Shown here piece after piece: positions 1 through 64,000 of a stretch of 64,000 nucleotides of DNA (positions are counted from its first letter, which is position 1; each line of letters starts with the position of its first letter). The notes beneath the pieces are model-generated. The model saw only the letters and a list, made by a program, of their open reading frames with translations. It searched no databases and was not told the origin of the DNA. The DNA is from an archaeon (GTDB lineage Archaea; Undinarchaeota; CAZHTU01; JBDRCC01). Location of the stretch: contig JBDRCC010000020.1 in NCBI GenBank assembly GCA_043822065.1, positions 32,001-96,000 on the forward strand, given 5' to 3'. The position numbers and the translations under genes were made by a program.

Positions 1-267
1 GGGGGCGAGGTCTCAATCCTCGGGCTTTACTCAAAGCCGCCGCAAATCGACTGGTCAAAGGACATAGTCCTCAAGAATGTCACCCTCTACGGAATCAACG
101 GAAGGCTTATGTTCAAGACATGGGAAACCGTCGCATGGCTCCTCAGGGAAAAGGTCATCGACATATCGCCAGTCATCACCCACAAGTTCAAGCTGTCCGA
201 ATTCGACAAGGCGATGGAGGTCGCCCTTTCAGGAGAATGCGGCAAGGTCATAATGTTCCCAAAGTAG
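1..267 (+). CDS. tdh: L-threonine 3-dehydrogenase / Zn-dependent alcohol dehydrogenase, 3' part (gene starts before the window)
   Basis: Manual frame-1 translation GGEVSILGL...[15 protein letters not shown]...PVITHKF...[11 protein letters not shown] matches the Tdh C-terminus; not in the ORF track. Confidence 0.8.
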
Positions 268-311
268 CGCTGGCAGTCATTCTTATTCTGCTGGCAGGAG
301 GATGCATAGAA

Positions 312-764
312 ATGGCGAAACCAAAGGCAGGTCAGAACAGGATAGCGGTAGTTGACACGAGCAAAGGCGCGTTCAAGTTCGAGCTCTACGAGGCGCAGGC
401 GCCAGTCACCACTGCAAACTTCATCAAGCTGGCAAGCGCAGGCTTCTATAACGGGCTCACCTTCCACAGGTACGAGCCTGGCTTCGTCATCCAGGGCGGG
501 GACCCCAACGGCGACGGCACAGGCGGCAGCGGGGAAAATATCCCCCTTGAAATCAAACCTGAACTTAAGCACACCGCGGGGGCAGTCGGCATGGCGCGCT
601 CCCAGAACCCGAACTCCGCATCAAGCCAGTTCTACATCTGCCTTGACGACGCAAACTCCCTCGACGGCAATTATGCAGTCTTCGGGATGGTCACCGAAGG
701 CATGGACAACGTCCTCAAGCTGCGGGTTGGAGACGAAATCACCTCAATAACAATCGTGGGTTAG
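312..764 (+). CDS. Cyclophilin-type peptidyl-prolyl isomerase (alternative start at 237 adds a signal-like peptide)
   Basis: [41 protein letters not shown]; GGAGGA precedes ATG 312. Confidence 0.92.
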
Positions 765-842
765 TGCATGGCAGCTGCCGCCTGCGCATAAGCAATCCCG
801 CCCTTGGTGAAATATATATACCTGCGCCGCATTACGAAGAAT

Positions 843-2135
843 ATGGGAAAAACAGAGGGCATAATTCGGCGTGACAAGAGAGTTATCTCGCCATCTTTCG
901 CACGCTCATCGCCCGTGGTCTTTGAAAAAGGGAAAGGCTGCTACCTGTGGGATGTTGAAGGCAAGAAGTACCTGGACTTCCAGAGCTCCGTCACAGTGTG
1001 CGGCGTCGGCTACCAGAACCCGGATGTCAAAGCTGCAATCCGCAGCCAGCTGGACAAGCTGATGAACTGCAACTTCCCGGACTACTACTCCGAGCTGCCT
1101 GTGAAGGTTGCTGAAAAGCTGGTCACCAAGGTACCGATTCCAGGCCAGAAAAAGGTCTTTTTTGCAAACTCCGGCACCGAGTGCGTCGAGTGCGCGCTCA
1201 AGCTTGCGCGCTGGCATACCGGGAAGACAAACCTAATAGGGTTCTATGGGGACTTCCACGGCAGGAGCTACGGAGCGGTCAGCCTGACCTGCTCGAAAAA
1301 GCTCCAGCACCAGGGCTTCGAGCCGCTGCTGCCGGGCGTGAAGCACAGCCACTTTGCATACTGCTACCGCTGCCCCCTTAACCTGGAGTACCCAGGGTGC
1401 GGTGTCGCTTGCGCGGATTACCTGGAAGAGGTTGTGCTAACCGATTCTCCGCCAGAAAACACGGCTGGGCTCATCTTTGAGCCAATACAGGGCGAGGGAG
1501 GGTACATAGTCCCACCCAAGGAGTTCCTCCCGCGGGTGCAAAAAATCTGCAACCGGAACAAAGTCCTTTTCATCAGTGATGAGGTCCAGACCGGGCTGTG
1601 CCGGACTGGCAGGTGGTCTGCATCAGAGGTCTTCAAGATAAAGCCCGACGTTGTCCTGCTGTCCAAGTCAATAGCCAACGGCATGCCCTTCGGGGCGGTG
1701 ATTGCGAAAGAGAAATACATGCGCTGGCCCTCCGGGAGCCACTCCAACACCTTCGGCGGGAACGCGCTCGCATCAGCTGCGTCGCTCGCCGTGATAAATT
1801 ATATGGAGAAAAAGCGGCTGTGGAAGAATTCAGAACAGGTGGGCAAATTCGCGATGGAGCGGCTGGAGAGGATGAAGGAAAAATACCCGATAATCGGCGA
1901 TGTGAGGGGGAAAGGGCTCATGATTGGCGTTGAATTCATTAAGGACAGGAAGAAGACGCCGGCAGTGAAGGAACGGGACAAGATTGTGAAAACCGCCGTC
2001 CTGGAGGGCTTAATCCTTCTCGGCTGCGGCAAGAGCGTAATCCGGATAGCCCCGCCGCTTACCATAACCGAGGCGGAGATGGAAAAGGGGCTCAACTTGT
2101 TTGAGAAAGCGTGCAAGAGCGTGCGGACGTCCTAA
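843..2135 (+). CDS. Class III PLP aminotransferase (ornithine/4-aminobutyrate-like)
   Basis: NSGTE, FHGRS, EPIQGEGG, DEVQTG, PLP lysine in LSKSIANG, HSNTFGGN. Confidence 0.9.
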   Translation: MGKTEGIIRRDKRVISPSFARSSPVVFEKGKGCYLWDVEGKKYLDFQSSVTVCGVGYQNPDVKAAIRSQLDKLMNCNFPDYYSELPVKVAEKLVTKVPIPGQKKVFFANSGTECVECALKLARWHTGKTNLIGFYGDFHGRSYGAVSLTCSKKLQHQGFEPLLPGVKHSHFAYCYRCPLNLEYPGCGVACADYLEEVVLTDSPPENTAGLIFEPIQGEGGYIVPPKEFLPRVQKICNRNKVLFISDEVQTGLCRTGRWSASEVFKIKPDVVLLSKSIANGMPFGAVIAKEKYMRWPSGSHSNTFGGNALASAASLAVINYMEKKRLWKNSEQVGKFAMERLERMKEKYPIIGDVRGKGLMIGVEFIKDRKKTPAVKERDKIVKTAVLEGLILLGCGKSVIRIAPPLTITEAEMEKGLNLFEKACKSVRTS

Positions 2136-3097
2136 AACGCAGTTTTAGCCTTTAGTCCCTGGCCCCGTAGACTGATTTCAGCCATCACGCACTTGCCGTG
2201 CACGACCTCGATGCCATTGTTTTTGCTGAAACCGATGGCTTCTCCCGATTCCGAGCTAGGCTGCATCCACACCTTCTTTATTTCTGCGTCCTTGCACGCC
2301 CTGACGATTTTTTCCGTGACCTGCGGCGAGACGACAATGTCCACAACATCCGGCTTCTTCGGCAGGCTCTTCAGGTCAGGGTAGCACTTGCGCTCCAATA
2401 TCTTTTCCGCATTAGGATTAACTGGATAAGCCTCGTATCCCTGCGCCAGCAGGAACTTGAAAATTTTATGGCCGTATTTTCTAAAATTTGCCGAAGCCCC
2501 CACTACGGCATAAACATTTGTTTTCTCAAGAAACTTTTTTACCAGCGCCGCGTCGTCCTCGAAGCTCATCCCCATCTCATGCCACTCTGCGCCGCCGTGG
2601 GTGGACGCCGACTTGCCAGTGTAAACAAAGCCGAGCTTCCTGTAGTAATCAACCATGTTTTCCTTGCATATCAGCAGGACCTTTTCTTTTCCGAGCCCTT
2701 TGGAAATCTCCACAAACCTCTCGACCAGCCGCCTCGAAACCCCAAGCCCCCTGAACTCCGGCAGGACTGCGACAGTGAACACGACAACATTCTTCCCGCC
2801 CGGAACATGGCCAACCATGCCCTTCAGCTCCTCTGCACTGATGTCCTCCTTTTCTATTGTGGCGCCGTTTATTATGCCGATTATTTTCCCGCCCAGCTCG
2901 GCGACAAGAAATCCCTCTGGGAACAGCTCAATCCTTTTCCTGAACTTTTCCTCCGAAGCCACCTCAGGTGGAGGATAGCACCTGTCCTCAACAATCCACG
3001 CTGCATGCAAATCAGCCAGCCGCACCTGCCTGATGATTATCTCGTCCGGGCTCACCCCAATGCCCTCAGAAGCAGAGGTCACGTTTGCCATCTTCAA
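2132..3097 (-). CDS. GNAT acetyltransferase fused to a CoA-binding (YccU-like) domain
   Basis: VAVLPEFRGLG and STHGGAEW in the N-terminal part; VVGASAN, YPVNP, VWMQP in the C-terminal part; start uncertain. Confidence 0.8.
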   Translation of the reverse strand: MKMANVTSASEGIGVSPDEIIIRQVRLADLHAAWIVEDRCYPPPEVASEEKFRKRIELFPEGFLVAELGGKIIGIINGATIEKEDISAEELKGMVGHVPGGKNVVVFTVAVLPEFRGLGVSRRLVERFVEISKGLGKEKVLLICKENMVDYYRKLGFVYTGKSASTHGGAEWHEMGMSFEDDAALVKKFLEKTNVYAVVGASANFRKYGHKIFKFLLAQGYEAYPVNPNAEKILERKCYPDLKSLPKKPDVVDIVVSPQVTEKIVRACKDAEIKKVWMQPSSESGEAIGFSKNNGIEVVHGKCVMAEISLRGQGLKAKTAF

Positions 3098-4454
3098 GCT
3101 CCTTAAGCCGCTTTATGGTCAGCTCCCGCCTCTTTTTGCCCTCAATGCCCTTTAGCTGGTCCTCTATGACATTGTCCCCGAGTTTCCTCAGCTCTTCATC
3201 TGCATAGTCCAGCAGGTACTCCTTGAAAGTCAGAAGCGAGTTCGGCAGGCAGAAGTTCCTAATCAGCCCCGGTTTTGCCATGTCCATGAAGTCCTTTCCA
3301 GTCCTTCCCAGCCGGTAGCAGGCGGTACAGAAGCTCGGGCTGTAGCCCATCTTGCAGATGTCCTCCACAATTTCAGCCATTGACCTTGAGTCATGAAGCG
3401 TGAACTGCTCCGCATCCCCTTTGCTGTCCTCCGAATACCCGCCGGGGTTCGTCCGCGAGCCCGCGCTTATCTGCGAGATGCCCAAGCCGAAGACCTCGTT
3501 CCGCATCTTTGCAGTTTCCCTTGTAGACAGAATCATCCCAGTGTATGGGACCGCCAGCCTGAGTATTGCAACCATCTTCTTGAAGTCGCCATCCGAAACA
3601 GGCGCCGGCGGCGTGCATGCGGCGGGCGCGTTCAGCGCCGGCTCGAGCCGCGGGACGGAAATCGTGTGCGGTCCGACGCCATACTTCTCGTCAAGGTGCT
3701 TCGCGTGGTATAACAATCCCATGATCTCAAACTTATAATCATAAAGCCCGAACAGCGCGCCAATCCCGACGTCGTCAATCCCACCCTCCTTGGCGTTATC
3801 CATCGCATATAGCCTGTTCAGGTAGTGCGACTTCGGCCCAGAGACATGCATCTTTTCATACGTCGGGCGGTGGTAGGTCTCCTGGAACTCCTGGTATGTC
3901 CCTATCCCCTTCGCTTTGAGCCTCCTGTAGTTCTCGACGGTCTGCGGGGCAATGTTGATGTTAACCCGCCGTATCTCCCCCTTCCCGACCTTCGTCGAAT
4001 AAACAGTGTCAATAGCGTTCTCGAGGTACTCAATGTTCGCGGTGTTGTTGTCTTCTCCAGCGACAAGCAGGAGCCGCTTGTGTCCCTCCTTTTCGAGGAG
4101 CTCGACCTCGCGCCTTATTTCATCCGTTGACAATACCTTCCGTTTCAGCTCCTTGTTGTCCTTCCTGAAGCCGCAGTAAAGGCAGTTGTTTACGCAGACG
4201 TTCGTCAGGTAAAGCGGCGCAAAAAATACCAGCCTCTTGCCGTAAATATCCTCCTTTATCTTCCGCGCCGCAGTGAAAATCTTCTGTATTACTTCTTTGT
4301 CCTCTGTCTGGAGCAGGACGGCTGCCTCCGCCGGCGCCAGCCCCTTCAGCTTGAGCGCCTTTTCGACAACAGCAAGCGCTTCCGCGTGTGAAGCCTTCTT
4401 CCCCCTGGCAAGCTCTTCCTCTATTTTTTTCTGGTCAATGAAGCTTTCCATCAT
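3066..4454 (-). CDS. hydG: [FeFe]-hydrogenase maturase HydG (radical SAM)
   Basis: CVNNCLYC; GPHTISVPR; C-terminal CX2CX22C (CTAC-22aa-C), which short ThiH lacks. Confidence 0.9.
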   Translation of the reverse strand: MMESFIDQKKIEEELARGKKASHAEALAVVEKALKLKGLAPAEAAVLLQTEDKEVIQKIFTAARKIKEDIYGKRLVFFAPLYLTNVCVNNCLYCGFRKDNKELKRKVLSTDEIRREVELLEKEGHKRLLLVAGEDNNTANIEYLENAIDTVYSTKVGKGEIRRVNINIAPQTVENYRRLKAKGIGTYQEFQETYHRPTYEKMHVSGPKSHYLNRLYAMDNAKEGGIDDVGIGALFGLYDYKFEIMGLLYHAKHLDEKYGVGPHTISVPRLEPALNAPAACTPPAPVSDGDFKKMVAILRLAVPYTGMILSTRETAKMRNEVFGLGISQISAGSRTNPGGYSEDSKGDAEQFTLHDSRSMAEIVEDICKMGYSPSFCTACYRLGRTGKDFMDMAKPGLIRNFCLPNSLLTFKEYLLDYADEELRKLGDNVIEDQLKGIEGKKRRELTIKRLKELEDGKRDLCF

Positions 4455-5740
4455 AATCCCAAGTCCGTCGGAGCCCTTCCCAGCCTCTTCAGCAGGGCTA
4501 CGGTCTCATCGACGCTGTCCGCAGCCTCCGAGCCGCTTCCTGCCTTGTCCGGGTATATTGAATACAGCATCTTGTACTTTTTAGGCGTGACGTTAACCAT
4601 CAGCGAGTTCCCGCCAGACTTAAGCCCCTTCTCCTTCCCTTCCCTGCCAAGTGTCTCGACAGCAGTCGTTACAAGTATCTTCGCGTCCGGCTGCATAAGC
4701 CTTGAAACAGCGAGCGCCTTCATAGCCAGCTCCAGCGGCGGCTGCGCCTCCTTTCCCAGCGGCGTGTCAGGGTGCGGGATGAACGGCCCGAAGGAGTACA
4801 TCTCAGTCCCGAGCTCCTTTGTAAGCGCGATATCATTAACCAAGTCATCTTCCGTCTGCCCAGGAAGCCCAATCAGCCCCCCTGTCGCGATAAGGTAGCC
4901 CATCTTTCCAATCTCGCGTATCAGCTTCACCTTGTCTTCGAGCTTTTCTCCGGGGTGCAGCTTTGCATAAAGCTTAGGATTCGATGTCTCAAATCTCATC
5001 AGGCACGCCCTTGCGCCGGCGTCATAGAACTTCCTGTACGATTCCGCCGGCCTGTCCCCGAAGCTCACGAAAATCAGCGCACTGCACCTCTTCCAAACCT
5101 CGCGCACTACCCTTGCCAGGTCTTCGTCCGAATAATAGTCATCCTCGCCTGACTGTAAAACAAACGCTTTGAACCCAAGCTCCGTCGACGCCTTTTCCGC
5201 GGCTGCTATAATCTCGTCTGGCTCCATCCTGTACCTCTTCAACTCCTTGTTTCCTGCCCTCAGCCCGCAGTACTGGCAGTTCTGCTTGCAGTAGTTTGAG
5301 AACTCGATTATCCCGTGGACGCAGCATGCGTTCCCAAGAGCCCGGTGCCTCACCTGGTTTGCAGTCTCGTACAGCAGGCGGAGCTCGTTTTTGTCGGAAG
5401 TCTCCATCAGCCTGAGCCCGTCAGCCAAGCCCAAGTCAGGCGTCTGAGACGCCCTGTTGATTATCCGCCTAAACTCGCCAGAAACCTTTATGTCGTGGAC
5501 CTCTGCCTGCGCCTCGTCAGCTCCCTTCAGCTGGAAGAACAGCTCCCTCCATTCCTTTAATATCTCAAGCGCCTCATCCCCAGGTATCTTCCCCACGATA
5601 AAACCGCCCTGGGCGTAGACATATTCGCCAACTTTAGGCATTATAAGGTCCGCCCTTGCTTTCCTTATCTCGCCAAAATACTCAACATCAGCGTTCTGCC
5701 CGCTTATCGCAGCAACTCTGCCGGGTATCGCATAGCACAT
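4451..5740 (-). CDS. hydE: HypC/HupF-like domain fused to HydE-type radical SAM protein
   Basis: N-terminal MCYAIPGRV...VGEYVYAQGGF; CKQNCQYC; GPFIPHPDTPL; YSIYPDK; overlaps hydG start. Confidence 0.8.
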   Translation of the reverse strand: MCYAIPGRVAAISGQNADVEYFGEIRKARADLIMPKVGEYVYAQGGFIVGKIPGDEALEILKEWRELFFQLKGADEAQAEVHDIKVSGEFRRIINRASQTPDLGLADGLRLMETSDKNELRLLYETANQVRHRALGNACCVHGIIEFSNYCKQNCQYCGLRAGNKELKRYRMEPDEIIAAAEKASTELGFKAFVLQSGEDDYYSDEDLARVVREVWKRCSALIFVSFGDRPAESYRKFYDAGARACLMRFETSNPKLYAKLHPGEKLEDKVKLIREIGKMGYLIATGGLIGLPGQTEDDLVNDIALTKELGTEMYSFGPFIPHPDTPLGKEAQPPLELAMKALAVSRLMQPDAKILVTTAVETLGREGKEKGLKSGGNSLMVNVTPKKYKMLYSIYPDKAGSGSEAADSVDETVALLKRLGRAPTDLGL

Positions 5741-5800
5741 GCTATCCCTTTACTACCGTATTATAAATAATTTCTGCCCAGCCGCAACGCCGATGCAATA

Positions 5801-5818
5801 AGTTAGGCAAAACTAACT
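5801..5818. promoter_or_regulatory. DtxR/MntR-type operator 1
   Basis: Inverted repeat AGTTAG-GCAAAA-CTAACT upstream of the DtxR gene. Confidence 0.7.
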
Positions 5819-5838
5819 CTACAGAACATTTATATACA

Positions 5839-5856
5839 AGTTAGCCTAAACTAACT
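5839..5856. promoter_or_regulatory. DtxR/MntR-type operator 2, between TATA (5829-5836) and start codon
   Basis: Inverted repeat AGTTAG-CCTAAA-CTAACT, near copy of operator 1. Confidence 0.7.
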
Positions 5857-5861
5857 CTCCA

Positions 5862-6272
5862 ATGAAAAACAAAACGCGAGAGGACTACCTTCGTGCAATA
5901 TTCCTAATCTACGAAACCCAAACTAGAAACCTGGCTGGGGTAAAATCAGTCGATATCGCGAAATCCCTGGCGGTTTCAAAGCCGAGCGTTTCCAGCATGG
6001 TTTCCAAGCTTTCAAAGGAGGGGCTTGTCCGGGCTCATCCCTATGGATTGGTATTCCTTACAAAGAAAGGGATCTCTGAGGCAAAGAAAATAACAAAAAA
6101 GCACAGGGTAATCGAGGTTTTCCTGACTGATATCCTTGGCTACGCGATTAACGAAGCAGAAGACGAGGCTCACCGGCTTGAGCACGCGTTTTCTGACGAG
6201 TCCATAAAACGGCTCTCTAAGTTCCTAAACAATCCACGGAGGTGCCCGCATGGCAACAGAATCTATAGTTAG
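5862..6272 (+). CDS. DtxR/MntR family metal-dependent repressor
   Basis: EDYL, HTH, KHRVIEVFL, EAHRLEH, CPHG. Confidence 0.92.
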   Translation: MKNKTREDYLRAIFLIYETQTRNLAGVKSVDIAKSLAVSKPSVSSMVSKLSKEGLVRAHPYGLVFLTKKGISEAKKITKKHRVIEVFLTDILGYAINEAEDEAHRLEHAFSDESIKRLSKFLNNPRRCPHGNRIYS

Positions 6273-6519
6273 CAAGGTCCCCCTTACCTCCATAAAACCC
6301 GGCGAAAAAGCAGTTATAAAACAGATACATGGGGGCGTCGCCGCAACACAGCGGCTTACGGATATGGGGCTTACAATCGGAACAGAAATTGAAGTTACGA
6401 AATGTGCCCCCTTCCTGGGCCCGGTCTGCATACGCGTCCGCAACTCCTGCCTTGCGATAGGCTATGGGCTCGCTTCAAAGATTTCTGTGGTGAAGAAACT
6501 TGAACGAAAAAAAGCTTAG
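6250..6519 (+). CDS. feoA: Ferrous iron transport protein A
   Basis: RLTDMGLTIG, APFLGPV, LAIGYGLA; precedes feoB. Confidence 0.9.
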   Translation: MATESIVSKVPLTSIKPGEKAVIKQIHGGVAATQRLTDMGLTIGTEIEVTKCAPFLGPVCIRVRNSCLAIGYGLASKISVVKKLERKKA

Positions 6520-8419
6520 GATAGTGCTCGCTGGGAATGCCAACGTCGGCAAGAGCGTCCTCTTCAACGCCTTAACCGGCATGCACCAGCACATAGGCAA
6601 CTGGCCCGGAAAGACCATAGAAAAGGCAGAGGGCACTTTCTACTTCCATGACTACTTAATAGACGTCATAGACCTCCCAGGCATCTATTCCCTCTCCACC
6701 TTTTCAATCGAGGAGAAGATTTCCAGGGATTATATCGCCTTAGAAAATCCAGACGTCGTAATAAACGTTATAGATGCCTCTGTGCTTGAACGAAACCTTT
6801 TCTTCACCCTCCAGCTAATCGAGATGGGCGCCCCTCTCGTCGTTGCACTAAACCAGGTGGACCTAGCCAAGAAGAAAGGGATAACAATCGACCACGAAAA
6901 ATTATCAGAATTGCTTGGCGTCTCTGTTGTTCCGACGGTTGCAATCAAAGACAAAGGCATATCCGCGCTTCTTGCAGAGGTCGTTTCAGTTTCCAAACAA
7001 AAACAAAGGAGGCATGAGCTAAAATACGGCAAACAGGTCGAAGAGAAGATATCAGAAATAAGCAGGCTTCTCAAAAAACACCCACCTCTCTACCCTCCAA
7101 GGTGGATGGCAATCAAGCTCCTGGAAAAAGACCATGAAATAACAAAGCAGGCAGACTCCTCAATAGTCTCAAGGGCGGGGGTTCTCTCAAAACAGCTCGA
7201 GAAAATCCATGGCGAGACCTCTAGTGCAGTGATATCTGGCGAGCGGTACTTCATCGCGTCTGGCGTTGCAAAAAAGACGATGAAAAAAATCGAATACAAG
7301 GAGACCCGTTCCGACCGGGTCGACTACTGGGCAACCCACAGGATATTTGGCTATCCTATAATGCTCTTTTCCGTCCTTTTAACGTTCTTCGCCATCTTTT
7401 CCTTTGGCAACTATGCCTCCGAACTAATGGTCTCCTGGTTCGCTAACAGCCACCTCCTTGTTAACCTGGTCTTCGGCAGCGGCGCGTTATCCGAAATTGT
7501 ATGGAGCGCATTGGAGGGGCTGATTGCCGGCGTCACCATCGCACTTCCATACATCATCCCTTTCTACGTCGCCCTCTCTCTTCTCGAGGACACGGGATAC
7601 CTCTCAAGGGTCGCCTTCCTAACGGACAAGATAATGCACCAAATCGGATTGCACGGAAAGGCGTTTATCCCGCTCATACTCGGCTTTGGGTGCAACGTCC
7701 CTGCCTGCCTTGGCTGCAGGATAATGGAGCGCTACCGTGAGCGGTTCATAACCGCTTTTCTCGCGACCCTCGTGCCGTGCGCCGCGAGGACGGTCATCAT
7801 TATGGGGCTGGTTGCCGCGTATGTCGGCTTCGAATGGGCGATTGCCCTCTACCTTTTCGACATACTCATAATCTTCTTGCTGGGGAAGCTTGCAAACCGC
7901 GTGATGCCAGGCGAGCCGGTCGGGCTCATACTCGAGATGCACGCCCTCAGGAAGCCCTCAATAAAAATAGCGTTCAGCCAGGCGTGGTTCCGCGTGAAGG
8001 ACTTTATAACCGTGGCATTTCCAATAATCATAGCCAGCAGCATCGTAATAAAAATATTCGATATCTTCGGCCTTCTTACAAAACTCTCTGACCTGCTTTC
8101 GCCCGTAACGGTAGGATGGCTCGGCCTTCCATCCATAGTCGGGCTAATCCTAATCTTCGGGATACTGCGAAAGGAGCTTATCCTAATCATGCTCGCAACA
8201 CTTGTCGGCACCACCAACTTCGCTTCGGCGCTGAGCCCGCTGCAGATGCTAACTCTTGCCATTGTTACCATGCTCTACGTACCATGCGTCGCAACAATAG
8301 TGGCCCTGAAGAAGGAATTTGGCTGGAAAAAGGCAATCGGGATATCCGCTTTCGAGGTATTTTTTGCGATACTTGTTGCAGGCCTCGTGATGAGGGTGCT
8401 GGCGTTCGCTGTTTTTTGA
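6500..8419 (+). CDS. feoB: Ferrous iron transporter B
   Basis: [31 protein letters not shown], many TM helices. Confidence 0.96.
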
Positions 8420-8425
8420 TTTCTT

Positions 8426-9208
8426 TTAAAGCACTGGCCTTCTTTTCTTCATCTCAGCCATGTCCATGACCTCTACTTTGGGTTTTATCCCCTCGTAATA
8501 AGTCCTCACATTAAGCCCCTCAAACTTTTTCTTTAGTTTGGTTATCTCCTCTTCAGAGACTACTTCAATGCCTTTTCTCTTCCAGGGGACGTTTACGTAG
8601 GTCATATCCGGTTTTATCTTCCTCGCAAGCGCGGCCATTTTAGCAGCTGAACCCTTATTCTCATTCAAAAGCATCATCTGGAGGCAGAACTTCCCCTGAA
8701 ATCCCTTCCTGAATTTCCCTATTCCTTCGACCACTTCATCAAATTCGATCCCCATTGCCGGCCGGTTGACTTTCTTGAATGTTTTTCCATCAGCCGCATC
8801 AAGGGTCGCAACGACCATGTCCATCTTTTCCAGGTCATTTCTGACATCCCCCCTATGTAGAAGGCTTCCGTTCGTGAGAATTGCAACTGGTGTTTTCTCA
8901 TGCTTCGTGCCCTTCAGCGTTTTTCTTATCTCGTCCACCATCTCTCCAAGATTTTCCGCAAGCGTCGGCTCTCCAGTCCCAGAAAAAGTTATTATGTCAA
9001 ATTTTGGGTTTTTCTTGAGCGCATCCTGCAGGTCTTTACCAACAGCCCCTGTCCCGACAAAGACCCGCCTCGCGGCAGTTTTTTCAGTAGTGCTTCCCAG
9101 CTGGCAATAAATGCAGTCAAACGTGCACACTTTCCGCCTTGATATGGGGTCGACTCCAAGAGACCTCCCGAGCCGCCAGGAAGGCACTGGCCCGTATATC
9201 GTGCTCAT
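8426..9208 (-). CDS. Radical SAM protein of unknown function
   Basis: YGPVPSWRLGRSLG, CTFDCIYC, GEPTL. Confidence 0.85.
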   Translation of the reverse strand: MSTIYGPVPSWRLGRSLGVDPISRRKVCTFDCIYCQLGSTTEKTAARRVFVGTGAVGKDLQDALKKNPKFDIITFSGTGEPTLAENLGEMVDEIRKTLKGTKHEKTPVAILTNGSLLHRGDVRNDLEKMDMVVATLDAADGKTFKKVNRPAMGIEFDEVVEGIGKFRKGFQGKFCLQMMLLNENKGSAAKMAALARKIKPDMTYVNVPWKRKGIEVVSEEEITKLKKKFEGLNVRTYYEGIKPKVEVMDMAEMKKRRPVL

Positions 9209-9567
9209 CTGGACCTATGCTCCTCACACACGTTCTGCAGGCTCGCACTTTCCAGCATCCCCTGCTTAAATGATTCGATAGCGTCTTTTGCAGTTCCCAT
9301 AGCCCCGACGTAGACAGCTACACCCATCCCACAAAGAAGCTGAAGCGCCCGCGGGCCGAGCTCCCTGCAGACCAAAACGTCCGCTCCAGTCCGTTTTATT
9401 ATCTCCGGCGGAAGCCCAGTTCCGCCCATGTGCGAGCTCGTGTTCGGGAAAACTTTTACTTCCGCGGTTCCAGTATCATAAAGCGTGTACGTCCCGCACC
9501 TTCCGAAGTGCTGGGCTACAGGCGCGCCAAGCCCTCCATCTCCATCAGTTGGTATGCATAGTCTCAT
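9205..9567 (-). CDS. NifB/NifX family metal-cluster binding protein
   Basis: HFGRC motif, C-terminal C..H. Confidence 0.85.
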   Translation of the reverse strand: MRLCIPTDGDGGLGAPVAQHFGRCGTYTLYDTGTAEVKVFPNTSSHMGGTGLPPEIIKRTGADVLVCRELGPRALQLLCGMGVAVYVGAMGTAKDAIESFKQGMLESASLQNVCEEHRSR

Positions 9568-9821
9568 TTGCCCATTGCCTCCCTTCCCCTGCCCTTGTAT
9601 CCGATAAAGGCGAGAATCCCTGACGCAACCAGAAGTGCCTTCTCAAGCAGCGTCGGCAAAAATAATGCCATGGATAGGAGCATGGTTGGCAGCATGTACC
9701 TCCTGTACCAGCACCTGTCCTGCAGCGACGTCAAGTAGAATACAAAAGAGAATACGATAGCGCTTACCGCGATTGGAAGTGTCCCATAGGACTGTATGCT
9801 CTGGAGTATTGTCTCAAACAT
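9564..9821 (-). CDS. Small membrane protein
   Basis: Hydrophobic segments; translationally coupled within the operon. Confidence 0.55.
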   Translation of the reverse strand: MFETILQSIQSYGTLPIAVSAIVFSFVFYLTSLQDRCWYRRYMLPTMLLSMALFLPTLLEKALLVASGILAFIGYKGRGREAMGK

Positions 9822-10160
9822 TTATCTCATCCCTCCTCTTAGTCTGTTGCGGTCCCTGCCGAGGCCGTATGCCATCTGGTAGCTTCCGCCCTCTATTCGG
9901 ATTGCCTTTCCATTAACTAGGGCATCCGAAACCTTCTTCCTTGCCGAAGAGAGTATCCTGTGGAATGTTGGCTGGGAGACGTCCATCTTCCTTGCTGCCT
10001 CGTCCTGGCTCAGCCCCATCGAGTCCCCAAGCCTCAGAGCCTCAAGCTCGTCTCTCATAAGAACCTCGAACTCCAGCTGGTTTGCAGGTATTCCTGCCGG
10101 CTTGTACAAGCAGACTTCCGGCTCGAAAAAGACCCGCCTAAACCTTCTTGGTCTCGGCAT
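9822..10160 (-). CDS. DUF134 family HTH DNA-binding protein
   Basis: MPRPRRFR, ELEALRL, SQPTFHRIL, ALVNGKAIRIEGG. Confidence 0.88.
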   Translation of the reverse strand: MPRPRRFRRVFFEPEVCLYKPAGIPANQLEFEVLMRDELEALRLGDSMGLSQDEAARKMDVSQPTFHRILSSARKKVSDALVNGKAIRIEGGSYQMAYGLGRDRNRLRGGMR

Positions 10161-10449
10161 CCACAGCCTCCCTGACGGTTTTTCCAGTTACCACTTTTGC
10201 GGCGACCTTTCCGTCATCCAAAGCCATTTTCATATTTCCGCCGAAGTTTCCAGCGACTACCTGCTTAACCTTCTCATTGACAAGCATCCTGGCGACAGCG
10301 AATCCCGCGCCTCCACCTAACCTGAATGGGTTCTTTATTGCCTTAACCAGCTTGCCGCCCTCAAAAATAAGATAGTAGGGTGCCTGGCCGCTTACCTGGC
10401 TTACTTTCGAGTCCTCAGTTTCACCTTCCGAAGCAACTGCAACTTTCAT
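10138..10449 (-). CDS. NifB/NifX family protein
   Basis: MKVAVAS, NPF..GGGAG, VVAGNFG. Confidence 0.75.
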   Translation of the reverse strand: MKVAVASEGETEDSKVSQVSGQAPYYLIFEGGKLVKAIKNPFRLGGGAGFAVARMLVNEKVKQVVAGNFGGNMKMALDDGKVAAKVVTGKTVREAVDAETKKV

Positions 10450-10949
10450 TTCCACACCTCCATTATCCGCTCAACAACAATTCCCTGCAAAAAGGAAAAG
10501 CTGATTATTACAAACGTCAGCACAATGGTATACGCAGCCCCAAAATAGATAATCATCATGGGCATCAGCGGGACCTTTATCGCCCTTGTGTACAGAAATG
10601 CCGCCACCAGCCCGTTCCTTGCCCCCTTCTGCTGTATGTCCTGCAGGAGAGGGTACCACATGTACAGCGGCCCAGTCGAGATGATTCCCCCGACTATGGC
10701 AACGAGCCAGCCATTGAGACCAGATTCTTTCCCCATGTACCTCGCAATCGTGTCCGGGCTGACGTAGTAGTTGACTACCGCCATAAGGCCGAATATGATG
10801 AAAAGGATAGGCACTACCTTTACGAATATCTGATAGGCAAAGCCAAGGCTCAGCGCGAATACCTCAAAGGAAAAAGCCCCTGTGAGGGCATAGAGCAACA
10901 GGACAATTCCAAGAAAATACCAGCTAGCGTAGCTCGTTTCGCTCCTCAT
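10446..10949 (-). CDS. Permease (DUF318/ArsP-like half)
   Basis: TM helices, STGPLYMWYPLL; ATG 10949 overlaps the upstream stop. Confidence 0.75.
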   Translation of the reverse strand: MRSETSYASWYFLGIVLLLYALTGAFSFEVFALSLGFAYQIFVKVVPILFIIFGLMAVVNYYVSPDTIARYMGKESGLNGWLVAIVGGIISTGPLYMWYPLLQDIQQKGARNGLVAAFLYTRAIKVPLMPMMIIYFGAAYTIVLTFVIISFSFLQGIVVERIMEVWK

Positions 10950-11362
10950 AACATCACCACTATGCCGGCCGTGACAAGCGCAACAGCAATGGAAAGAATA
11001 AAACTGCAGAGATTCCTGGTCAATGCAAACTTTTTTCCGAGCATGATGGACTCTGCTGGAAGCGTGACAACGCCGACAGTTACCCACGCAACTATAAACG
11101 CGGTAACCGCCACGAGGCTGACGCCCTGGCCCAGGAGCTCACCGCCTATTACGTAGCTTGTCACGGGATTCCCCGCTAGTATGCTGCCAGCCGCGCTTCC
11201 GATTACAGAGTCGGCGAGAAGGCTGTGGCCAAAAACCTTCCCGTAGGCTGACTTTGGTATAAGCGCGTTGGCAAGGCTTACCAATAGAACGACCCCTACC
11301 AAAACCGGCAGGCTCTTCCATATGGCCCTTCCTGCCCTGCTTACTGCGCCTTTTACGTCCAC
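10946..11362 (-). CDS. Permease (DUF318/ArsP-like half)
   Basis: GSILAGNPVTSY, AFIVAWVTVG, FALTRN. Confidence 0.75.
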   Translation of the reverse strand: MDVKGAVSRAGRAIWKSLPVLVGVVLLVSLANALIPKSAYGKVFGHSLLADSVIGSAAGSILAGNPVTSYVIGGELLGQGVSLVAVTAFIVAWVTVGVVTLPAESIMLGKKFALTRNLCSFILSIAVALVTAGIVVML

Positions 11363-11363
11363 T

Positions 11364-11639
11364 TTACTTTAGTTCCTTAAGCCTCTTTTCTATTTCAGCC
11401 TTTTCGGCTTCAATTTCCTTCAAATCGGCTTCAAGGAACTTTTTCTCGTCTTCCTTGGTGTAGGCTGGCTCTGGGTATCCATACGTGGGCGGATACATTC
11501 CCCTCCCAGTATAACCTCTTCCGAAGCCCCTGCCAAAGCCCCTTCCAAATACCCTGCCCCTTCCCGGGCAGCAGTACCCGAAACCCCTTCCGGTCGTCGG
11601 GCCTTCTCCAGATGGTCCTGTCCTGTCATATCCTGGCAT
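11364..11639 (-). CDS. DUF5320-like Gly/Arg-rich protein
   Basis: MPGYDRTGP.GEGP.TGRGFG.C, GRGF repeats, C-terminal coiled coil; GAGGTGA upstream. Confidence 0.8.
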   Translation of the reverse strand: MPGYDRTGPSGEGPTTGRGFGYCCPGRGRVFGRGFGRGFGRGYTGRGMYPPTYGYPEPAYTKEDEKKFLEADLKEIEAEKAEIEKRLKELK

Positions 11640-11652
11640 GCAATTCACCTCA

Positions 11653-11672
11653 TTATGAATATATATTCATAA
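11653..11672. promoter_or_regulatory. Perfect 20-bp palindrome, putative operator of the DUF134 operon
   Basis: TTATGAATATATATTCATAA between a TATA-like element and the SD. Confidence 0.65.
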
Positions 11673-11746
11673 CTATTTAAGCCTATCGGCAGCAGTCTCT
11701 TGTAAACAATCCCAAAAAATAAATACTGCCCCCGCATTTCCCCTAT

Positions 11747-12229
11747 ATGGACTTCCAGCCGAAAGAGATTGGCAAAGCCTTCCTTTGGGTCATCCTCTGC
11801 CAGCTTGCAGGCGCCATCGGCTCAATCGCGACAGCCAGCTCAGTCTCGACATGGTACCAGGCACTGAACAAGCCGTGGTTCACCCCTCCGAATTGGGTTT
11901 TCGGGCCGATGTGGGTTACTATTTACACAATGATAGGCATCTCCGCCTACCTCATCTGGAAGCAGGGAATCCAGAAGCCGGAGGTAAAATACGCAATGCA
12001 GGTCTTCGGCATCCAGCTCCTGCTCAACACTTTATGGTCATTCGTCTTCTTCTGGCTCCGCTGGCCCATGGGAGGGTTCTTTTTCATCCTCATGGTCCTC
12101 GGCGTAGTAATATACAACGCCGCCCTATTCTACGAAATCTACAAGCCGGCAGGCTGGCTCTTCAGCCTTTACATCCTGTGGGGGAGCATCGCCACTGCGG
12201 TAGCGTTCTACGTCTGGCTCCTGAATTAG
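11747..12229 (+). CDS. tspO: TspO/MBR tryptophan-rich sensory protein
   Basis: WYQALNKPWFTPPNWVFGPMW, QLLLNTLWSFVFF. Confidence 0.92.
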   Translation: MDFQPKEIGKAFLWVILCQLAGAIGSIATASSVSTWYQALNKPWFTPPNWVFGPMWVTIYTMIGISAYLIWKQGIQKPEVKYAMQVFGIQLLLNTLWSFVFFWLRWPMGGFFFILMVLGVVIYNAALFYEIYKPAGWLFSLYILWGSIATAVAFYVWLLN

Positions 12230-12255
12230 CTTCCAGACGCCCCTCCCAAAGCCTT

Positions 12256-12681
12256 CTACTTGAAGACCTTGGCAATCACTATCCCGATCAGCACGGTCTG
12301 CAGGAACGCCTGCACAGTCCAGGTCACGACCATCGCGCCGCTTATGAGGAACGTCGAGTAGCTCATAAGCATCCCCGGAATCCCGAGAAGGAATACCAGG
12401 AGCCCGAAGTGCGTGCCCTTCTTGCACAGCGTATCCGCCTTTATGGAGTCCTTGACGAAGTTGTAGACCACCGCCATGAACAGGCCGGCGAAGAACGGGT
12501 GGACGAACACATAAGACATCCACGGGTCGCTCCAGGGCCTGAAAATGCCTGCAGCCCCATACTCTGCCATGACCCCCGGCGCAACTATCTTGAAAACAGG
12601 CTGCAGGGCGAAGAAAACAACAAGCCCCACGACCAGCGCGCCGAGTGCCGAGATGATGATGCTCCTCCAGTCGAGCTTCAT
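12256..12681 (-). CDS. Four-TM hypothetical membrane protein
   Basis: Hydrophobic ORF with AGGTGA SD. Confidence 0.65.
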   Translation of the reverse strand: MKLDWRSIIISALGALVVGLVVFFALQPVFKIVAPGVMAEYGAAGIFRPWSDPWMSYVFVHPFFAGLFMAVVYNFVKDSIKADTLCKKGTHFGLLVFLLGIPGMLMSYSTFLISGAMVVTWTVQAFLQTVLIGIVIAKVFK

Positions 12682-12761
12682 AAATCACCTAAACAAAACA
12701 AGTATATAATCCCTATAGCACCTCAAAAACCTATTTAAGCCATCCCCAATTTATTGCAATA

Positions 12762-15700
12762 ATGCAGAAGATTGTAAAGCGTGCGTTGCACCCGGTACTC
12801 GGCATATTCCTGTTTTTAGTGGTAGTCTTTGCGGCACCGCAATTTGAAATTGGAAACCAAAGTCCAGTAAACGGATCTTTTTCCAGGTTCAACTATACTG
12901 CCATTAATGAAACGATAACTGAGCAGAACATGGACTCTTTTATCCTTAACTGGGACGGCGCAAATTACAGTTTTTATGAGGACAGCCTTGTCCTGATGAT
13001 GAGCTTCGAAGACTCCGCAGGATTGGGCGAGAGCTATTCAGCTTCCGACTCGTTTGTACGCGACACCTCAAAATCTGGAAATAACGGAACCACATGCGGC
13101 GGGTTGGGGGCTACTTGGACTTCTGCAGGCAAATACGGCGGAATGACTGTTTACAACGGCTCCACACAATATGTTGACATATTAAACTCGCCAACCCTCA
13201 ACTTTGGGCAAAGCGACGACTCGACAGTCATGGGCTGGGTTAAGACAAACATGGTAGGCTACCAAACGTGGTTTGACAAGTCCGCAAACAACTCGGCAGA
13301 GGGGGCAAACAAGTACCACATGTGGTACCTGCTTACGCCCAACCAGAAATTCGACTGCCGCACTGGAAAGGAGGCAGTTGCTTGGGACTCCTTTGAGTCG
13401 CTGAGCACATACACTGTTGGCGAATGGGCGCACATCGCATGCGTGAAGTCAGGGAACACAATATACCTCTACATAAATGGCGAGTACGACAGCCAAAGCC
13501 CACTAGACCTATTCTCTGGCGCCACGCCAAGCATTGACCACGCCAACATCGGAAGGTTTAGGCGGGACAATATATACTACTTCAACGGCTCGATAGACGA
13601 AGTACGCGTCTACAGAAGGGCGCTAACGGGCGCTGAAATATGGCAGCAGTACTCTTCAAACCTGAGGGAGTACGACTCAAACAAATGGGAGTTCTACTCC
13701 AACCAGACAAACCTAACTGACCGGGCTTATTCTTTCTACACATATGCGAACGACACGGTAGGGGGCTCAGCTACAACAGAAACTAGGACTGTAACCGTGG
13801 ATACCGGATTTCCTTCGACAAATTTCTCTGCCCCAACGCTTGAGAACGCCACGCACATCCGGGTGCTCTCAACAATTGTAAACCTCACGTCTTCTGATTC
13901 AAACTATCATTACGTCATCGCGGACTGGAACCGGAGCCTGGTGGGATGGTTTGGATTCGATTCGTACAACAGCACGCATGTCACTGACAGCTCCACGTGG
14001 GGCAATGATGCATGGTTCGGCGGCAATTTTAATGAGCGAAATTTCACCGGTGGCAAATATGGGCTGGCATTAGCGTTCGACGGTACGAATGACTACATAG
14101 AGGTCAACCAGACACAAAGCATCAACAACATAAACTCAGGATTCACTTTCACCGGGTGGGTCAACTTCCATCAAGTGGACCGGGCAACGGACACGTACGA
14201 CTGGCAGACGTTCTTTGCTAAGAGCAATTATGGCTCATGGTACAGCCTCATGCTCTGCACAGAGGCTGCAGACTGCGGGGGCAACAAGGTACTGAGGTTT
14301 TATACCCCTGGTTTGACCCCCACCTCAGTTGACTACAACTGGAATTCTGTGCAGGCAAACGTTTGGTACCATGTTGGAGTAACCTACAACACAACCCACA
14401 TTGCGTACTACATAGACGGGAACCAGGTTAGCGCCCCAACCGTCAGCGGGGCAGTCACCACAAACAGCAATCCGCTACTCATCGGATACGCTAAAAATGG
14501 CCCGTATCCCTTCGATGGACAGATGGATGAGCTAACATTCTGGAACCGGGCACTCTCGCCACTGGAAATAAATGCAACAATGAATGCCAGCCTGCCCAGG
14601 TATGAATACAATTTCACAAACCTGCCAGACGGCCCATACACACTCCAGGCTTATTCAAAAGATGCAGCAGGAAACGTAAACCAGACTGAACAGCTGGCAA
14701 TAGCCGTCGACACCCGAGTGCCCGGCGCCTATTTTGACAGCCCAACGCCTGCAAACAACTCCCTCTCCGGCCAGAACTCAGTTTATGTCAATATAACTGC
14801 ATCAGATGCGAACCAGCGCCATGTTGTCCTTGACTGGAATAACTCGCTAAAGGGATGGTGGAGGCTAGAGGACAATTTTGTCGACGAGAGCGGAAACAAC
14901 AATTTAGGCGAATGCACAAACTGCCCAAGCTATACCCTCTCCGGAAAGTCCGGGGGGGCTTACCAGTTCAACTCGGATACGTCCAGCTATATACTAATAA
15001 ACGACTCATCCAGCCTTGACGTCACTAAGCAGATTACCCTCGAAACATGGATTAAGCCTGCGACCTACCGGCCGATGGCAATTGTCGGCAAGTGGAACAC
15101 TGTCGGCGGCGGGCACTCGTATGTGCTGTACTCAAACGGCATTGCCTCAGCAGGCTTCAGGCTGAACAACGGCGCTACCAACTTCATTCAGCTTACAGGA
15201 TGGTCAACCGATCCCCCCCTCAACCAGTGGAGCCACCTTGTTGCAACTTACAACGGCACTACTGCAAAGGTGTATGTAAACGGGGATGAGGTCGCCTCCC
15301 AAACTGCGGTTAGTACTATCCTTAGCTCGGCCAGCTGGGTTTCCATTGGGCGGGAGGGCTATGGCAATTATTACAACGGCAGCATCGATGAGGTCAAGAT
15401 ATACAGCCGGGCGCTGCATCCTGACGAGATAAACGCATCAATGAATGCAAACCTTTGGAAATACGGGCACAACTTCACAAATCTAGCAGACGGAGCGTAC
15501 AACTTTACGGCTTACGTGGTAGATGCTGCTGGGAACAAGAACCAGACTGAGGCAAGAACTCTGACAATCGACAGCACAATACCCCAAATACAATTTGAAA
15601 CTCCAACATACCCCAACAACACAATATTGACCCTGGAAAATGCGCCAATAAACATTTCACTAACCGAAGCTAACCTAAACGAGTTTATCCTGAACTGGAA

Positions 15701-17909
15701 CAACACAAACATTTCCCTTTACGACGATTCCCTACTGGCCATGTTTAATTTTGACAATGTCGCATCAATAGGGGACAGCGCCTCGGCAGCTGCTGATTTG
15801 AGCAAAAGCGAGAACAACGCGTCCATAAACTCTGCAACTTACAGCACTGACAGCAAATACGGAAGCTCAATCTACTTTGACGGCTCGAGCTCATATGTTC
15901 AGCTTTCCAATCCCGGAAACTTCAACTTCAGCGGGGGAAGCTTTACTGCGTCAGCTTGGATAAAGGCAGAGGGCCTTGGCTCAAACAGCATGGGTGCCAT
16001 AGTGGCTAGGGATGTGGGAACAAACTTTAAATCCTGGTGGATACGGGTTGAGTCAGACTACCGGGTTAGATTCCTATTATCCGAGGATGGCGGCCCCGAG
16101 CCAAATGTTTACTCCACATCAACCGTCCAAAACCAATGGACCCATGTCACAGCAGTGAAGGACAATGACAATGAACGGATATACATGTACATAAACGGGG
16201 TAATGGAGGGAAATGTTTCCGATACCTCTGGTTCGAATGACCCGACAAACCCAATTCCTGTCCGGATTGGGGACTTCTATTCAGCTGTGGGGCGGGAGTT
16301 TAACGGCAAGATAGATGAGGTCAGAATCTGGAACAGGAGCCTTGCCCCATACGAGGTTAAGCAGGTATACTCTGCAAATCTAAGGAAATATGATTTATCG
16401 AGATGGGCGCTTTTCTCGAATCAGACTAATTTAACAGACGGAATCTACACCTATTATGGATATGCAAAGGACGTAGCACTGAACGCTAATCAGACAGAAA
16501 TCAGGACGCTTGTCATAGACGTTACGCCGCCCAATGTCTCCCAGAATACCCCCCTCGCCAATTATCTGAATGACACGAGCTATCCAGCTAACATCCTCTT
16601 CAACTGCTCTGCGGCGGATTGGTATGGGTTGTCAAACATCAGCCTGTACATAACAAACAGCCAGAACAGCAGCTTTGCGCTGTCTAATTCCTCGGACACC
16701 GGCGGAAGCCAGAACTCAAGCATCTGGGCTCTGGCCCTGTCATACGGCAACTATACCTGGGGGTGCCTGGCGCATGACCTAACAAACCATTCAACGTGGA
16801 CCGCTAACCGGACAATTACAGTAAACTTCACAGACATGGATGGGGATGGAATTGCCGACCCAGTGGATAATCTAGAATGGAGTGCATCAGATGTTGATGT
16901 AACTGGTGCGACAAACTTCGATATCACCATCAGCGGGAACAGCACAACGGGGACTTATGATGATGTCCATGATGTTGCTTTCTACGATGCATCTAGCAGG
17001 ATAATGAACTTTACCCACAACTTCACGGCTGCGAAGTTTAATCTCGCAAGAGTCTCAGTAAAACTCTCACCAACCTATATTATCGCAAACCTGAGTGGTC
17101 AGCTTCAGGGAAGAAAAACAATGTATATCGCCGACAATAACTTCATCGCCCTCTGCGTCAAGGACGCAGAAATAAGCGACATCTCGAGCATGACCGCAGA
17201 CTGCAGCGGTGTGAATGAAACTGACTTCACAACTTGCCTTGGAAACAGCACAGGCGTGACAAACAATTCACTCACCTGCTATGATGAAGGAAGCATGATT
17301 AGAATAACCAATTTAACCTATTCTGCCCTCCGCGGAACGCCCGCTCCGGCAACGGGTGGAGGCGGCGGAGGCACCTTAAAAGCACCCGTAGGCTACAACA
17401 TAACCTCCGAGATTTCCCTATTTGGCATTTCCAGCATAAAACTCTCTTTAGCAGAAACCCAGGACTTTGATTATATCCTCTATGATTTCGACGAGACTAC
17501 TTTCGAGCTGAAGATTTCCAAAAGATACACTTTCCTCAAAAACGCAGTCTTTGAGCTTCTGCCAACTCAAAAGGAAATAAGTCTAAATACCGGCGAATAC
17601 AAGCCCTTAGATCTAAACGGCGACGGTAAGAAAGACATAACCCTCACCCTGGATGAAGTCAAACACGGCTACGTGAGTGTGACCGTTGCAAGGTTCCCAG
17701 AACCGGCTCATGCAACGCCCATCTCAGACAACGAGGAATCTCTTCAAATTCCAACCCCTAAAAAAGAATCCGTTGCCGAACAACCAGAAACAAAAGAGCC
17801 AATACTGGCTGCCGAGATGGAGACTAAGAAACATTTCCCGTGGTGGCTGCTATTAGTCATATTATTACTTGCAGCTTATCTCCGCTATAATTCCAAAAAT
17901 AGAACTTAA
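12762..17909 (+). CDS. Large membrane-anchored surface protein with four LamG/ConA-like domains
   Basis: Signal peptide; four F/Y-x-G-x-I/M-DE-V/L LamG ends; many N-x-S/T sequons; DxDGDG loops; C-terminal TM. Confidence 0.88.
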   Translation: MQKIVKRALHPVLGIFLFLVVVFAAPQFEIGNQSPVNGSFSRFNYTAINETITEQNMDSFILNWDGANYSFYEDSLVLMMSFEDSAGLGESYSASDSFVRDTSKSGNNGTTCGGLGATWTSAGKYGGMTVYNGSTQYVDILNSPTLNFGQSDDSTVMGWVKTNMVGYQTWFDKSANNSAEGANKYHMWYLLTPNQKFDCRTGKEAVAWDSFESLSTYTVGEWAHIACVKSGNTIYLYINGEYDSQSPLDLFSGATPSIDHANIGRFRRDNIYYFNGSIDEVRVYRRALTGAEIWQQYSSNLREYDSNKWEFYSNQTNLTDRAYSFYTYANDTVGGSATTETRTVTVDTGFPSTNFSAPTLENATHIRVLSTIVNLTSSDSNYHYVIADWNRSLVGWFGFDSYNSTHVTDSSTWGNDAWFGGNFNERNFTGGKYGLALAFDGTNDYIEVNQTQSINNINSGFTFTGWVNFHQVDRATDTYDWQTFFAKSNYGSWYSLMLCTEAADCGGNKVLRFYTPGLTPTSVDYNWNSVQANVWYHVGVTYNTTHIAYYIDGNQVSAPTVSGAVTTNSNPLLIGYAKNGPYPFDGQMDELTFWNRALSPLEINATMNASLPRYEYNFTNLPDGPYTLQAYSKDAAGNVNQTEQLAIAVDTRVPGAYFDSPTPANNSLSGQNSVYVNITASDANQRHVVLDWNNSLKGWWRLEDNFVDESGNNNLGECTNCPSYTLSGKSGGAYQFNSDTSSYILINDSSSLDVTKQITLETWIKPATYRPMAIVGKWNTVGGGHSYVLYSNGIASAGFRLNNGATNFIQLTGWSTDPPLNQWSHLVATYNGTTAKVYVNGDEVASQTAVSTILSSASWVSIGREGYGNYYNGSIDEVKIYSRALHPDEINASMNANLWKYGHNFTNLADGAYNFTAYVVDAAGNKNQTEARTLTIDSTIPQIQFETPTYPNNTILTLENAPINISLTEANLNEFILNWNNTNISLYDDSLLAMFNFDNVASIGDSASAAADLSKSENNASINSATYSTDSKYGSSIYFDGSSSYVQLSNPGNFNFSGGSFTASAWIKAEGLGSNSMGAIVARDVGTNFKSWWIRVESDYRVRFLLSEDGGPEPNVYSTSTVQNQWTHVTAVKDNDNERIYMYINGVMEGNVSDTSGSNDPTNPIPVRIGDFYSAVGREFNGKIDEVRIWNRSLAPYEVKQVYSANLRKYDLSRWALFSNQTNLTDGIYTYYGYAKDVALNANQTEIRTLVIDVTPPNVSQNTPLANYLNDTSYPANILFNCSAADWYGLSNISLYITNSQNSSFALSNSSDTGGSQNSSIWALALSYGNYTWGCLAHDLTNHSTWTANRTITVNFTDMDGDGIADPVDNLEWSASDVDVTGATNFDITISGNSTTGTYDDVHDVAFYDASSRIMNFTHNFTAAKFNLARVSVKLSPTYIIANLSGQLQGRKTMYIADNNFIALCVKDAEISDISSMTADCSGVNETDFTTCLGNSTGVTNNSLTCYDEGSMIRITNLTYSALRGTPAPATGGGGGGTLKAPVGYNITSEISLFGISSIKLSLAETQDFDYILYDFDETTFELKISKRYTFLKNAVFELLPTQKEISLNTGEYKPLDLNGDGKKDITLTLDEVKHGYVSVTVARFPEPAHATPISDNEESLQIPTPKKESVAEQPETKEPILAAEMETKKHFPWWLLLVILLLAAYLRYNSKNRT

Positions 17910-17916
17910 CTTTCGA

Positions 17917-18075
17917 TTAAGCGCGCCGCCTGCCCTTTCTTGGGACATCATTCTGCCCGTATTCTGCCAGCCTTTTCCTGGCATCGGCATCGCTTAAGCC
18001 GGACCGCGTGGAATCAAGCTTCCCCAGAAGCGCATCAGCATTCATGCTCCAGGGCGACTCTATGCGGGCAGCCAT
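17917..18075 (-). pseudogene. Truncated P-type cation ATPase N-terminal fragment (52 aa)
   Basis: Manual translation MAARIESPWSMNADALLGKLDSTRSGLSDADARKRLAEYGQNDVP..., matching GLS..EA..RL..YG.N. Confidence 0.7.
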
Positions 18076-18115
18076 ACGCTTAGAATGAGCGGGGGTATAT
18101 ATTGGTTTATTGAAG

Positions 18116-18201
18116 CGCCGGGAGAGGGATTTGAACCCCCACGGGCCAAAGGCCCATACGCTCTCGAGGCGTACGCGTTAGCCAGATTCTGCCATCCCGG
18201 C
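18116..18201 (-). tRNA. tRNA-Ser(CGA)
   Basis: Acceptor GCCGGGA/TCCCGGC, discriminator G, loop CT-CGA-GA, long variable arm, GGTTCAAATCC. Confidence 0.93.
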
Positions 18202-18208
18202 ACCGCCC

Positions 18209-19711
18209 TTATTTTTTCTCCCGCGACTTTATACCCTTATCTATCTTGTCCTTTATCTGTTCCGACTCCTTTTCGCCCTCAAGGGTCCTCATGTGCGGGA
18301 ACAGGACGACATCTCTTATCGACGGCGAATTAGTGAGCACCATAACAAACCTCTCAATTCCGAGCCCCCAGCCCGCGGTCGGCGGCATCCCGTACTCGAG
18401 CGCGCGGACGTAGTCTTCGTCCATCATGTGCGCCTCCTCGTCCCCGGCCGCCCTGTCCTTGAGCTGCCCCTTGAACCTTTCGTCCTGGTCCACCGGGTCG
18501 TTCAATTCCGAATAAGCATTCACGAGCTCCATCCCGCCAACGTACATCTCAAACCTCTCGACGAGGTCCGGGTTGCCCCTCTTCCTCTTCGCAAGCGGGG
18601 AAAGCTCAAGCGGGTAGTCGTATATGAAAGTCGGCTGTATGAGCTTCGGCTCGACAAGCTCGCTGAATAATTCGTCTATCGCCTGCGCCTTGGTCGCGTT
18701 CGGCTCAAGCCGTATCCCGTTCGCCTCAGCCAGCTCAAGCAGCGCGTTCCTGTCTTTCCCCTCGACATCCACGCCGCCAATCTTCTTCAGCCCCTCGTAA
18801 ACTGTGTACTTCTTGAACGGCGCCTTGAAGTCAATATCATTCCCGCCGTACTTGACCTTCAGCCCGCCGGTGGCTTTCTTGACAATCTCAGAAAAGAACG
18901 TCTCAGTGAAGTCCATCAGCTTATTGTAATCAGCATACGCCCAGTAGAACTCCATCATGGTGAACTCCGGGTTGTGCTTCGTCGAAATCCCCTCGTTCCT
19001 GAAGTTCCGGTTTATCTCGTAAACCTTCTCGAACCCGCCGACTATCAGCCTTTTCAGGTAAAGCTCAGGAGCAATCCTCAGGTACAAATTCCTGTCCAGG
19101 ACATTGTGGTATGTTATGAACGGCTTTGCCATCGCCCCGCCGGCAATCGCCTGGAGCATCGGGGTCTCGACCTCAAGGAAGCCCTCGCCCTCCATGAACT
19201 CGCGTATCGCCTTTACAATCCTGCTCCTTGCGACAAAAGTCTCCTTGACCTCCGGGTTGACTATGAGGTCCAGGTACCTCTGGCGGTAGCGGAGCTCAAC
19301 GTCCTTCAGCCCGTGCCATTTCTCAGGCAGGGACCTCAGCGCCTTGCAGAGTATCTCGATTTTTTTCGCCTTTACGCTGACCTCGCCCCTTTTGGTCTTG
19401 AACACCTCTCCCTCGACGCCGACAAAGTCCCCTATATCTAGGTACTCGAGCATGGCATACTTGTCTTTCATGTCGTCCTGGAAGAAAGCCGCCTGTATTT
19501 GCCCGGAGTCGTCCTTCAGGTGCATGAAGCTTATCGCGCCGTGCTGCCGCAGGCTCATTATCCTGCCAGCGACCTTCGCCTTCTTGCCTTCGAGCTTTGA
19601 GAAGCCGTCAAGCACTTCCTTCGCATGGTGCGTCCTCTCAAAGATGTAGGGGTACGGCTCGATGCCATCCTTCCTCATCCTGTCGAGCTTTGCCTTTCTC
19701 TGCTCTTCCAT
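18209..19711 (-). CDS. lysS: Lysyl-tRNA synthetase, class II
   Basis: YRQRYLDL, LRIAPELYLKRL, FRNEG..HNPEF, GMPP.AG.GLGIER. Confidence 0.96.
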   Translation of the reverse strand: MEEQRKAKLDRMRKDGIEPYPYIFERTHHAKEVLDGFSKLEGKKAKVAGRIMSLRQHGAISFMHLKDDSGQIQAAFFQDDMKDKYAMLEYLDIGDFVGVEGEVFKTKRGEVSVKAKKIEILCKALRSLPEKWHGLKDVELRYRQRYLDLIVNPEVKETFVARSRIVKAIREFMEGEGFLEVETPMLQAIAGGAMAKPFITYHNVLDRNLYLRIAPELYLKRLIVGGFEKVYEINRNFRNEGISTKHNPEFTMMEFYWAYADYNKLMDFTETFFSEIVKKATGGLKVKYGGNDIDFKAPFKKYTVYEGLKKIGGVDVEGKDRNALLELAEANGIRLEPNATKAQAIDELFSELVEPKLIQPTFIYDYPLELSPLAKRKRGNPDLVERFEMYVGGMELVNAYSELNDPVDQDERFKGQLKDRAAGDEEAHMMDEDYVRALEYGMPPTAGWGLGIERFVMVLTNSPSIRDVVLFPHMRTLEGEKESEQIKDKIDKGIKSREKK

Positions 19712-19793
19712 ATCAGGTTATACCGTCCGGAAATTAATAAGCTTATTGAACTCTGCCGACATCTTAAATATTACTTCCGACTTAGCTTTCTCC

Positions 19794-20978
19794 ATGCTCA
19801 AAGCAGCCCTCGGTCTAATCGCGCTTGCAGTTGCTGCAGCGCTGCTCTGGACGGACAGGAAAAACATCGAGCGCTCTTCTGTCTTCTTTGTCAGGCGCAC
19901 CAAGAAGGGCATTTACCTCCTCGACAGGCTCGCCAAGATTCCCGGGCTGAGGCTCTTCTACTCGGTAGGCATACCCCTCTGCCTGCTCGGCATCCTCTAC
20001 ATTCTGCTAATCGTCGGCTCGAACGCCATCTACATATTGACGCATCCGGCTGCCTCCCCCGGGCTCGCGCCAATAATACCCGGCGTCAGAATCCCGGGCT
20101 CGCCGGTTTACGTCCCGCTTGGCTACGGCATCCTTGGCCTTTTCATCCTGCTCATAGTCCACGAGGGCTCCCACGGCATAACCGCACGCTTAGACAAAAT
20201 AAAGGTCAAGAGCACCGGGCTTCTCTTAGCATTAGCAATCCCCGGCGCATTTGTTGAGCCTGACAAGAACTCCTTCGAGCGCGCAAAGACAATGTCCAAG
20301 CTCCGCGTCGCTGCGGCAGGCTCGTTTGCAAACATCCTTACCGCGGGAATCTGCGTCCTCCTGATTGTCTTCGCGCTTTCGGCATATTCTCCAACCGGGG
20401 TAGTCGTTGTTTACACCTTCAACGACACGCCTGCGTTTGATGCGTTCAACCAGACCACGGTTATAACGCACTTCGAGGGCGAAAGAATAAGGACTGTGAC
20501 CGAGCTCGGGGTTGCGATAAACAGGACATCCCCAAACCAGACTGTTTCCTTCGATGTGCTCCAGCTTGACGATGAGCGCGTCGTTCCAAGGCAGGTCTCC
20601 CTGACGACAATACACGCCCCGAACAACACCGCCCAGAGCTACGTCGGGCTGAGCGCGGTCGAGCCCGTCGCCCAGGGCCTTATCTTCTCCCTCCCAATAT
20701 CCTCGATTTCGCTTATAGAATACGTCAACCCGCTTTACTGGTCGATACCGCAGGAGTCTTACCTCTGGTACGTCCTCAACTCCCTGAAGTGGATTGCATT
20801 CCTCAACTTCGCAATAGGCGCGGTCAACCTCCTCCCAGTCCAGCCGCTTGACGGCGGGCTGATGGTGAAAGAAATCGCAAAAAAGGTTTCCGCGAAATAC
20901 GAAAAGTATGTCACCGGGCTGTTCTCGCTGCTAGTCGTGGCTATTTTTGCCCTTAACCTTCTTCCCTATTTCCTTTGA
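19794..20978 (+). CDS. Site-2 protease (M50) with PDZ-like insert
   Basis: HEGSH, GAFVEPD, NLLPVQPLDGG. Confidence 0.9.
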   Translation: MLKAALGLIALAVAAALLWTDRKNIERSSVFFVRRTKKGIYLLDRLAKIPGLRLFYSVGIPLCLLGILYILLIVGSNAIYILTHPAASPGLAPIIPGVRIPGSPVYVPLGYGILGLFILLIVHEGSHGITARLDKIKVKSTGLLLALAIPGAFVEPDKNSFERAKTMSKLRVAAAGSFANILTAGICVLLIVFALSAYSPTGVVVVYTFNDTPAFDAFNQTTVITHFEGERIRTVTELGVAINRTSPNQTVSFDVLQLDDERVVPRQVSLTTIHAPNNTAQSYVGLSAVEPVAQGLIFSLPISSISLIEYVNPLYWSIPQESYLWYVLNSLKWIAFLNFAIGAVNLLPVQPLDGGLMVKEIAKKVSAKYEKYVTGLFSLLVVAIFALNLLPYFL

Positions 20979-22442
20979 TACGTAAAACCCGTCGTCCCTG
21001 TACCCAAGGTTCCTGTAATACGGCTTAGTTCCGATTCCGCTGAGAACGTAAAGTTTCCCGCCGCCTGCAATTCTCTCTGCCTCCTCAAGGAGGCTCTTCC
21101 CGAGCCCGAAGTGCTGCTTCGCGGACGAAATCCTCCTGCCAATCGGCACCTGCTCGCCGTACACCCGCAGCTCGCGCACGACCGGAATGCTGCCAAGCCT
21201 CAGCCTGAGGAAGGCGGCTATGCTGTCCGTCCCCTTATCCTCATACGAAAGGAAAACCTCCTTCCCGCCCGACGCCTCATACTCAATCTTCTCAAGCCCG
21301 AGGTCCGAGACCTTCACTCCCCTGCGCCCGACCTCCCTGCACCTTATGCAGGGGCATGACCTCTCCTCTTCCGCCAGCCTTTCGGCGACAAGCTCGGTGA
21401 TGTTCGACTTCTGCGAGCCGGCTGCTATCTTGTTGATTGGGATGTCCCTTTGCATCCTCATTATCCTAAGGTACCTTGGGAAATAATTTGTCGCCTTCGC
21501 AACCACGTCGACTATGTCTTCGGCCGAATAGGGCACGTACTCCCCTTTTTTCCACATCTCATGCAGTTTCGTGCCGGGAATGACGAGGCAGGGGTAAATC
21601 TTCATCATGTCCGGCCTGAACCTCGGGTCAGAGAACAGCCCCCTGAACATCTCAACATCCCTCTTCTTGTCCGATCCCGGCAGCCCAGGCATGATGTGGT
21701 ACACAACCTTCATTCCAGCTTCCCTTGCGAGCATGCTCGCCTTTGCAGTCGCCTCCACACTGTGCCCCCGGCTCACCTTTTTCAGGACGTCATCGTAAAT
21801 GCTCTGGACGCCAAGCTCGACCCGGGTCGCGCCAAGCCCGAGCATTACGTTAATCTCCTTCTGCGAGCAGAAGTCGGGGCGCGTCTCCACAGTCAGCCCG
21901 GTGCACCTGTTCCTGGCACTCTCATTCAGCATCTGCGCCGAGCGGAGCGTCTTGGAAGTTTTTCCATTCAGCGCATCAAAGCACCTTTTGACAAACTTTG
22001 CCTGATACTCCGGCTTTTCAGACGGGAACGTCCCGCCCATGACTATCAGCTCGCACTTGTCAGTCACGTGCCCGCCCTCCCGAAGCTGCTTCAGCCTGTT
22101 TGTGACCTGCCTATAAGGGTCGAACTCGTTAGACCGCGCCCTTCTCGTAGCAGGCTCATACCCCGTGTAGGACTTTGGGGCAATCTCGGACGTCGGGCAG
22201 TATATGCACTCGCCAGGGCACTTGAACCCAGGGTACATCACGGCAAGGACTGTTATCCCCGAGAGGCTCCTGACCGGCTTCGTCTTCAGGACCTTCAGCT
22301 CCGCCCGTTCCTCTTCAGAGCACTCGGCAAGGATGTCTGCGTTCGAAAGCACTTTTCCATGCTTCCTGGCGTACTCCCTCCTCAGCCTCTCAAGGTTTTC
22401 ATGCGTCGGCTTCTTCAGAAGCCCGCCAATTATCTCCCTCAT
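20931..22442 (-). CDS. elp3: Elp3 tRNA U34 modification enzyme (radical SAM + GNAT)
   Basis: CPGECIYC, MGGTF, ETRPD, CIRCRE, RELRVYG, QHFGLG. Confidence 0.93.
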   Translation of the reverse strand: MREIIGGLLKKPTHENLERLRREYARKHGKVLSNADILAECSEEERAELKVLKTKPVRSLSGITVLAVMYPGFKCPGECIYCPTSEIAPKSYTGYEPATRRARSNEFDPYRQVTNRLKQLREGGHVTDKCELIVMGGTFPSEKPEYQAKFVKRCFDALNGKTSKTLRSAQMLNESARNRCTGLTVETRPDFCSQKEINVMLGLGATRVELGVQSIYDDVLKKVSRGHSVEATAKASMLAREAGMKVVYHIMPGLPGSDKKRDVEMFRGLFSDPRFRPDMMKIYPCLVIPGTKLHEMWKKGEYVPYSAEDIVDVVAKATNYFPRYLRIMRMQRDIPINKIAAGSQKSNITELVAERLAEEERSCPCIRCREVGRRGVKVSDLGLEKIEYEASGGKEVFLSYEDKGTDSIAAFLRLRLGSIPVVRELRVYGEQVPIGRRISSAKQHFGLGKSLLEEAERIAGGGKLYVLSGIGTKPYYRNLGYRDDGFYVSKEIGKKVKGKNSHD

Positions 22443-22478
22443 CGCAACTCTTTAATAAGCCCCCGATATACCAAAATC

Positions 22479-23345
22479 ATGGACAAGGTCTATTTAGTGC
22501 TTATCGTCGTTGGGCTGCTTTTTATCGGCTCCGTCACCTATTCCTACATGGCATTCACCGACGGGTTCCCCTGGGGGGACAAAATCGCGGTCATCGAAAT
22601 CAACGGCCCAATCGACTTCGGCCCGATGCAAAACGGGGTTGCGCCGGTGCAAATAGCCAGCCTTATCAAGGAGGCAGAGGAAAACCCCTCCGTCAAGGCA
22701 ATCGTTCTTGAAATCAACTCGCCAGGCGGCTCCCCAGTCAGCTCAGACGAGATTGCAAGGGCGGTCCGCGACGCTGAGAAGCCGACCGTTGCCTGGCTCG
22801 GCGACATCGCGGCAAGCGGCGGATACTGGATTGCAGCCTCCGCAGACAAGATTGTCGCGCACCCGATGAGCGTAACCGGCTCAATCGGCGCGTTCTCCCT
22901 GCTGGTCGAGCTGTCAGACCTTATGGATGACGTCGGCGTGAATGTTGAATACATACAATCCGCAGAATACAAATCGCTCGGAAGCCCGTTCCACAATGCC
23001 ACCGACGAGGAGAAGCAAATCCTCCTGGACATGGTACTGGAAATACATGAGCAGTTTGTCCAGACTGTCGCGGAAAGCCGCGGCATGGATGTAGAGGCTG
23101 TCCGGAAAATTGCGGATGGCAGGCCTTTTTCCGGGCGGACTGCCTATGAGCTTGGTCTTGTCGACTCCCTTGGCAACGAGCAGGACGCGATAGAGCTCGC
23201 AAAGGAGCTTGGCGGAGTGGAGGGCGAGCCTGAGATTATCAGGATGCAGCCGAAGAAGCCGCTGTTCCTTGACCTTTTCTCAACCCCGTTCACCCTTGCA
23301 AAAGGCGTAAGCGGCTTGGAAGCCGGTAACCTGATTACGACTTAA
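22479..23345 (+). CDS. sppA: Signal peptide peptidase SppA (S49)
   Basis: INSPGGS, AASGGYWIA, TGSIG; real start inside the long ORF-track call. Confidence 0.92.
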   Translation: MDKVYLVLIVVGLLFIGSVTYSYMAFTDGFPWGDKIAVIEINGPIDFGPMQNGVAPVQIASLIKEAEENPSVKAIVLEINSPGGSPVSSDEIARAVRDAEKPTVAWLGDIAASGGYWIAASADKIVAHPMSVTGSIGAFSLLVELSDLMDDVGVNVEYIQSAEYKSLGSPFHNATDEEKQILLDMVLEIHEQFVQTVAESRGMDVEAVRKIADGRPFSGRTAYELGLVDSLGNEQDAIELAKELGGVEGEPEIIRMQPKKPLFLDLFSTPFTLAKGVSGLEAGNLITT

Positions 23346-23363
23346 ATCCCATAACTCTGAGCG

Positions 23364-23393
23364 AATTAATTCAGGTCTACGCCGTGTTCCCAG
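23364..23393. repeat. 30-bp duplicate of the trmB 3' end (partner 23471-23500)
   Basis: AATTAATTCAGGTCTACGCCGTGTTCCCAG vs AATTAGTTCAGGTCTACGCCGTGCTCCCAG, 2 mismatches. Confidence 0.9.
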
Positions 23394-23470
23394 CGACCTT
23401 TTCTTTTTAGAAAAAAGAAAACGTCGATGAAAAGAAAAACTACTTTAGTGTTCGCTCCGCTCACAGATAT
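23394..23470. repeat. Short hairpin repeat element, copy 1
   Basis: T-rich/A-rich hairpin then AAAGAAAAACTACTTTAGT..TCGCTCCGCTC, shared with 40116-40200. Confidence 0.75.
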
Positions 23471-23472
23471 AA

Positions 23473-24261
23473 TTAGTTCAGGTCTACGCCGTGCTCCCAG
23501 TGGTGGTCGAACAGGTCCTGGAGGTTTCTGACAAAGTGCTCTGACTTTATCCAGATCCCATACTCCTGCTCCGCCTGGTCAGGCGACATTATCAGGAGCG
23601 CCTCTTTCCTGTCCTTGAGGAGTATCTTCGTGTTTATGCTGGCCTTCCTTATGCGGCCGTGCTTTGAAATATTCCTTGCATGCTCTGCGTGCTTCGTCTC
23701 TATGTTCCCAAGAACCTTTATCTCGATGCCCTTGGCCTTCGCCTCTTTCAGGTGGTCGACGTGGTTTGCGGCGAGGTTCCTGAGCCCATCGCCCGTGGTG
23801 AACTTGCAAATAGATTTCTCAGCCGAGAGTATCATTTCTTCGCGTTGCCGCCTCATATTATCTGTCCCCTTTATGAAGCCGCTCAGGCTTGCCGGGTCGA
23901 GCGCTGCGCTTGCGGACCGGTATATCGGGGCGAGCGTGTCGACAAACTCCTTCTGGAGCTTTTCAAGCTCGGCAACTCTCTGCTCGAACTCCTCCTGGTA
24001 ATCCGCCTTTATCCGCCTTATGACCTCTTCTGGCTTTGCAGGTATGTACCTTACCGGCCTGTCGTTCTGGACCTTTACGAAGCCTCTTTTCTCCAAGCTG
24101 GACAGGACGTCATACGCCCTGCTCCTCGGGACTCCGGATATGTCAGAGACCTCTCCCGCCGAGGAAACCCCGGTCGAAAGCAGGCCAACATACACCTTTG
24201 ACTCGTACTGGTTAAGCCCAAGCCTCTTCAGTAATGAAAATGTCTTGCCATTGCCTATCAT
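23473..24261 (-). CDS. TrmB family transcriptional regulator
   Basis: LGLNQYESKVY, SGVPRSRAYDVLSSLEKRGFV. Confidence 0.92.
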   Translation of the reverse strand: MIGNGKTFSLLKRLGLNQYESKVYVGLLSTGVSSAGEVSDISGVPRSRAYDVLSSLEKRGFVKVQNDRPVRYIPAKPEEVIRRIKADYQEEFEQRVAELEKLQKEFVDTLAPIYRSASAALDPASLSGFIKGTDNMRRQREEMILSAEKSICKFTTGDGLRNLAANHVDHLKEAKAKGIEIKVLGNIETKHAEHARNISKHGRIRKASINTKILLKDRKEALLIMSPDQAEQEYGIWIKSEHFVRNLQDLFDHHWEHGVDLN

Positions 24262-24381
24262 GGTATGAAACTAATATCACAATTTAAGTATATAAATGTT
24301 ACCATTAGTGAGTGGTAGTTTTCCGGCATGCCTGGCAAGCCGTAGATTAATTATTTAAGCAGCCGCTCGCTTATATCTAGT

Positions 24382-25239
24382 ATGATAATTGGGGGATCTG
24401 CTTCTCTTGAGCTGGCAAAAAAAATCTCCGCGGAGTCAGGCGAGCCGCTCGCCGCAGTCAAGCACAAAAAATTCCCTGACGGTGAGGTCTATGTCAAGCT
24501 CGAGCAGGGCAAAGTCGGCGAGGACGTCACCATCGTCCAGTCCACGCACTTTCCGCAGTACGAGAACTTTGCCGAACTGCTGTTCCTTGCCGAGATAGCA
24601 AAGCAGTACGGTGCAAAGAGGATACGCGCAGTCGTGCCGTACCTCACGAACGCAATGCAGGACAAGGTCTTCGAGCCTGGCGAGATACTCGCGGTAAGGC
24701 CAATCGCCAGCGCGATGAAAGCCGTTGGCATAGAAAAAATACTCACCGTCGACTGCCACTTCTACAGGAAGGAGGGGCCCTTTGACGCCTTCGGCATTCC
24801 GGCCTACAACATCGGCGCCGCCCCGCTCCTGCTAGACCACGTCTCAAAGAAGTTCAAGGACTTAGTCATCGTCACTCCAGACGCCGGCTCCGCAGAGCAG
24901 GCAAAGCAGGTCGGGGGGCAGAACATGAAGAAGAAGCGCATTTCTTCCTTCGAGGTTGAGATCGAGGGGCTGCCAGACGTCTCAGGAAAGAACGTCCTGA
25001 TAATCGACGACCTGATAGAGACCGGCGGCACAGTCCGAAAAGCCATTGACAATGTCAAGAAAGCCGGTGCGGCCAAGGTCGCTGTCGCCGCAACCCATGC
25101 AGCCTTCTGCTGCCAGGCATACGATAAGATAAAGCCGATGGCAGACTACGTCGTAACGTCCGACACAATCCCGCACGAAACATCCAAAGTGACAGTCGCA
25201 AAAAAAATTGCCGACACAATGAGATTAGGAAAATGGTAA
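24382..25239 (+). CDS. prs: Ribose-phosphate pyrophosphokinase
   Basis: FPDGE, PDAG, IIDDLIETGGT. Confidence 0.9.
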   Translation: MIIGGSASLELAKKISAESGEPLAAVKHKKFPDGEVYVKLEQGKVGEDVTIVQSTHFPQYENFAELLFLAEIAKQYGAKRIRAVVPYLTNAMQDKVFEPGEILAVRPIASAMKAVGIEKILTVDCHFYRKEGPFDAFGIPAYNIGAAPLLLDHVSKKFKDLVIVTPDAGSAEQAKQVGGQNMKKKRISSFEVEIEGLPDVSGKNVLIIDDLIETGGTVRKAIDNVKKAGAAKVAVAATHAAFCCQAYDKIKPMADYVVTSDTIPHETSKVTVAKKIADTMRLGKW

Positions 25240-25919
25240 GCCAGAAAAAATTAGAAACCGAATCCAAAAAGCAGAACGAGAAGCTCAAGCAGATGGCAGG
25301 TACAGCGGCCGCACGCTACGTCGACGGCGGGATGGTCGTCGGGCTTGGCACGGGCTCAACCGTGAAATACACAATCCAGGAAATTGGAAGGCTGAAGCTC
25401 AAAATCCTCGGCGTCCCGACGTCTAAGGCGACCGAGCGCCTCGCAAGGACGTGCGGCATCCGGCTCACCAGCCCGAACAAGGTCGACAGCATTGACGTCA
25501 CCATAGACGGTGCCGACGAGATTGACGCTGAAATGAACCTCATCAAAGGCGGCGGAGGCGCGCTGACAAGGGAAAAGATTGTCGCCTCAATGAGCAAGCT
25601 CTACGTTGTTGTCGCCGACGAGTCAAAGGTCGTACAGACCCTTGGCAAATTTCCCCTTCCGATTGAAGTCTTAGAATTCGCAAAAAGGAATGTCTCCCGG
25701 ACGCTCCTAAAGTTTGGTGCGACTTCTGTCACCGAGCGCAAAGGGAAAACCGACAACGGCAACATCATCCTCGACGCCAAGTTCCCAGCAATACTGAACC
25801 CGCTCAAGCTCGAGAAAGATTTAAATAATCTGCCCGGCGTAATTGAGAATGGGATATTCCCGAAGCGGTACGTCAACTACGTCGTCATCGGGACAAAGAA
25901 AGGCGTAAAAACAGCATAA
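25233..25919 (+). CDS. rpiA: Ribose-5-phosphate isomerase A
   Basis: GLGTGST, DGADE, KGGGGALTREK. Confidence 0.96.
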   Translation: MVSQKKLETESKKQNEKLKQMAGTAAARYVDGGMVVGLGTGSTVKYTIQEIGRLKLKILGVPTSKATERLARTCGIRLTSPNKVDSIDVTIDGADEIDAEMNLIKGGGGALTREKIVASMSKLYVVVADESKVVQTLGKFPLPIEVLEFAKRNVSRTLLKFGATSVTERKGKTDNGNIILDAKFPAILNPLKLEKDLNNLPGVIENGIFPKRYVNYVVIGTKKGVKTA

Positions 25920-26224
25920 TGCCAAGGACAATAAACTACGAGGAAAAGAAATTCAGGGCGAGGCAAAAAGGCCTCGGCCACATCGGCAAGGCAAGGGAGC
26001 GCGTCTGCCCGTTCTGGATTACCGCCGCAGTCGAGGAGGTCTACCGCCCGGAGCCGCGGGCAGTTTTTGTCACCCACTGCATGGCGACGGGACGGATGAT
26101 CTGCCCGCGCGACCCATACCACTACGAGACCTGCGAGTACTACCAGAAGTTCAGGCGCTCAAAGGACGAGAATGTCGACAGGACAACGACAATGCCGAGG
26201 TTCCCTGTCCCAAGCCCGGACTAA
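25919..26224 (+). CDS. Hypothetical 4-Cys protein ending in PRFPVPSPD
   Basis: Coupled to rpiA (TAATG); Cys/His-rich. Confidence 0.7.
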   Translation: MPRTINYEEKKFRARQKGLGHIGKARERVCPFWITAAVEEVYRPEPRAVFVTHCMATGRMICPRDPYHYETCEYYQKFRRSKDENVDRTTTMPRFPVPSPD

Positions 26225-26256
26225 ACTATTTATAACTCAAAGTTCAAACACATTCC

Positions 26257-27525
26257 ATGAATGAAATTAGAGACTATCTCGGCCAGATACGTGCCGACGC
26301 CTTTCTAGCTTACGTCTCGCGCGAAACCCACGGTACCATAACGCAAGACATTCTGGGCGTCCCGCCCGATGCAATGACCTCAAGGGAACACTTCGCCTTT
26401 ATCTATACAGACAAGAAAAAAGTAGACTTCTTCGCCTCAAAAATCGACGAGGCTCACGTATCTGATCTTAAACACGACATCACCTTTTACTACAGCTACA
26501 GGAACAAGTACAAGCTCCTTGAAGACAAGCTCAAAGATCTCAACACCATACTGCTCGACTACTCCTTCCAGCATCCTGAGGAAGTGAAAACCCTGAAGAT
26601 GGATCCTTCAAGGTACATCAAGAAGGGTCCCGTCATTCCAGCCCTGGAGTTCGTAGATCTGCTAAAAAAGAGGGACGCTCAAATCGTTAATCAGCTGGTA
26701 CCCAAGATTGCGTTCATCTCAGACACCGGATATCTAAGCCACACCTATGCAGCAGAAAAGCTTACCGGAATCGTCTTGGACGCCTTTGAGCTAATCCGGA
26801 AAGAAGCTGGAAAAATAAGGGAGGGCGATGTGTGCAAGTTCATATACGACGAAATTAGAAAGAAAGGGATGGCGATGGAAAATCTTCCCTACGAAAAAGG
26901 GGAACAGATCCCTAATTCCAGCCCCATAGTCTCCGTCAATGAAAATGCAAGCAATGTCCACTACAAGGCTAAATTCGGCAAGGGGGCGAAAATCAAGGAA
27001 GGAGATCTCGTCCTAATAGACCTCTGGGCGAGGACACGCAGCCACTCCCCGGTTTTCGCTGACATAACCTGGATGGGCTACGTCGGTGAGGAAGTACCTA
27101 AAAAACTTGAGGATATATTCCAAACAGTCATCCAGGCAAGGGACGCAGCTGTCAGCCGGCTAATGGAGAACTATCCTGGAAAAATAACTGGCCAGGAGCT
27201 TGACAGAGTCGCCCTTGATGTCCTTGGAGGTGCTGGCTACAAGGAAGAAGCAATCATTAGCAGGCTGGGGCATGCTATGGACATTCAGGATCATGGTAAA
27301 GGAGTAAATCTTGACGACTTTGAGATCCCAGACGCAAGGGAGCTCAAGCCAAGGCTCCTCTTTACAATAGAACCTGGCCTCTACCTCCCGAAGTACGGCT
27401 TCAGAAGCGAAATAGATATCTTCCTGCACCACAACCGAGCCGAAATAACCACAATGCCCTACCAGACAAAGGTAATCCCGCTTCTCGCACCTAGGTCGTC
27501 CTGGAGCTCCTGCTGGAAAGAATAA
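26257..27525 (+). CDS. M24 family (Xaa-Pro-type) metallopeptidase
   Basis: GDLVLID, ADIT, RLGH, TIEPGLY, RSE. Confidence 0.85.
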   Translation: MNEIRDYLGQIRADAFLAYVSRETHGTITQDILGVPPDAMTSREHFAFIYTDKKKVDFFASKIDEAHVSDLKHDITFYYSYRNKYKLLEDKLKDLNTILLDYSFQHPEEVKTLKMDPSRYIKKGPVIPALEFVDLLKKRDAQIVNQLVPKIAFISDTGYLSHTYAAEKLTGIVLDAFELIRKEAGKIREGDVCKFIYDEIRKKGMAMENLPYEKGEQIPNSSPIVSVNENASNVHYKAKFGKGAKIKEGDLVLIDLWARTRSHSPVFADITWMGYVGEEVPKKLEDIFQTVIQARDAAVSRLMENYPGKITGQELDRVALDVLGGAGYKEEAIISRLGHAMDIQDHGKGVNLDDFEIPDARELKPRLLFTIEPGLYLPKYGFRSEIDIFLHHNRAEITTMPYQTKVIPLLAPRSSWSSCWKE

Positions 27526-27556
27526 AAAGTTTATATCTCCTTCGCGATAAGTCTAT

Positions 27557-27664
27557 ATGGCTTTCGTTGGTAGAACTCGATATCTAGAACTCTTGGTGGG
27601 GCTTGTTGATAACATCGAGCTAGGCATGACCCTGCCAAGGTTCCCGGTGCCGAGCCCGGACTAA
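27557..27664 (+). CDS. Unannotated 35-aa ORF ending in PRFPVPSPD (small protein or gene-end relic)
   Basis: MAFVGRTRYLELLVGLVDNIELGMTLPRFPVPSPD*; AAAAGTTTATA about 25 nt upstream. Confidence 0.5.
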   Translation: MAFVGRTRYLELLVGLVDNIELGMTLPRFPVPSPD

Positions 27665-27697
27665 GCATTATATACTAAAATAGCTCATTAACAGGAT

Positions 27698-28744
27698 ATG
27701 GCGGCTTCACCAAAGCAGTTTATATCTCAGATAGAATCCAACAAGGAATACCTACGAATTGCGAAGATAGTTGTCGAAAGAACACTTGCTCTCAAGACAA
27801 CCGAGACGATTTCAATTTTTGCCGACAACGCAGCCGGTAAAATCGGTGCGGCAGTCTTCCTTGTTGCCGAAGGCATTGCAAAACAGGCGAACTTCAGGAT
27901 AATTGAGCACAGCTACGGCAAAAGGCCGATAATTGGGATCCCTACGGAAATTAAAGAGCTTACAGAGGCAAGCGATGTCGTAGTCTACGTCCTAGGCGAC
28001 CAGTACGGCGAAGAGCGCGCCGAAAACGGGATCCGGGCTTATTGGATGTTCGAATGGGCTCTCACTAAAAAGTTGGGCAGGTGCACCGGGATGCCTGGTA
28101 TCACTGAGCAGATGTTCCTTAATCTAGTCGACATAGACTACCAAAAATTAAAGGGGCGGGCGACCAAGATAGCAAAGCTCATCGCGGGGAGATACATACA
28201 CATTATTACCCCAGCCGGAACAGACCTAATATTTAGCCTCTTGAAAGCGGACGGCACCCCATGTGAGACAGACCCGGATATAGGCGAGAACCACGAGAAA
28301 GGCAAGCCTGGCGTCGCAAACATCCCCTGCGGGGAAATCTGCTATATGTATGAAATGAACACTAACCACTGCCACGGGACTGTAGTAATTGACGGTGCCA
28401 TCGGGGACTTTGGCCTTGTCGACCAGCCGCTAAGCTTTGATGTCTACAAGGGGAGGATACTCTTAGACACCATCAAAGGCGGCAAAGCTGCACAATACCT
28501 GAAGAATGAGATAAAGCGCTCCAAGGACGGCGAAGGCGCAGTCTTCAGCGAGCTGGGCATCGGCCTGAACGAAAAGGCAAAACTGCACCCCAACCTGAAC
28601 TGCCTTGAGGCGGAGAAGATATGGGGCACGGTCCACGTCGCATTTGGGCGCAAGGTGCACAACGACTGCGTCCTCAAAAACCCCAAGGTCATCGCACTTA
28701 AGCCGGAGACCGTAAAGGAGCAGAAGGAAAGCTGGAAAATCTGA
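27698..28744 (+). CDS. M29 family aminopeptidase
   Basis: TPAGTDL, NIPCGE, ELGIG, EK..GTVH.AFG, HND. Confidence 0.8.
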   Translation: MAASPKQFISQIESNKEYLRIAKIVVERTLALKTTETISIFADNAAGKIGAAVFLVAEGIAKQANFRIIEHSYGKRPIIGIPTEIKELTEASDVVVYVLGDQYGEERAENGIRAYWMFEWALTKKLGRCTGMPGITEQMFLNLVDIDYQKLKGRATKIAKLIAGRYIHIITPAGTDLIFSLLKADGTPCETDPDIGENHEKGKPGVANIPCGEICYMYEMNTNHCHGTVVIDGAIGDFGLVDQPLSFDVYKGRILLDTIKGGKAAQYLKNEIKRSKDGEGAVFSELGIGLNEKAKLHPNLNCLEAEKIWGTVHVAFGRKVHNDCVLKNPKVIALKPETVKEQKESWKI

Positions 28745-28832
28745 GCAATCCCCGAAGCATCTCGTTTTAGCTCAGATTTCGCAGTGCAGAAACCGCAGTT
28801 TTTATATATGCCACTAGCAAATAGTATCTCTA

Positions 28833-29912
28833 ATGGGGAGCTTGCAACAGGGCGCATATAACGCAGTCAAAGTCTGCATGGGCGTCAAGAGGGGCGAAAG
28901 AGTCACAATAATAACTGACGACTCTGCAATGCAGATTGCAACCGCCCTCAGAACAGAAGCGGAGAAACTTAAAGCAAAGGTTTCTTTCTTCAACCTCGAT
29001 GATTTTGAGAACCGGAGGGCGAGCAAGAAAAACCTCCTTAAGAAGGCGCCGAAGGAAGTCCTCGAAGCCATAGAGGACTCGGACATCACTTTCTACAATG
29101 CCGCGGACAAGCAGTTTGGCTCGAATACCGAGGTCCAGGCTAGAATCAAGATATGGGAGCACGCCATACAATATGCCCGGCACGCCCACATGCCCGGAGT
29201 AAGTGTTAAGATGATGGAAACCGGCATGTGCGTCGACTACAAGAAAGTTCACAAAATTACGCACAAAGTCTACGGCGAGTTCCTGAAGGATGCAAAAAGC
29301 ATGCACATAGCATCCAGGGCAGGAACAGACTTAGCCATCATGTTCGGGCCGACAAACAAGTACCCAGATGCCAGATGGCGCGCCTGCGGCGGGCTTTACC
29401 ACAAGAAAGGCGAGAGCGGAAACCTCCCGGAGGGCGAGGTATTCACCTGCCCGATTCGTGTCAATGGCGACCTTGTCTTCGACGGCTGCATCGGGGAGTT
29501 GTCCAAGGACGACCTTGAGGAGACAAACCAGGTAATAAGCATGAAGGTGGTGGACAGCTTTTGTGAGCGGGACAGCATAAACTGCCGCAACAAGGACCTC
29601 GAGTCGGCTTACAGGAACTACCTTTCCAAGCATCAGAATTCTTACCGAGTTGGCGAGATAGGCGTCGGGACCAATGTACTTTTGAGGAAATACGGCTTCG
29701 TCGGGCACATGCTCCAGGACGAGAAATACCCGGGCATCCACATTGCCTTCGGGGAGTCAAGCCCTGACGACACCGGCATCAGCTGGGAGAAGGAAGGCGG
29801 CGACCCGCCGACGCACATAGACGGCTTCATAAAACACGCCACGCTTGATGTCACGGACAAGGACGGAACGACAAAGCGGCTCCTCAAGAACGGAAAATTC
29901 GTTTTCGAGTGA
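28833..29912 (+). CDS. M29 family aminopeptidase
   Basis: NLPEGEVF, EIGVGTN, LQDEK.PGIHIAFG, HID. Confidence 0.87.
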   Translation: MGSLQQGAYNAVKVCMGVKRGERVTIITDDSAMQIATALRTEAEKLKAKVSFFNLDDFENRRASKKNLLKKAPKEVLEAIEDSDITFYNAADKQFGSNTEVQARIKIWEHAIQYARHAHMPGVSVKMMETGMCVDYKKVHKITHKVYGEFLKDAKSMHIASRAGTDLAIMFGPTNKYPDARWRACGGLYHKKGESGNLPEGEVFTCPIRVNGDLVFDGCIGELSKDDLEETNQVISMKVVDSFCERDSINCRNKDLESAYRNYLSKHQNSYRVGEIGVGTNVLLRKYGFVGHMLQDEKYPGIHIAFGESSPDDTGISWEKEGGDPPTHIDGFIKHATLDVTDKDGTTKRLLKNGKFVFE

Positions 29913-29944
29913 TTATTTCTTGCCCCAGCCTCGCTAATCCCTAC

Positions 29945-31111
29945 CTACTTGCTTATTACCCACTTGCCTTTCAGGTTAATGCCGGAGGTGCCTTGCAGTA
30001 TCAGTTTGTCACCGATATAAATCGCGGGATTGTACATGAGGTAGTCACAGTGCGTCTTAGAGCCAAATCCCAAGTGGCATGTCCCAACTGCCTTCTCTGC
30101 CTCTAGCAGGGTCGTACCCTTGTAGATACTAGCATTTGGATTAGTGCCTATGCCAACTTCGAATAGGACGCCCCTGTCATTAGGCTCTCCTGCAACAAAC
30201 TCCTTCATCCACTCCGTCGCGTCATCCCTTGCGGGGTCAACCGCCTCTATGGTCCCTTCGAGTATACGCCCGCTCTGGACCTCAAACCTAATCGGTCCAT
30301 CCAATATCCCGCCAGTTTCCTCTTCCTTATACATCCCACTCAAGCCGTCAATAACAACAACGCCGCTGGCTTGCATGTAATCGACAGGCTCCCAGAAAGT
30401 TTCGCCGCCTGGCAAATTCCTCATGTTCTTCACTTTGGTAATATCTCCATTGCTTAAGTCCACTTTACTCTTCCCGCCAAAGAGCCTTATTTTCTTTCCG
30501 GTCACCAGGCTTACCTTGATGTCGGTGCCAGCAGGAGTCCTTATGCGGACATTTTCCTTGTCATTCAATAAGTCCCGTATCGTTTCACAATTTTTTTGTA
30601 TTTCTTTGTAATCTATATCTATCAATGTCGTATACATCTTCTCAGTTATGCCTGGCATCGGGACGCACCGGGTGGCATCTTCTTCCTTTAAGTGCCGCGG
30701 ATACTTCTTGCGGGTATCATCAAAGTTCTTGGATAGCAGCAGCGCCCACACCTGCCTGACTTCCCCCTTCACTATGTCCTCCCCGCCGCTTATCCCATAG
30801 ATGACAATGTCCGCAGATTTGCACTCGTCAATTAAGCGGTCCCCTGGCTTAACTGGGCTCTTCGGGTCGTCAAGGGATAGCGGAACTTTTTTTCCGTAGA
30901 ATGCTGCTGTGCGGTAGCCCTTTTTTATTTCTATGTCGCCGCCATCCACCACGGTTAGGTAAACGTGGCCGCTAATCTTGCGTGCCTCTTCATAAAGGCT
31001 GATAAACATGCTCCTGTGCGCCTTATCCGTGAAAATTAGCAGCTTTTCGTCCTTTCTAAGGCCTATTGCTTCCTTTACAATCCTTGAGCTTGCGCTTTTC
31101 AGGCTTGCCAT
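29945..31111 (-). CDS. M29 family aminopeptidase
   Basis: TPAGTD, NLPGGE, EVGIGTN, EKAVGTCH.GFG, HCD. Confidence 0.8.
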   Translation of the reverse strand: MASLKSASSRIVKEAIGLRKDEKLLIFTDKAHRSMFISLYEEARKISGHVYLTVVDGGDIEIKKGYRTAAFYGKKVPLSLDDPKSPVKPGDRLIDECKSADIVIYGISGGEDIVKGEVRQVWALLLSKNFDDTRKKYPRHLKEEDATRCVPMPGITEKMYTTLIDIDYKEIQKNCETIRDLLNDKENVRIRTPAGTDIKVSLVTGKKIRLFGGKSKVDLSNGDITKVKNMRNLPGGETFWEPVDYMQASGVVVIDGLSGMYKEEETGGILDGPIRFEVQSGRILEGTIEAVDPARDDATEWMKEFVAGEPNDRGVLFEVGIGTNPNASIYKGTTLLEAEKAVGTCHLGFGSKTHCDYLMYNPAIYIGDKLILQGTSGINLKGKWVISK

Positions 31112-31168
31112 CTGCGTTGTCTTAAATGTTTTGTATCCTGCGGTATATAACTCTTTGTGTCGCTTACG

Positions 31169-33229
31169 CTATTTCTTGCCCCAGTCGGCCTTCGATTTGC
31201 ATTTCGGGTCTATGCACATCTCCCACGGCCTCTTGCCGCGGTTTATTACCTTGATGACCGGCTTGCCGCACTCCTTGCATACCTTGCCCTCACCCTTTAT
31301 CAGCCCTCCCTGCGGGAGCGGGTAGCTATTGCTGCACTTCGGGTAGTTTGAGCAGCCAGCAAACCGTTTCTTCGAAACCTTTGCACGGATTATCCTCAGC
31401 TCGCCCTCGCCGCAGGCTGGGCACTTCCCTATTGCCTTCTCCGCCTTTTTCGTCTCTATGTATGAGGACTGGAGCTCCCTTCCGATTTCAAGCTCGTCCT
31501 CCTTGAATTTTGACAGGACTTCCGTCAGGATGGTCTTCGCGTCCTCAAGAACGTCTTCCTGCCTCATCTTGCCGGACTGTATTGCCTCCATGTCATCCTC
31601 AAACTTCCGCGTCAGCGCGGGGTCTATTATCTGCGGGACGTGCTTCTCGAGCGTGGAAATGATGTTCATCCCGAGCTCCGTGACTTCTATCGACCTGCCC
31701 GTGATGTAGTTCCTGTCCTGCAGGGTGGTTATTATCTGCGCCCTCGTCGACTTTGTCCCGAGCACGAGCGAGTCAAGCTTCCTTATGAGGGACGCCTCAG
31801 TGTACCTTGCAGGCGGCTGGGTCTGCTTTTCGTGCAGCTCTATCCCAAGCACATTTAGACTGCCACCCTTTGACAGGTCAGGTATCTCGTCCTCCTTCAG
31901 CCCGACGTATGGCTCATACAATACGTGCCAGCCCTTCTCGACAGTCCTTGTCCCCTTGGAGATGAACGGCTCTTCCGCGACGAGTATCCTTGCGGCTACG
32001 GTCTCCCTTACTGCCGGCTTCCCGAAGACTGAAAGGAACCTCTTCGCAATCAGGTCGTACAGGCTCCTCAGCGGCTTGTCAAGCTCCGACGGCATTTCGC
32101 CAGTCGGGTGGATTGGCGGGTGCGCAGGGTCCTTTCCCTTTCCAACAGTTGGAATCATCTTGTCCTTCAGGACCTCTGCTGCGAGAACCGAGTACACCGG
32201 GTTCCTCTGGAGCGCCTGGACCACCTTACTCAGGTTTATCCCAGGCGGGAACTGCTGGGACGCAGTCCTCGGGTATGAAATGAGCGCCATCTCGTAAAGC
32301 GTCTGCGCAAGCTTCTGGGTGTATGCTGGCTTGAACCCGAAGACGCGGTAAGCTTCGGTCTGGAGGGTGGTCAGGTCGAACGGCACAGGCGGGCTCTGGT
32401 TCTGCCTCTTCCTGTCGACTGACTCAACCTTGCCGTCTTTCCCCCTGCACTTCGCTACTATCTTCTCTGCGTCCTCACGCTTGTCGAACTTTTCCTTCTC
32501 GTGCCAGGCAGAGTACGGCGTATTGTCCGCCTTGAACTTTAGCTCCACCTGGAAATATGTCTGCGGGGCGAAGGCGCGTATGTCCCTCTCCCTATCGACG
32601 AGTATCTTGAGTGCCGGGCCCTGGACTCTACCGGTTGACATGGTCAGGAAATTCCCTGACGCCTTCCGTATGGCGTGCGTCAGCGCCCTGCTGACGTTTA
32701 TGCCGTAAAACCAGTCAAGCTTGTGCCTAGCCTCGCCAGATTCTGCGAGCTGGAAGTCAGGCTTTTCAAGGCTCTCAAATGTCCTTACTAGCTCCTCCTT
32801 GGTCAGGGTCGAGAACTTCATCCGCTTGGACTTTTTCATCGAGCCAGGCGGGCATGCATGCTCTATTATGTTGTGGCCTATGAGCTCGCCCTCCAGGTCG
32901 TAGTCAGTCGCGACGACGAATTTTGAAGCCCCAACTGCAAGGGACTTTATCCTCTGAAGGTATGGCTTAGAAAACTTCGCATTCTTGTCGACATCGGAAA
33001 TCGGAGCCCAGCTGATGCCGAAAACCGGGTACTCCCAGCCGCTCTCTGTCTGCTTGAGCCCGAAAATATGGCCCACCGACGAGACGACGACTATCTCCTC
33101 GCCCCCGTGGCTGAGAATGTAATTTGAGACCTGCCCCTTTTTCTCCTCCTTGACCGGGCCGTCTGCCAGCGAAGCCGCAATCCTCCTGGAAACGTTCGGC
33201 TTCTCAGTTATAACAAGCGTATAGGGCAT
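31169..33229 (-). CDS. topA: Type IA DNA topoisomerase with C-terminal zinc ribbons
   Basis: ITEKP, ATDYDLEGE, GRVQ, ISYPRT. Confidence 0.95.
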   Translation of the reverse strand: MPYTLVITEKPNVSRRIAASLADGPVKEEKKGQVSNYILSHGGEEIVVVSSVGHIFGLKQTESGWEYPVFGISWAPISDVDKNAKFSKPYLQRIKSLAVGASKFVVATDYDLEGELIGHNIIEHACPPGSMKKSKRMKFSTLTKEELVRTFESLEKPDFQLAESGEARHKLDWFYGINVSRALTHAIRKASGNFLTMSTGRVQGPALKILVDRERDIRAFAPQTYFQVELKFKADNTPYSAWHEKEKFDKREDAEKIVAKCRGKDGKVESVDRKRQNQSPPVPFDLTTLQTEAYRVFGFKPAYTQKLAQTLYEMALISYPRTASQQFPPGINLSKVVQALQRNPVYSVLAAEVLKDKMIPTVGKGKDPAHPPIHPTGEMPSELDKPLRSLYDLIAKRFLSVFGKPAVRETVAARILVAEEPFISKGTRTVEKGWHVLYEPYVGLKEDEIPDLSKGGSLNVLGIELHEKQTQPPARYTEASLIRKLDSLVLGTKSTRAQIITTLQDRNYITGRSIEVTELGMNIISTLEKHVPQIIDPALTRKFEDDMEAIQSGKMRQEDVLEDAKTILTEVLSKFKEDELEIGRELQSSYIETKKAEKAIGKCPACGEGELRIIRAKVSKKRFAGCSNYPKCSNSYPLPQGGLIKGEGKVCKECGKPVIKVINRGKRPWEMCIDPKCKSKADWGKK

Positions 33230-33267
33230 AGCATGGATGGATTTACTAAACCTTATAAATACTTTCC

Positions 33268-34056
33268 CTATCGGTGCAGGAATTCAAGCTTCTCATAGAA
33301 GCTTTCCCTGAACCTGACGATGTGCGCCTTCTCGTCCGACTTTTTTATCCTGATTTTCTCATGCCTGATGTTATGGCGCTCTATCCCGTCGGCAACTACC
33401 ATCATCTCGCCGGTCTCGATGGCAACGTCAATGACGCTGCTGTCCGGGATAACCAGGGACTTGGACGAGAGGGAGTGGGGGGAAAGGGGCGTTATTATTA
33501 TGACCTCTGCGAGCGGGTGCACTATGGGCCCGCCGGCCGAAAGCGAATAGGCAGTGGAGCCGGTCGGCGTTGCAAGAATCAACCCGTCGGACCTGAAGGT
33601 CTTGTACCCTTTATTGTCAACAACAACCTTCATCTGGCACAGTCTGCCCGGCTTATGGGTCATGATGACAATCTCATTCAGGACGGGATGCTGCCTCTTC
33701 TTGTTTATCCAGAAGTCTAGCTTGGCCCGCTCGACGATTCTGTAGTCCCCCGCAAGGACTCTCTTTATTGCAGACCTGTAGTCCCTCTCGGTCGCCTCGC
33801 AAAGGAAGCCGATGCCCCCCTTTTTTATGCCCAGAATCGGCGTCGAGTTCCTCTGCAGGTAGGCTGTTTTCAGCATTGTGCCGTCCCCGCCGATGGCAAT
33901 TATCATGTCGGCCTTGCCAGAATAGGGCTTGGCCTTCACGGCCTTTACAAGGTTTCCAGAATACTTGACATCGTGCCCCCTTAGCAGGGCTTTGACATTT
34001 TTGACAATCTCAAGGACCTTTGGGTCAGTTTTATGGGCGGTTATTACGAACTTCAT
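33268..34056 (-). CDS. nadK: NAD kinase
   Basis: GGDGT, LNE, DGLILATPTGSTAYSLSAGGP. Confidence 0.94.
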   Translation of the reverse strand: MKFVITAHKTDPKVLEIVKNVKALLRGHDVKYSGNLVKAVKAKPYSGKADMIIAIGGDGTMLKTAYLQRNSTPILGIKKGGIGFLCEATERDYRSAIKRVLAGDYRIVERAKLDFWINKKRQHPVLNEIVIMTHKPGRLCQMKVVVDNKGYKTFRSDGLILATPTGSTAYSLSAGGPIVHPLAEVIIITPLSPHSLSSKSLVIPDSSVIDVAIETGEMMVVADGIERHNIRHEKIRIKKSDEKAHIVRFRESFYEKLEFLHR

Positions 34057-34155
34057 TAAACTAATTATGAATGTTGGTAATATAAAGTTACCCAATGGGT
34101 TACTGGCATCTTACTCTCTCTAAACGTTTAAGGGTTAAAAATCCTAAATTATTTC

Positions 34156-34959
34156 ATGAAGTTTGATTTGTCGCAGGTTGAATTCTCCGAAACTGACATA
34201 GAGCGCGAAATAAAAATACCAAACAAATTAACCCCCGAATTGGCAGAAATAATTGGTTTGCATCTGGGCGACGGGAATATTTACAAGCAAGCTGGCCGTG
34301 GCTCTGTATTTTCGTATACTTGCTGTCTTGACCAAGAAAGAGCGTATTATGATCAATACTTCATTCCAAAATTGAAGGGTCTCTTCAATTTGAAGGTAAG
34401 ACCTCACATACCAAAAGAGAACGAATACCGCATTCGGATATACTCTAAAGCTCTTTTTACTTTTTTTACAAAGGTTCTCAAAATTCCAGCATGTAATAAA
34501 AATAGTATGCTAGCCGTCCCCCAATATATAAAAGAAAGCAGCCGTGAAGTTAACAATGCTTTTGTTCGAGGGTTTGCCGATACTGATTTTTGTCTAATTT
34601 TTAAAAAGCGGCACAAAAAATTCCATTACTACCCTTCAATAACCGGCATGTTGTCCTCAGCCACTATACTACAGTATATCGAAGACTATCTCCAAGCAAT
34701 GGGCTTCGAACTATCTCATTGCTACAACCGCAGACAATACGACCGTAGAACCGGTAAGTTCTACACAAAGAATGAAATCGCGCTCTACGGTTCGGATAAT
34801 CTTGGAAAGTGGATGCGGGAAATAGGATTCTCGAATCCAAAGAATATTACTAGATACGCGATTTGGAAACAATACGGCATCTGCCCACCGCAGATAACTC
34901 AGGAAGAACGGAACCGAATCCTAAGTGGAGAGCGGTCACCCTACTCCCATTATGAGTAA
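34156..34959 (+). CDS. Free-standing two-motif LAGLIDADG endonuclease-like protein
   Basis: LAEIIGLHLGDG and FVRGFADTD; visibly more AT-rich than flanks. Confidence 0.85.
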   Translation: MKFDLSQVEFSETDIEREIKIPNKLTPELAEIIGLHLGDGNIYKQAGRGSVFSYTCCLDQERAYYDQYFIPKLKGLFNLKVRPHIPKENEYRIRIYSKALFTFFTKVLKIPACNKNSMLAVPQYIKESSREVNNAFVRGFADTDFCLIFKKRHKKFHYYPSITGMLSSATILQYIEDYLQAMGFELSHCYNRRQYDRRTGKFYTKNEIALYGSDNLGKWMREIGFSNPKNITRYAIWKQYGICPPQITQEERNRILSGERSPYSHYE

Positions 34960-35060
34960 TGGGCCTGGAGAGATTTGAACTCTCGACTTCCAGCTATCCT
35001 AGGATGTACAGAGTACAGCCATATAAGACTGGCACTCTAACCAAGCTGAGTTACAAGCCC
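34960..35060 (-). tRNA. tRNA-Ile(UAU) with 26-nt intron at 37/38 (34996-35021)
   Basis: Acceptor GGGCTTG/CAGGCCC-A; CCAGT-CT-TAT-A[intron]A-GCTGG; T-arm GAGAG-TTCAAAT-CTCTC. Confidence 0.85.
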
Positions 35061-35119
35061 GTAACGATAGCTTAGAAAACTGTTATATTTATATATATCC
35101 CTCTTAGCTAGTATCAAAC

Positions 35120-36007
35120 ATGGAAACGAAGCATGAAGTGAGGGCAGTTCTGGAAGAAGCCGGCTTTGACATCTTCGAGACCAGCCGCGGCTACTCATAC
35201 GACTTTATCGCCAGGAAGGAATCCAGGCTCATCTTCATCAAGACCCTCTCCAACCTGGAGTCGTTTTCGCTCGAGCACGCAAAGGACCTTTCCTCCCTTT
35301 CAAATGAGCTGAGGGCGAGCGTCCTCATCGTCGCGGACGGCTCGGCAGCAGGGAAGCTGAAGGATGACACAGTCTACGAGCGGTTTGAAATTCCCGCAAT
35401 CACCGTCGGCACCCTCAGGCACATACTCGAGGGGGAGGACCCCCTGGTCCGCGCCGGAAGGGGCGGATTTTACGTCCAGATTGACGGAGACCGGCTGCGG
35501 GAGATTAGGGAGCAGTCAGGAATGTCGCTCGAGCACCTGGCAAGGCGCGCCGGAGTGTCTAGGAAGTCAGTCCGCGAATACGAATCATCCGGAAGCGCGA
35601 CAATCAAGACCGCGATCCACCTTGAGCAGATAATCCAGGAGTCGGTCGCCAAGCCGATAAACGTATTCGAAATCGAGACAACGCTTATCGAGCGCAAAAT
35701 CCATGCGTTCGAGAACTCCGTCGTCCAGAAGCTGAACGTCCTTGGCTTCGACGTCGCATACGCGAAAAAGTCCCCGTTCAACATAGTGGCGCGCGAGGCG
35801 AAGGAGGACATAATCTCGGGGCTTACCAACGAGAACTTAAGGGAAAAGGCGACAGTCCTCAGGCGCGTCGGAGACCTCCTTGAAGCTGAGCCGCTCTTCA
35901 TACTCAAGAAGTCCAGGACAACTGAAATCGAGGGAATCCCGGTAATCGACGAGAAGCTCCTCAAGAAGATACGCGACCTTGACGAGTTTATTGAAGCGTG
36001 CAGGTAA
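35120..36007 (+). CDS. Archaeal HTH regulator (nuclease-like fold + XRE HTH)
   Basis: YDFIAR, VYERF.IP, GRGGFYVQIDG, LARRAGVSRK..YE. Confidence 0.82.
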   Translation: METKHEVRAVLEEAGFDIFETSRGYSYDFIARKESRLIFIKTLSNLESFSLEHAKDLSSLSNELRASVLIVADGSAAGKLKDDTVYERFEIPAITVGTLRHILEGEDPLVRAGRGGFYVQIDGDRLREIREQSGMSLEHLARRAGVSRKSVREYESSGSATIKTAIHLEQIIQESVAKPINVFEIETTLIERKIHAFENSVVQKLNVLGFDVAYAKKSPFNIVAREAKEDIISGLTNENLREKATVLRRVGDLLEAEPLFILKKSRTTEIEGIPVIDEKLLKKIRDLDEFIEACR

Positions 36008-36011
36008 CCAA

Positions 36012-36797
36012 ATGGACAGAGTACTCTTCATGGGCACCGGCGGAGGAAGGTGGAACTGCATCTACCAGACGCGCTCGACGGCAGGCTTCAGGCTCGAGCT
36101 CGGGCAGAAAAAAATCCACATCGACCCTGGTCCCGGCACGATTTCCAGGTACAAGGCGCTCAGGATAAATCCGCGGACGAACAGCTGTATAATTGTCACA
36201 CACTGCCACCTCGACCACTACGACGACGCAGAGGTGCTTATCGAGGCGATGAGTATGGGAAAAAAGGGCGGCGTCCTACTCGCAGGAAAGAACGTTCTTG
36301 AAGGCACCGGCAACTTCCAGTCGCCAGTCAACACCTTCCACCGCGCCCTGCTTGCTGAGTCCAAAGTGCTCTCAGACGGCGGGGAGTACCTCCTTGACAA
36401 AATAAGGATAGAGGCGGTCGGCTTGAAGCACTCTGAGCCGGAGAACATCGGCGTCATCTTCCATTCCAGCTCAAAAATCGGGTACGTGTCGGACACAGAA
36501 TACTTTCCCGCACTCGCCCGCAGGTTCAAGGGAATGGACCTGCTTATACTCAACCTCCTGCGCCCGGCAAACTTCAGGATTCCGGGGCACATGTGCACCG
36601 AAGACGCAATCACGCTCATAAACGAGGCAAAGCCGCGCAGGTGCGCCATAACCCACTTCGGGCTCAAGATGGTCCGCGCAAACCCGGCCGCCCACGCCGC
36701 GAAGATATCCTCCTCAACAGGAATCGAATGCATAGCCGCAGAGGACGGGATGCGCCTCGATGTGGCGAAGCAGACCAATTTACAGTCTTTCAGCTAA
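36012..36797 (+). CDS. MBL-fold metallo-hydrolase
   Basis: MGTGGGR, IDPGPG, THCHLDH. Confidence 0.88.
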   Translation: MDRVLFMGTGGGRWNCIYQTRSTAGFRLELGQKKIHIDPGPGTISRYKALRINPRTNSCIIVTHCHLDHYDDAEVLIEAMSMGKKGGVLLAGKNVLEGTGNFQSPVNTFHRALLAESKVLSDGGEYLLDKIRIEAVGLKHSEPENIGVIFHSSSKIGYVSDTEYFPALARRFKGMDLLILNLLRPANFRIPGHMCTEDAITLINEAKPRRCAITHFGLKMVRANPAAHAAKISSSTGIECIAAEDGMRLDVAKQTNLQSFS

Positions 36798-36828
36798 AAA
36801 TATAAACCTTGGCGGGATTAGTCTTCAC

Positions 36829-37551
36829 ATGCGGATGTCCTACATATTTACAATCGCCCTTGCAGTGGCAGCAATCATACTCCTCTACGCCTCAATAGGG
36901 TTTTACGTCGACCGCTCCGAAGCCGAGGCCTGCACCCAGACGCAGGAGCGGCTTGAACAGGCAACCCCAACGCTTCTTGGGGGGCAGCTCAAGTATGTTC
37001 TCTCAGAATTCGGCATGCCCGAGGTGCAAACCCCGGCGCCGGCTGATTACACGGCGTCAATTGCCTCCCTGCGGGCGCGCGGAACCGAAGACCCAGCCAA
37101 GCTGATAGACCTGACAACATTTGAAACAAGCCACTTCCTAATGTCGGGCTATCTGAAGACATCCGAGTGCAACCTCTTCACGAACCTTGCGCGCGTAAAT
37201 CTCGGCCGCTCCTCCCTTTTCCTCGGAGAGCTTCTCAAGGGCACGGATGTCTCCCTTCTTGAAGGCGAGCTATCGGACGTAGACTCAAGCTACCTAGTGA
37301 TAATACATTCCGCAGTCCCTGACAAATGCGGCTACGAGCCTGAGAACCTCTTCCTGACAATCTTGGAGGAGAAATACTGCGCAGGCCTGCACGAGCAGGC
37401 ATTCCTTCTAGCGCAGTACCTCAAGGCAAGCTTGGACGACGTCCAGGACGCGCCATCCAAAACCTACCGCGCAGTTATGCTCAACTGCATGGCAGACTGC
37501 GTAAATAGGGACGCCTGCCTGGATAACTGTTTAAATGAGAAAATAGCTTAG
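36829..37551 (+). CDS. Hypothetical membrane-anchored Cys-rich protein
   Basis: N-terminal TM; several Cys; no recognised motif. Confidence 0.6.
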   Translation: MRMSYIFTIALAVAAIILLYASIGFYVDRSEAEACTQTQERLEQATPTLLGGQLKYVLSEFGMPEVQTPAPADYTASIASLRARGTEDPAKLIDLTTFETSHFLMSGYLKTSECNLFTNLARVNLGRSSLFLGELLKGTDVSLLEGELSDVDSSYLVIIHSAVPDKCGYEPENLFLTILEEKYCAGLHEQAFLLAQYLKASLDDVQDAPSKTYRAVMLNCMADCVNRDACLDNCLNEKIA

Positions 37552-37560
37552 TTCAGCCAC

Positions 37561-37668
37561 GGGCTCGTGGCGAAATGGTATCGCGCCGCCTTCGCATAAC
37601 ATTTTCTTTTAGAAAAGGAAAGCGTTAGGAAAAGGCGGAGGCTGCGGGTTCAAATCCCGCCGAGTCCA
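37561..37668 (+). tRNA. tRNA-Ala(CGC) with 36-nt intron (37597-37632)
   Basis: Acceptor GGGCTCG/CGAGTCC with G3:U70; CCGCC-TT-CGC-A[intron]A-GGCGG. Confidence 0.92.
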
Positions 37669-37707
37669 CTAATAATTATTATATAGGCCACTTTCAATAT
37701 CTCGCTT

Positions 37708-38775
37708 ATGTTTGGATTTTTCAAGGAAAAGACCAACTTTTACAAGCTGGAGGAGAAAATCTCTGGTTACTCCAAACAGGGCTGGCATTCCTACCTGCTG
37801 TCCACCTACGCCCACAATGCCGCAGTCAAGTCGCTGGCAAAGCGCGGCAAGGCTATATCTGCAGCCTTTTACATCGAGTCAAAGCTCGATGCGGCGGAGC
37901 TGTCGGAAGTCCTTGCGCGGCGCATCGGGGACTTCACAATAGCCGAGTCAAAGCTTTCCCAGCTCAAGCTCAGCGAAATCGAGCAGCTGTACCTAACGGA
38001 TTATCTCTCCGGGGAGCTGTCTGACAAGGAAATCTACCCTCTAAAGATGCGCATGCCGGACTTCGAGAAAATGCTCAAGAAGGCGCTTACTGGCGGGAAG
38101 AACTATCTGCTGGACATAGGCTGCTGGAACGAGGAGTTCTTAGACGCACTCGAGGACAAATTCTTCTCAAAAAACAAGTACGACCACCTGCTAATCGGCA
38201 CGGACTCTGGTGACGTAACCTGCGGGCGGGTTGACAGCCCAGACAAGGAGGATGAGCATGACAGGTTATACGACCCTAGTGACGCCGAGGACGAGCCGGA
38301 TACTCCTTTCAGGGAGTTCTACCAGTTTGAAGTGGAGAGCAAGCACGATATTGCCGATGCCTATTACGAAGCCTGGGAGAAGACGGGAATCCTCAATGAG
38401 CTGCCGGACGGCTTCAAGCGCGACGACATACTCCGCTTCAGGTACGAAAAAAACATACTCACACTGCACGGCTTCCTTGGGGACTACCTTTCAACCAAGC
38501 GGCTTTTCAAGAAGGACTTCCTGGAAAAAACAAAATTCGACGTAATCTTCCTCCGCAGGATGTTCCCCTATGTCGACTACAAAGATGTTTTTGAGGAGAC
38601 TAATACGTTCACAAAGAGCTACTTCATAGTCTCCTACAGCCTTCCCTACACGAAGGACGACAAGCCAAACCCCTCGCCAGCTGAACTTTTGTCAGAGCTG
38701 AAGAAATACGGATTCAAAAAGGCGGACCTGTACGAGACCGAGACCTTCTTCTGGCTCCTTGCCAAAAAGAAATAA
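37708..38775 (+). CDS. Hypothetical protein, possibly a divergent class I SAM methyltransferase
   Basis: LLDIGC motif-I-like and FDVIF; otherwise unrecognised. Confidence 0.5.
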   Translation: MFGFFKEKTNFYKLEEKISGYSKQGWHSYLLSTYAHNAAVKSLAKRGKAISAAFYIESKLDAAELSEVLARRIGDFTIAESKLSQLKLSEIEQLYLTDYLSGELSDKEIYPLKMRMPDFEKMLKKALTGGKNYLLDIGCWNEEFLDALEDKFFSKNKYDHLLIGTDSGDVTCGRVDSPDKEDEHDRLYDPSDAEDEPDTPFREFYQFEVESKHDIADAYYEAWEKTGILNELPDGFKRDDILRFRYEKNILTLHGFLGDYLSTKRLFKKDFLEKTKFDVIFLRRMFPYVDYKDVFEETNTFTKSYFIVSYSLPYTKDDKPNPSPAELLSELKKYGFKKADLYETETFFWLLAKKK

Positions 38776-38785
38776 GGGCGGCAAA

Positions 38786-39991
38786 TCAGAACGTTTCCAA
38801 TTTGCCCTTGACCACCAGGTCTGTTATCTGCGTTATGTTCTCGAGCCAGTAGTCAGTCAGCTTCTCGACCTTGCTCTTGGCGTCAGAGAACTTCTTGCCC
38901 TTCTCCATCGTCACGTGGACGTTCGCGGCAAGCGGGTTGTCAATCGGCCTTCCAATCTGGCTGAGCAGCTTTACCTGGACCTCTCCGACGCCCTCAACCT
39001 GCTCGGCAATCTCGTCCGCTATCTTGTTTGACAGCAGGTTGTAGAGTTTTCCGACATGGTTTATCGGGTTCTTGCCCGAGGTCGCCTCAAGGCTCATTGG
39101 CCTGTAAGGCGTGATAAGGCCGTTGCACCTGTTCCCCCTTCCGGTCGAGCCGTCGTCCCCCATCTCGGCGGACGTCCCGGTAACCGTCAGGAAGTAGCAG
39201 TTGGACTCGTAGTTGTCACCCGTGTTGACACAAACGTTCACTTTCCTGTCGGTGACGCTTTTTGACATCTCCTCGATGTCCTTCTTGATTGTGCCGACTA
39301 CCGCCCTATAGTGGTCTATGTTCTCAGTCTTTCCAGAGACTATCGCGGCTGCAATCGTCAGGTCGATGGTGTCGTTCCTCCTGAGCCCCATGACCTTTAT
39401 GTCCTCCCCAACCTGGGGGCACTTGTTCTTGAACTCCCTTGAGTTCAGCCGCTTCTCGGTCCCGAAGACAAGCCTTTCGACGTCGCTGTACGGGGCAAAG
39501 CCTACGCCAAAGGAGGTATCGTTTGAGTTTGGCATGCTCTTTCCCCTTGAGAAGACGTCAACAAGGTCCGCAGACCCGCTTCCCATCCTGGAGTCTATGA
39601 CGACGTGCCTGTCAACGTCGAGGTTCGGGAGGATCTCCTTGAGGTAGGTCTTTGCGGCTTCAATCCCGACCGTGTGGATTCCGACGTACTCGTCCCCGAC
39701 CTTCTCGGTCGCCCTTCCTGAAAGGAGGATGTAAATCGGCTTGAGGACCTCTCCCCCGCCGAACTTAGGATTTGCATACCCGCCCACAATCTCCACCTGG
39801 TCGGTGTTGTGGTGCATGTACCTGTCAAACTTTTTGGCATACTCCCTGCACAGCGCCCTGGAAACCGCCTCTGCGATTCCATCTGCCATGCTGTCCGGGT
39901 GCCCTATACCCTTCCTTTCGACAATCTCGAGGGGCATTTCGTCCATAAGCGGGGAATTTAGCTCCCCAACAAATATATTTCTGCCAGCCAT
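38786..39991 (-). CDS. mat: Archaeal S-adenosylmethionine synthetase
   Basis: VERKGIGHPD, GEDIKVMG, GRGNR, GKNPINHVGKLYN. Confidence 0.95.
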   Translation of the reverse strand: MAGRNIFVGELNSPLMDEMPLEIVERKGIGHPDSMADGIAEAVSRALCREYAKKFDRYMHHNTDQVEIVGGYANPKFGGGEVLKPIYILLSGRATEKVGDEYVGIHTVGIEAAKTYLKEILPNLDVDRHVVIDSRMGSGSADLVDVFSRGKSMPNSNDTSFGVGFAPYSDVERLVFGTEKRLNSREFKNKCPQVGEDIKVMGLRRNDTIDLTIAAAIVSGKTENIDHYRAVVGTIKKDIEEMSKSVTDRKVNVCVNTGDNYESNCYFLTVTGTSAEMGDDGSTGRGNRCNGLITPYRPMSLEATSGKNPINHVGKLYNLLSNKIADEIAEQVEGVGEVQVKLLSQIGRPIDNPLAANVHVTMEKGKKFSDAKSKVEKLTDYWLENITQITDLVVKGKLETF

Positions 39992-40042
39992 ATTGATACC
40001 TCCGCTTGCCTTCAAATTATCAGTAATAATTTATATAGTTTC

Positions 40043-40061
40043 TTATTACTAATGGTAATAA
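40043..40061. promoter_or_regulatory. Inverted repeat beside the mat promoter
   Basis: TTATTAC-TAATG-GTAATAA. Confidence 0.45.
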
Positions 40062-40115
40062 TTTATTCAATTTCCAGCCGACTGCCTAGTATTATACAAA
40101 TGGTGGACTGATCAT

Positions 40116-40200
40116 GCCCCTTTCTTTTAGAAAAAGAGAGTGGCAAGGTATTCCAAAGAAAACTACTTTAGTCCTCGCTCCGCTCGGAGCATTAAAATTA
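40116..40200. repeat. Short hairpin repeat element, copy 2
   Basis: CTTTCTTTTAGAAAAAGAGAG hairpin then AAAGAAAACTACTTTAGT..TCGCTCCGCTC. Confidence 0.75.
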
Positions 40201-40201
40201 A

Positions 40202-40318
40202 TGGGCCTGACCGGATTTGAACCGGTGACCACCTGATTTCCACCCCTTTTCATTTTGCTTCCGGCTTTCTGAAAAGGCGATATCAGTCAGGCACTCCACC
40301 AGGCTGAGCTACAGGCCC
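40202..40318 (-). tRNA. tRNA-Ile(GAU) with 43-nt intron (40238-40280)
   Basis: Acceptor GGGCCTG/CAGGCCC-A; CCTGA-CT-GAT-A[intron]A-TCAGG. Confidence 0.92.
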
Positions 40319-40395
40319 GTGCGGATAATAATGCCTGCTGCAGATTTTAAAGATTTCCCTTCGACAGGTTTATCAATTGCGCAAACAAAGCTTAA

Positions 40396-40460
40396 TGGGC
40401 GATGAAGATGCTGCCCCAGGCTGATACCAGATGATGACCGGATGGTAGCTACAGAGCCCA
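40396..40460 (+). ncRNA. Candidate box C/D sRNA
   Basis: TGGGC/GCCCA stem; C-like GCGATGA, D' CTGA, C' ATGATGA, D-like CAGA; TTTATCA about 25 nt upstream. Confidence 0.55.
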
Positions 40461-40486
40461 CAAACTCAAAATTTAGAATCCTGCCA

Positions 40487-40873
40487 TTAGCAGTGCGTTA
40501 TCCTCTTCTTTTCGCAGATCACGTTGGTTATTGCAGTTAGGAGCGGGCTTATTACTAAGTGCTCCAGCTTGGCGTACTCCTTGCGGTCAGCTGATATCAT
40601 GGCTGTTCGCTTCACCTTTGCAAATACGAACGTCGACGCACACATAATTGCATCTGCATAGCACCTGAGGTATGCGTACGCGCCTATGTCCTCCTCAACC
40701 TCCTTCTCGTGAGAAATGACCTTTATAGTATTCTCCGCAATTGTGCTGAAGCCAAAAAACTTGTCTACCCAGGCTTCTGCTTCCTCCCACTTGACCTTAT
40801 GGTCCTTCTCCACGGCCGCCTTTAGCCCCTTCTTCAGCTCCTCAACTATCTTTGCTGACTCATACTTTGCCAT
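40487..40873 (-). CDS. Hypothetical protein
   Basis: Clean ORF with TATA-like element upstream. Confidence 0.65.
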   Translation of the reverse strand: MAKYESAKIVEELKKGLKAAVEKDHKVKWEEAEAWVDKFFGFSTIAENTIKVISHEKEVEEDIGAYAYLRCYADAIMCASTFVFAKVKRTAMISADRKEYAKLEHLVISPLLTAITNVICEKKRITHC

Positions 40874-40908
40874 GGCTAGATTATCTACTGTTGACGATTT
40901 AAACCTTT

Positions 40909-41937
40909 CTAATTCAGCGGCGCCCTTTCCGCCTCAAGCCTTCCGAAGGTCGGGTACTCCTCGACAATGAAGGCTTTCTCCGCAATCTTCCCTGCAAGCC
41001 GCCTTGCTATCGTTTCAGACGCCTCAATCTGCCCCTTCTCCGAATCAAAGACAAAATACTCCGGCGACAGCGAGAACTTTTTCAGGAGCCGCCGGTGCGC
41101 GGCAGCATCCCCCTCAATTACGCCCTTTAGCAGGAGGCCTTCGCTGGTTTCCTTTTCATACTTCCGCCTGACGTTCTTTGCTGTCCTCTTCAGCCTGTTT
41201 CTGAACTGGATGTGGTCCTTCAGCTCAGACGGGCACAGGTGCGCAGGGACCTTGCCATCAGCGTACTCCAGGATTTTCATTCCGAGCTCAATCGAGCCCT
41301 TGATGCCGTACGAGAGGTCGTTCTTCTGCTCAAACCCCCTCGCCATCATCGCGTCCGAATTCGAGTCTGAATACTCCAGCTCGTTAAGGTTCAGGAAGTC
41401 AGCCCTTCCAGCTATCCTATCCACAGCCGCGAGTAGCTCCTTGTCGGTCCCAGGAATCAGCGGCACCTCGACGCCGACCGACATCGAATACTCCTTTCTG
41501 TCCGGCAGGTTCTCCGCCTTGTGGAACCTTATCTCGTCAAGCTCGGCGCGGTCAAGCTTCCTAAGCCTCTCAGGCGAAGCCAGGCCTCCGTAGGTGTAAA
41601 GGTGGAGGTGGAACTTGTGGCCGAAGTTATCCTTGAACAGCCTGACGCTTTCAAGAAGCCGGTCAAACCGCAGGAAAGGCTCGCCACCGGTTATCGACGC
41701 GCCTTCGGCTGACTGGCGCTTAGCCTCCTCGAAAATGTCCTCGTCCGACCTAACCTCCCTTTCATTCGCCCAGGTGATATCCTTTCCCTTCCTCTTTTCG
41801 GATATTGGGCAGTACCAGCACTCAGACTGGCAAATTCCCGTCAGAAACAGGACGAGCTTCGAGCCGCGGATGCAGAGCTCGCAGCCGCGCGCAAGCTTTC
41901 CGCTTGCAAAAGAGTTTCCCATTGTCTCCTTTATCAT
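40909..41937 (-). CDS. Archaeal radical SAM protein
   Basis: GC.LC..G.KLVLF.TG, CQSECWYC, TGGEP, EIRFH. Confidence 0.87.
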   Translation of the reverse strand: MIKETMGNSFASGKLARGCELCIRGSKLVLFLTGICQSECWYCPISEKRKGKDITWANEREVRSDEDIFEEAKRQSAEGASITGGEPFLRFDRLLESVRLFKDNFGHKFHLHLYTYGGLASPERLRKLDRAELDEIRFHKAENLPDRKEYSMSVGVEVPLIPGTDKELLAAVDRIAGRADFLNLNELEYSDSNSDAMMARGFEQKNDLSYGIKGSIELGMKILEYADGKVPAHLCPSELKDHIQFRNRLKRTAKNVRRKYEKETSEGLLLKGVIEGDAAAHRRLLKKFSLSPEYFVFDSEKGQIEASETIARRLAGKIAEKAFIVEEYPTFGRLEAERAPLN

Positions 41938-42959
41938 TTGGGAACGCTTTCGAGTGCCCTTGCAACGAGCTTCGCCGCGTCCTCGACGTCCTTCATGGAC
42001 ACGACCTCGACCGGCCCGTGCAGGTACCTCTCCGGCACGCTTACGACGGCAGTCCGCACCCCGCACTTTGTTAGCTGGATCATGGTTCCGTCGGTCGCGC
42101 CGCCGTCCCCGACCTCAAGCTGATATTTTATCTTGTTCCTCTTTGCGACTCCGATAAGCCAGTCGACCAGCTTCCTGTCTGCTACGGTCCCCCTGCCGCC
42201 TGCCTCGACGTAGGTGAATGAAGGCCCGCCGTTCAGCTTTACAGGCACATCCTCGCCCTTGACATACGGGTAGTCCCCTGCGGTTGTCGTGTCGAGGACA
42301 ATCGCTATGTCCGGATCAATGCCAAATGCGGATGTCCTCGCGCCCTTTGAGCCGATTTCCTCCTGCACGCTTGCTACGGCGTATATCTCGTTCTTGCTCT
42401 TCGTCATCTGCATCGCTTTTATCATGACTGCAAGCCCGGCGCGGTTGTCGAGCGACCTCCCTGTGACAAAATCATTGTGCATCTCTGCGAACTCCATGTC
42501 AAAGACTGCGTAGTCCCCGATTGAAACGAACTTCTCAGCCTCCTTCTTGTCCTTGAAACCGGCGTCGATGTACATCTCCTTTGCCTTCATGACCTTCTTC
42601 TGTTCGTCCTCCTCAAGGAGATGTGGTGGTTTCGCGCCGATTACTCCTACCATAGTCGTCTTCCCGAGGATTTTCACCCTCTGGCTCACGAGCGTCCTGT
42701 CGTCTATTCCGCCCATCTTGACGAACTTCAGGAATCCGTCGTCGGTTATGCTTTTTATTACCAGCCCTATCTGGTCCATGTGGGCGTCAAGCATTACTGC
42801 GGGCTTGGAGCCCTTCCTGTGGCATATTATGTTCCCGAGGACATCCTCCTTGATGTCGTCGCAGCAGCCCTTGAGCTCCTTTCTGACTATTTCGCCTACC
42901 TCATTCTCGCTTCCGGAAGGTCCGTTTGCATTTGAAATCTTTCGAAGAAGGTCTTTCAT
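41934..42959 (-). CDS. M42 (TET-like) aminopeptidase
   Basis: AHMDQIG, SLDNR, QEEIG, RYLH. Confidence 0.93.
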   Translation of the reverse strand: MKDLLRKISNANGPSGSENEVGEIVRKELKGCCDDIKEDVLGNIICHRKGSKPAVMLDAHMDQIGLVIKSITDDGFLKFVKMGGIDDRTLVSQRVKILGKTTMVGVIGAKPPHLLEEDEQKKVMKAKEMYIDAGFKDKKEAEKFVSIGDYAVFDMEFAEMHNDFVTGRSLDNRAGLAVMIKAMQMTKSKNEIYAVASVQEEIGSKGARTSAFGIDPDIAIVLDTTTAGDYPYVKGEDVPVKLNGGPSFTYVEAGGRGTVADRKLVDWLIGVAKRNKIKYQLEVGDGGATDGTMIQLTKCGVRTAVVSVPERYLHGPVEVVSMKDVEDAAKLVARALESVPK

Positions 42960-42998
42960 CTAAACCACCGAAAAGTGAAAGGGGGAGGTAGATTTAAA

Positions 42999-43529
42999 CT
43001 ATTTGGTCAGCACTATTATGTCAAGAGTCTTTGCCGGCGCCCTGTTTTTTATGAGGACATAAAAATTATCGTGGAGCCTGACGTATTCCTCCACCGTGAA
43101 CCCGGACAGCTCAGCCATCTTGCGCGCAGTCCGCATCAGGTCTGCCTCTTTCCAGCCATATGCATCGACGCACAGAAGTATCCTCGCGTCCTTCTTGAGG
43201 TAGGGCTTGAGCGGGACTACCATCGCAACCGCGCCGTCAACATTGAGCGGGACTGTCGTCACGACCGCACTGAGGCTGTCGTCCTTGAATACTGCCGGAT
43301 CTATCCGCCTTATGTTTTGCGGGGTTATCCTCAGATTCGGGTTATCCTTCTCGAGCGCCCTGACTGCCGCAGGAATTTTCTGCTCTATGTCTATGAGGTA
43401 AACAGTCGCGCACTTGTCGATGCAGTACTCAACAAAGTTTATGTCCGCCCCTATCACGGCTGCCCGGGGTAGGTCTTTGAAAATTCCAAACCTCTTGTCA
43501 AGGTCCGCTATTGATTCAAATTCTGCCAT
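42999..43529 (-). CDS. Hypothetical protein, possible methyltransferase-like fold
   Basis: Coupled to tfe; weak Rossmann-like pattern only. Confidence 0.5.
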   Translation of the reverse strand: MAEFESIADLDKRFGIFKDLPRAAVIGADINFVEYCIDKCATVYLIDIEQKIPAAVRALEKDNPNLRITPQNIRRIDPAVFKDDSLSAVVTTVPLNVDGAVAMVVPLKPYLKKDARILLCVDAYGWKEADLMRTARKMAELSGFTVEEYVRLHDNFYVLIKNRAPAKTLDIIVLTK

Positions 43530-44005
43530 TAGATGAGGGTCTTTATCTGCTTCCTTATCTGCTTGATGTCCTTTATGTTGTCGTAATGCACGAGCTGCTT
43601 CTGGCACATCGGGCACTTGAACTGGGACTCAAGCGCGGAGGTGTATTCCGTCCTGACGCAGCCGTCGATGCACTGGAAGAAGTGGTTCTTCTCCTCGAAC
43701 TGGAGCCTTTCGTTCAGGGTGTCAAAGGTCCTTGAGCCCTCCATTCCGATGAACTTGTCCACCATCTCCGGGTTTATCCTCCAGATGTAGTTGTACCAGC
43801 CCGACCTCTCCTTTTCCTTGCGGTAGGTGATAATCCCCTTGGTGTGCATCTCGTTGAGCACGCGCCTTATGGTGTTCGGCCGTATCCGCATCTTCTCGGC
43901 AATCTTCTGGTCGGTTATCTCGCCCTTTGTAAGTATCTTGAGGATTTTTATTGAGTCCTCGTCGAGAATCGTATTTAGCTTTGTGAACTGAACTCGTGAT
44001 ATCAT
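43529..44005 (-). CDS. tfe: Transcription factor E (TFIIE alpha)
   Basis: Winged helix (TDQKIA, GWYNYIW) plus zinc ribbon (FKCPMC). Confidence 0.92.
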   Translation of the reverse strand: MISRVQFTKLNTILDEDSIKILKILTKGEITDQKIAEKMRIRPNTIRRVLNEMHTKGIITYRKEKERSGWYNYIWRINPEMVDKFIGMEGSRTFDTLNERLQFEEKNHFFQCIDGCVRTEYTSALESQFKCPMCQKQLVHYDNIKDIKQIRKQIKTLI

Positions 44006-44223
44006 TACTATCTCTTGCAATTTTGAAGCATATAAACTTAACGATTCATATCCTGAAAATTCACTTCTTAGCAGTGGTAACGGATTTTTTCTATGTTCGG
44101 AATTCAAACTTTTTACAAAAGCCCCCAAATAGAAACCTTTTTATAGTAGTTCTGTTGTATCTTACTCCACTTTCGGGGTTTTCAAATCCTGATGAATTAG
44201 TTTAAACTAGAGGTGATTAGACA

Positions 44224-45879
44224 ATGGTAGCACAAACAGGCGGTCAGCCGGTTTATGTTCTTCCGGAGGGCGGGCAGAGGATACTCGGCCGTGACGCCCA
44301 GAGGATGAACATCCTGGCTGGCAAAATAGTTGCAGAGACTGTTCGTTCGACTCTTGGCCCTAAAGGGATGGACAAGATGCTCGTCGACAGCCTAGGTGAC
44401 GTCGTAATAACGAACGACGGAGTGACAATTCTCCAAGAGATGGACATCGCCCACCCGGCCGCAAAGATGCTGGTCGAGGTTGCGAAGGCGCAGGATGAGG
44501 AGGTCGGCGACGGAACGACCACCGCAGTCATCTTCGCAGGCGAGCTCCTGAAAAAGGCAGAAGAGCTCCTCGAGCAGAACATCCACCCGTCCGTGATAAC
44601 GAAGGGGTACAGGGTGGCGAACGACGAGGCGCAGAGGCTCCTTCAGGGCATAGCCCAGAAGATAAACCCAAGCGACAAGGGGATTCTCGAGAAAATCGCG
44701 ATGACAGCGATGACCGGGAAGAACGCGGAGCGGGCGAAAGATTCACTCGCAAAGCTCGCAGTGTCTGCGGTCCTGCAGGTCGCGGAGACTTCCGATGGAA
44801 AAATCGAGGTTGACGTCGACAATATAAAGCTCGAGAAGAAGGGGGGCGGAAGCATTGACGACTCCGAACTCATTCAGGGAATCGTCATAGACAAGGAGCG
44901 CGTCCACCCGGCAATGCTGAAGAAGGTCGAGAACGCAAAAGTTGCCCTTATCGACACGGCAATCGAGATAAAGGAAACCGAGACCGACGCCGAGATAAGG
45001 ATAACTGACCCGGAGCAGCTCAAGGCATTCCTCGCAGAAGAGGAGAACATGCTTAAGCGGATGGTCGACAAGGTCAAGGCATCCGGCGCAAACGTTGTCT
45101 TCTGCCAGAAGGGCATTGACGACATGGCGCAGCACTTCCTGTACAAGGCAGGAATCTTCGCGGCAAGGCGCGTCAAGAAGTCCGACATGGAGAAGCTTGC
45201 CCGTGCGACAACCGCGAAAGTCGTAAGCAACCTCGACGACCTGGAGGCAAAAGACCTAGGCTACGCAGGCCTCATCCAGGAGAAGAAGATAGGCGGAGAC
45301 GCCATGATCTTCGTCGAGAAATGCAAGGACCCGAAGGCCGTAACGCTGTTCATACGCGGCGGCACCGAGCACGTGGTTGACGAGGTCGAGAGGGCAATGG
45401 AAGACGCAGTCGGCGGTGTTGCCTCCGCAATTGAACTAGGGCTGGTAGTCGCAGGCGGCGGAGCAGTCGAGATTGAGGTAGCCAAGAAGCTCAAGCAGTT
45501 CTCAGAGAAGTCAAAGGGAAGGGAACAGCTTGCGATTATGGCCTTTGCCGAGGCGCTTGAAGTCGTGCCGAGGACACTGGCTGAGAACGCTGGGCTCGAC
45601 CCGATTGACAAGCTGGTCGCCCTAAGGAGCGCCCACGAGAAGCCAGAGAACAAGTGGTACGGGCTTGACGTCTTCACAGGCGAAGTCGTTGACATGTACA
45701 AGGCAGGCGTCATCGAGCCGCTGAAAATAAAGACCCAGGCGGTCAAGTGTGCCTCAGAAGCGGCTGAAATGATTTTGAGGATAGACGACGTTATTTCCGC
45801 AAGGGAGCTCGGCAAGAGGGACGCCGGCGGCGGAATGCCCAGAATGCCCGGTGGAATGGGCGACATGGGGGACATGTAA
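44224..45879 (+). CDS. ths: Thermosome subunit (group II chaperonin)
   Basis: [20 protein letters not shown] tail; SD GAGGTGA. Confidence 0.97.
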
Positions 45880-45885
45880 ATTTAC

Positions 45886-45921
45886 AGTGAGGGGGCTCAC
45901 GCCCCCTCTCCCACTTTTTTT
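45886..45921 (+). terminator. Hairpin plus oligo-T terminator after thermosome
   Basis: GAGGGGG...CCCCCTC followed by a T run. Confidence 0.6.
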
Positions 45922-45959
45922 ATAGGAAAGGTTTTATAGCCAGGAATTATTCCTGTTGC

Positions 45960-47240
45960 ATGGTTTACTTCAACCAGCTAAAAGGTTGCCCTATCCTAGA
46001 TGCGAAAGGGAAAAAGCTTGGCACTGTAAAGGACTTCATCTTCCTTGACGGCAAAAATTATGCCGAGGTGACCCACATAGTCTACACTGACGAGGAAAAG
46101 GTCGCAAAGAAAATACCATGGCGCCTTGTCGGGGGGCTTGTTGATGAGGCACACCCTAAGCGGGTCAGCATAGCAATCAATCTCACCCTCTCTGCGGAGG
46201 ACATAACGCCGTTTCTCCCGAAAAAAGGCGACCTATTCGTGAGCGCAATCATAGACAAGCAGGTCGTCGACGTCGACGGCGTCAAGGTTGTCCGCGTCAA
46301 TGACATAGTCCTGGGCAAGGTAGACTACAAGTTCTGCGTAGTCGCGGTCGCCGTAGGGATGGCAAGCCTTGCCATGCGGCTCGGGCTCCAGACAAGCTCA
46401 GACTCAAACTTTCCGAGCAAGACTGAGCGGATAATACCCTGGAAATCAGTCCAGCGGCTTGAGCCGGACCTGCACGACCTCCATTTGAGCGTCCAGAAGT
46501 CCAAGATTGAGCACCTCCACCCCGAGGACATCGCAGACCTTATGGAGGACCTGACCCCGAACCAGAGGATACTTGTCTTCTCAACCTTGGATGAAAAAAA
46601 GGCGGCAAAGACGCTATTGGGCGCGGAGGATAACGTCCGTGACACCGTACTGAAGAGCCTTAAGCGGGACAGGATACTTGACATTTTAGAATCGATATCC
46701 GAGGACAAGTCAGCTGACGTCCTAAGCCTGATGACTAAATCAGAGCGCGGCCGCATGCTTAATGCAATGAAGCCTACTATAAGGAAAAAAGTAATGGATA
46801 TCCTGAAGTACCCCGAAGAGTCAGCCGCGGCGATAATGACGACCGAGTTCATTTCAGTCCCCGAGAGCTACACCGTGATGCAGACGCTCCAGCTTTTGAG
46901 AAAGAGGCAGCCGAAGTTCAAGTTCTATTATGTTTACGTCCTCAACAAGTCAGGCCAGCTCGTCGGCGTCCTCGGGCTGAGAAACCTCCTCCTTGCCAGG
47001 CCGTCTGTGCCGATAGCCTCCATTATGAACAAGCAGGTGATACACGTCAAGCTCGACACTCCGAAGGAGAGCATAGCAAAGGCGATTTCTAGGTATGAGC
47101 TTTCCTCGGTCCCTGTTGTCGACAACTCAAACGTCCTCAACGGCGTCGTAAGGGCGTATATGGTCGTTGAGAGCATAATCCCAAAGAAGTGGAAACGGGA
47201 GCGGTATCATCCCCACACCCTGAAGCACAAAGCCGCATAA
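45960..47240 (+). CDS. PRC-barrel + MgtE-N + CBS soluble protein
   Basis: IDKQVVDVDG.KVVRVND, LHPEDIAD, AAAIMTTE, CBS pair, no TM. Confidence 0.85.
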   Translation: MVYFNQLKGCPILDAKGKKLGTVKDFIFLDGKNYAEVTHIVYTDEEKVAKKIPWRLVGGLVDEAHPKRVSIAINLTLSAEDITPFLPKKGDLFVSAIIDKQVVDVDGVKVVRVNDIVLGKVDYKFCVVAVAVGMASLAMRLGLQTSSDSNFPSKTERIIPWKSVQRLEPDLHDLHLSVQKSKIEHLHPEDIADLMEDLTPNQRILVFSTLDEKKAAKTLLGAEDNVRDTVLKSLKRDRILDILESISEDKSADVLSLMTKSERGRMLNAMKPTIRKKVMDILKYPEESAAAIMTTEFISVPESYTVMQTLQLLRKRQPKFKFYYVYVLNKSGQLVGVLGLRNLLLARPSVPIASIMNKQVIHVKLDTPKESIAKAISRYELSSVPVVDNSNVLNGVVRAYMVVESIIPKKWKRERYHPHTLKHKAA

Positions 47241-47241
47241 A

Positions 47242-48495
47242 ATGAGCTTTATCCAAAAAATAAACATAAAGAATATAGTCTTTATGCTAGGCATCATCGG
47301 GCCTGGCATAATCACCGCGACGGTCGACAACGACGCCGGCGGAATCACGACCTACTCAATCGCCGGCGCGCATTTCGGCTATTCCCTTCTCTGGACACTG
47401 ATTCCGATAACAATCCTCCTTATAATAGTCCAGGAGATGTGCGCAAGGATGGGTGTCGTCACAGGCAAGGGGCTTTCAGACCTCATACGCGAGAACTTCG
47501 GCGTCAGGATAACGATGTTCATTATGGCAGGGCTGATCTTTGCAAACGTGTTCGTCACAGTCGCCGAGTTTGCCGGCATGGCTGCAGTCGGGGAGATGGT
47601 CGGGATAAGCCGGTACGTCATAGTGCCGCTGGCGGCATTCGCAGTGCTCCTGCTTACGGTCAAGCTCAATTACCGGGCGCTCGAGAAGATATTCCTGGTG
47701 ATGACAGTATTCTATGTCTCCTACATCATCTCCGGCATCATGTCCAAGCCTGACTGGGGATTTGTAATACAGCAGACCTTTGTCCCGTCATTCAGCTTCG
47801 AGCCAGCCTACCTCATTCTCCTCGTCGGCGTAATCGGCACAACAATCACCCCGTGGATGCAGTTTTACCTACAGTCCTCGATAGTTGAGAAGGGAGTAAA
47901 AGTCAGGGACTACAAGTACTGCAAGTGGGACGTTATCCTTGGATGCATCTCTACCGACGTCGTCTCATTTTTCATAATCGTCGCCTGCGCGACAGTCCTT
48001 TTCCCGCAGGGGATAAGAATCGACAGCGCGGTCGAGGCTGCAAAGGCGCTCCAGCCGCTCGCCGGCGAGTACGCCTACCTCCTGTTTGCGCTCGGCTTTT
48101 TCGCTGCGGCGTTCTTCGGGGCATTCATCCTGCCCATCTCCACTTCCTTCTACGTCTGCGAGGCGTTCGGCTGGGAGTCAGGGGTTAACAAGAAGTTCCG
48201 CCAGGCAAGCGGCTTTTACACCCTCCTTGCCCTCATCATAGGCATTGGCGCAGGCGTGATACTCATCCCAGGCATGCCTCTGATTACGATAATGCTCATG
48301 GCCCAGGTAATCAACGGCGTCATACTCCCGTTCGTCCTCCTCGCAATACTGAAGCTGGCGAGCAATCCAGCTATAATGGGCGAGTATACCAACCCGCCCT
48401 GGCTGAACGCGGTCGCCTGGGCAAGCTGCATTATAATAATGATAATCAGCATACTGATGGTGCTCACAACCCTGAACCCGGCACTCCTCTGGTGA
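47242..48495 (+). CDS. NRAMP-family divalent cation transporter (likely Mg-type)
   Basis: GPGIITA..DNDAGGI.TYS, GTTITPWMQF. Confidence 0.88.
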   Translation: MSFIQKINIKNIVFMLGIIGPGIITATVDNDAGGITTYSIAGAHFGYSLLWTLIPITILLIIVQEMCARMGVVTGKGLSDLIRENFGVRITMFIMAGLIFANVFVTVAEFAGMAAVGEMVGISRYVIVPLAAFAVLLLTVKLNYRALEKIFLVMTVFYVSYIISGIMSKPDWGFVIQQTFVPSFSFEPAYLILLVGVIGTTITPWMQFYLQSSIVEKGVKVRDYKYCKWDVILGCISTDVVSFFIIVACATVLFPQGIRIDSAVEAAKALQPLAGEYAYLLFALGFFAAAFFGAFILPISTSFYVCEAFGWESGVNKKFRQASGFYTLLALIIGIGAGVILIPGMPLITIMLMAQVINGVILPFVLLAILKLASNPAIMGEYTNPPWLNAVAWASCIIIMIISILMVLTTLNPALLW

Positions 48496-48535
48496 TTTAG
48501 AAAGGTTTAAATAAACGGGTGGCTTTGATTACTTC

Positions 48536-49162
48536 ATGATACAAGAAGACGAGGAGATATACGAATTAGTCGCAACCGATCCCCTCGAAAAGCTGAAGGC
48601 AAAGGGCGGCGAACTCGAGAAAGAGATTGACGCAATCAAAGAAATTCTAAAGGACACAGTTACCATATCAAAACTCAACGCCAGCGCGGAGGAGCTTGTC
48701 AGCAAGCTCATCGACATGGTGAAGCTCAGCCAGGACATGACGCGGAGCGTCTCAAAGAGCAACGAGGACGTGTCCCGCCAGATAAACAAGAGCATCCAGG
48801 AGATGCGGGACAGCAACAGGGAGCTCAGCCAGAAGCTTGACGCCCTCCTTGAATTCTTCGCCGAGGCAGGCGAGAAGGAGGAGATTGAGCGGAGCGAGAT
48901 TGAGTCCGACATGCAGAAAGTATTATCACAGGTCTCCAGCAAGATAGACAACCTAGTCAGGAGCAACCAGGAAATCAGCAGCAAGACTAAGGAGCTTGAG
49001 TTTAAGATGGAGGACCTTTCAAAGAAAAAGCACGTGCTAAGGCCAGCGCCGTTGCCTTCCGTGATGGAGCAGCCGGCGTTCCCAAAGCCGGAGCGGCCAA
49101 TGCCGCCGCCCCTTTCCAAGGGAGGCATCCCAGCCCCAAAGCCGTTCAAGCTTGAGGATTAA
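48536..49162 (+). CDS. Coiled-coil hypothetical protein with Pro-rich tail
   Basis: Heptad pattern; first gene of the pilus operon. Confidence 0.7.
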   Translation: MIQEDEEIYELVATDPLEKLKAKGGELEKEIDAIKEILKDTVTISKLNASAEELVSKLIDMVKLSQDMTRSVSKSNEDVSRQINKSIQEMRDSNRELSQKLDALLEFFAEAGEKEEIERSEIESDMQKVLSQVSSKIDNLVRSNQEISSKTKELEFKMEDLSKKKHVLRPAPLPSVMEQPAFPKPERPMPPPLSKGGIPAPKPFKLED

Positions 49163-49168
49163 TCAAAA

Positions 49169-49873
49169 ATGGAGTCCAGGCAAATAGCAACCCATGCGAT
49201 AGTTTTCTGTTCGCTACTTCTTGCGATTGTTATAGTGATAGTCGGCTCTAATTTTCCAGGGCTTGCCTACCTGAACCTAATACTGCAGGCTGTCCTAGTC
49301 TGCCTCCTGGCGGGAGTGATATTCATTCTAGACCGGATTCTCACAAAACTGGGCAAACGGGCAATAACGCCGGTCATCTCCGTCGTCCTGCTCCTCATGA
49401 TGACTGTTGCCATCGCTGGCATAGCATGGTTCTGGCTCCAGGGCATGACCCAGCAGATACTCAACGCGACAGAGCAGACTGCAGACACCCAGCTCGGCAG
49501 GCTCACGTTCGACCTCGACTTTGGAAGCGCGAAGGTCTACTGCAGCGGCCCGAACCCGTCTGACTCAGTAACCGCAGTCTCGGTCTTCGTTGCGGTAAAC
49601 GCCGGCGCCAATAACATCCTGCAGGGCGTAATCCTCAACGGCAACGTCGTCGAGGAGGCAGACTTCGAGATAGTCAAAGTCGGGGACAGCCTCGGCAACG
49701 GTGAATACAAGGAGATAAAGATACTCAACGGCGGCAACAAGTACACTGCCGGAGTCCTTGAGAAGGCTGACGATTCTGCCGACCTGGAAGTCGTCGTGAG
49801 GACGAACATCGACAAGGAAAAGGCGATAATGACCTTCGACGCCGACGCGCCATCCTCGACGACCTGCAACTAA
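49169..49873 (+). CDS. Archaeal type IV pilin-like protein with N-terminal two-TM extension
   Basis: Internal KRA/ITPVISVVLLLMMTVAIAG class III motif. Confidence 0.8.
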   Translation: MESRQIATHAIVFCSLLLAIVIVIVGSNFPGLAYLNLILQAVLVCLLAGVIFILDRILTKLGKRAITPVISVVLLLMMTVAIAGIAWFWLQGMTQQILNATEQTADTQLGRLTFDLDFGSAKVYCSGPNPSDSVTAVSVFVAVNAGANNILQGVILNGNVVEEADFEIVKVGDSLGNGEYKEIKILNGGNKYTAGVLEKADDSADLEVVVRTNIDKEKAIMTFDADAPSSTTCN

Positions 49874-50469
49874 TGAGAGGCCAGTTCACACCGATAGGAG
49901 CAATACTAATTGTAGCAATCCTAATAGCCCTGATAAGCTGGACCTATCTCTGGGCAATCCCCGTCATAGAAAAGCAGAAGACCGCAGTCCTTTACGAATA
50001 CTCAAAAAGCGAGCTTGAGGAAATGCGCGACGCGGTCAGGTCCGTCGCAGGCGCGGAGGGCGCCCAGCGGACCGTCAATGTAAACCTCAAAAGCCTCGAG
50101 TTCCGCCTCAACGAGCGCGGAGGCGAATTCTCAAACTCAATTGACATGAAGATAGGCTCGGACGTAAAGCTGCTCTCGGACAGCTGGTCTGTTGTTGACT
50201 CCTCCGAGGACGACAAGGAGGCCGTCGGCGTGCTTGGCGAGGACAATGCAGGCGTCATAATAGGCAAGCAGGAAAAAGGGATACTATTCCTCCGCCTCTG
50301 GTACCGCGACCTTTACGACAGCCAGACAAAAAATTATTACAGGATAAACCTCGTCCGCAGTACCCCGTGGATAGTTGAGTCCGGGCGCCAGGAATTCGTC
50401 CTGAAGAATACTGCCCAGTACAAAGAGGGCGGCTACATAACAACCAACATAACGGTGTCGGTGAAGTAA
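49873..50469 (+). CDS. Minor pilin-like protein
   Basis: MRG/QFT plus hydrophobic helix. Confidence 0.75.
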   Translation: MRGQFTPIGAILIVAILIALISWTYLWAIPVIEKQKTAVLYEYSKSELEEMRDAVRSVAGAEGAQRTVNVNLKSLEFRLNERGGEFSNSIDMKIGSDVKLLSDSWSVVDSSEDDKEAVGVLGEDNAGVIIGKQEKGILFLRLWYRDLYDSQTKNYYRINLVRSTPWIVESGRQEFVLKNTAQYKEGGYITTNITVSVK

Positions 50470-50868
50470 ATGCGCGCGCAGGCGACCATCATTGAGCAAT
50501 TCATCCTCTTCGCAGCAGGCTTTGTCCTTTTTATCTACATCGCCGTAGGATTTGGCGGGATACAGGGCAAGTTCTTTTTTGAGGCGCAGGAGGGGGACCT
50601 CCACTACGTCTCCGAATACGTTGCCCTAGAAATCGAGCGCGCCTGGAGCCTGATGGAGATCGGGCACGATGCCGAAGTCGAGATTACAATTGGCATTCCG
50701 GCGCCGAGGAACACCCTCCTCGAGCTTGACGGCAGCAGCGTCTGCGCGTCCGCCGACGAAAACCGGGTTTGCACGAAGGCAAACGTTCCCGCATCCCTGA
50801 AAGGAAAGACTTATAGTTTAGAAAGATTTAGCATATTCGGCTCCGGGCAGGAGATCAGGATAGAATGA
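50470..50868 (+). CDS. Minor pilin-like protein
   Basis: MRA/QATIIE plus hydrophobic helix. Confidence 0.75.
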   Translation: MRAQATIIEQFILFAAGFVLFIYIAVGFGGIQGKFFFEAQEGDLHYVSEYVALEIERAWSLMEIGHDAEVEITIGIPAPRNTLLELDGSSVCASADENRVCTKANVPASLKGKTYSLERFSIFGSGQEIRIE

Positions 50869-52406
50869 AGGAAATATCGAGAAAGCACATGGGCGAGTGG
50901 ATGCCGGAAGACAGGAGCAAGGTCGACGAGACTTACGACCTGATAAAAGTTGGCTCAAAGGCATTTGCCAAGGCGCGCATACACTGGGATGGGAAGACAA
51001 ACTCCCTCAAGTACGAAGTCATCGAGCCGAAGATAGACGACAGGCTCAAGGGCATACTCAAGCAGATTGAGAGCATACTGATAGACCGGCTCGAGATTAA
51101 GTACGACAAGTTCGACATAAAGAAGAGCGAGGACTTCATAGGGCGCGAGATGGACGTCATCGCATCAGAGTACAACTTCACGCTTTCCGAGGCAGACAAG
51201 ACCGCCCTTAGCTATTATCTCCAGCGCGATTTCATCGGGCTCGAGCGGGTTGAGCCGCTCTTCCAGGACATCAAGCTTGAGGACATATCCTGCGACGGGA
51301 CGAACGTGCCAGTCTTCGTCTTCCACAGGAACCCCTCGTACGGCTCCATCCAGACAAACACAATCTTCAGCACTCAGGACGAAATAGACTCCTTCGTGAT
51401 GAAGCTCGCCCAGAGGTGCGACCGGGCGATAAGCGTCGCAGAGCCTCTCCTCGACGGGACCCTCCCAGACGGCTCAAGGGTCCAGGCAACGTTCGGCACT
51501 GACGTCTCAAGGCGCGGCTCGACATTTACCATTCGTAAGTTCACGCCGGAGCCGCTTACGCCGGTGGACCTCCTAAAATTCGGCACGACTGATACTAGGA
51601 CTCTCGCTTACCTCTGGCTCCTCATCGAGCACGGCTACTCCATCCTTGTCGCCGGCGCCTCAGCCACCGGCAAGACTGCCCTCCTGAACGCGCTTTCGCT
51701 CTTCATCCAGCCGGACGCAAAGATAGTCAGCATAGAGGACACTGCCGAGCTCAGGCTTCCGCACGAGAACTGGATACCGCAGGTCGCAAGGATAGGCTTC
51801 GGGCCGAGGGACGAGACCGGGGACAAGCTCGGCGAGGTAAGCATGTTCGACCTGCTCAAGGCAAGCATGAGGCAGAGGCCGGACTACATAATAGTCGGCG
51901 AGGTCAGGGGGCAGGAGACCTACGTCCTCTTCCAGGAGATGGCATCCGGCCACCCCGGGCTCAGCACCATGCACGCGGACTCCATAGACGCGGTCATGGA
52001 CAGGCTCGTAACCGAGCCGATATCCCTCCCGCCGAGCCTGATAGAGAACCTCGACGTCCTGATAGTCATAGTCCGCGAAAAGATCAAGGGCAAATACGTC
52101 AGGCGGATAAAGCGGATTGTCGAGGTCACCGGCTTCGACGCCAGAAACAACAAGCCGATAATAAACGAGGTCTTCAGGTGGGACCACGCAAAGGACAGCT
52201 TCCTGACCGTCTCCGAGAGCAAGCTCCTCAAGGACATAATGAACGAGCGCGGGGCAAACAGGGAGAGCCTCAATGAGGAGCTCCACCGGAGGGCGCAGAT
52301 ACTCGAGTGGTTTGTCAAGAAGAAGATTACAAACTACCGCGACGTTCACAAGTACATAGACATGTACTACACTGACCCTGCCGCGCTCCTTGACACACTA
52401 GGATGA
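50865..52406 (+). CDS. Type IV pilus assembly ATPase (FlaI/TadA-like)
   Basis: EDISCDG, GASATGKT, SIEDTAE, RQRPDYIIVGEVRG. Confidence 0.94.
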   Translation: MKEISRKHMGEWMPEDRSKVDETYDLIKVGSKAFAKARIHWDGKTNSLKYEVIEPKIDDRLKGILKQIESILIDRLEIKYDKFDIKKSEDFIGREMDVIASEYNFTLSEADKTALSYYLQRDFIGLERVEPLFQDIKLEDISCDGTNVPVFVFHRNPSYGSIQTNTIFSTQDEIDSFVMKLAQRCDRAISVAEPLLDGTLPDGSRVQATFGTDVSRRGSTFTIRKFTPEPLTPVDLLKFGTTDTRTLAYLWLLIEHGYSILVAGASATGKTALLNALSLFIQPDAKIVSIEDTAELRLPHENWIPQVARIGFGPRDETGDKLGEVSMFDLLKASMRQRPDYIIVGEVRGQETYVLFQEMASGHPGLSTMHADSIDAVMDRLVTEPISLPPSLIENLDVLIVIVREKIKGKYVRRIKRIVEVTGFDARNNKPIINEVFRWDHAKDSFLTVSESKLLKDIMNERGANRESLNEELHRRAQILEWFVKKKITNYRDVHKYIDMYYTDPAALLDTLG

Positions 52407-53275
52407 GCAAATACAACGAGCTGGCGCACAGGCTGTTCAAGAGGCAGGCGGACAGCTACAAGCATTATTTTGACAACCTCCGGATAGACCTCAAGAAGGC
52501 CAACATGGCAATCACGATTGAGGAATACCTGTCCACTGCCATGCTTTCTTCAGTCATCTCTTTTGTCTTCATCTCGCTAATCTGCCTCCCAGTCCTTTCG
52601 CTCCTTATCAAGGAAATCAACCCGATATTCCTCGTTCCGCTGTCCCTGGTCCTAGGCGTTTCTACCGGCTCGGCGGTTTTTGTCGCCTACCTCATGTACC
52701 CAACTTCCCAGGAGACAAGAATTAGCAAGCAGATAGACATGAACCTCCCGTTTGCTTCCATATACATGGCGACGGTCTCAGGCGCAGGGATACCTGCCCA
52801 CCAGATGTTCAAGCTCCTCTCCCAGTTCAAGGAATACGGCGTGGTCTCAAGGGAGGCAGGCACAATCTCCACAGAAACCGAGCTCTTCGGAAAGGACATC
52901 CAGGAGGCCATAAAGCGCGCAGCGGAGCGGACGCCAAACGAGGACTTCAAGGAGATGCTCTGGGGGATACACACCATAGTCTCCAGCGGCGGGAGCCTTA
53001 GGAATTTCCTGAGCAGCACGAGCAAGAACCTCATGCGCCAGTACAACATGAGGATAGAGCAGTTCGGGAAGAAGCTCTCCATGTTCCTTGAGCTTTACCT
53101 GACGCTGATATTCGTCGGGGCGATATTCTTCCTCATACTCAGCACCATCTTCGGGGCGATAGGCGCCGCGACCTCAACTGTGCTTTTCATGAACAAGCTG
53201 ATAGTCTACTTCGCCCTCCCAGTCATCACAATCTTCTTCATAGCAATAATAAAGAACATTTCACCAGGCGGATGA
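52403..53275 (+). CDS. Type II/IV secretion F-family platform protein
   Basis: TM helices with T2SSF-like loop; follows the ATPase. Confidence 0.88.
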   Translation: MSKYNELAHRLFKRQADSYKHYFDNLRIDLKKANMAITIEEYLSTAMLSSVISFVFISLICLPVLSLLIKEINPIFLVPLSLVLGVSTGSAVFVAYLMYPTSQETRISKQIDMNLPFASIYMATVSGAGIPAHQMFKLLSQFKEYGVVSREAGTISTETELFGKDIQEAIKRAAERTPNEDFKEMLWGIHTIVSSGGSLRNFLSSTSKNLMRQYNMRIEQFGKKLSMFLELYLTLIFVGAIFFLILSTIFGAIGAATSTVLFMNKLIVYFALPVITIFFIAIIKNISPGG

Positions 53276-54189
53276 TAGACCTAAAAGAGATGGCACCGGA
53301 AAAGAAGGTCCTTGTGTTCAGCGGAGCGAGTGCAGTTGTTCTCCTGCTCATCCCGTTCCTCTTCTACGGCAAGCCGGTTTTCCTGAAGCTGATAGGCGGC
53401 TTTACCTTTGGTGCCATCCTAATCGCGGCGATACCCTACCTTGCGATACTCTACATCCGGAAGCGGCGCGTGGTCGTCCTTGAGGACCAGTTCCCGAACT
53501 TCCTGCGGGACATTGGCGAGACTAAGAAGTCCGGCATGACACTCCCGCTTGCCATCCAGACAGCGACAAAGATAGACTACGGCGGGCTGAACGACGACAT
53601 AAAGCTGATGGCAAACCAGATTTCCTGGGGCGTGCCGTTCCCAGACGTAATCGAAAGGTTCTCCAAGCGGGCAAACTCCCCGTTTATCTCCAGGGCCGTA
53701 AGAATCATACTTGAGGCTGAGCGGAGCGGCGGGAACATCGCCGACGTGCTGGAATCCGTTGCTGAGGACGCAAGGATGATAAAGGAGGCTGAAATCCAGA
53801 GGGAGGTCTCCATGAGCGAATACCTCGCGACAGTCTACACTATATTCTTTATCTTCCTTGGCATAATCGTTGCGCTCAACCGCATCCTCCTCCCGCTCGC
53901 GTCAATCCCGGCAATCTCCGGATTCGGCGTAACCATGGCTGGCGGGACATACATCTTCAACGTGTCGTTCAAGATACTTTTCCTGCACATGACCCTGATA
54001 CAGGGGTTCCTCAGCGGCCTCCTTGCAGGGGAGATAAGCAAGTCCTCGCTGGTCGCAGGGCTCAAGCACTCCCTTATTTTCGTGCTTGCGGCATTCTTCG
54101 TGTTTATGGTCGCAGTCTATGACTTCCAGATCCAGTGCATGTTTGCGCCCACAGTGTCCATGTTCGAGGCGATGGGCTGCATCGGCTAA
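53272..54189 (+). CDS. Second F-family platform protein
   Basis: FPNFLRD..E..KSGM, DYGGL, QISWG, GLKH. Confidence 0.88.
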   Translation: MIDLKEMAPEKKVLVFSGASAVVLLLIPFLFYGKPVFLKLIGGFTFGAILIAAIPYLAILYIRKRRVVVLEDQFPNFLRDIGETKKSGMTLPLAIQTATKIDYGGLNDDIKLMANQISWGVPFPDVIERFSKRANSPFISRAVRIILEAERSGGNIADVLESVAEDARMIKEAEIQREVSMSEYLATVYTIFFIFLGIIVALNRILLPLASIPAISGFGVTMAGGTYIFNVSFKILFLHMTLIQGFLSGLLAGEISKSSLVAGLKHSLIFVLAAFFVFMVAVYDFQIQCMFAPTVSMFEAMGCIG

Positions 54190-54190
54190 G

Positions 54191-54655
54191 ATGAGGGGAC
54201 AAAACTATCTGGGCTTCTTAGTGTCATCCGTAGTCCTCCTGATTGTTGTTGCCTATGCCGCATCATCCATGGTCGACATCGTTGTCCCTGCGCTGGAGGA
54301 CAGGCAGGAAATGCTGATGGAGGTCCGCGCCTACTCTATCTTCCACCAGCTAGTGTCTTCGCCAGGCTACAAGGCGTCCTGGGAGGCAAGCCCCGGCTCG
54401 GTTGAGTTCATAGGGCTTGCAGAGGAATACGGCACCCTCTCATCGGCAAAGCTGCAGGCGCTGAAAAAGGCAAGCCCGGAAAAAATAAAGCAGTCTTTCG
54501 GCGATGAATACGACTATCAGATATGCCTTGGCGGATGCGGCGCGTACAGCGTCTCGACATCCTCTGTTGTCGAATCCCAAAGCGAGGTGTTTGTCCAATT
54601 CCCGGTAGCGATTGACGACGGGACTTACTCAACCTTGCGGGTGGTTGTCAGATGA
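54191..54655 (+). CDS. Minor pilin-like protein
   Basis: MRG/QNY plus hydrophobic helix. Confidence 0.72.
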   Translation: MRGQNYLGFLVSSVVLLIVVAYAASSMVDIVVPALEDRQEMLMEVRAYSIFHQLVSSPGYKASWEASPGSVEFIGLAEEYGTLSSAKLQALKKASPEKIKQSFGDEYDYQICLGGCGAYSVSTSSVVESQSEVFVQFPVAIDDGTYSTLRVVVR

Positions 54656-55053
54656 GGGCGTGGCTTAGGATTATCGAGGTCGTGATGGCAGCAATCCTGC
54701 TTATATCCTTCCTGCACCTTGCGCAGTCCCTTGCCTTTTACGAGCCTGACGTCAACCGCAAGCTGGCTGACCTGAACGTCCTCTCCCAGCAGGTCCTGCT
54801 TACGCTTGATAGCACCCCCATTGGCGAGAGCTACCTTCAGGAGGCAGTGCGCGCATCCGATTATGCAATGCTTAACGAGAAGACTGCGGAGATAGTCCCG
54901 CCGACCTACTTATTTGCTTACTCTACCGATGCAGTCTCAGCTAAGCTCCCTGCAGAGCCAGACATAGGCCACAGCTCTTATCTTGTTTCTTATCTCTCAG
55001 GCGGGGAAGTCAAGACAAAAAAAGTCGTGCTGTATGTCTGGAGGGCGATATGA
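54652..55053 (+). CDS. Minor pilin-like protein
   Basis: MRA/WLRIIE plus hydrophobic helix. Confidence 0.72.
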   Translation: MRAWLRIIEVVMAAILLISFLHLAQSLAFYEPDVNRKLADLNVLSQQVLLTLDSTPIGESYLQEAVRASDYAMLNEKTAEIVPPTYLFAYSTDAVSAKLPAEPDIGHSSYLVSYLSGGEVKTKKVVLYVWRAI

Positions 55054-55427
55054 GGGGGCAGTTCTTCATCCTCAGTGCAGTGATAATAATCGCGGCCATA
55101 GCTGGCATCGTCGTGCTCCTTTCCGGCGAGACAGTCTCACTCTACGCCAATGTAAACGATGACACGGACTTCAGGCTTTACAACCTCGAGTCGCAGGCCG
55201 AGACTGTGCTCCGGCTTTCAGTCCAGGCCGGGCTCTCGCTAAGCCAGATTGAGGACGCGTTCTCAGGTTACGCCGAATACTCGGAGCGCGAGCTTGCAAA
55301 GGAGAGGATTTCCGCAACTTGGGAGTATGAGCTGTCCGGCAGCCAGTCAAGCCCAACCCTCACCTACACGCTAACCCTGAAAAACGGAAAAACCGTCGTG
55401 CGGGACTCAGCAGCCGTTTCTCCATAG
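55050..55427 (+). CDS. Minor pilin-like protein
   Basis: MRG/QFF plus hydrophobic helix. Confidence 0.75.
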   Translation: MRGQFFILSAVIIIAAIAGIVVLLSGETVSLYANVNDDTDFRLYNLESQAETVLRLSVQAGLSLSQIEDAFSGYAEYSERELAKERISATWEYELSGSQSSPTLTYTLTLKNGKTVVRDSAAVSP

Positions 55428-55463
55428 GAAAAGATTTATACTATCCACCCATTAAAATGCACC

Positions 55464-56078
55464 ATGATTGAGGAGCTTCTAGGGGAGGTTGGAGCCGTCA
55501 AATTCGGCGAATTTACCTGGAAATCCGGAAAACAGGCGCCTTATTATGTCGACCTCAGGATACTGCCAAGCTTTCCGGAGGCGTTCAAGATAGTCGCGTC
55601 ACAGATGGCGGAAGCCGTGAAAAAAATCCCAGACTACCAGTCGCGCAGGCTGGTTGGCGTCCCGCTGTCCGGCATATCCTTTGCGACCGCTGTCGGCCTG
55701 GAGCTGAACATGCCGGTGCTCTTTGCCAGGAAAGAGGCAAAGGGGCACGGCACCAAGAAGCTGCTTGAGGGGATTTTCAAGGCAGGTGACAGGGTAATTC
55801 TCATAGAAGACGTAATCTCGACAGGCGTCAGCTCATCAGAGACGATAAGCAAGCTAAAAGAGGGGGGCCTTGCCGTCGAGGACATAGTCGCCGTGCTTGA
55901 GCACGGGATTGGCGGCAGGGAGAACCTGCACGCGCTCGGCCTTAGGGTCCACACCCTCACCAACATGACAAAGATTGTCAAGAGGCTTTCTTCCGGCGGA
56001 AAGGTCCCAAAGGAAAAGGTGAAAACAGTTGAGGAGTTTGTCAAAGCCGCCCTTACGGAACGAAATGCTAAGAACTAA
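55464..56078 (+). CDS. pyrE: Orotate phosphoribosyltransferase
   Basis: KSG...PYYVDLR, RKEAKGHG, LIEDVISTG. Confidence 0.94.
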   Translation: MIEELLGEVGAVKFGEFTWKSGKQAPYYVDLRILPSFPEAFKIVASQMAEAVKKIPDYQSRRLVGVPLSGISFATAVGLELNMPVLFARKEAKGHGTKKLLEGIFKAGDRVILIEDVISTGVSSSETISKLKEGGLAVEDIVAVLEHGIGGRENLHALGLRVHTLTNMTKIVKRLSSGGKVPKEKVKTVEEFVKAALTERNAKN

Positions 56079-56952
56079 GCTCGCAGGCGTCGAATTAAGG
56101 AACCCGCTTATACTTGCCTCAGGCATACTTGGGGACACAGGGCCCTCCCTCAAGCGGGCTTATGAGGCTGGCGCAGGCGCGGTCACGACAAAGTCGATAA
56201 ACGCAACAGAGCGCGAAGGCCACCCCAACCCGATAATAGTCGAGTACGAGCACGGCCTCCTGAATGCGGTGGGGCTTTCCTCCCAGCCGGCCGAGAAGTT
56301 CCTAAATGAGATAGACGCGTACTCCTTCCCGATCATAGTCAGCGTCCAGGGGCGCAAGCCGGAGGACTACGTGTCCGTCATCAAGCGGCTTGAGCAGAAG
56401 GCTGCAATTTTTGAGCTTAACCTTTCCTGCCCCAACATAGAGGGCATCATGCCGGCCGGCGACCCTGGCGAGGTGAAAAAAATAGTCTCCCTGGCATCAG
56501 CCTCAACCCAAAAGCCGGTTTTCGTCAAGCTAAGCCCTAACGTCCCTGACATTGCATCAATCGCAATGGCTGCCGAGCGCGCAGGTGCGGACGGAATAAC
56601 CGCGATAAATACAGTCGGCCCTGGGATGGTTATCGACATAGAGACAAAACAGCCAATACTCTCCTTCAAGAAGGGCGGCGTCTCCGGGCCCGCCATACGC
56701 CCGGTCGCGGTAAGGTGTATCTACGATATCTACGAAGCAGTGGAAATACCAATCATCGGCGTCGGCGGGGTTTTAACATGGGCGGATGCAGTCGAATTTG
56801 TCCTTGCGGGCGCAGTAGGCATCGGCGTCGGCACTGCGATAATGTACAGCGGCCTCCCAATCTTCAAGGAAATAGAGCAGGGGCTTTCTGCCTACCTCAA
56901 AAAGAACAAATTCAGCTCGCTTGATGAGCTCAGGGGGCTTGCCCATGAATAG
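56065..56952 (+). CDS. pyrD: Dihydroorotate dehydrogenase (family 1B)
   Basis: NLSCPN, VKLSPN, AINT, GGVSG. Confidence 0.94.
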   Translation: MLRTKLAGVELRNPLILASGILGDTGPSLKRAYEAGAGAVTTKSINATEREGHPNPIIVEYEHGLLNAVGLSSQPAEKFLNEIDAYSFPIIVSVQGRKPEDYVSVIKRLEQKAAIFELNLSCPNIEGIMPAGDPGEVKKIVSLASASTQKPVFVKLSPNVPDIASIAMAAERAGADGITAINTVGPGMVIDIETKQPILSFKKGGVSGPAIRPVAVRCIYDIYEAVEIPIIGVGGVLTWADAVEFVLAGAVGIGVGTAIMYSGLPIFKEIEQGLSAYLKKNKFSSLDELRGLAHE

Positions 56953-57694
56953 GCCGGAGGTAGTCTCAATAACAAAGGTCGTCCAGCACGCCCCTGACAT
57001 ACGGACGTTCATCCTCTCAAAAAGCTTCTCCCCGCGCGCCGGGCAGTTCTGCATGGTTTGGGTGCCTGGCACGGGCGAGATACCAATGTCCTTCTCACAT
57101 GAGAACGGATTCACCGTCAGGAAGGTCGGCAAGGTCAGCTCTGCCCTTTTCAAAATGAAGCCGGGCGACAAGCTTGGAATCCGCGGCCCGTACGGGAACG
57201 GGTTCAAGCTCAAGGGGAAGAGCGCGCTCATCGTCGCGGGCGGCTGCGGCGTTGCTCCGCTCCTTTTGCTTAACAAGCAGCTAAAGGCGAAAAAGGCAGT
57301 CATACAGGGCGGCTCAACCAAGCGCGACCTCGTCTTCAAGGGGGAGCTCGGCAGCATAAAATGCACCGACGACGGCTCGGAAGGCTACAAGGGGTTCCCT
57401 ACATCCAAGGTCGAGGAGCTCCTGAATAAAACGAAGTTCGACCAGATTTACACCTGCGGCCCGGAAGCCATGATGGCAAAGGTAGTTGAAATCGGGGCGC
57501 GGCACAGGATTCCTGTCCAAGCCAGCCTTGAGCGGTACATGAAGTGCGCGTGCGGCATCTGCGGCTCGTGCGTCCTTGACCCGAGCGGCCTTCTGGTCTG
57601 CAAGGACGGCCCAGTATTTACCGGGCGGCAGCTGCGCGGGACAAGCTTTGGAAAGACAAGGAGGTCGAAATCAGGTAAAAAATGCACGATTTAG
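56945..57694 (+). CDS. pyrK: DHODH electron transfer subunit
   Basis: RGPYGNGF, TCGPE, MKCACGICGSC, VCKDGPVF. Confidence 0.93.
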   Translation: MNRPEVVSITKVVQHAPDIRTFILSKSFSPRAGQFCMVWVPGTGEIPMSFSHENGFTVRKVGKVSSALFKMKPGDKLGIRGPYGNGFKLKGKSALIVAGGCGVAPLLLLNKQLKAKKAVIQGGSTKRDLVFKGELGSIKCTDDGSEGYKGFPTSKVEELLNKTKFDQIYTCGPEAMMAKVVEIGARHRIPVQASLERYMKCACGICGSCVLDPSGLLVCKDGPVFTGRQLRGTSFGKTRRSKSGKKCTI

Positions 57695-58959
57695 TCATCC
57701 TCAACGCAAAGGTCATGCGCCCAAAGGGGCTGGACGGGGTAAACATTGGAATCGACGGCGGCAAGATAACTGCCTTTGCAAAAAGCAAAATCCGCGCCGA
57801 GCGCACAATAGATGCGACCAGCTTCATAGTGCTTCCTGGGCTGATAGACATCCACGCCCATTTCCGCGACCCAGGCGAGACAAAAAAGGAGGACTTCTTC
57901 ACAGGCACCTGTGCGGCGGCGCACTCCGGCGTGACTACTGTCTTTGACATGCCGAATAATGACCCTCCAATCAAGAGCATGTCCGACCTGAGGCGGAAGG
58001 ACAAGATAGTCTCAGGCAAGGCGGTTATTGACTATGCGCTCTACCTTGGGGCAAAAAACCCCTACGAGGTTAAGGAGTCCCCGCTCACCAAATTCTACAC
58101 CGGCGGCTCCCAGCAGCTCTCAGTCTCCGAAAGGGAGTTTGAATCGTGCTATGCCGAAGCCAAGCACGCAGTCGTCCACGCAGAGGACTCGCAGGTCGTC
58201 GAGGCGAACCGGGCCAAAATAAAGAACCCGACAATCAAGGACCAATGCAGGATACAGGACGCCGAGTCTGCAGTCAAGGGGATAGAATTTGTCGGCAGGA
58301 TGTACCGGACCCACCAGCGCCAGACGCACGTAACCCACATTTCGACTCCAGCAGAAATATCCGCGCTCCTTCCGGGGATAAGCTGCGACATGACGCCGCA
58401 CCACCTCCTCCTCAGCAGGGACGATGCGGTCAACAACTTCTACAAGGTCGACCCGCCCCTCAGGCCGAAGGAGGACCAGAAAAAGCTCTGGCAGGAGCTC
58501 GAGGCAAGGGTCACAATGCTCTCCACCGACCACGCGCCGCACCTTAAGTCTGAAAAGGAGAAGGACTTTGAGGAAGCGCCGTCCGGCCTGCCAGAACTGG
58601 ACACTTACCTCCCCCTAATGCTAACAAAGGTAAACCAGGGCCTTCTCTCGCTGACTACATTTGTCAAGATGGCGTCTTCAAATCCCGCAGCGATATTCGG
58701 CTTAGAGTCAAAGGGCGCGATAGACATCGGCAAGGACGCCGACTTTGCGATAATAAACCTAAAAGAGGAAGGAGCTATACGGTCTGACAGCCTTTTCACC
58801 AAATGCGGCTGGACGCCGTACGAGGGCTGGAAAACTATAGGAAGCCTGAAAACGACGATAGTCCGCGGAGAAATTGTTTTTGATAACGGCGAGGTGACAA
58901 AGAAAAAATGGGGCAAGAATCTCCTATTGTCCTCGCGCTCGACACAACAGACAGAGTAA
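57682..58959 (+). CDS. pyrC: Dihydroorotase
   Basis: DIHAHFRDPG, DMPN, HIST, PPLR, TDHAPH. Confidence 0.92.
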   Translation: MHDLVILNAKVMRPKGLDGVNIGIDGGKITAFAKSKIRAERTIDATSFIVLPGLIDIHAHFRDPGETKKEDFFTGTCAAAHSGVTTVFDMPNNDPPIKSMSDLRRKDKIVSGKAVIDYALYLGAKNPYEVKESPLTKFYTGGSQQLSVSEREFESCYAEAKHAVVHAEDSQVVEANRAKIKNPTIKDQCRIQDAESAVKGIEFVGRMYRTHQRQTHVTHISTPAEISALLPGISCDMTPHHLLLSRDDAVNNFYKVDPPLRPKEDQKKLWQELEARVTMLSTDHAPHLKSEKEKDFEEAPSGLPELDTYLPLMLTKVNQGLLSLTTFVKMASSNPAAIFGLESKGAIDIGKDADFAIINLKEEGAIRSDSLFTKCGWTPYEGWKTIGSLKTTIVRGEIVFDNGEVTKKKWGKNLLLSSRSTQQTE

Positions 58960-59537
58960 GGGCGCTCGAGGTTGTTGAGAAGACAAGGGACCATTTGGCT
59001 GCGGTTAAGATAGGGTGGCCTGCACTTCTCAGCCTTGGCAAGGGCTTCATAACGGAAATCCGCAGAATGGGCATTCCTGTAATCGCAGACCTCAAGCTGG
59101 CTGACATTGACAACACAATAAAGCTCATAGTGGACCAGGTGCTCGCCGCCGGTGCGGAATACGTCATCGGCCAGCCGTTTGTCGGGAAGCAGTCCTACGG
59201 GCTTGTAAACCCGAAGAAGCTGATTCTCGTCGTTGAGATGAGCCACCCAGGCGCGCTTGAGTACATCCAGGGGCACACGGAGGCGTTCTGCAAAATGGCA
59301 AAGGAGCTTGGTGTGCATGGGATAGTCGCCCCCGCGACCAGGCCTGAGCGGGTCAGGCAGATACGCGAGTGGGTCGGCCCTGACATAAAGATATACTCCC
59401 CTGGGGTCGGAGCCCAGGGCGGAAGTGGAAAAGACGTGCTTGCCGCAGGCGCGAACTACATCATCGTCGGAAGGACGATATACGGCGACAAGGAGCCGGG
59501 AAAGGCAGTAAAAAAAGTTTTAGATTCCCTGAAGTAA
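58908..59537 (+). CDS. pyrF: OMP decarboxylase
   Basis: ADLKLADIDNT, SPGVGAQGG, IVGR. Confidence 0.94.
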   Translation: MGQESPIVLALDTTDRVRALEVVEKTRDHLAAVKIGWPALLSLGKGFITEIRRMGIPVIADLKLADIDNTIKLIVDQVLAAGAEYVIGQPFVGKQSYGLVNPKKLILVVEMSHPGALEYIQGHTEAFCKMAKELGVHGIVAPATRPERVRQIREWVGPDIKIYSPGVGAQGGSGKDVLAAGANYIIVGRTIYGDKEPGKAVKKVLDSLK

Positions 59538-60617
59538 CTAATCCATCTTGTATCTCAGGAAGGCGGCAAACCCGCCAATCCTGAAAAGCTGTTCGCCCTC
59601 AGGCGTCTCACGCGATATAAGCATGACCTTCGTCCCGAACTCCTGGGACCTCTTGACTATGCCATCGGCAACCGCCTTGTCCGCGCCCTCTGATACCAGT
59701 ATGGTGTCCGCAGCCCCCTGCTCAAGCGCCTTTAAGACATAGTCCTTGCCGTACGTCACAGCGCCGTCTTTTGCAATCTCGTCCAGAAGCCTCCGTATCA
59801 CCTGCTTCTCTTTCGTTATCTCCGCATCCTTGAGGAGGTCCTCTGACCTCTGGACAAGCTCCTCCAGCCCGTAGGATCCTGTATACCCGATGTCGACGAC
59901 GCCAAGTATCTTGCTGGTGAGGCTCGGCGGTATATTGTCTAAAAATTCGTTCTTGCTATGGCCAGGTCCGCCGACTATTATCCCCTTAACTTCAGCATCC
60001 TTGAGTATCTCTATCGAGGACTCTACAATCTGCTTGTACCAGTCCTTTGCGAGGTTCTCTATGACGCGCTCGAACCTTGCCGCGGACTGCCCCCCTGCCC
60101 TGAATTTTCCGGGAACCATGCTTGACATGTGCTTTACCGGGACAATCCTCTTGCCCTTCAGGAATGCGATGTCAGCCTCCCGCCTGTCGACTACTATCAG
60201 CGCATAAACGTCCTTTTCCTTGACCATCTCGAGCAGCGGGTCGAGGACGAACTCCTGCGAGCACCGGTAAAGCGCAATCTTCAGCGGGTCCGGCGGGATT
60301 AGGGAATGCAGCTGGATGTCCTCCCTGCCCTCCGTCTGCGAGACGTTCCCGCAGAAAACGGCCAGCCCGTTTTTCGGCGTCTGCTTGAAGAGCTTGAGGT
60401 GCTGGATTATCCGCTCAAGGGCGGCTGTGACGTTTTTCCTTGTCGTCTTGGACTTGATGTTCTGGCTCGTCCCCTGCTCGTCGTAAAGCTTGCCTATGAC
60501 CTTGTTGATGTCGTAGCCGTCAGGTATGTAGACCGTAATCAGTTCGGTGTGCCTCCCGCGCTGGTTGGTGAGCTCTTCAATCTCCCGCTTAAACCTGTAT
60601 GCTTCAATATCCGTCAT
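59538..60617 (-). CDS. prf1: Peptide chain release factor aRF1
   Basis: NIKS, YRC...F, GGQS. Confidence 0.95.
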   Translation of the reverse strand: MTDIEAYRFKREIEELTNQRGRHTELITVYIPDGYDINKVIGKLYDEQGTSQNIKSKTTRKNVTAALERIIQHLKLFKQTPKNGLAVFCGNVSQTEGREDIQLHSLIPPDPLKIALYRCSQEFVLDPLLEMVKEKDVYALIVVDRREADIAFLKGKRIVPVKHMSSMVPGKFRAGGQSAARFERVIENLAKDWYKQIVESSIEILKDAEVKGIIVGGPGHSKNEFLDNIPPSLTSKILGVVDIGYTGSYGLEELVQRSEDLLKDAEITKEKQVIRRLLDEIAKDGAVTYGKDYVLKALEQGAADTILVSEGADKAVADGIVKRSQEFGTKVMLISRETPEGEQLFRIGGFAAFLRYKMD

Positions 60618-60627
60618 ATAAAGAGGA

Positions 60628-63036
60628 CTAATCTTCTACTTTTATAAATATTCTCTCAGAAACCTTGTCGCCGCCTTTTTTGTCAGAATACTCGATTTCG
60701 CCTATTTTCATGGTCGCCTTAATCGTGGATTCCATCCCCCTCAAGTCTTCCTCCGAGCTGATGACCACCTTGCCGAGCGCGGCATTCATTGACATGTTCC
60801 GCTCCGTCTTGTACTTCCTTAGGTAGGCGATTGCCTCTATCGCCTGCGAGACAAGCCCTTCCGCTCCCTTGTCGGCTTCTTCAGCCTCAGGCCATTTCGC
60901 GAATGAGATGCTGGTCTCCTTTTTCCCTGGAAGGCATGAGTATATTTCCTCGCAGAAGAACGGGGCTACTGGCGAGAGCAGGGTGGCAGTTGTCTTCAGG
61001 ACGGTGTACAGCGTGTACTGCGCAGCTTCCCTGGTCGCCTTCCCGTACTTCTCCGGCTCGTACAGCCTGTGCTTTACCATCTCAAGGTAGTTGTCGCAGA
61101 AGTCCTTCCAGATGAACTGCTGGACCGGCTGGACCGCATTTATGAACTCAAACTTCTCGAACGCATCCGTGACCGAGGCGGCAAGCGCTGACAGCTTTGA
61201 GAGTATCCACCTGTCTTCGGCTTCAAGCTTTGGCGCATTCCCTCCCTTGTAGTCCTCAAGGTGCATCATGGCGAACCTAGCGGCGTTCCAGAACTTCGTA
61301 AGGAACTTGTGGGAGTACTCGACGTCCTTCCAGGAGAATGGCAGGTCTGAGCCCGGAACGGAGTATGACGCCCACATCCTAAGCGAGTCTGCGCCGTACT
61401 TCCTTATCGCCTCGTCCGGCGCGACGTAGTTGTTGAAGCTCTTGCTCATCTTCCTCCCGTCCTCGCCGTGGACCATACCGTTTACCATTACCTCCTTGAA
61501 CGGGACCTTCCCTGTCAGCTCAAGGCACCTGAAAGTCGTATAGAACAGCCAGGTCCGTATTATCTCGTAGCCCTGCGGCCTGTTGCTCACGGGGTATGCC
61601 ATCTTGAAGACGTCGTCTTTCTTTTTCCATCCGCTCGCGACAAGCGGGCTTATTGACGAGTCAACCCAGCAGTCGCACACTTCGGGCGGCGCGTCCATTT
61701 TATCAGAGCCGCACTTGGGGCACTTCTTAATCGGCGGCTTCTGCGTCGTCGGGTCTACGGGCAGGTCATCCTCCCTGGCAGGTATTATCTCCCCGCACTG
61801 GCAGTACCAGAAGGGTATCGGCGTGCCGAAGACCCTCTGCCGGGATATTACCCAGTCCCAGTCAAGGCCGTACGCCCAGTCCGTAAGCCTCCTAAGCATG
61901 TACTCCGGGAACCACTTCATCTGCTTCCCGCCCTCTGCAATCATCTCGCTCTTATCCCTGAGCTTTATGAACCACTGGAAGGTCGGTATCATCTCGACCG
62001 GCTGCCTGCAAGCGCCCCTCTCTGCGTGGACGAGGACGTTGTGCCTGAACTTTTCGGTCTTCTTCAGCGCACCCTCCTTCTCAAGGTCCTTGAGGAACTG
62101 CTCTCTCGCCCCCTTCGCAGTCAGGCCGGCATACTTGCCTGCCGCCTCAGTCATCTTTCCGTCCCTTCCTATGGCGCTTATGACCGGCAATTTGTATTTC
62201 GCCTGCCACTTGAAGTCCATCTCGTCGCCGTAGGTGCAGACGTACACTGCGCCTGTCCCGAACTCCCGGTCAACGTCAGAGTCTGCAAGTATCGGCACCT
62301 GCCTGTTGAAGACCGGCAGGGTCGCCTTCTTGTTGTGAAACGCCTTGTACCTCTCGTCGTCCGGGTGGACGAGAACGGCAACGCACGCCGGGCTTAGCTC
62401 CGGCCGCGTGGTCGCAATCTGTATCGGCTTTCCTGCGTCAGTCTTGAACTCGATGTAATGGAGCGTGCCGTCCATCTCGGAATATCCGAGCTCGGCGTTC
62501 GCTATCGCAGTGCCGCACTTCGTGCACCAGTGGGTCGGGTGCTCCTTGCGGTATATCATTCCTTTCCTGAAAAATTCAAGAAGCGACGACTGGACCCGCG
62601 CCTTGTAGTCCGCATCCATCGTCCTGTACTCATAATCCCAGTCCGCAGAGTAGCCCATCTCGTCAAACTGCCGCTTCATACCGGTTATGCACTTCTCTGT
62701 CCACTCTATGCACTTCTTCCTGAACTCATCCCGGTTCTCCTTTGGTATCTTGTACTCAGTCTCGACCCTGAGCTCTGTAGGCAGGCCGTGGCAGTCGAAC
62801 CCCTGCGGGAGGAGGACGTTGTGCCCGGTGAGCCTCTTGTACCTGGCAACAAAGTCTATCCATGAGTGGTTGAGCGAATGCCCCATGTGGAGGGTGCCGG
62901 AGGTGAACGGCGGCGGCGTGTCAAAGGAGTAGACCGGCTTCTTTGACTTCCTGTCAAAGGCGAAAATCTTCTCCTTCTTCCAGAGGTCAGTCCACTTCTT
63001 CTGGAGCTCAAGATGGTCATACCTCTTGCCTAGCAT
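60628..63036 (-). CDS. valS: Valyl-tRNA synthetase
   Basis: DTPPP, HMGH, WVISRQR, KMSKS. Confidence 0.95.
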   Translation of the reverse strand: MLGKRYDHLELQKKWTDLWKKEKIFAFDRKSKKPVYSFDTPPPFTSGTLHMGHSLNHSWIDFVARYKRLTGHNVLLPQGFDCHGLPTELRVETEYKIPKENRDEFRKKCIEWTEKCITGMKRQFDEMGYSADWDYEYRTMDADYKARVQSSLLEFFRKGMIYRKEHPTHWCTKCGTAIANAELGYSEMDGTLHYIEFKTDAGKPIQIATTRPELSPACVAVLVHPDDERYKAFHNKKATLPVFNRQVPILADSDVDREFGTGAVYVCTYGDEMDFKWQAKYKLPVISAIGRDGKMTEAAGKYAGLTAKGAREQFLKDLEKEGALKKTEKFRHNVLVHAERGACRQPVEMIPTFQWFIKLRDKSEMIAEGGKQMKWFPEYMLRRLTDWAYGLDWDWVISRQRVFGTPIPFWYCQCGEIIPAREDDLPVDPTTQKPPIKKCPKCGSDKMDAPPEVCDCWVDSSISPLVASGWKKKDDVFKMAYPVSNRPQGYEIIRTWLFYTTFRCLELTGKVPFKEVMVNGMVHGEDGRKMSKSFNNYVAPDEAIRKYGADSLRMWASYSVPGSDLPFSWKDVEYSHKFLTKFWNAARFAMMHLEDYKGGNAPKLEAEDRWILSKLSALAASVTDAFEKFEFINAVQPVQQFIWKDFCDNYLEMVKHRLYEPEKYGKATREAAQYTLYTVLKTTATLLSPVAPFFCEEIYSCLPGKKETSISFAKWPEAEEADKGAEGLVSQAIEAIAYLRKYKTERNMSMNAALGKVVISSEEDLRGMESTIKATMKIGEIEYSDKKGGDKVSERIFIKVED

Positions 63037-63072
63037 AGCAACAAAATAGGGGGAGTATATTATAAGCGTTAC

Positions 63073-63678
63073 CTAAACTGCTATCATCCCGACCAGCTGC
63101 GCCCCGAAAATCCAGAAGAACCACATGTGCCAGATGGTGTTGAAGAGGGCGTACTGCAGCTGGAAGAACGGCGGCCTTTCCCCCAGGACAATCCTGAGCG
63201 GCGTCGTGACGATGTACTGCGGTATTATGAACTGGAGGATGTACAGCACCATGCTGCCGCCTGCGTACGGGTACATGCTCGGCAGAACCACGCAGAAGAC
63301 AATCCTCGTAAGGAACGTCACAGGCGTCTGCTGTGGGAACTCAAAGCACGCCAGCGCCTCTATTATCACTGTGACTATCGAAAATATCAGCCCGTAAAAT
63401 ACCCCGCCATAAATCGTCACTAGTATAGTCAGCCCCATCCCGACCTTGAACGACAGCGCCGGCCTGAACCTGTCCGGGAACCTCGTGAAGACGCTTATCG
63501 CCATGAATGTAATCAGCGCAAAATAGAACCCGCCTGGCTTCTCAAGCCCGTACTTAAGGGCGAGGAAGTAAAAGGCAAAAAGGAATGCCGAGCCAAGGGC
63601 GAGTATGCTGGCTATGCCTGAGCTAGTTGGGACCATGTCTATAACTACATCCGTGATACCGCGCTTTCCCCCGTACAT
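63073..63678 (-). CDS. Multi-TM hypothetical membrane protein
   Basis: About six hydrophobic segments; TATA upstream. Confidence 0.65.
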   Translation of the reverse strand: MYGGKRGITDVVIDMVPTSSGIASILALGSAFLFAFYFLALKYGLEKPGGFYFALITFMAISVFTRFPDRFRPALSFKVGMGLTILVTIYGGVFYGLIFSIVTVIIEALACFEFPQQTPVTFLTRIVFCVVLPSMYPYAGGSMVLYILQFIIPQYIVTTPLRIVLGERPPFFQLQYALFNTIWHMWFFWIFGAQLVGMIAV

Positions 63679-63751
63679 GCCTCTATATACTAGTGCTCTG
63701 CCTGCTTAATATAAACCTTTCGCTGATACCGTATATACTATCAGCTTATAA

Positions 63752-64000
63752 TCAGCCAGACGCAGGGGGCTGCTCTTCGCGCGTGAGTATCCGCCTCTCT
63801 ATGTCCCGCTTAAGCGCGTCAATGTCAAGCTGAACCTTCTCAAGCCCCTTCAGCAGCCTTTCCTTCTCTGCGTCGAGCTCGTCAGCAATCTGGTACCTCT
63901 TTATCGCCTCGTTGAAGTCGTCCAGGTCAAGGGTAGAATAGCGTGATTTGCCCATTCTCTTAGCCACGTTTTTTGAAATCTCGCCAAGCCAGAAATTCAT
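63752..64000 (-). CDS. Hypothetical protein, probably only the 3' part
   Basis: Open to the window edge; coiled-coil end. Confidence 0.5.
   Translation of the reverse strand: MNFWLGEISKNVAKRMGKSRYSTLDLDDFNEAIKRYQIADELDAEKERLLKGLEKVQLDIDALKRDIERRILTREEQPPASG

What the first reader, a model, noticed from the sequence alone, without database searches (positions are those of the whole stretch)
3066..5740. HypC-HydE fusion coupled to HydG: [NiFe] and [FeFe] maturase parts in one archaeal operon
Seen: the first ~70 aa of the HydE-like ORF are HypC-like (MCYAIPG, Cys2 kept; the usual VHxG His is replaced, YAQGGF) and run in frame into a HydE-type radical SAM domain. The next gene is a HydG with its auxiliary-cluster CX2CX22C motif. 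No hydF, hydA or hypD is in this window. Established: HydG makes an Fe(CO)2(CN)-cysteine synthon, HydE processes it and HydF is the scaffold; HypC Cys2 helps carry Fe(CO)(CN)2 in [NiFe] maturation. Inference: the HypC domain may act as a tethered Fe-CO/CN carrier, giving an HydF-independent H-cluster route, a shunt into [NiFe] maturation, or a different organometallic cofactor. Best candidate for an undescribed system here.
Basis: partly seen in the sequence, partly recalled or inferred. Interest (0 to 1): 0.85.

Follow-up and report, generated by a model that had tools for sequence, protein, structure and literature searches.

The report
HypC-HydE/HydG route for [NiFe] hydrogenase
This small archaeal genome has [NiFe] hydrogenases but none of the usual HypC/D/E/F genes that build their iron-CO-cyanide centre, and instead has a HypC carrier fused to the radical-SAM enzyme HydE next to HydG, a pairing seen in many uncultured archaea and bacteria that probably does that job.

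Summary
Window 4451-5740(-) encodes a 429-aa protein with an N-terminal HypC domain (Cys2 kept, conserved His replaced by Gln) fused in frame to a HydE radical-SAM domain. Window 3066-4454(-) encodes a canonical HydG.

The fusion is a large conserved family, not an archaeal oddity: 372 loci were found in one-genome-per-species collections, in DPANN archaea and many bacterial phyla.

In 43 of 78 scored loci it lies within 10 kb of [NiFe] hydrogenase genes, typically in the order LSU-HycI-HypA-fusion-HydG.

Of 50 fusion-bearing genomes, 49 have a [NiFe] large subunit and 47 have HydG. None has HypD, HypE or HypF. Only 7 have HydA and 5 have HydF.

In 201 Omnitrophota genomes, 24 carry the fusion and 50 carry HypD, with no overlap.

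Five genomes that also have HydA and HydF were checked, and each carries a second, unfused HydE.

The window's own genome fits: two [NiFe] large subunits with all four Cys ligands, plus HypA and HycI, but no HypD/E/F, HydA or HydF.

Best reading (about 0.65): HydG plus HypC-HydE replace HypCDEF in supplying the Fe-CO/CN unit to [NiFe] hydrogenase. This is inferred from comparative genomics and is untested biochemically. I found no description of it in print, only one passing mention of the fusion.

The parts
4451..5740 (-). hypC-hydE fusion gene (429 aa plus stop)
   Evidence: ORF and its translation. Pfam HupF_HypC, Radical_SAM and BATS. NCBIfam HydE at 284.3 bits, above its cut-off. AlphaFold2 pLDDT 94.1, pTM 0.92. 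Foldseek match to TmHydE at target-normalised TM 0.93.
5516..5740 (-). HypC domain, residues 1-75. Cys2 is at the N-terminus and Gln44 replaces the HypC His. Five strands are followed by a long helix.
   Evidence: Pfam match on residues 1-63. Alignment to 2z1c HypC. Model and Foldseek search, with all top-10 matches being HypC. In the 78-sequence alignment, M1, C2, Y3, I5, P6, Y21, A43, Q44, G45 and G46 are invariant.
4454..5458 (-). HydE-type radical-SAM domain, residues 95-429, with CX3CX2C at 151-158. Cys140 and His142 are invariant only in the fused family.
   Evidence: NCBIfam TIGR03956 on residues 95-420. 263 bits to T. maritima HydE chains. Motif position. Columns specific to the fused family. 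The fused sequences fall on one side of a branch in the tree, SH-aLRT 100.
3066..4454 (-). hydG (462 aa plus stop). Its start overlaps the hydE stop by 4 nt.
   Evidence: TIGR03955 at 565.4 bits. 585 bits over full length to HydG 4wcx. CX3CX2C at residue 87 and CX2CX22C at residue 376.
5862..8419 (+). Neighbouring genes transcribed divergently. This is context and is not shown to belong to the system. DtxR-family iron-dependent repressor (5862-6272), FeoA (6250-6519), FeoB (6500-8419).
   Evidence: Pfam Fe_dep_repr_C and Fe_dep_repress, FeoA, and FeoB_N/Gate/FeoB_C. The weak HydF-model hit is the FeoB GTPase domain.
5801..5856 (.). Two 18-nt boxes of the form AGTTAG-N6-CTAACT in the 121-bp divergent intergenic region. 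They are possible operators of the adjacent iron repressor. This is context.
   Evidence: Inverted-repeat scan and the sequence itself. The likeness to DtxR/IdeR boxes is recalled and was not tested.

Best explanation
The two genes form an alternative module that makes and delivers the iron-carbonyl-cyanide unit of [NiFe] hydrogenase, taking the place of HypC, HypD, HypE and HypF.

Proposed steps:
1. HydG, which is canonical here, cleaves tyrosine and builds an Fe(CO)x(CN)y-cysteine synthon on its auxiliary cluster. This is established for HydG and inferred here from near-identity of sequence features.
2. The HydE domain of the fusion takes up that synthon and, by radical-SAM chemistry on the cysteine sulfur, frees the organometallic iron. 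This is inferred from the conserved HydE core.
3. The iron does not dimerise and pass to HydF. It is captured by the N-terminal Cys2 thiolate of the tethered HypC domain. The family-specific Cys140 and His142 may help. This is inference.
4. The HypC domain docks on the apo large subunit and inserts the iron. HypA with an ATPase-type HypB then adds nickel, and HycI trims the C-terminus, as in the standard pathway. The genes are present, but the step order is inferred.

A CO-for-CN exchange, or a HydG product with a different ligand count, is needed to reach Fe(CO)(CN)2. How this happens is open.
For: (a) Synteny.
- I called and clustered ORFs in the 80 best loci and annotated cluster representatives with Pfam.
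- 78 loci had a recognisable fusion start. Of these, 43 hold at least one of [NiFe] LSU, SSU, HycI or HypA within 10 kb.
- Individual counts were LSU 37, HycI 29, SSU 25 and HypA 21.
- The gene directly upstream of the fusion is HypA in 16 loci and HycI in 9.
- A HydG-like gene is adjacent in 35.
- The usual order is HyhB-HyhG-SSU-LSU-HycI-HypA-fusion-HydG. A second pattern is a group-4 Mrp/Mbh-type cluster followed by HycI-HypA-fusion.

(b) Phyletic pattern in 50 fusion-bearing genomes.
- HypD 0 of 50.
- HypF over cut-off 0 of 50.
- HypE over cut-off 0 of 50.
- [NiFe] LSU 49 of 50.
- HydG over cut-off 47 of 50.
- HydA 7 of 50.
- HydF over cut-off 5 of 50.
- G013 and G033 are single-contig 'chromosome' records and show the same pattern.
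- The four control genomes with [NiFe] hydrogenase all score for HypC, HypD, HypE and HypF.

(c) Complementarity in 201 genomes of the phylum of G011 (Omnitrophota).
- 76 have an LSU.
- 24 of those have the fused HypC. All 24 have an LSU, none has HypD and none has a free HypC.
- 48 of the 76 have HypD.
- 4 have neither.
- In 201 genomes of the phylum of G013 (Micrarchaeota), 10 have the fused form, each as its only HypC match.
- In the window's own phylum, G052 and G053 have free HypC plus HypD and no HydG. G000 has the fusion plus HydG and no HypD.

(d) Specialisation of the fused HydE.
- Five genomes with HydA and HydF each hold a second, unfused HydE of 315-362 aa scoring 293-365 bits. In G011, G043 and G048 it lies next to HydF and HydG.
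- The fused copy scores 243-259 bits. In G011, G039 and G043 it lies within about 2 kb of a [NiFe] LSU.
- In a tree of 78 fused rows and 5 unfused HydE, the fused rows form one side of a branch with SH-aLRT 100.

(e) The carrier residue.
- Cys2 is invariant.
- The HypC domain is always N-terminal. A HypC that uses its N-terminal cysteine needs this position.

(f) A 906-aa HypC-HydE-HydG triple fusion lies two genes downstream of HycI, which follows the LSU, in L050.

(g) Own genome.
- Two LSUs have both CxxC pairs and C-terminal extensions.
- One sits in a group-3-like cluster and the other in a group-4 Mrp/Mbh-like cluster.
- HypA is followed by a ParA/NUBPL-type ATPase, and HycI is present.
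- There is no HypD, HypE, HypF, HydA or HydF, and the only HypC is the fused one.
Against: - Nothing here is biochemical. Every functional step is inferred.
- The ligand count does not fit simply. The known HydG product carries two CO and one CN, while the [NiFe] site has one CO and two CN (recalled knowledge). This HydG looks fully canonical.
- No stand-in is apparent for HypD, the redox scaffold of the standard pathway.
- The HypC His, reported as needed for iron binding in E. coli HypC (recalled), is Gln in every aligned member.
- In archaeal loci like the window's, the pair usually stands alone. By my reading, only 5 of 22 archaeal loci have hydrogenase genes within 10 kb. In the window's genome the hydrogenases lie on other contigs (C22 and C7).
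- Exceptions exist. G021 has the fusion but no LSU match. G005 and G017 have no HydG, and G006 has only a 221-bit ThiH-like match.
- Most genomes are incomplete MAGs, and related genomes are not independent, so the Fisher p of 5e-16 overstates the case.
- I searched only 50 of the 80 kept loci, and only 80 of 372 loci were kept.
Confidence: 0.65

Rival explanations
1. The fusion and HydG build the H-cluster of an [FeFe] hydrogenase without HydF, with the HypC domain acting as the scaffold.
For: Both enzymes score as [FeFe] maturases. According to passages of PMC11216029, most archaeal genomes with [FeFe] hydrogenases lack HydEFG, so an unknown route is being sought. In G011 and G020 the fusion, HydG, HydF, HydA and a [NiFe] LSU all lie within about 15 kb.
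Against: No Fe_hyd_lg_C match in the own genome. HydA is present in only 7 of 50 fusion genomes. In the five HydA/HydF genomes checked, a separate unfused HydE is also present, so the fused copy is not what serves HydA there. The conserved neighbours are [NiFe] genes.
Confidence: 0.05
2. The pair makes a different organometallic or sulfur-containing cofactor for an enzyme not yet recognised. The link with [NiFe] hydrogenases is indirect, for example shared regulation in anaerobes.
For: In 35 of 78 loci no hydrogenase-related gene lies within 10 kb. Archaeal loci are mostly bare fusion-HydG pairs. The fused HydE is a clade of its own, with new invariant Cys140 and His142. G021 has the pair and no LSU match.
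Against: No other gene family recurs beside the fusion. After the hydrogenase genes, the next clusters are Rex (14 loci) and a response regulator (11 loci). The HypC family is known only as a carrier for the [NiFe] large subunit. This reading does not explain how 49 of 50 genomes could mature [NiFe] hydrogenases without HypD, HypE and HypF.
Confidence: 0.12
3. The HypC domain is only a folding or holding chaperone for the large subunit. The attached HydE-like enzyme does unrelated radical chemistry, and the Fe(CN)2CO unit comes from an unknown source or from a host or partner organism.
For: Many carriers are reduced-genome, probably symbiotic lineages such as DPANN and Patescibacteria. His44 is lost, which could mean the domain no longer binds iron.
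Against: Free-living-size genomes of 4.1 and 4.9 Mb (G031, G032) show the same pattern. HydG co-occurs in 47 of 50, is adjacent in 35 of 78 loci, and is even fused in frame. That is hard to explain unless HydG's product is the substrate. Cys2 is invariant.
Confidence: 0.1
4. The apparent lack of HypD, HypE and HypF is an artefact of incomplete or mis-binned metagenome genomes, and the fusion is merely an extra HypC paralogue.
For: The own genome is 82 % complete. Most others are fragmented MAGs, and the tool warns that a missing match does not show absence.
Against: Zero of 50 for three separate genes cannot come from roughly 20 % random loss. Two single-contig chromosome records (G013, G033) also lack them. 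In the same phylum sample, 48 of 49 genomes with a free HypC do show HypD, so the search finds HypD in MAGs of this quality.
Confidence: 0.03

Closest known systems
HypC/HybG/HupF chaperone of the HypCDEF pathway (solved: T. kodakarensis HypC 2z1c; HypC-HypD-HypE 3vys)
   Same: It has the same OB-barrel plus C-terminal helix fold. It has the same N-terminal Met-Cys start and GD-aromatic-V core. It lies beside LSU, HycI and HypA genes.
   Different: It is fused to a radical-SAM enzyme. The conserved His is an invariant Gln. HypD, its obligatory partner, is absent in 50 of 50 carrier genomes. It scores just under the NCBIfam cut-off, 45.7 against 48.
HydE, [FeFe]-hydrogenase maturase (T. maritima, 3cix and 7o1o)
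   Same: It has the same fold, at target-normalised TM 0.93 and 38 % identity. The CX3CX2C motif and 44 shared near-invariant columns are kept. It scores above the TIGR03956 cut-off.
   Different: It is a separate clade from the unfused HydE of the same genomes. Cys140 and His142 are invariant where canonical HydE has Trp/Tyr and Arg. It occurs mostly without HydF and HydA. It carries a HypC domain.
HydG, tyrosine lyase and Fe(CO)2(CN) synthon synthase (T. italicus 4wcx)
   Same: It scores 585 bits over its full length, with both cluster motifs. In the five HydA/HydF genomes checked, only one gene scores above the HydG cut-off, so HydG appears to be shared between the two systems.
   Different: Only the context differs. 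It lies beside a HypC-HydE fusion and [NiFe] genes, usually with no HydF or HydA in the genome.
HypCDEF synthesis of Fe(CN)2CO, with cyanide from carbamoyl phosphate via HypF and HypE (recalled knowledge)
   Same: The proposed output and client are the same: an iron-carbonyl-cyanide unit handed by a HypC Cys2 to the apo large subunit, before HypA/HypB nickel insertion and proteolysis.
   Different: The chemistry would be entirely different, with radical-SAM cleavage of tyrosine giving both CO and CN. There would be no HypD scaffold and no ATP-dependent carbamoyl transfer.
'Unusual HydE-HypC fusion protein' noted in a [NiFe] hydrogenase operon of a Legionellales symbiont (bioRxiv 10.64898/2026.04.11.717937; passages read)
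   Same: It is probably the same family. My Gammaproteobacteria and Coxiellaceae loci (L018, L023, L040, L065) show HypA and HypB upstream, then HyhB-HyhG-SSU-LSU-HycI, a membrane protein and the fusion.
   Different: The preprint lists it as part of a 'full maturation machinery'. The term HydG does not occur in its main text, and in the two passages I read it gives no role for the fusion and does not mention HypD, HypE or HypF. I did not compare its sequence.

Membership tests
HupF/HypC family (PF01455 / TIGR00074) | Profile match above the curated cut-off | tested here: met
   Pfam 48.4 bits against 28.5, and 52.5 bits in the genome search. NCBIfam TIGR00074 scores 45.7 against a cut-off of 48, just under it.
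HupF/HypC family (PF01455 / TIGR00074) | OB-fold barrel followed by a C-terminal helix | tested here: met
   The model of residues 1-80 has pLDDT 91.4, five strands and one helix. The top 10 Foldseek matches are all HypC, best TM 0.77/0.82.
HupF/HypC family (PF01455 / TIGR00074) | N-terminal Cys directly after the initiator Met | tested here: met
   MCY at the start. C2 is invariant in 103 and in 78 aligned sequences. The motif is found in 119 of 120 homologues.
HupF/HypC family (PF01455 / TIGR00074) | Conserved His in the fourth strand (E. coli His51; recalled) | tested here: not met
   Gln44 aligns with the His of three solved HypC proteins. Q44 is invariant in the fused family.
HupF/HypC family (PF01455 / TIGR00074) | Works with HypD | tested here: not met
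   No HypD in the own genome or in any of 50 carrier genomes.
HydE (TIGR03956) | Equivalog score above the cut-off, radical-SAM CX3CX2C motif, and HydE fold | tested here: met
   284.3 bits against 254.6. Motif at residue 151. Target-normalised TM 0.93 to 3cix. Some fused members fall below the cut-off at 243-245 bits.
HydE (TIGR03956) | Belongs to the same clade as the HydE that accompanies HydF and HydA | tested here: not met
   78 fused rows separate from 5 unfused HydE with SH-aLRT 100. Only five unfused sequences were available, two of them on long branches.
HydEFG [FeFe] maturation system | HydF scaffold and HydA client present | tested here: not met
   Own genome: HydF best hit is 45 bits, which is FeoB, and HydA has no match. 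Carriers: HydF 5 of 50, HydA 7 of 50.
HydG (TIGR03955) | Equivalog score, N-terminal CX3CX2C, and C-terminal CX2CX22C auxiliary-cluster motif | tested here: met
   565.4 bits against 312. Both motifs are present. 585 bits over full length to 4wcx.
Standard Hyp [NiFe] maturation system | HypD, HypE and HypF present | tested here: not met
   Own genome: none above cut-off. Carriers: 0 of 50 for each.
Standard Hyp [NiFe] maturation system | Nickel insertion and processing factors (HypA, HypB, endopeptidase) and a large subunit with four Cys ligands | tested here: met
   HypA at 79.5 bits and HycI at 61.8 bits. Both LSUs have the two CxxC pairs. HypB is inconclusive: tblastn with three bacterial HypB found no GTPase-type HypB, but a ParA/NUBPL-type ATPase follows hypA. 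That such ATPases serve as HypB in Thermococcales is recalled.

The most novel reading that the evidence does not exclude
A second, independent biosynthetic route to the [NiFe]-hydrogenase active site exists and is widespread in uncultured anaerobes. In it, both CO and CN come from tyrosine through the radical-SAM enzyme HydG, and a HypC-HydE fusion processes and delivers the iron, with no HypD, HypE or HypF. This would make HydG a shared supplier for both [FeFe] and [NiFe] hydrogenases. It would link the two maturation systems in evolution. It leaves open that these [NiFe] enzymes carry a non-standard CO/CN ligand set.
Probability: 0.6. Interest if true: 0.92.

Novelty: new variant of a known kind. 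Interest (0 to 1): 0.86.

Why it matters
[NiFe]-hydrogenase maturation is taught as strictly dependent on HypC, HypD, HypE and HypF. The origin of its CO ligand in anaerobes is a long-standing open question.

If HydG plus HypC-HydE can replace these four proteins, several things follow:
- The diatomic ligands of a [NiFe] site can be made from tyrosine.
- The [FeFe] and [NiFe] maturation systems share a supplier.
- Genome surveys that score hydrogenase function by the presence of Hyp genes misjudge many DPANN, CPR, Omnitrophota, Margulisiibacteriota and Planctomycetota lineages.
- A two-gene module might simplify heterologous production of [NiFe] hydrogenases.

The hypothesis is directly testable with standard expression, infrared and isotope-labelling methods.

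Tried and rejected
- Complex prediction (HypC-domain alignment A3 against LSU alignment A4) was not available, so no docking test was made.
- The look-up of sequencing runs listed no run for window 3066-5740, so no RNA holder was listed.
- Model coordinates are not exposed. I could not measure how far Cys2 lies from Cys140/His142 or from the HydE cavity, so the idea that these residues form a hand-over site stays a guess.
- tblastn with three bacterial HypB proteins found nothing in the own genome. I take the ATPase next to hypA as the likely substitute, but I did not prove it.
- I considered whether the HydF-model hit in the window at 45 bits was a divergent HydF. It is FeoB.
- I considered whether the 56.9-bit HypE and 36.9-bit HypF hits in the own genome were real. 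Both are far below their cut-offs. The HypF hit covers only profile positions 1-85 in a short ORF. I did not annotate either further.
- The GNAT/CoA-binding gene downstream at 2132-3097 is not conserved beside the fusion elsewhere, so I left it out of the system.

Literature. Eight searches found no paper that describes a HydG/HydE-dependent [NiFe] maturation or analyses this fusion:
- HypC + HydE + HydG + fusion.
- HydE, HydG, HypC, DPANN.
- 'HypC-HydE', 'HydE-HypC', 'HypC-like domain', 'HypC domain'.
- HydG, HydE, NiFe, group 3b, HypD.
- HydG, NiFe hydrogenase, hypCDEF, Omnitrophota, Margulisbacteria, Patescibacteria.
- hydEG / 'HydE and HydG'.
- HypC + radical SAM + fused + NiFe + maturation + HydE.
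- Margulisbacteria + Saganbacteria + hydrogenase + maturation.

The only mention found is one sentence in bioRxiv 10.64898/2026.04.11.717937 (passages read). For PMC11216029 I read passages only. Its Table S3, which lists archaeal HydE/F/G hits, may well include these genes, but supplements are closed and I did not see it. For PMC5877343 I read one passage, and it is not relevant. All other papers were seen only as search listings. Subscription journals are not covered.

Rows dropped and subsets used:
- In one search, L037 and L069 were left out because my ORF caller found no MCY-type start, so n is 78 of 80.
- For some searches I chose 50 of the 80 loci, preferring longer contigs and one locus per isolate. 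The other 30 were not searched.
- The archaeal count of 5 of 22 is my own reading of the listing against the record titles. It is not a scripted count.

Full report
**What is at the coordinates**

On the minus strand two ORFs overlap by 4 nt: 4451-5740 (429 aa) and 3066-4454 (462 aa).

The first protein has three Pfam domains:
- HupF_HypC on residues 1-63 (E 1e-12, 48.4 bits, cut-off 28.5).
- Radical_SAM on residues 145-304.
- BATS.

NCBIfam calls residues 95-420 HydE (TIGR03956, 284.3 bits, cut-off 254.6). It puts the N-terminus at 45.7 bits on hypC_hupF, cut-off 48.

The second protein is HydG:
- TIGR03955 scores 565.4 bits.
- It scores 585 bits over its full length against the solved HydG 4wcx.
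- It has CX3CX2C at residue 87 and CX2CX22C at residue 376.

- The protein starts MCYAIPG.
- In the alignment with T. kodakarensis HypC, Gln44 of YAQGG stands where HypC has its conserved His.

**Folds**

An AlphaFold2 model of the whole fusion, built from 103 homologues, has pLDDT 94.1 and pTM 0.92.
- Its large domain superposes on T. maritima HydE (3cix) at target-normalised TM 0.93, rmsd 1.9 A and 38 % identity.

A model of residues 1-80, built from 78 sequences, has pLDDT 91.4, five strands and a long helix.
- Its ten best PDB matches are all HypC structures, the best being 2z1c_B at TM 0.77/0.82.

**The fusion is a family**

- All 120 proteins listed by the homologue search, the query included, carry both Pfam domains.
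- The nearest is 76 % identical and is named Undinarchaeota.
- Others are named Aenigmarchaeota, Altiarchaeota, Micrarchaeota, Nanoarchaeota, Margulisiibacteriota, Saganbacteria, Elusimicrobiota, Planctomycetota, Nitrospirota and Gammaproteobacteria.
- 119 of the 120 have the Met/Val-Cys start motif, 115 of them at residue 1. P0029 begins later.
- In alignments of 103 full proteins and of 78 N-terminal domains, C2, Y3, I5, P6, Y21 and Q44 are invariant. The second refutation test, Cys2 not conserved, therefore also fails to refute.
- A scan of one genome per species (185,579 species) found 372 loci that encode a relative. The best 80 were kept.

**Neighbours**

I called ORFs in the 80 loci, clustered them and annotated cluster representatives with Pfam. 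The commonest neighbours are these:
- [NiFe] large subunit.
- HycI endopeptidase.
- [NiFe] small subunit.
- A Fer4_22 protein and an FAD/NAD protein, which are the HyhB and HyhG partners of group-3b-type enzymes.
- HypA.

Counts in the 78 loci with a recognisable fusion start:
- 43 have at least one of LSU, SSU, HycI or HypA within 10 kb.
- LSU 37, HycI 29, SSU 25, HypA 21.
- HypA is the gene directly upstream in 16 loci and HycI in 9.
- A HydG-like gene is adjacent in 35.

The usual bacterial order is HyhB-HyhG-SSU-LSU-HycI-HypA-fusion-HydG. A second pattern is a group-4 Mrp/Mbh-type cluster ending in HycI-HypA-fusion.

The 28 aligned large subunits keep both Cys pairs.

In L050 a single 906-aa ORF is HypC-HydE-HydG. 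It lies two genes downstream of HycI, which follows the LSU.

Archaeal loci are different. Most are a bare fusion-HydG pair, as in the window. By my reading, only 5 of 22 have hydrogenase genes within 10 kb.

**Whole genomes**

For 50 genomes that carry the fusion:

| Gene | Genomes with a match |
|---|---|
| HypD | 0 of 50 |
| HypF, over cut-off | 0 of 50 |
| HypE, over cut-off | 0 of 50 |
| [NiFe] LSU | 49 of 50 |
| HydG, over cut-off | 47 of 50 |
| HydA | 7 of 50 |
| HydF, over cut-off | 5 of 50 |

- The HydF genomes are a subset of the HydA genomes.
- G013 and G033 are single-contig chromosome records and show the same pattern, so incompleteness is not the cause.
- The control genomes with [NiFe] hydrogenases (E. 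coli, S. elongatus, M. jannaschii, M. acetivorans) score for HypC, HypD, HypE and HypF in the same searches.

**Complementary distribution**

In 201 genomes drawn evenly from the phylum of G011 (titled Omnitrophota):
- 76 have an LSU match.
- 24 have a HypC domain inside a 372-917-aa ORF.
- 49 have a free HypC of 66-184 aa.
- 50 have HypD.

Tabulated:
- All 24 fused genomes have an LSU. None has HypD or a free HypC.
- 48 of the 49 free-HypC genomes have HypD.
- Of the 76 LSU genomes, 24 have the fusion, 48 have HypD and 4 have neither. One of those four, G212, has a free HypC near a contig end.
- Relatedness inflates the Fisher p of 5e-16.

In 201 genomes of the phylum of G013 (titled Micrarchaeota), 10 have the fused form, each as its only HypC match.

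In the window's own phylum (17 genomes):
- G052 and G053 have free HypC, and both have HypD and no HydG. In G052, HypD lies directly beside HypC.
- G000 alone has the fusion.

**The fused HydE is a specialised paralogue**

Five genomes with HydA and HydF were checked (G011, G032, G039, G043, G048).
- Each holds an unfused HydE of 315-362 aa scoring 293-365 bits. In G011, G043 and G048 it lies next to HydF and HydG.
- Each also holds the fused copy, scoring 243-259 bits. In G011, G039 and G043 the fused copy lies within about 2 kb of a [NiFe] LSU.
- Each has only one gene above the HydG cut-off.

In a maximum-likelihood tree of 78 fused rows and these 5 unfused sequences, the two kinds fall on either side of one branch, SH-aLRT 100. 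Two of the unfused rows are long branches.

Sequence comparison:
- Forty-four near-invariant columns are shared, including the radical-SAM cysteines.
- Cys140 and His142 are invariant only in the fused family, where the unfused HydE have Trp/Tyr and Arg.

HydF is not always present, and where it is present it comes with its own HydE.

**The window's own genome**

The assembly is 1.03 Mb in 22 contigs and 82 % complete. It has these genes:
- A group-3-like cluster on C22: an FAD/NAD subunit, a small subunit and a 427-aa LSU.
- A group-4 Mrp/Mbh-like cluster on C7, with a 390-aa LSU.
- Both LSUs have the N-terminal R-x-C-G-x-C and C-terminal D-P-C-x-x-C motifs and a C-terminal extension.
- HypA, followed by a ParA/NUBPL-type ATPase.
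- HycI.

It lacks these:
- HypD.
- HypF and HypE above their cut-offs.
- HydA.
- HydF. The 45-bit hit is FeoB.

The fused gene is the only HypC in the genome. Upstream and divergent from it lie a DtxR-type iron repressor, feoA and feoB.

**Reading**

The simplest account is that HydG and the HypC-HydE fusion together supply the iron-carbonyl-cyanide unit to [NiFe] hydrogenases, in place of HypCDEF.
- What HydG and HydE do in [FeFe] maturation, and what HypC Cys2 does in [NiFe] maturation, is established knowledge that I recall rather than tested.
- That the fused HydE releases a mononuclear Fe-CO/CN species to the tethered Cys2, and that this is passed to the large subunit, is inference from gene content and order.
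- The N-terminal position of the HypC domain in every member fits a need for a free N-terminal cysteine.

**Weak points**

- There is no biochemistry.
- The HydG product has two CO and one CN, whereas the [NiFe] site has one CO and two CN (both recalled).
- There is no visible replacement for HypD.
- The HypC His is lost.
- Archaeal loci, the window included, are rarely linked to hydrogenase genes.
- There are a few exceptions. G021 has no LSU. G005 and G017 have no HydG. G006 has only a weak HydG-like match.
- Only 50 of 372 loci were profiled.

**Novelty**

Eight full-text searches found no description of such a pathway. [quoted passage not shown] In the two passages I read it offers no interpretation, and the term HydG does not occur in its main text.

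Passages of PMC11216029 state that most archaea with [FeFe] hydrogenases lack HydEFG. Its supplementary table of maturase hits could list these genes, but I could not see it.

The parts are known families and the combination and its proposed role are new, so I rate it a new variant of a known kind. Confidence in the main reading is 0.65.

Noticed in passing
window 34960-35060(-), 37561-37668(+), 40202-40318(-), 18116-18201(-): Rfam finds four tRNAs. Three are 101-117 nt long, and ARAGORN reports only the 86-nt tRNA-Ser. The three long ones probably carry introns, as is usual in archaea.
   Followed up: no
window 5741-5861 (boxes at 5801-5818 and 5839-5856): The divergent intergenic region between hypC-hydE and the DtxR-like repressor/feoAB operon holds two near-identical 18-nt boxes, AGTTAG-N6-CTAACT. 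They flank an AT-rich TATA-like stretch. They may be iron-repressor operators, which would tie expression to iron supply.
   Followed up: partly
window 2132-3097(-): A 321-aa GNAT acetyltransferase fused to a CoA_binding_2 domain lies directly downstream of hydG, and its first possible start overlaps hydG by 32 nt. It is not found beside the fusion in the other 80 loci.
   Followed up: partly
L050:10001-12721(+): A 906-aa in-frame HypC-HydE-HydG triple fusion occurs in a Nitrospiraceae MAG, two genes downstream of HycI, which follows the [NiFe] LSU. P0014 and P0038 (727 and 575 aa, 'partial', Nitrospirota) and a 917-aa ORF in G220 look like the same thing.
   Followed up: partly
Genomes G319, G324, G327, G336, G340, G342, G367, G371, G379, G421, G444, G456: Many Micrarchaeota genomes have two HypC-like matches about 0.3-1 kb apart. 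One is a normal-length HypC. The other lies in a 170-245-aa ORF, or in two cases in an ORF of 61-94 aa. This is an unexamined second HypC-like architecture.
   Followed up: no
P0031, P0036, P0058, P0078, P0089, P0093, P0094, P0115 and loci L026, L032, L059, L061, L085, L087: A 392-393-aa short form of the fusion occurs in Planctomycetota, Elusimicrobiota and some Omnitrophota. It lacks about 40 residues between the HypC helix and the HydE core.
   Followed up: no
G032:C9:460835-461929, G039:C7:42692-43792, G048:C67:58657-59757: Three carrier genomes, all with HydA, have 532-551-aa ORFs that match only the C-terminal half of HypF (positions 377-739, 125-133 bits, far under the cut-off). They may be carbamoyltransferase-like proteins.
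   Followed up: no
L018, L023, L040, L062, L065, L070, L086 (cluster c13): A 214-263-aa membrane protein with a weak DsbD_2 match (29.8 bits) lies directly before the fusion in five loci, mainly Gammaproteobacteria, where it follows HycI. It lies elsewhere in the cluster in two other loci. Its role is unknown.
   Followed up: no
L014, L020, L022, L028, L035 and other loci: Some search for related loci matches span about 1.9 kb instead of about 1.3 kb. This is probably because tblastn pieces on the adjacent paralogous HydG were joined to the match. I did not check it.
   Followed up: no
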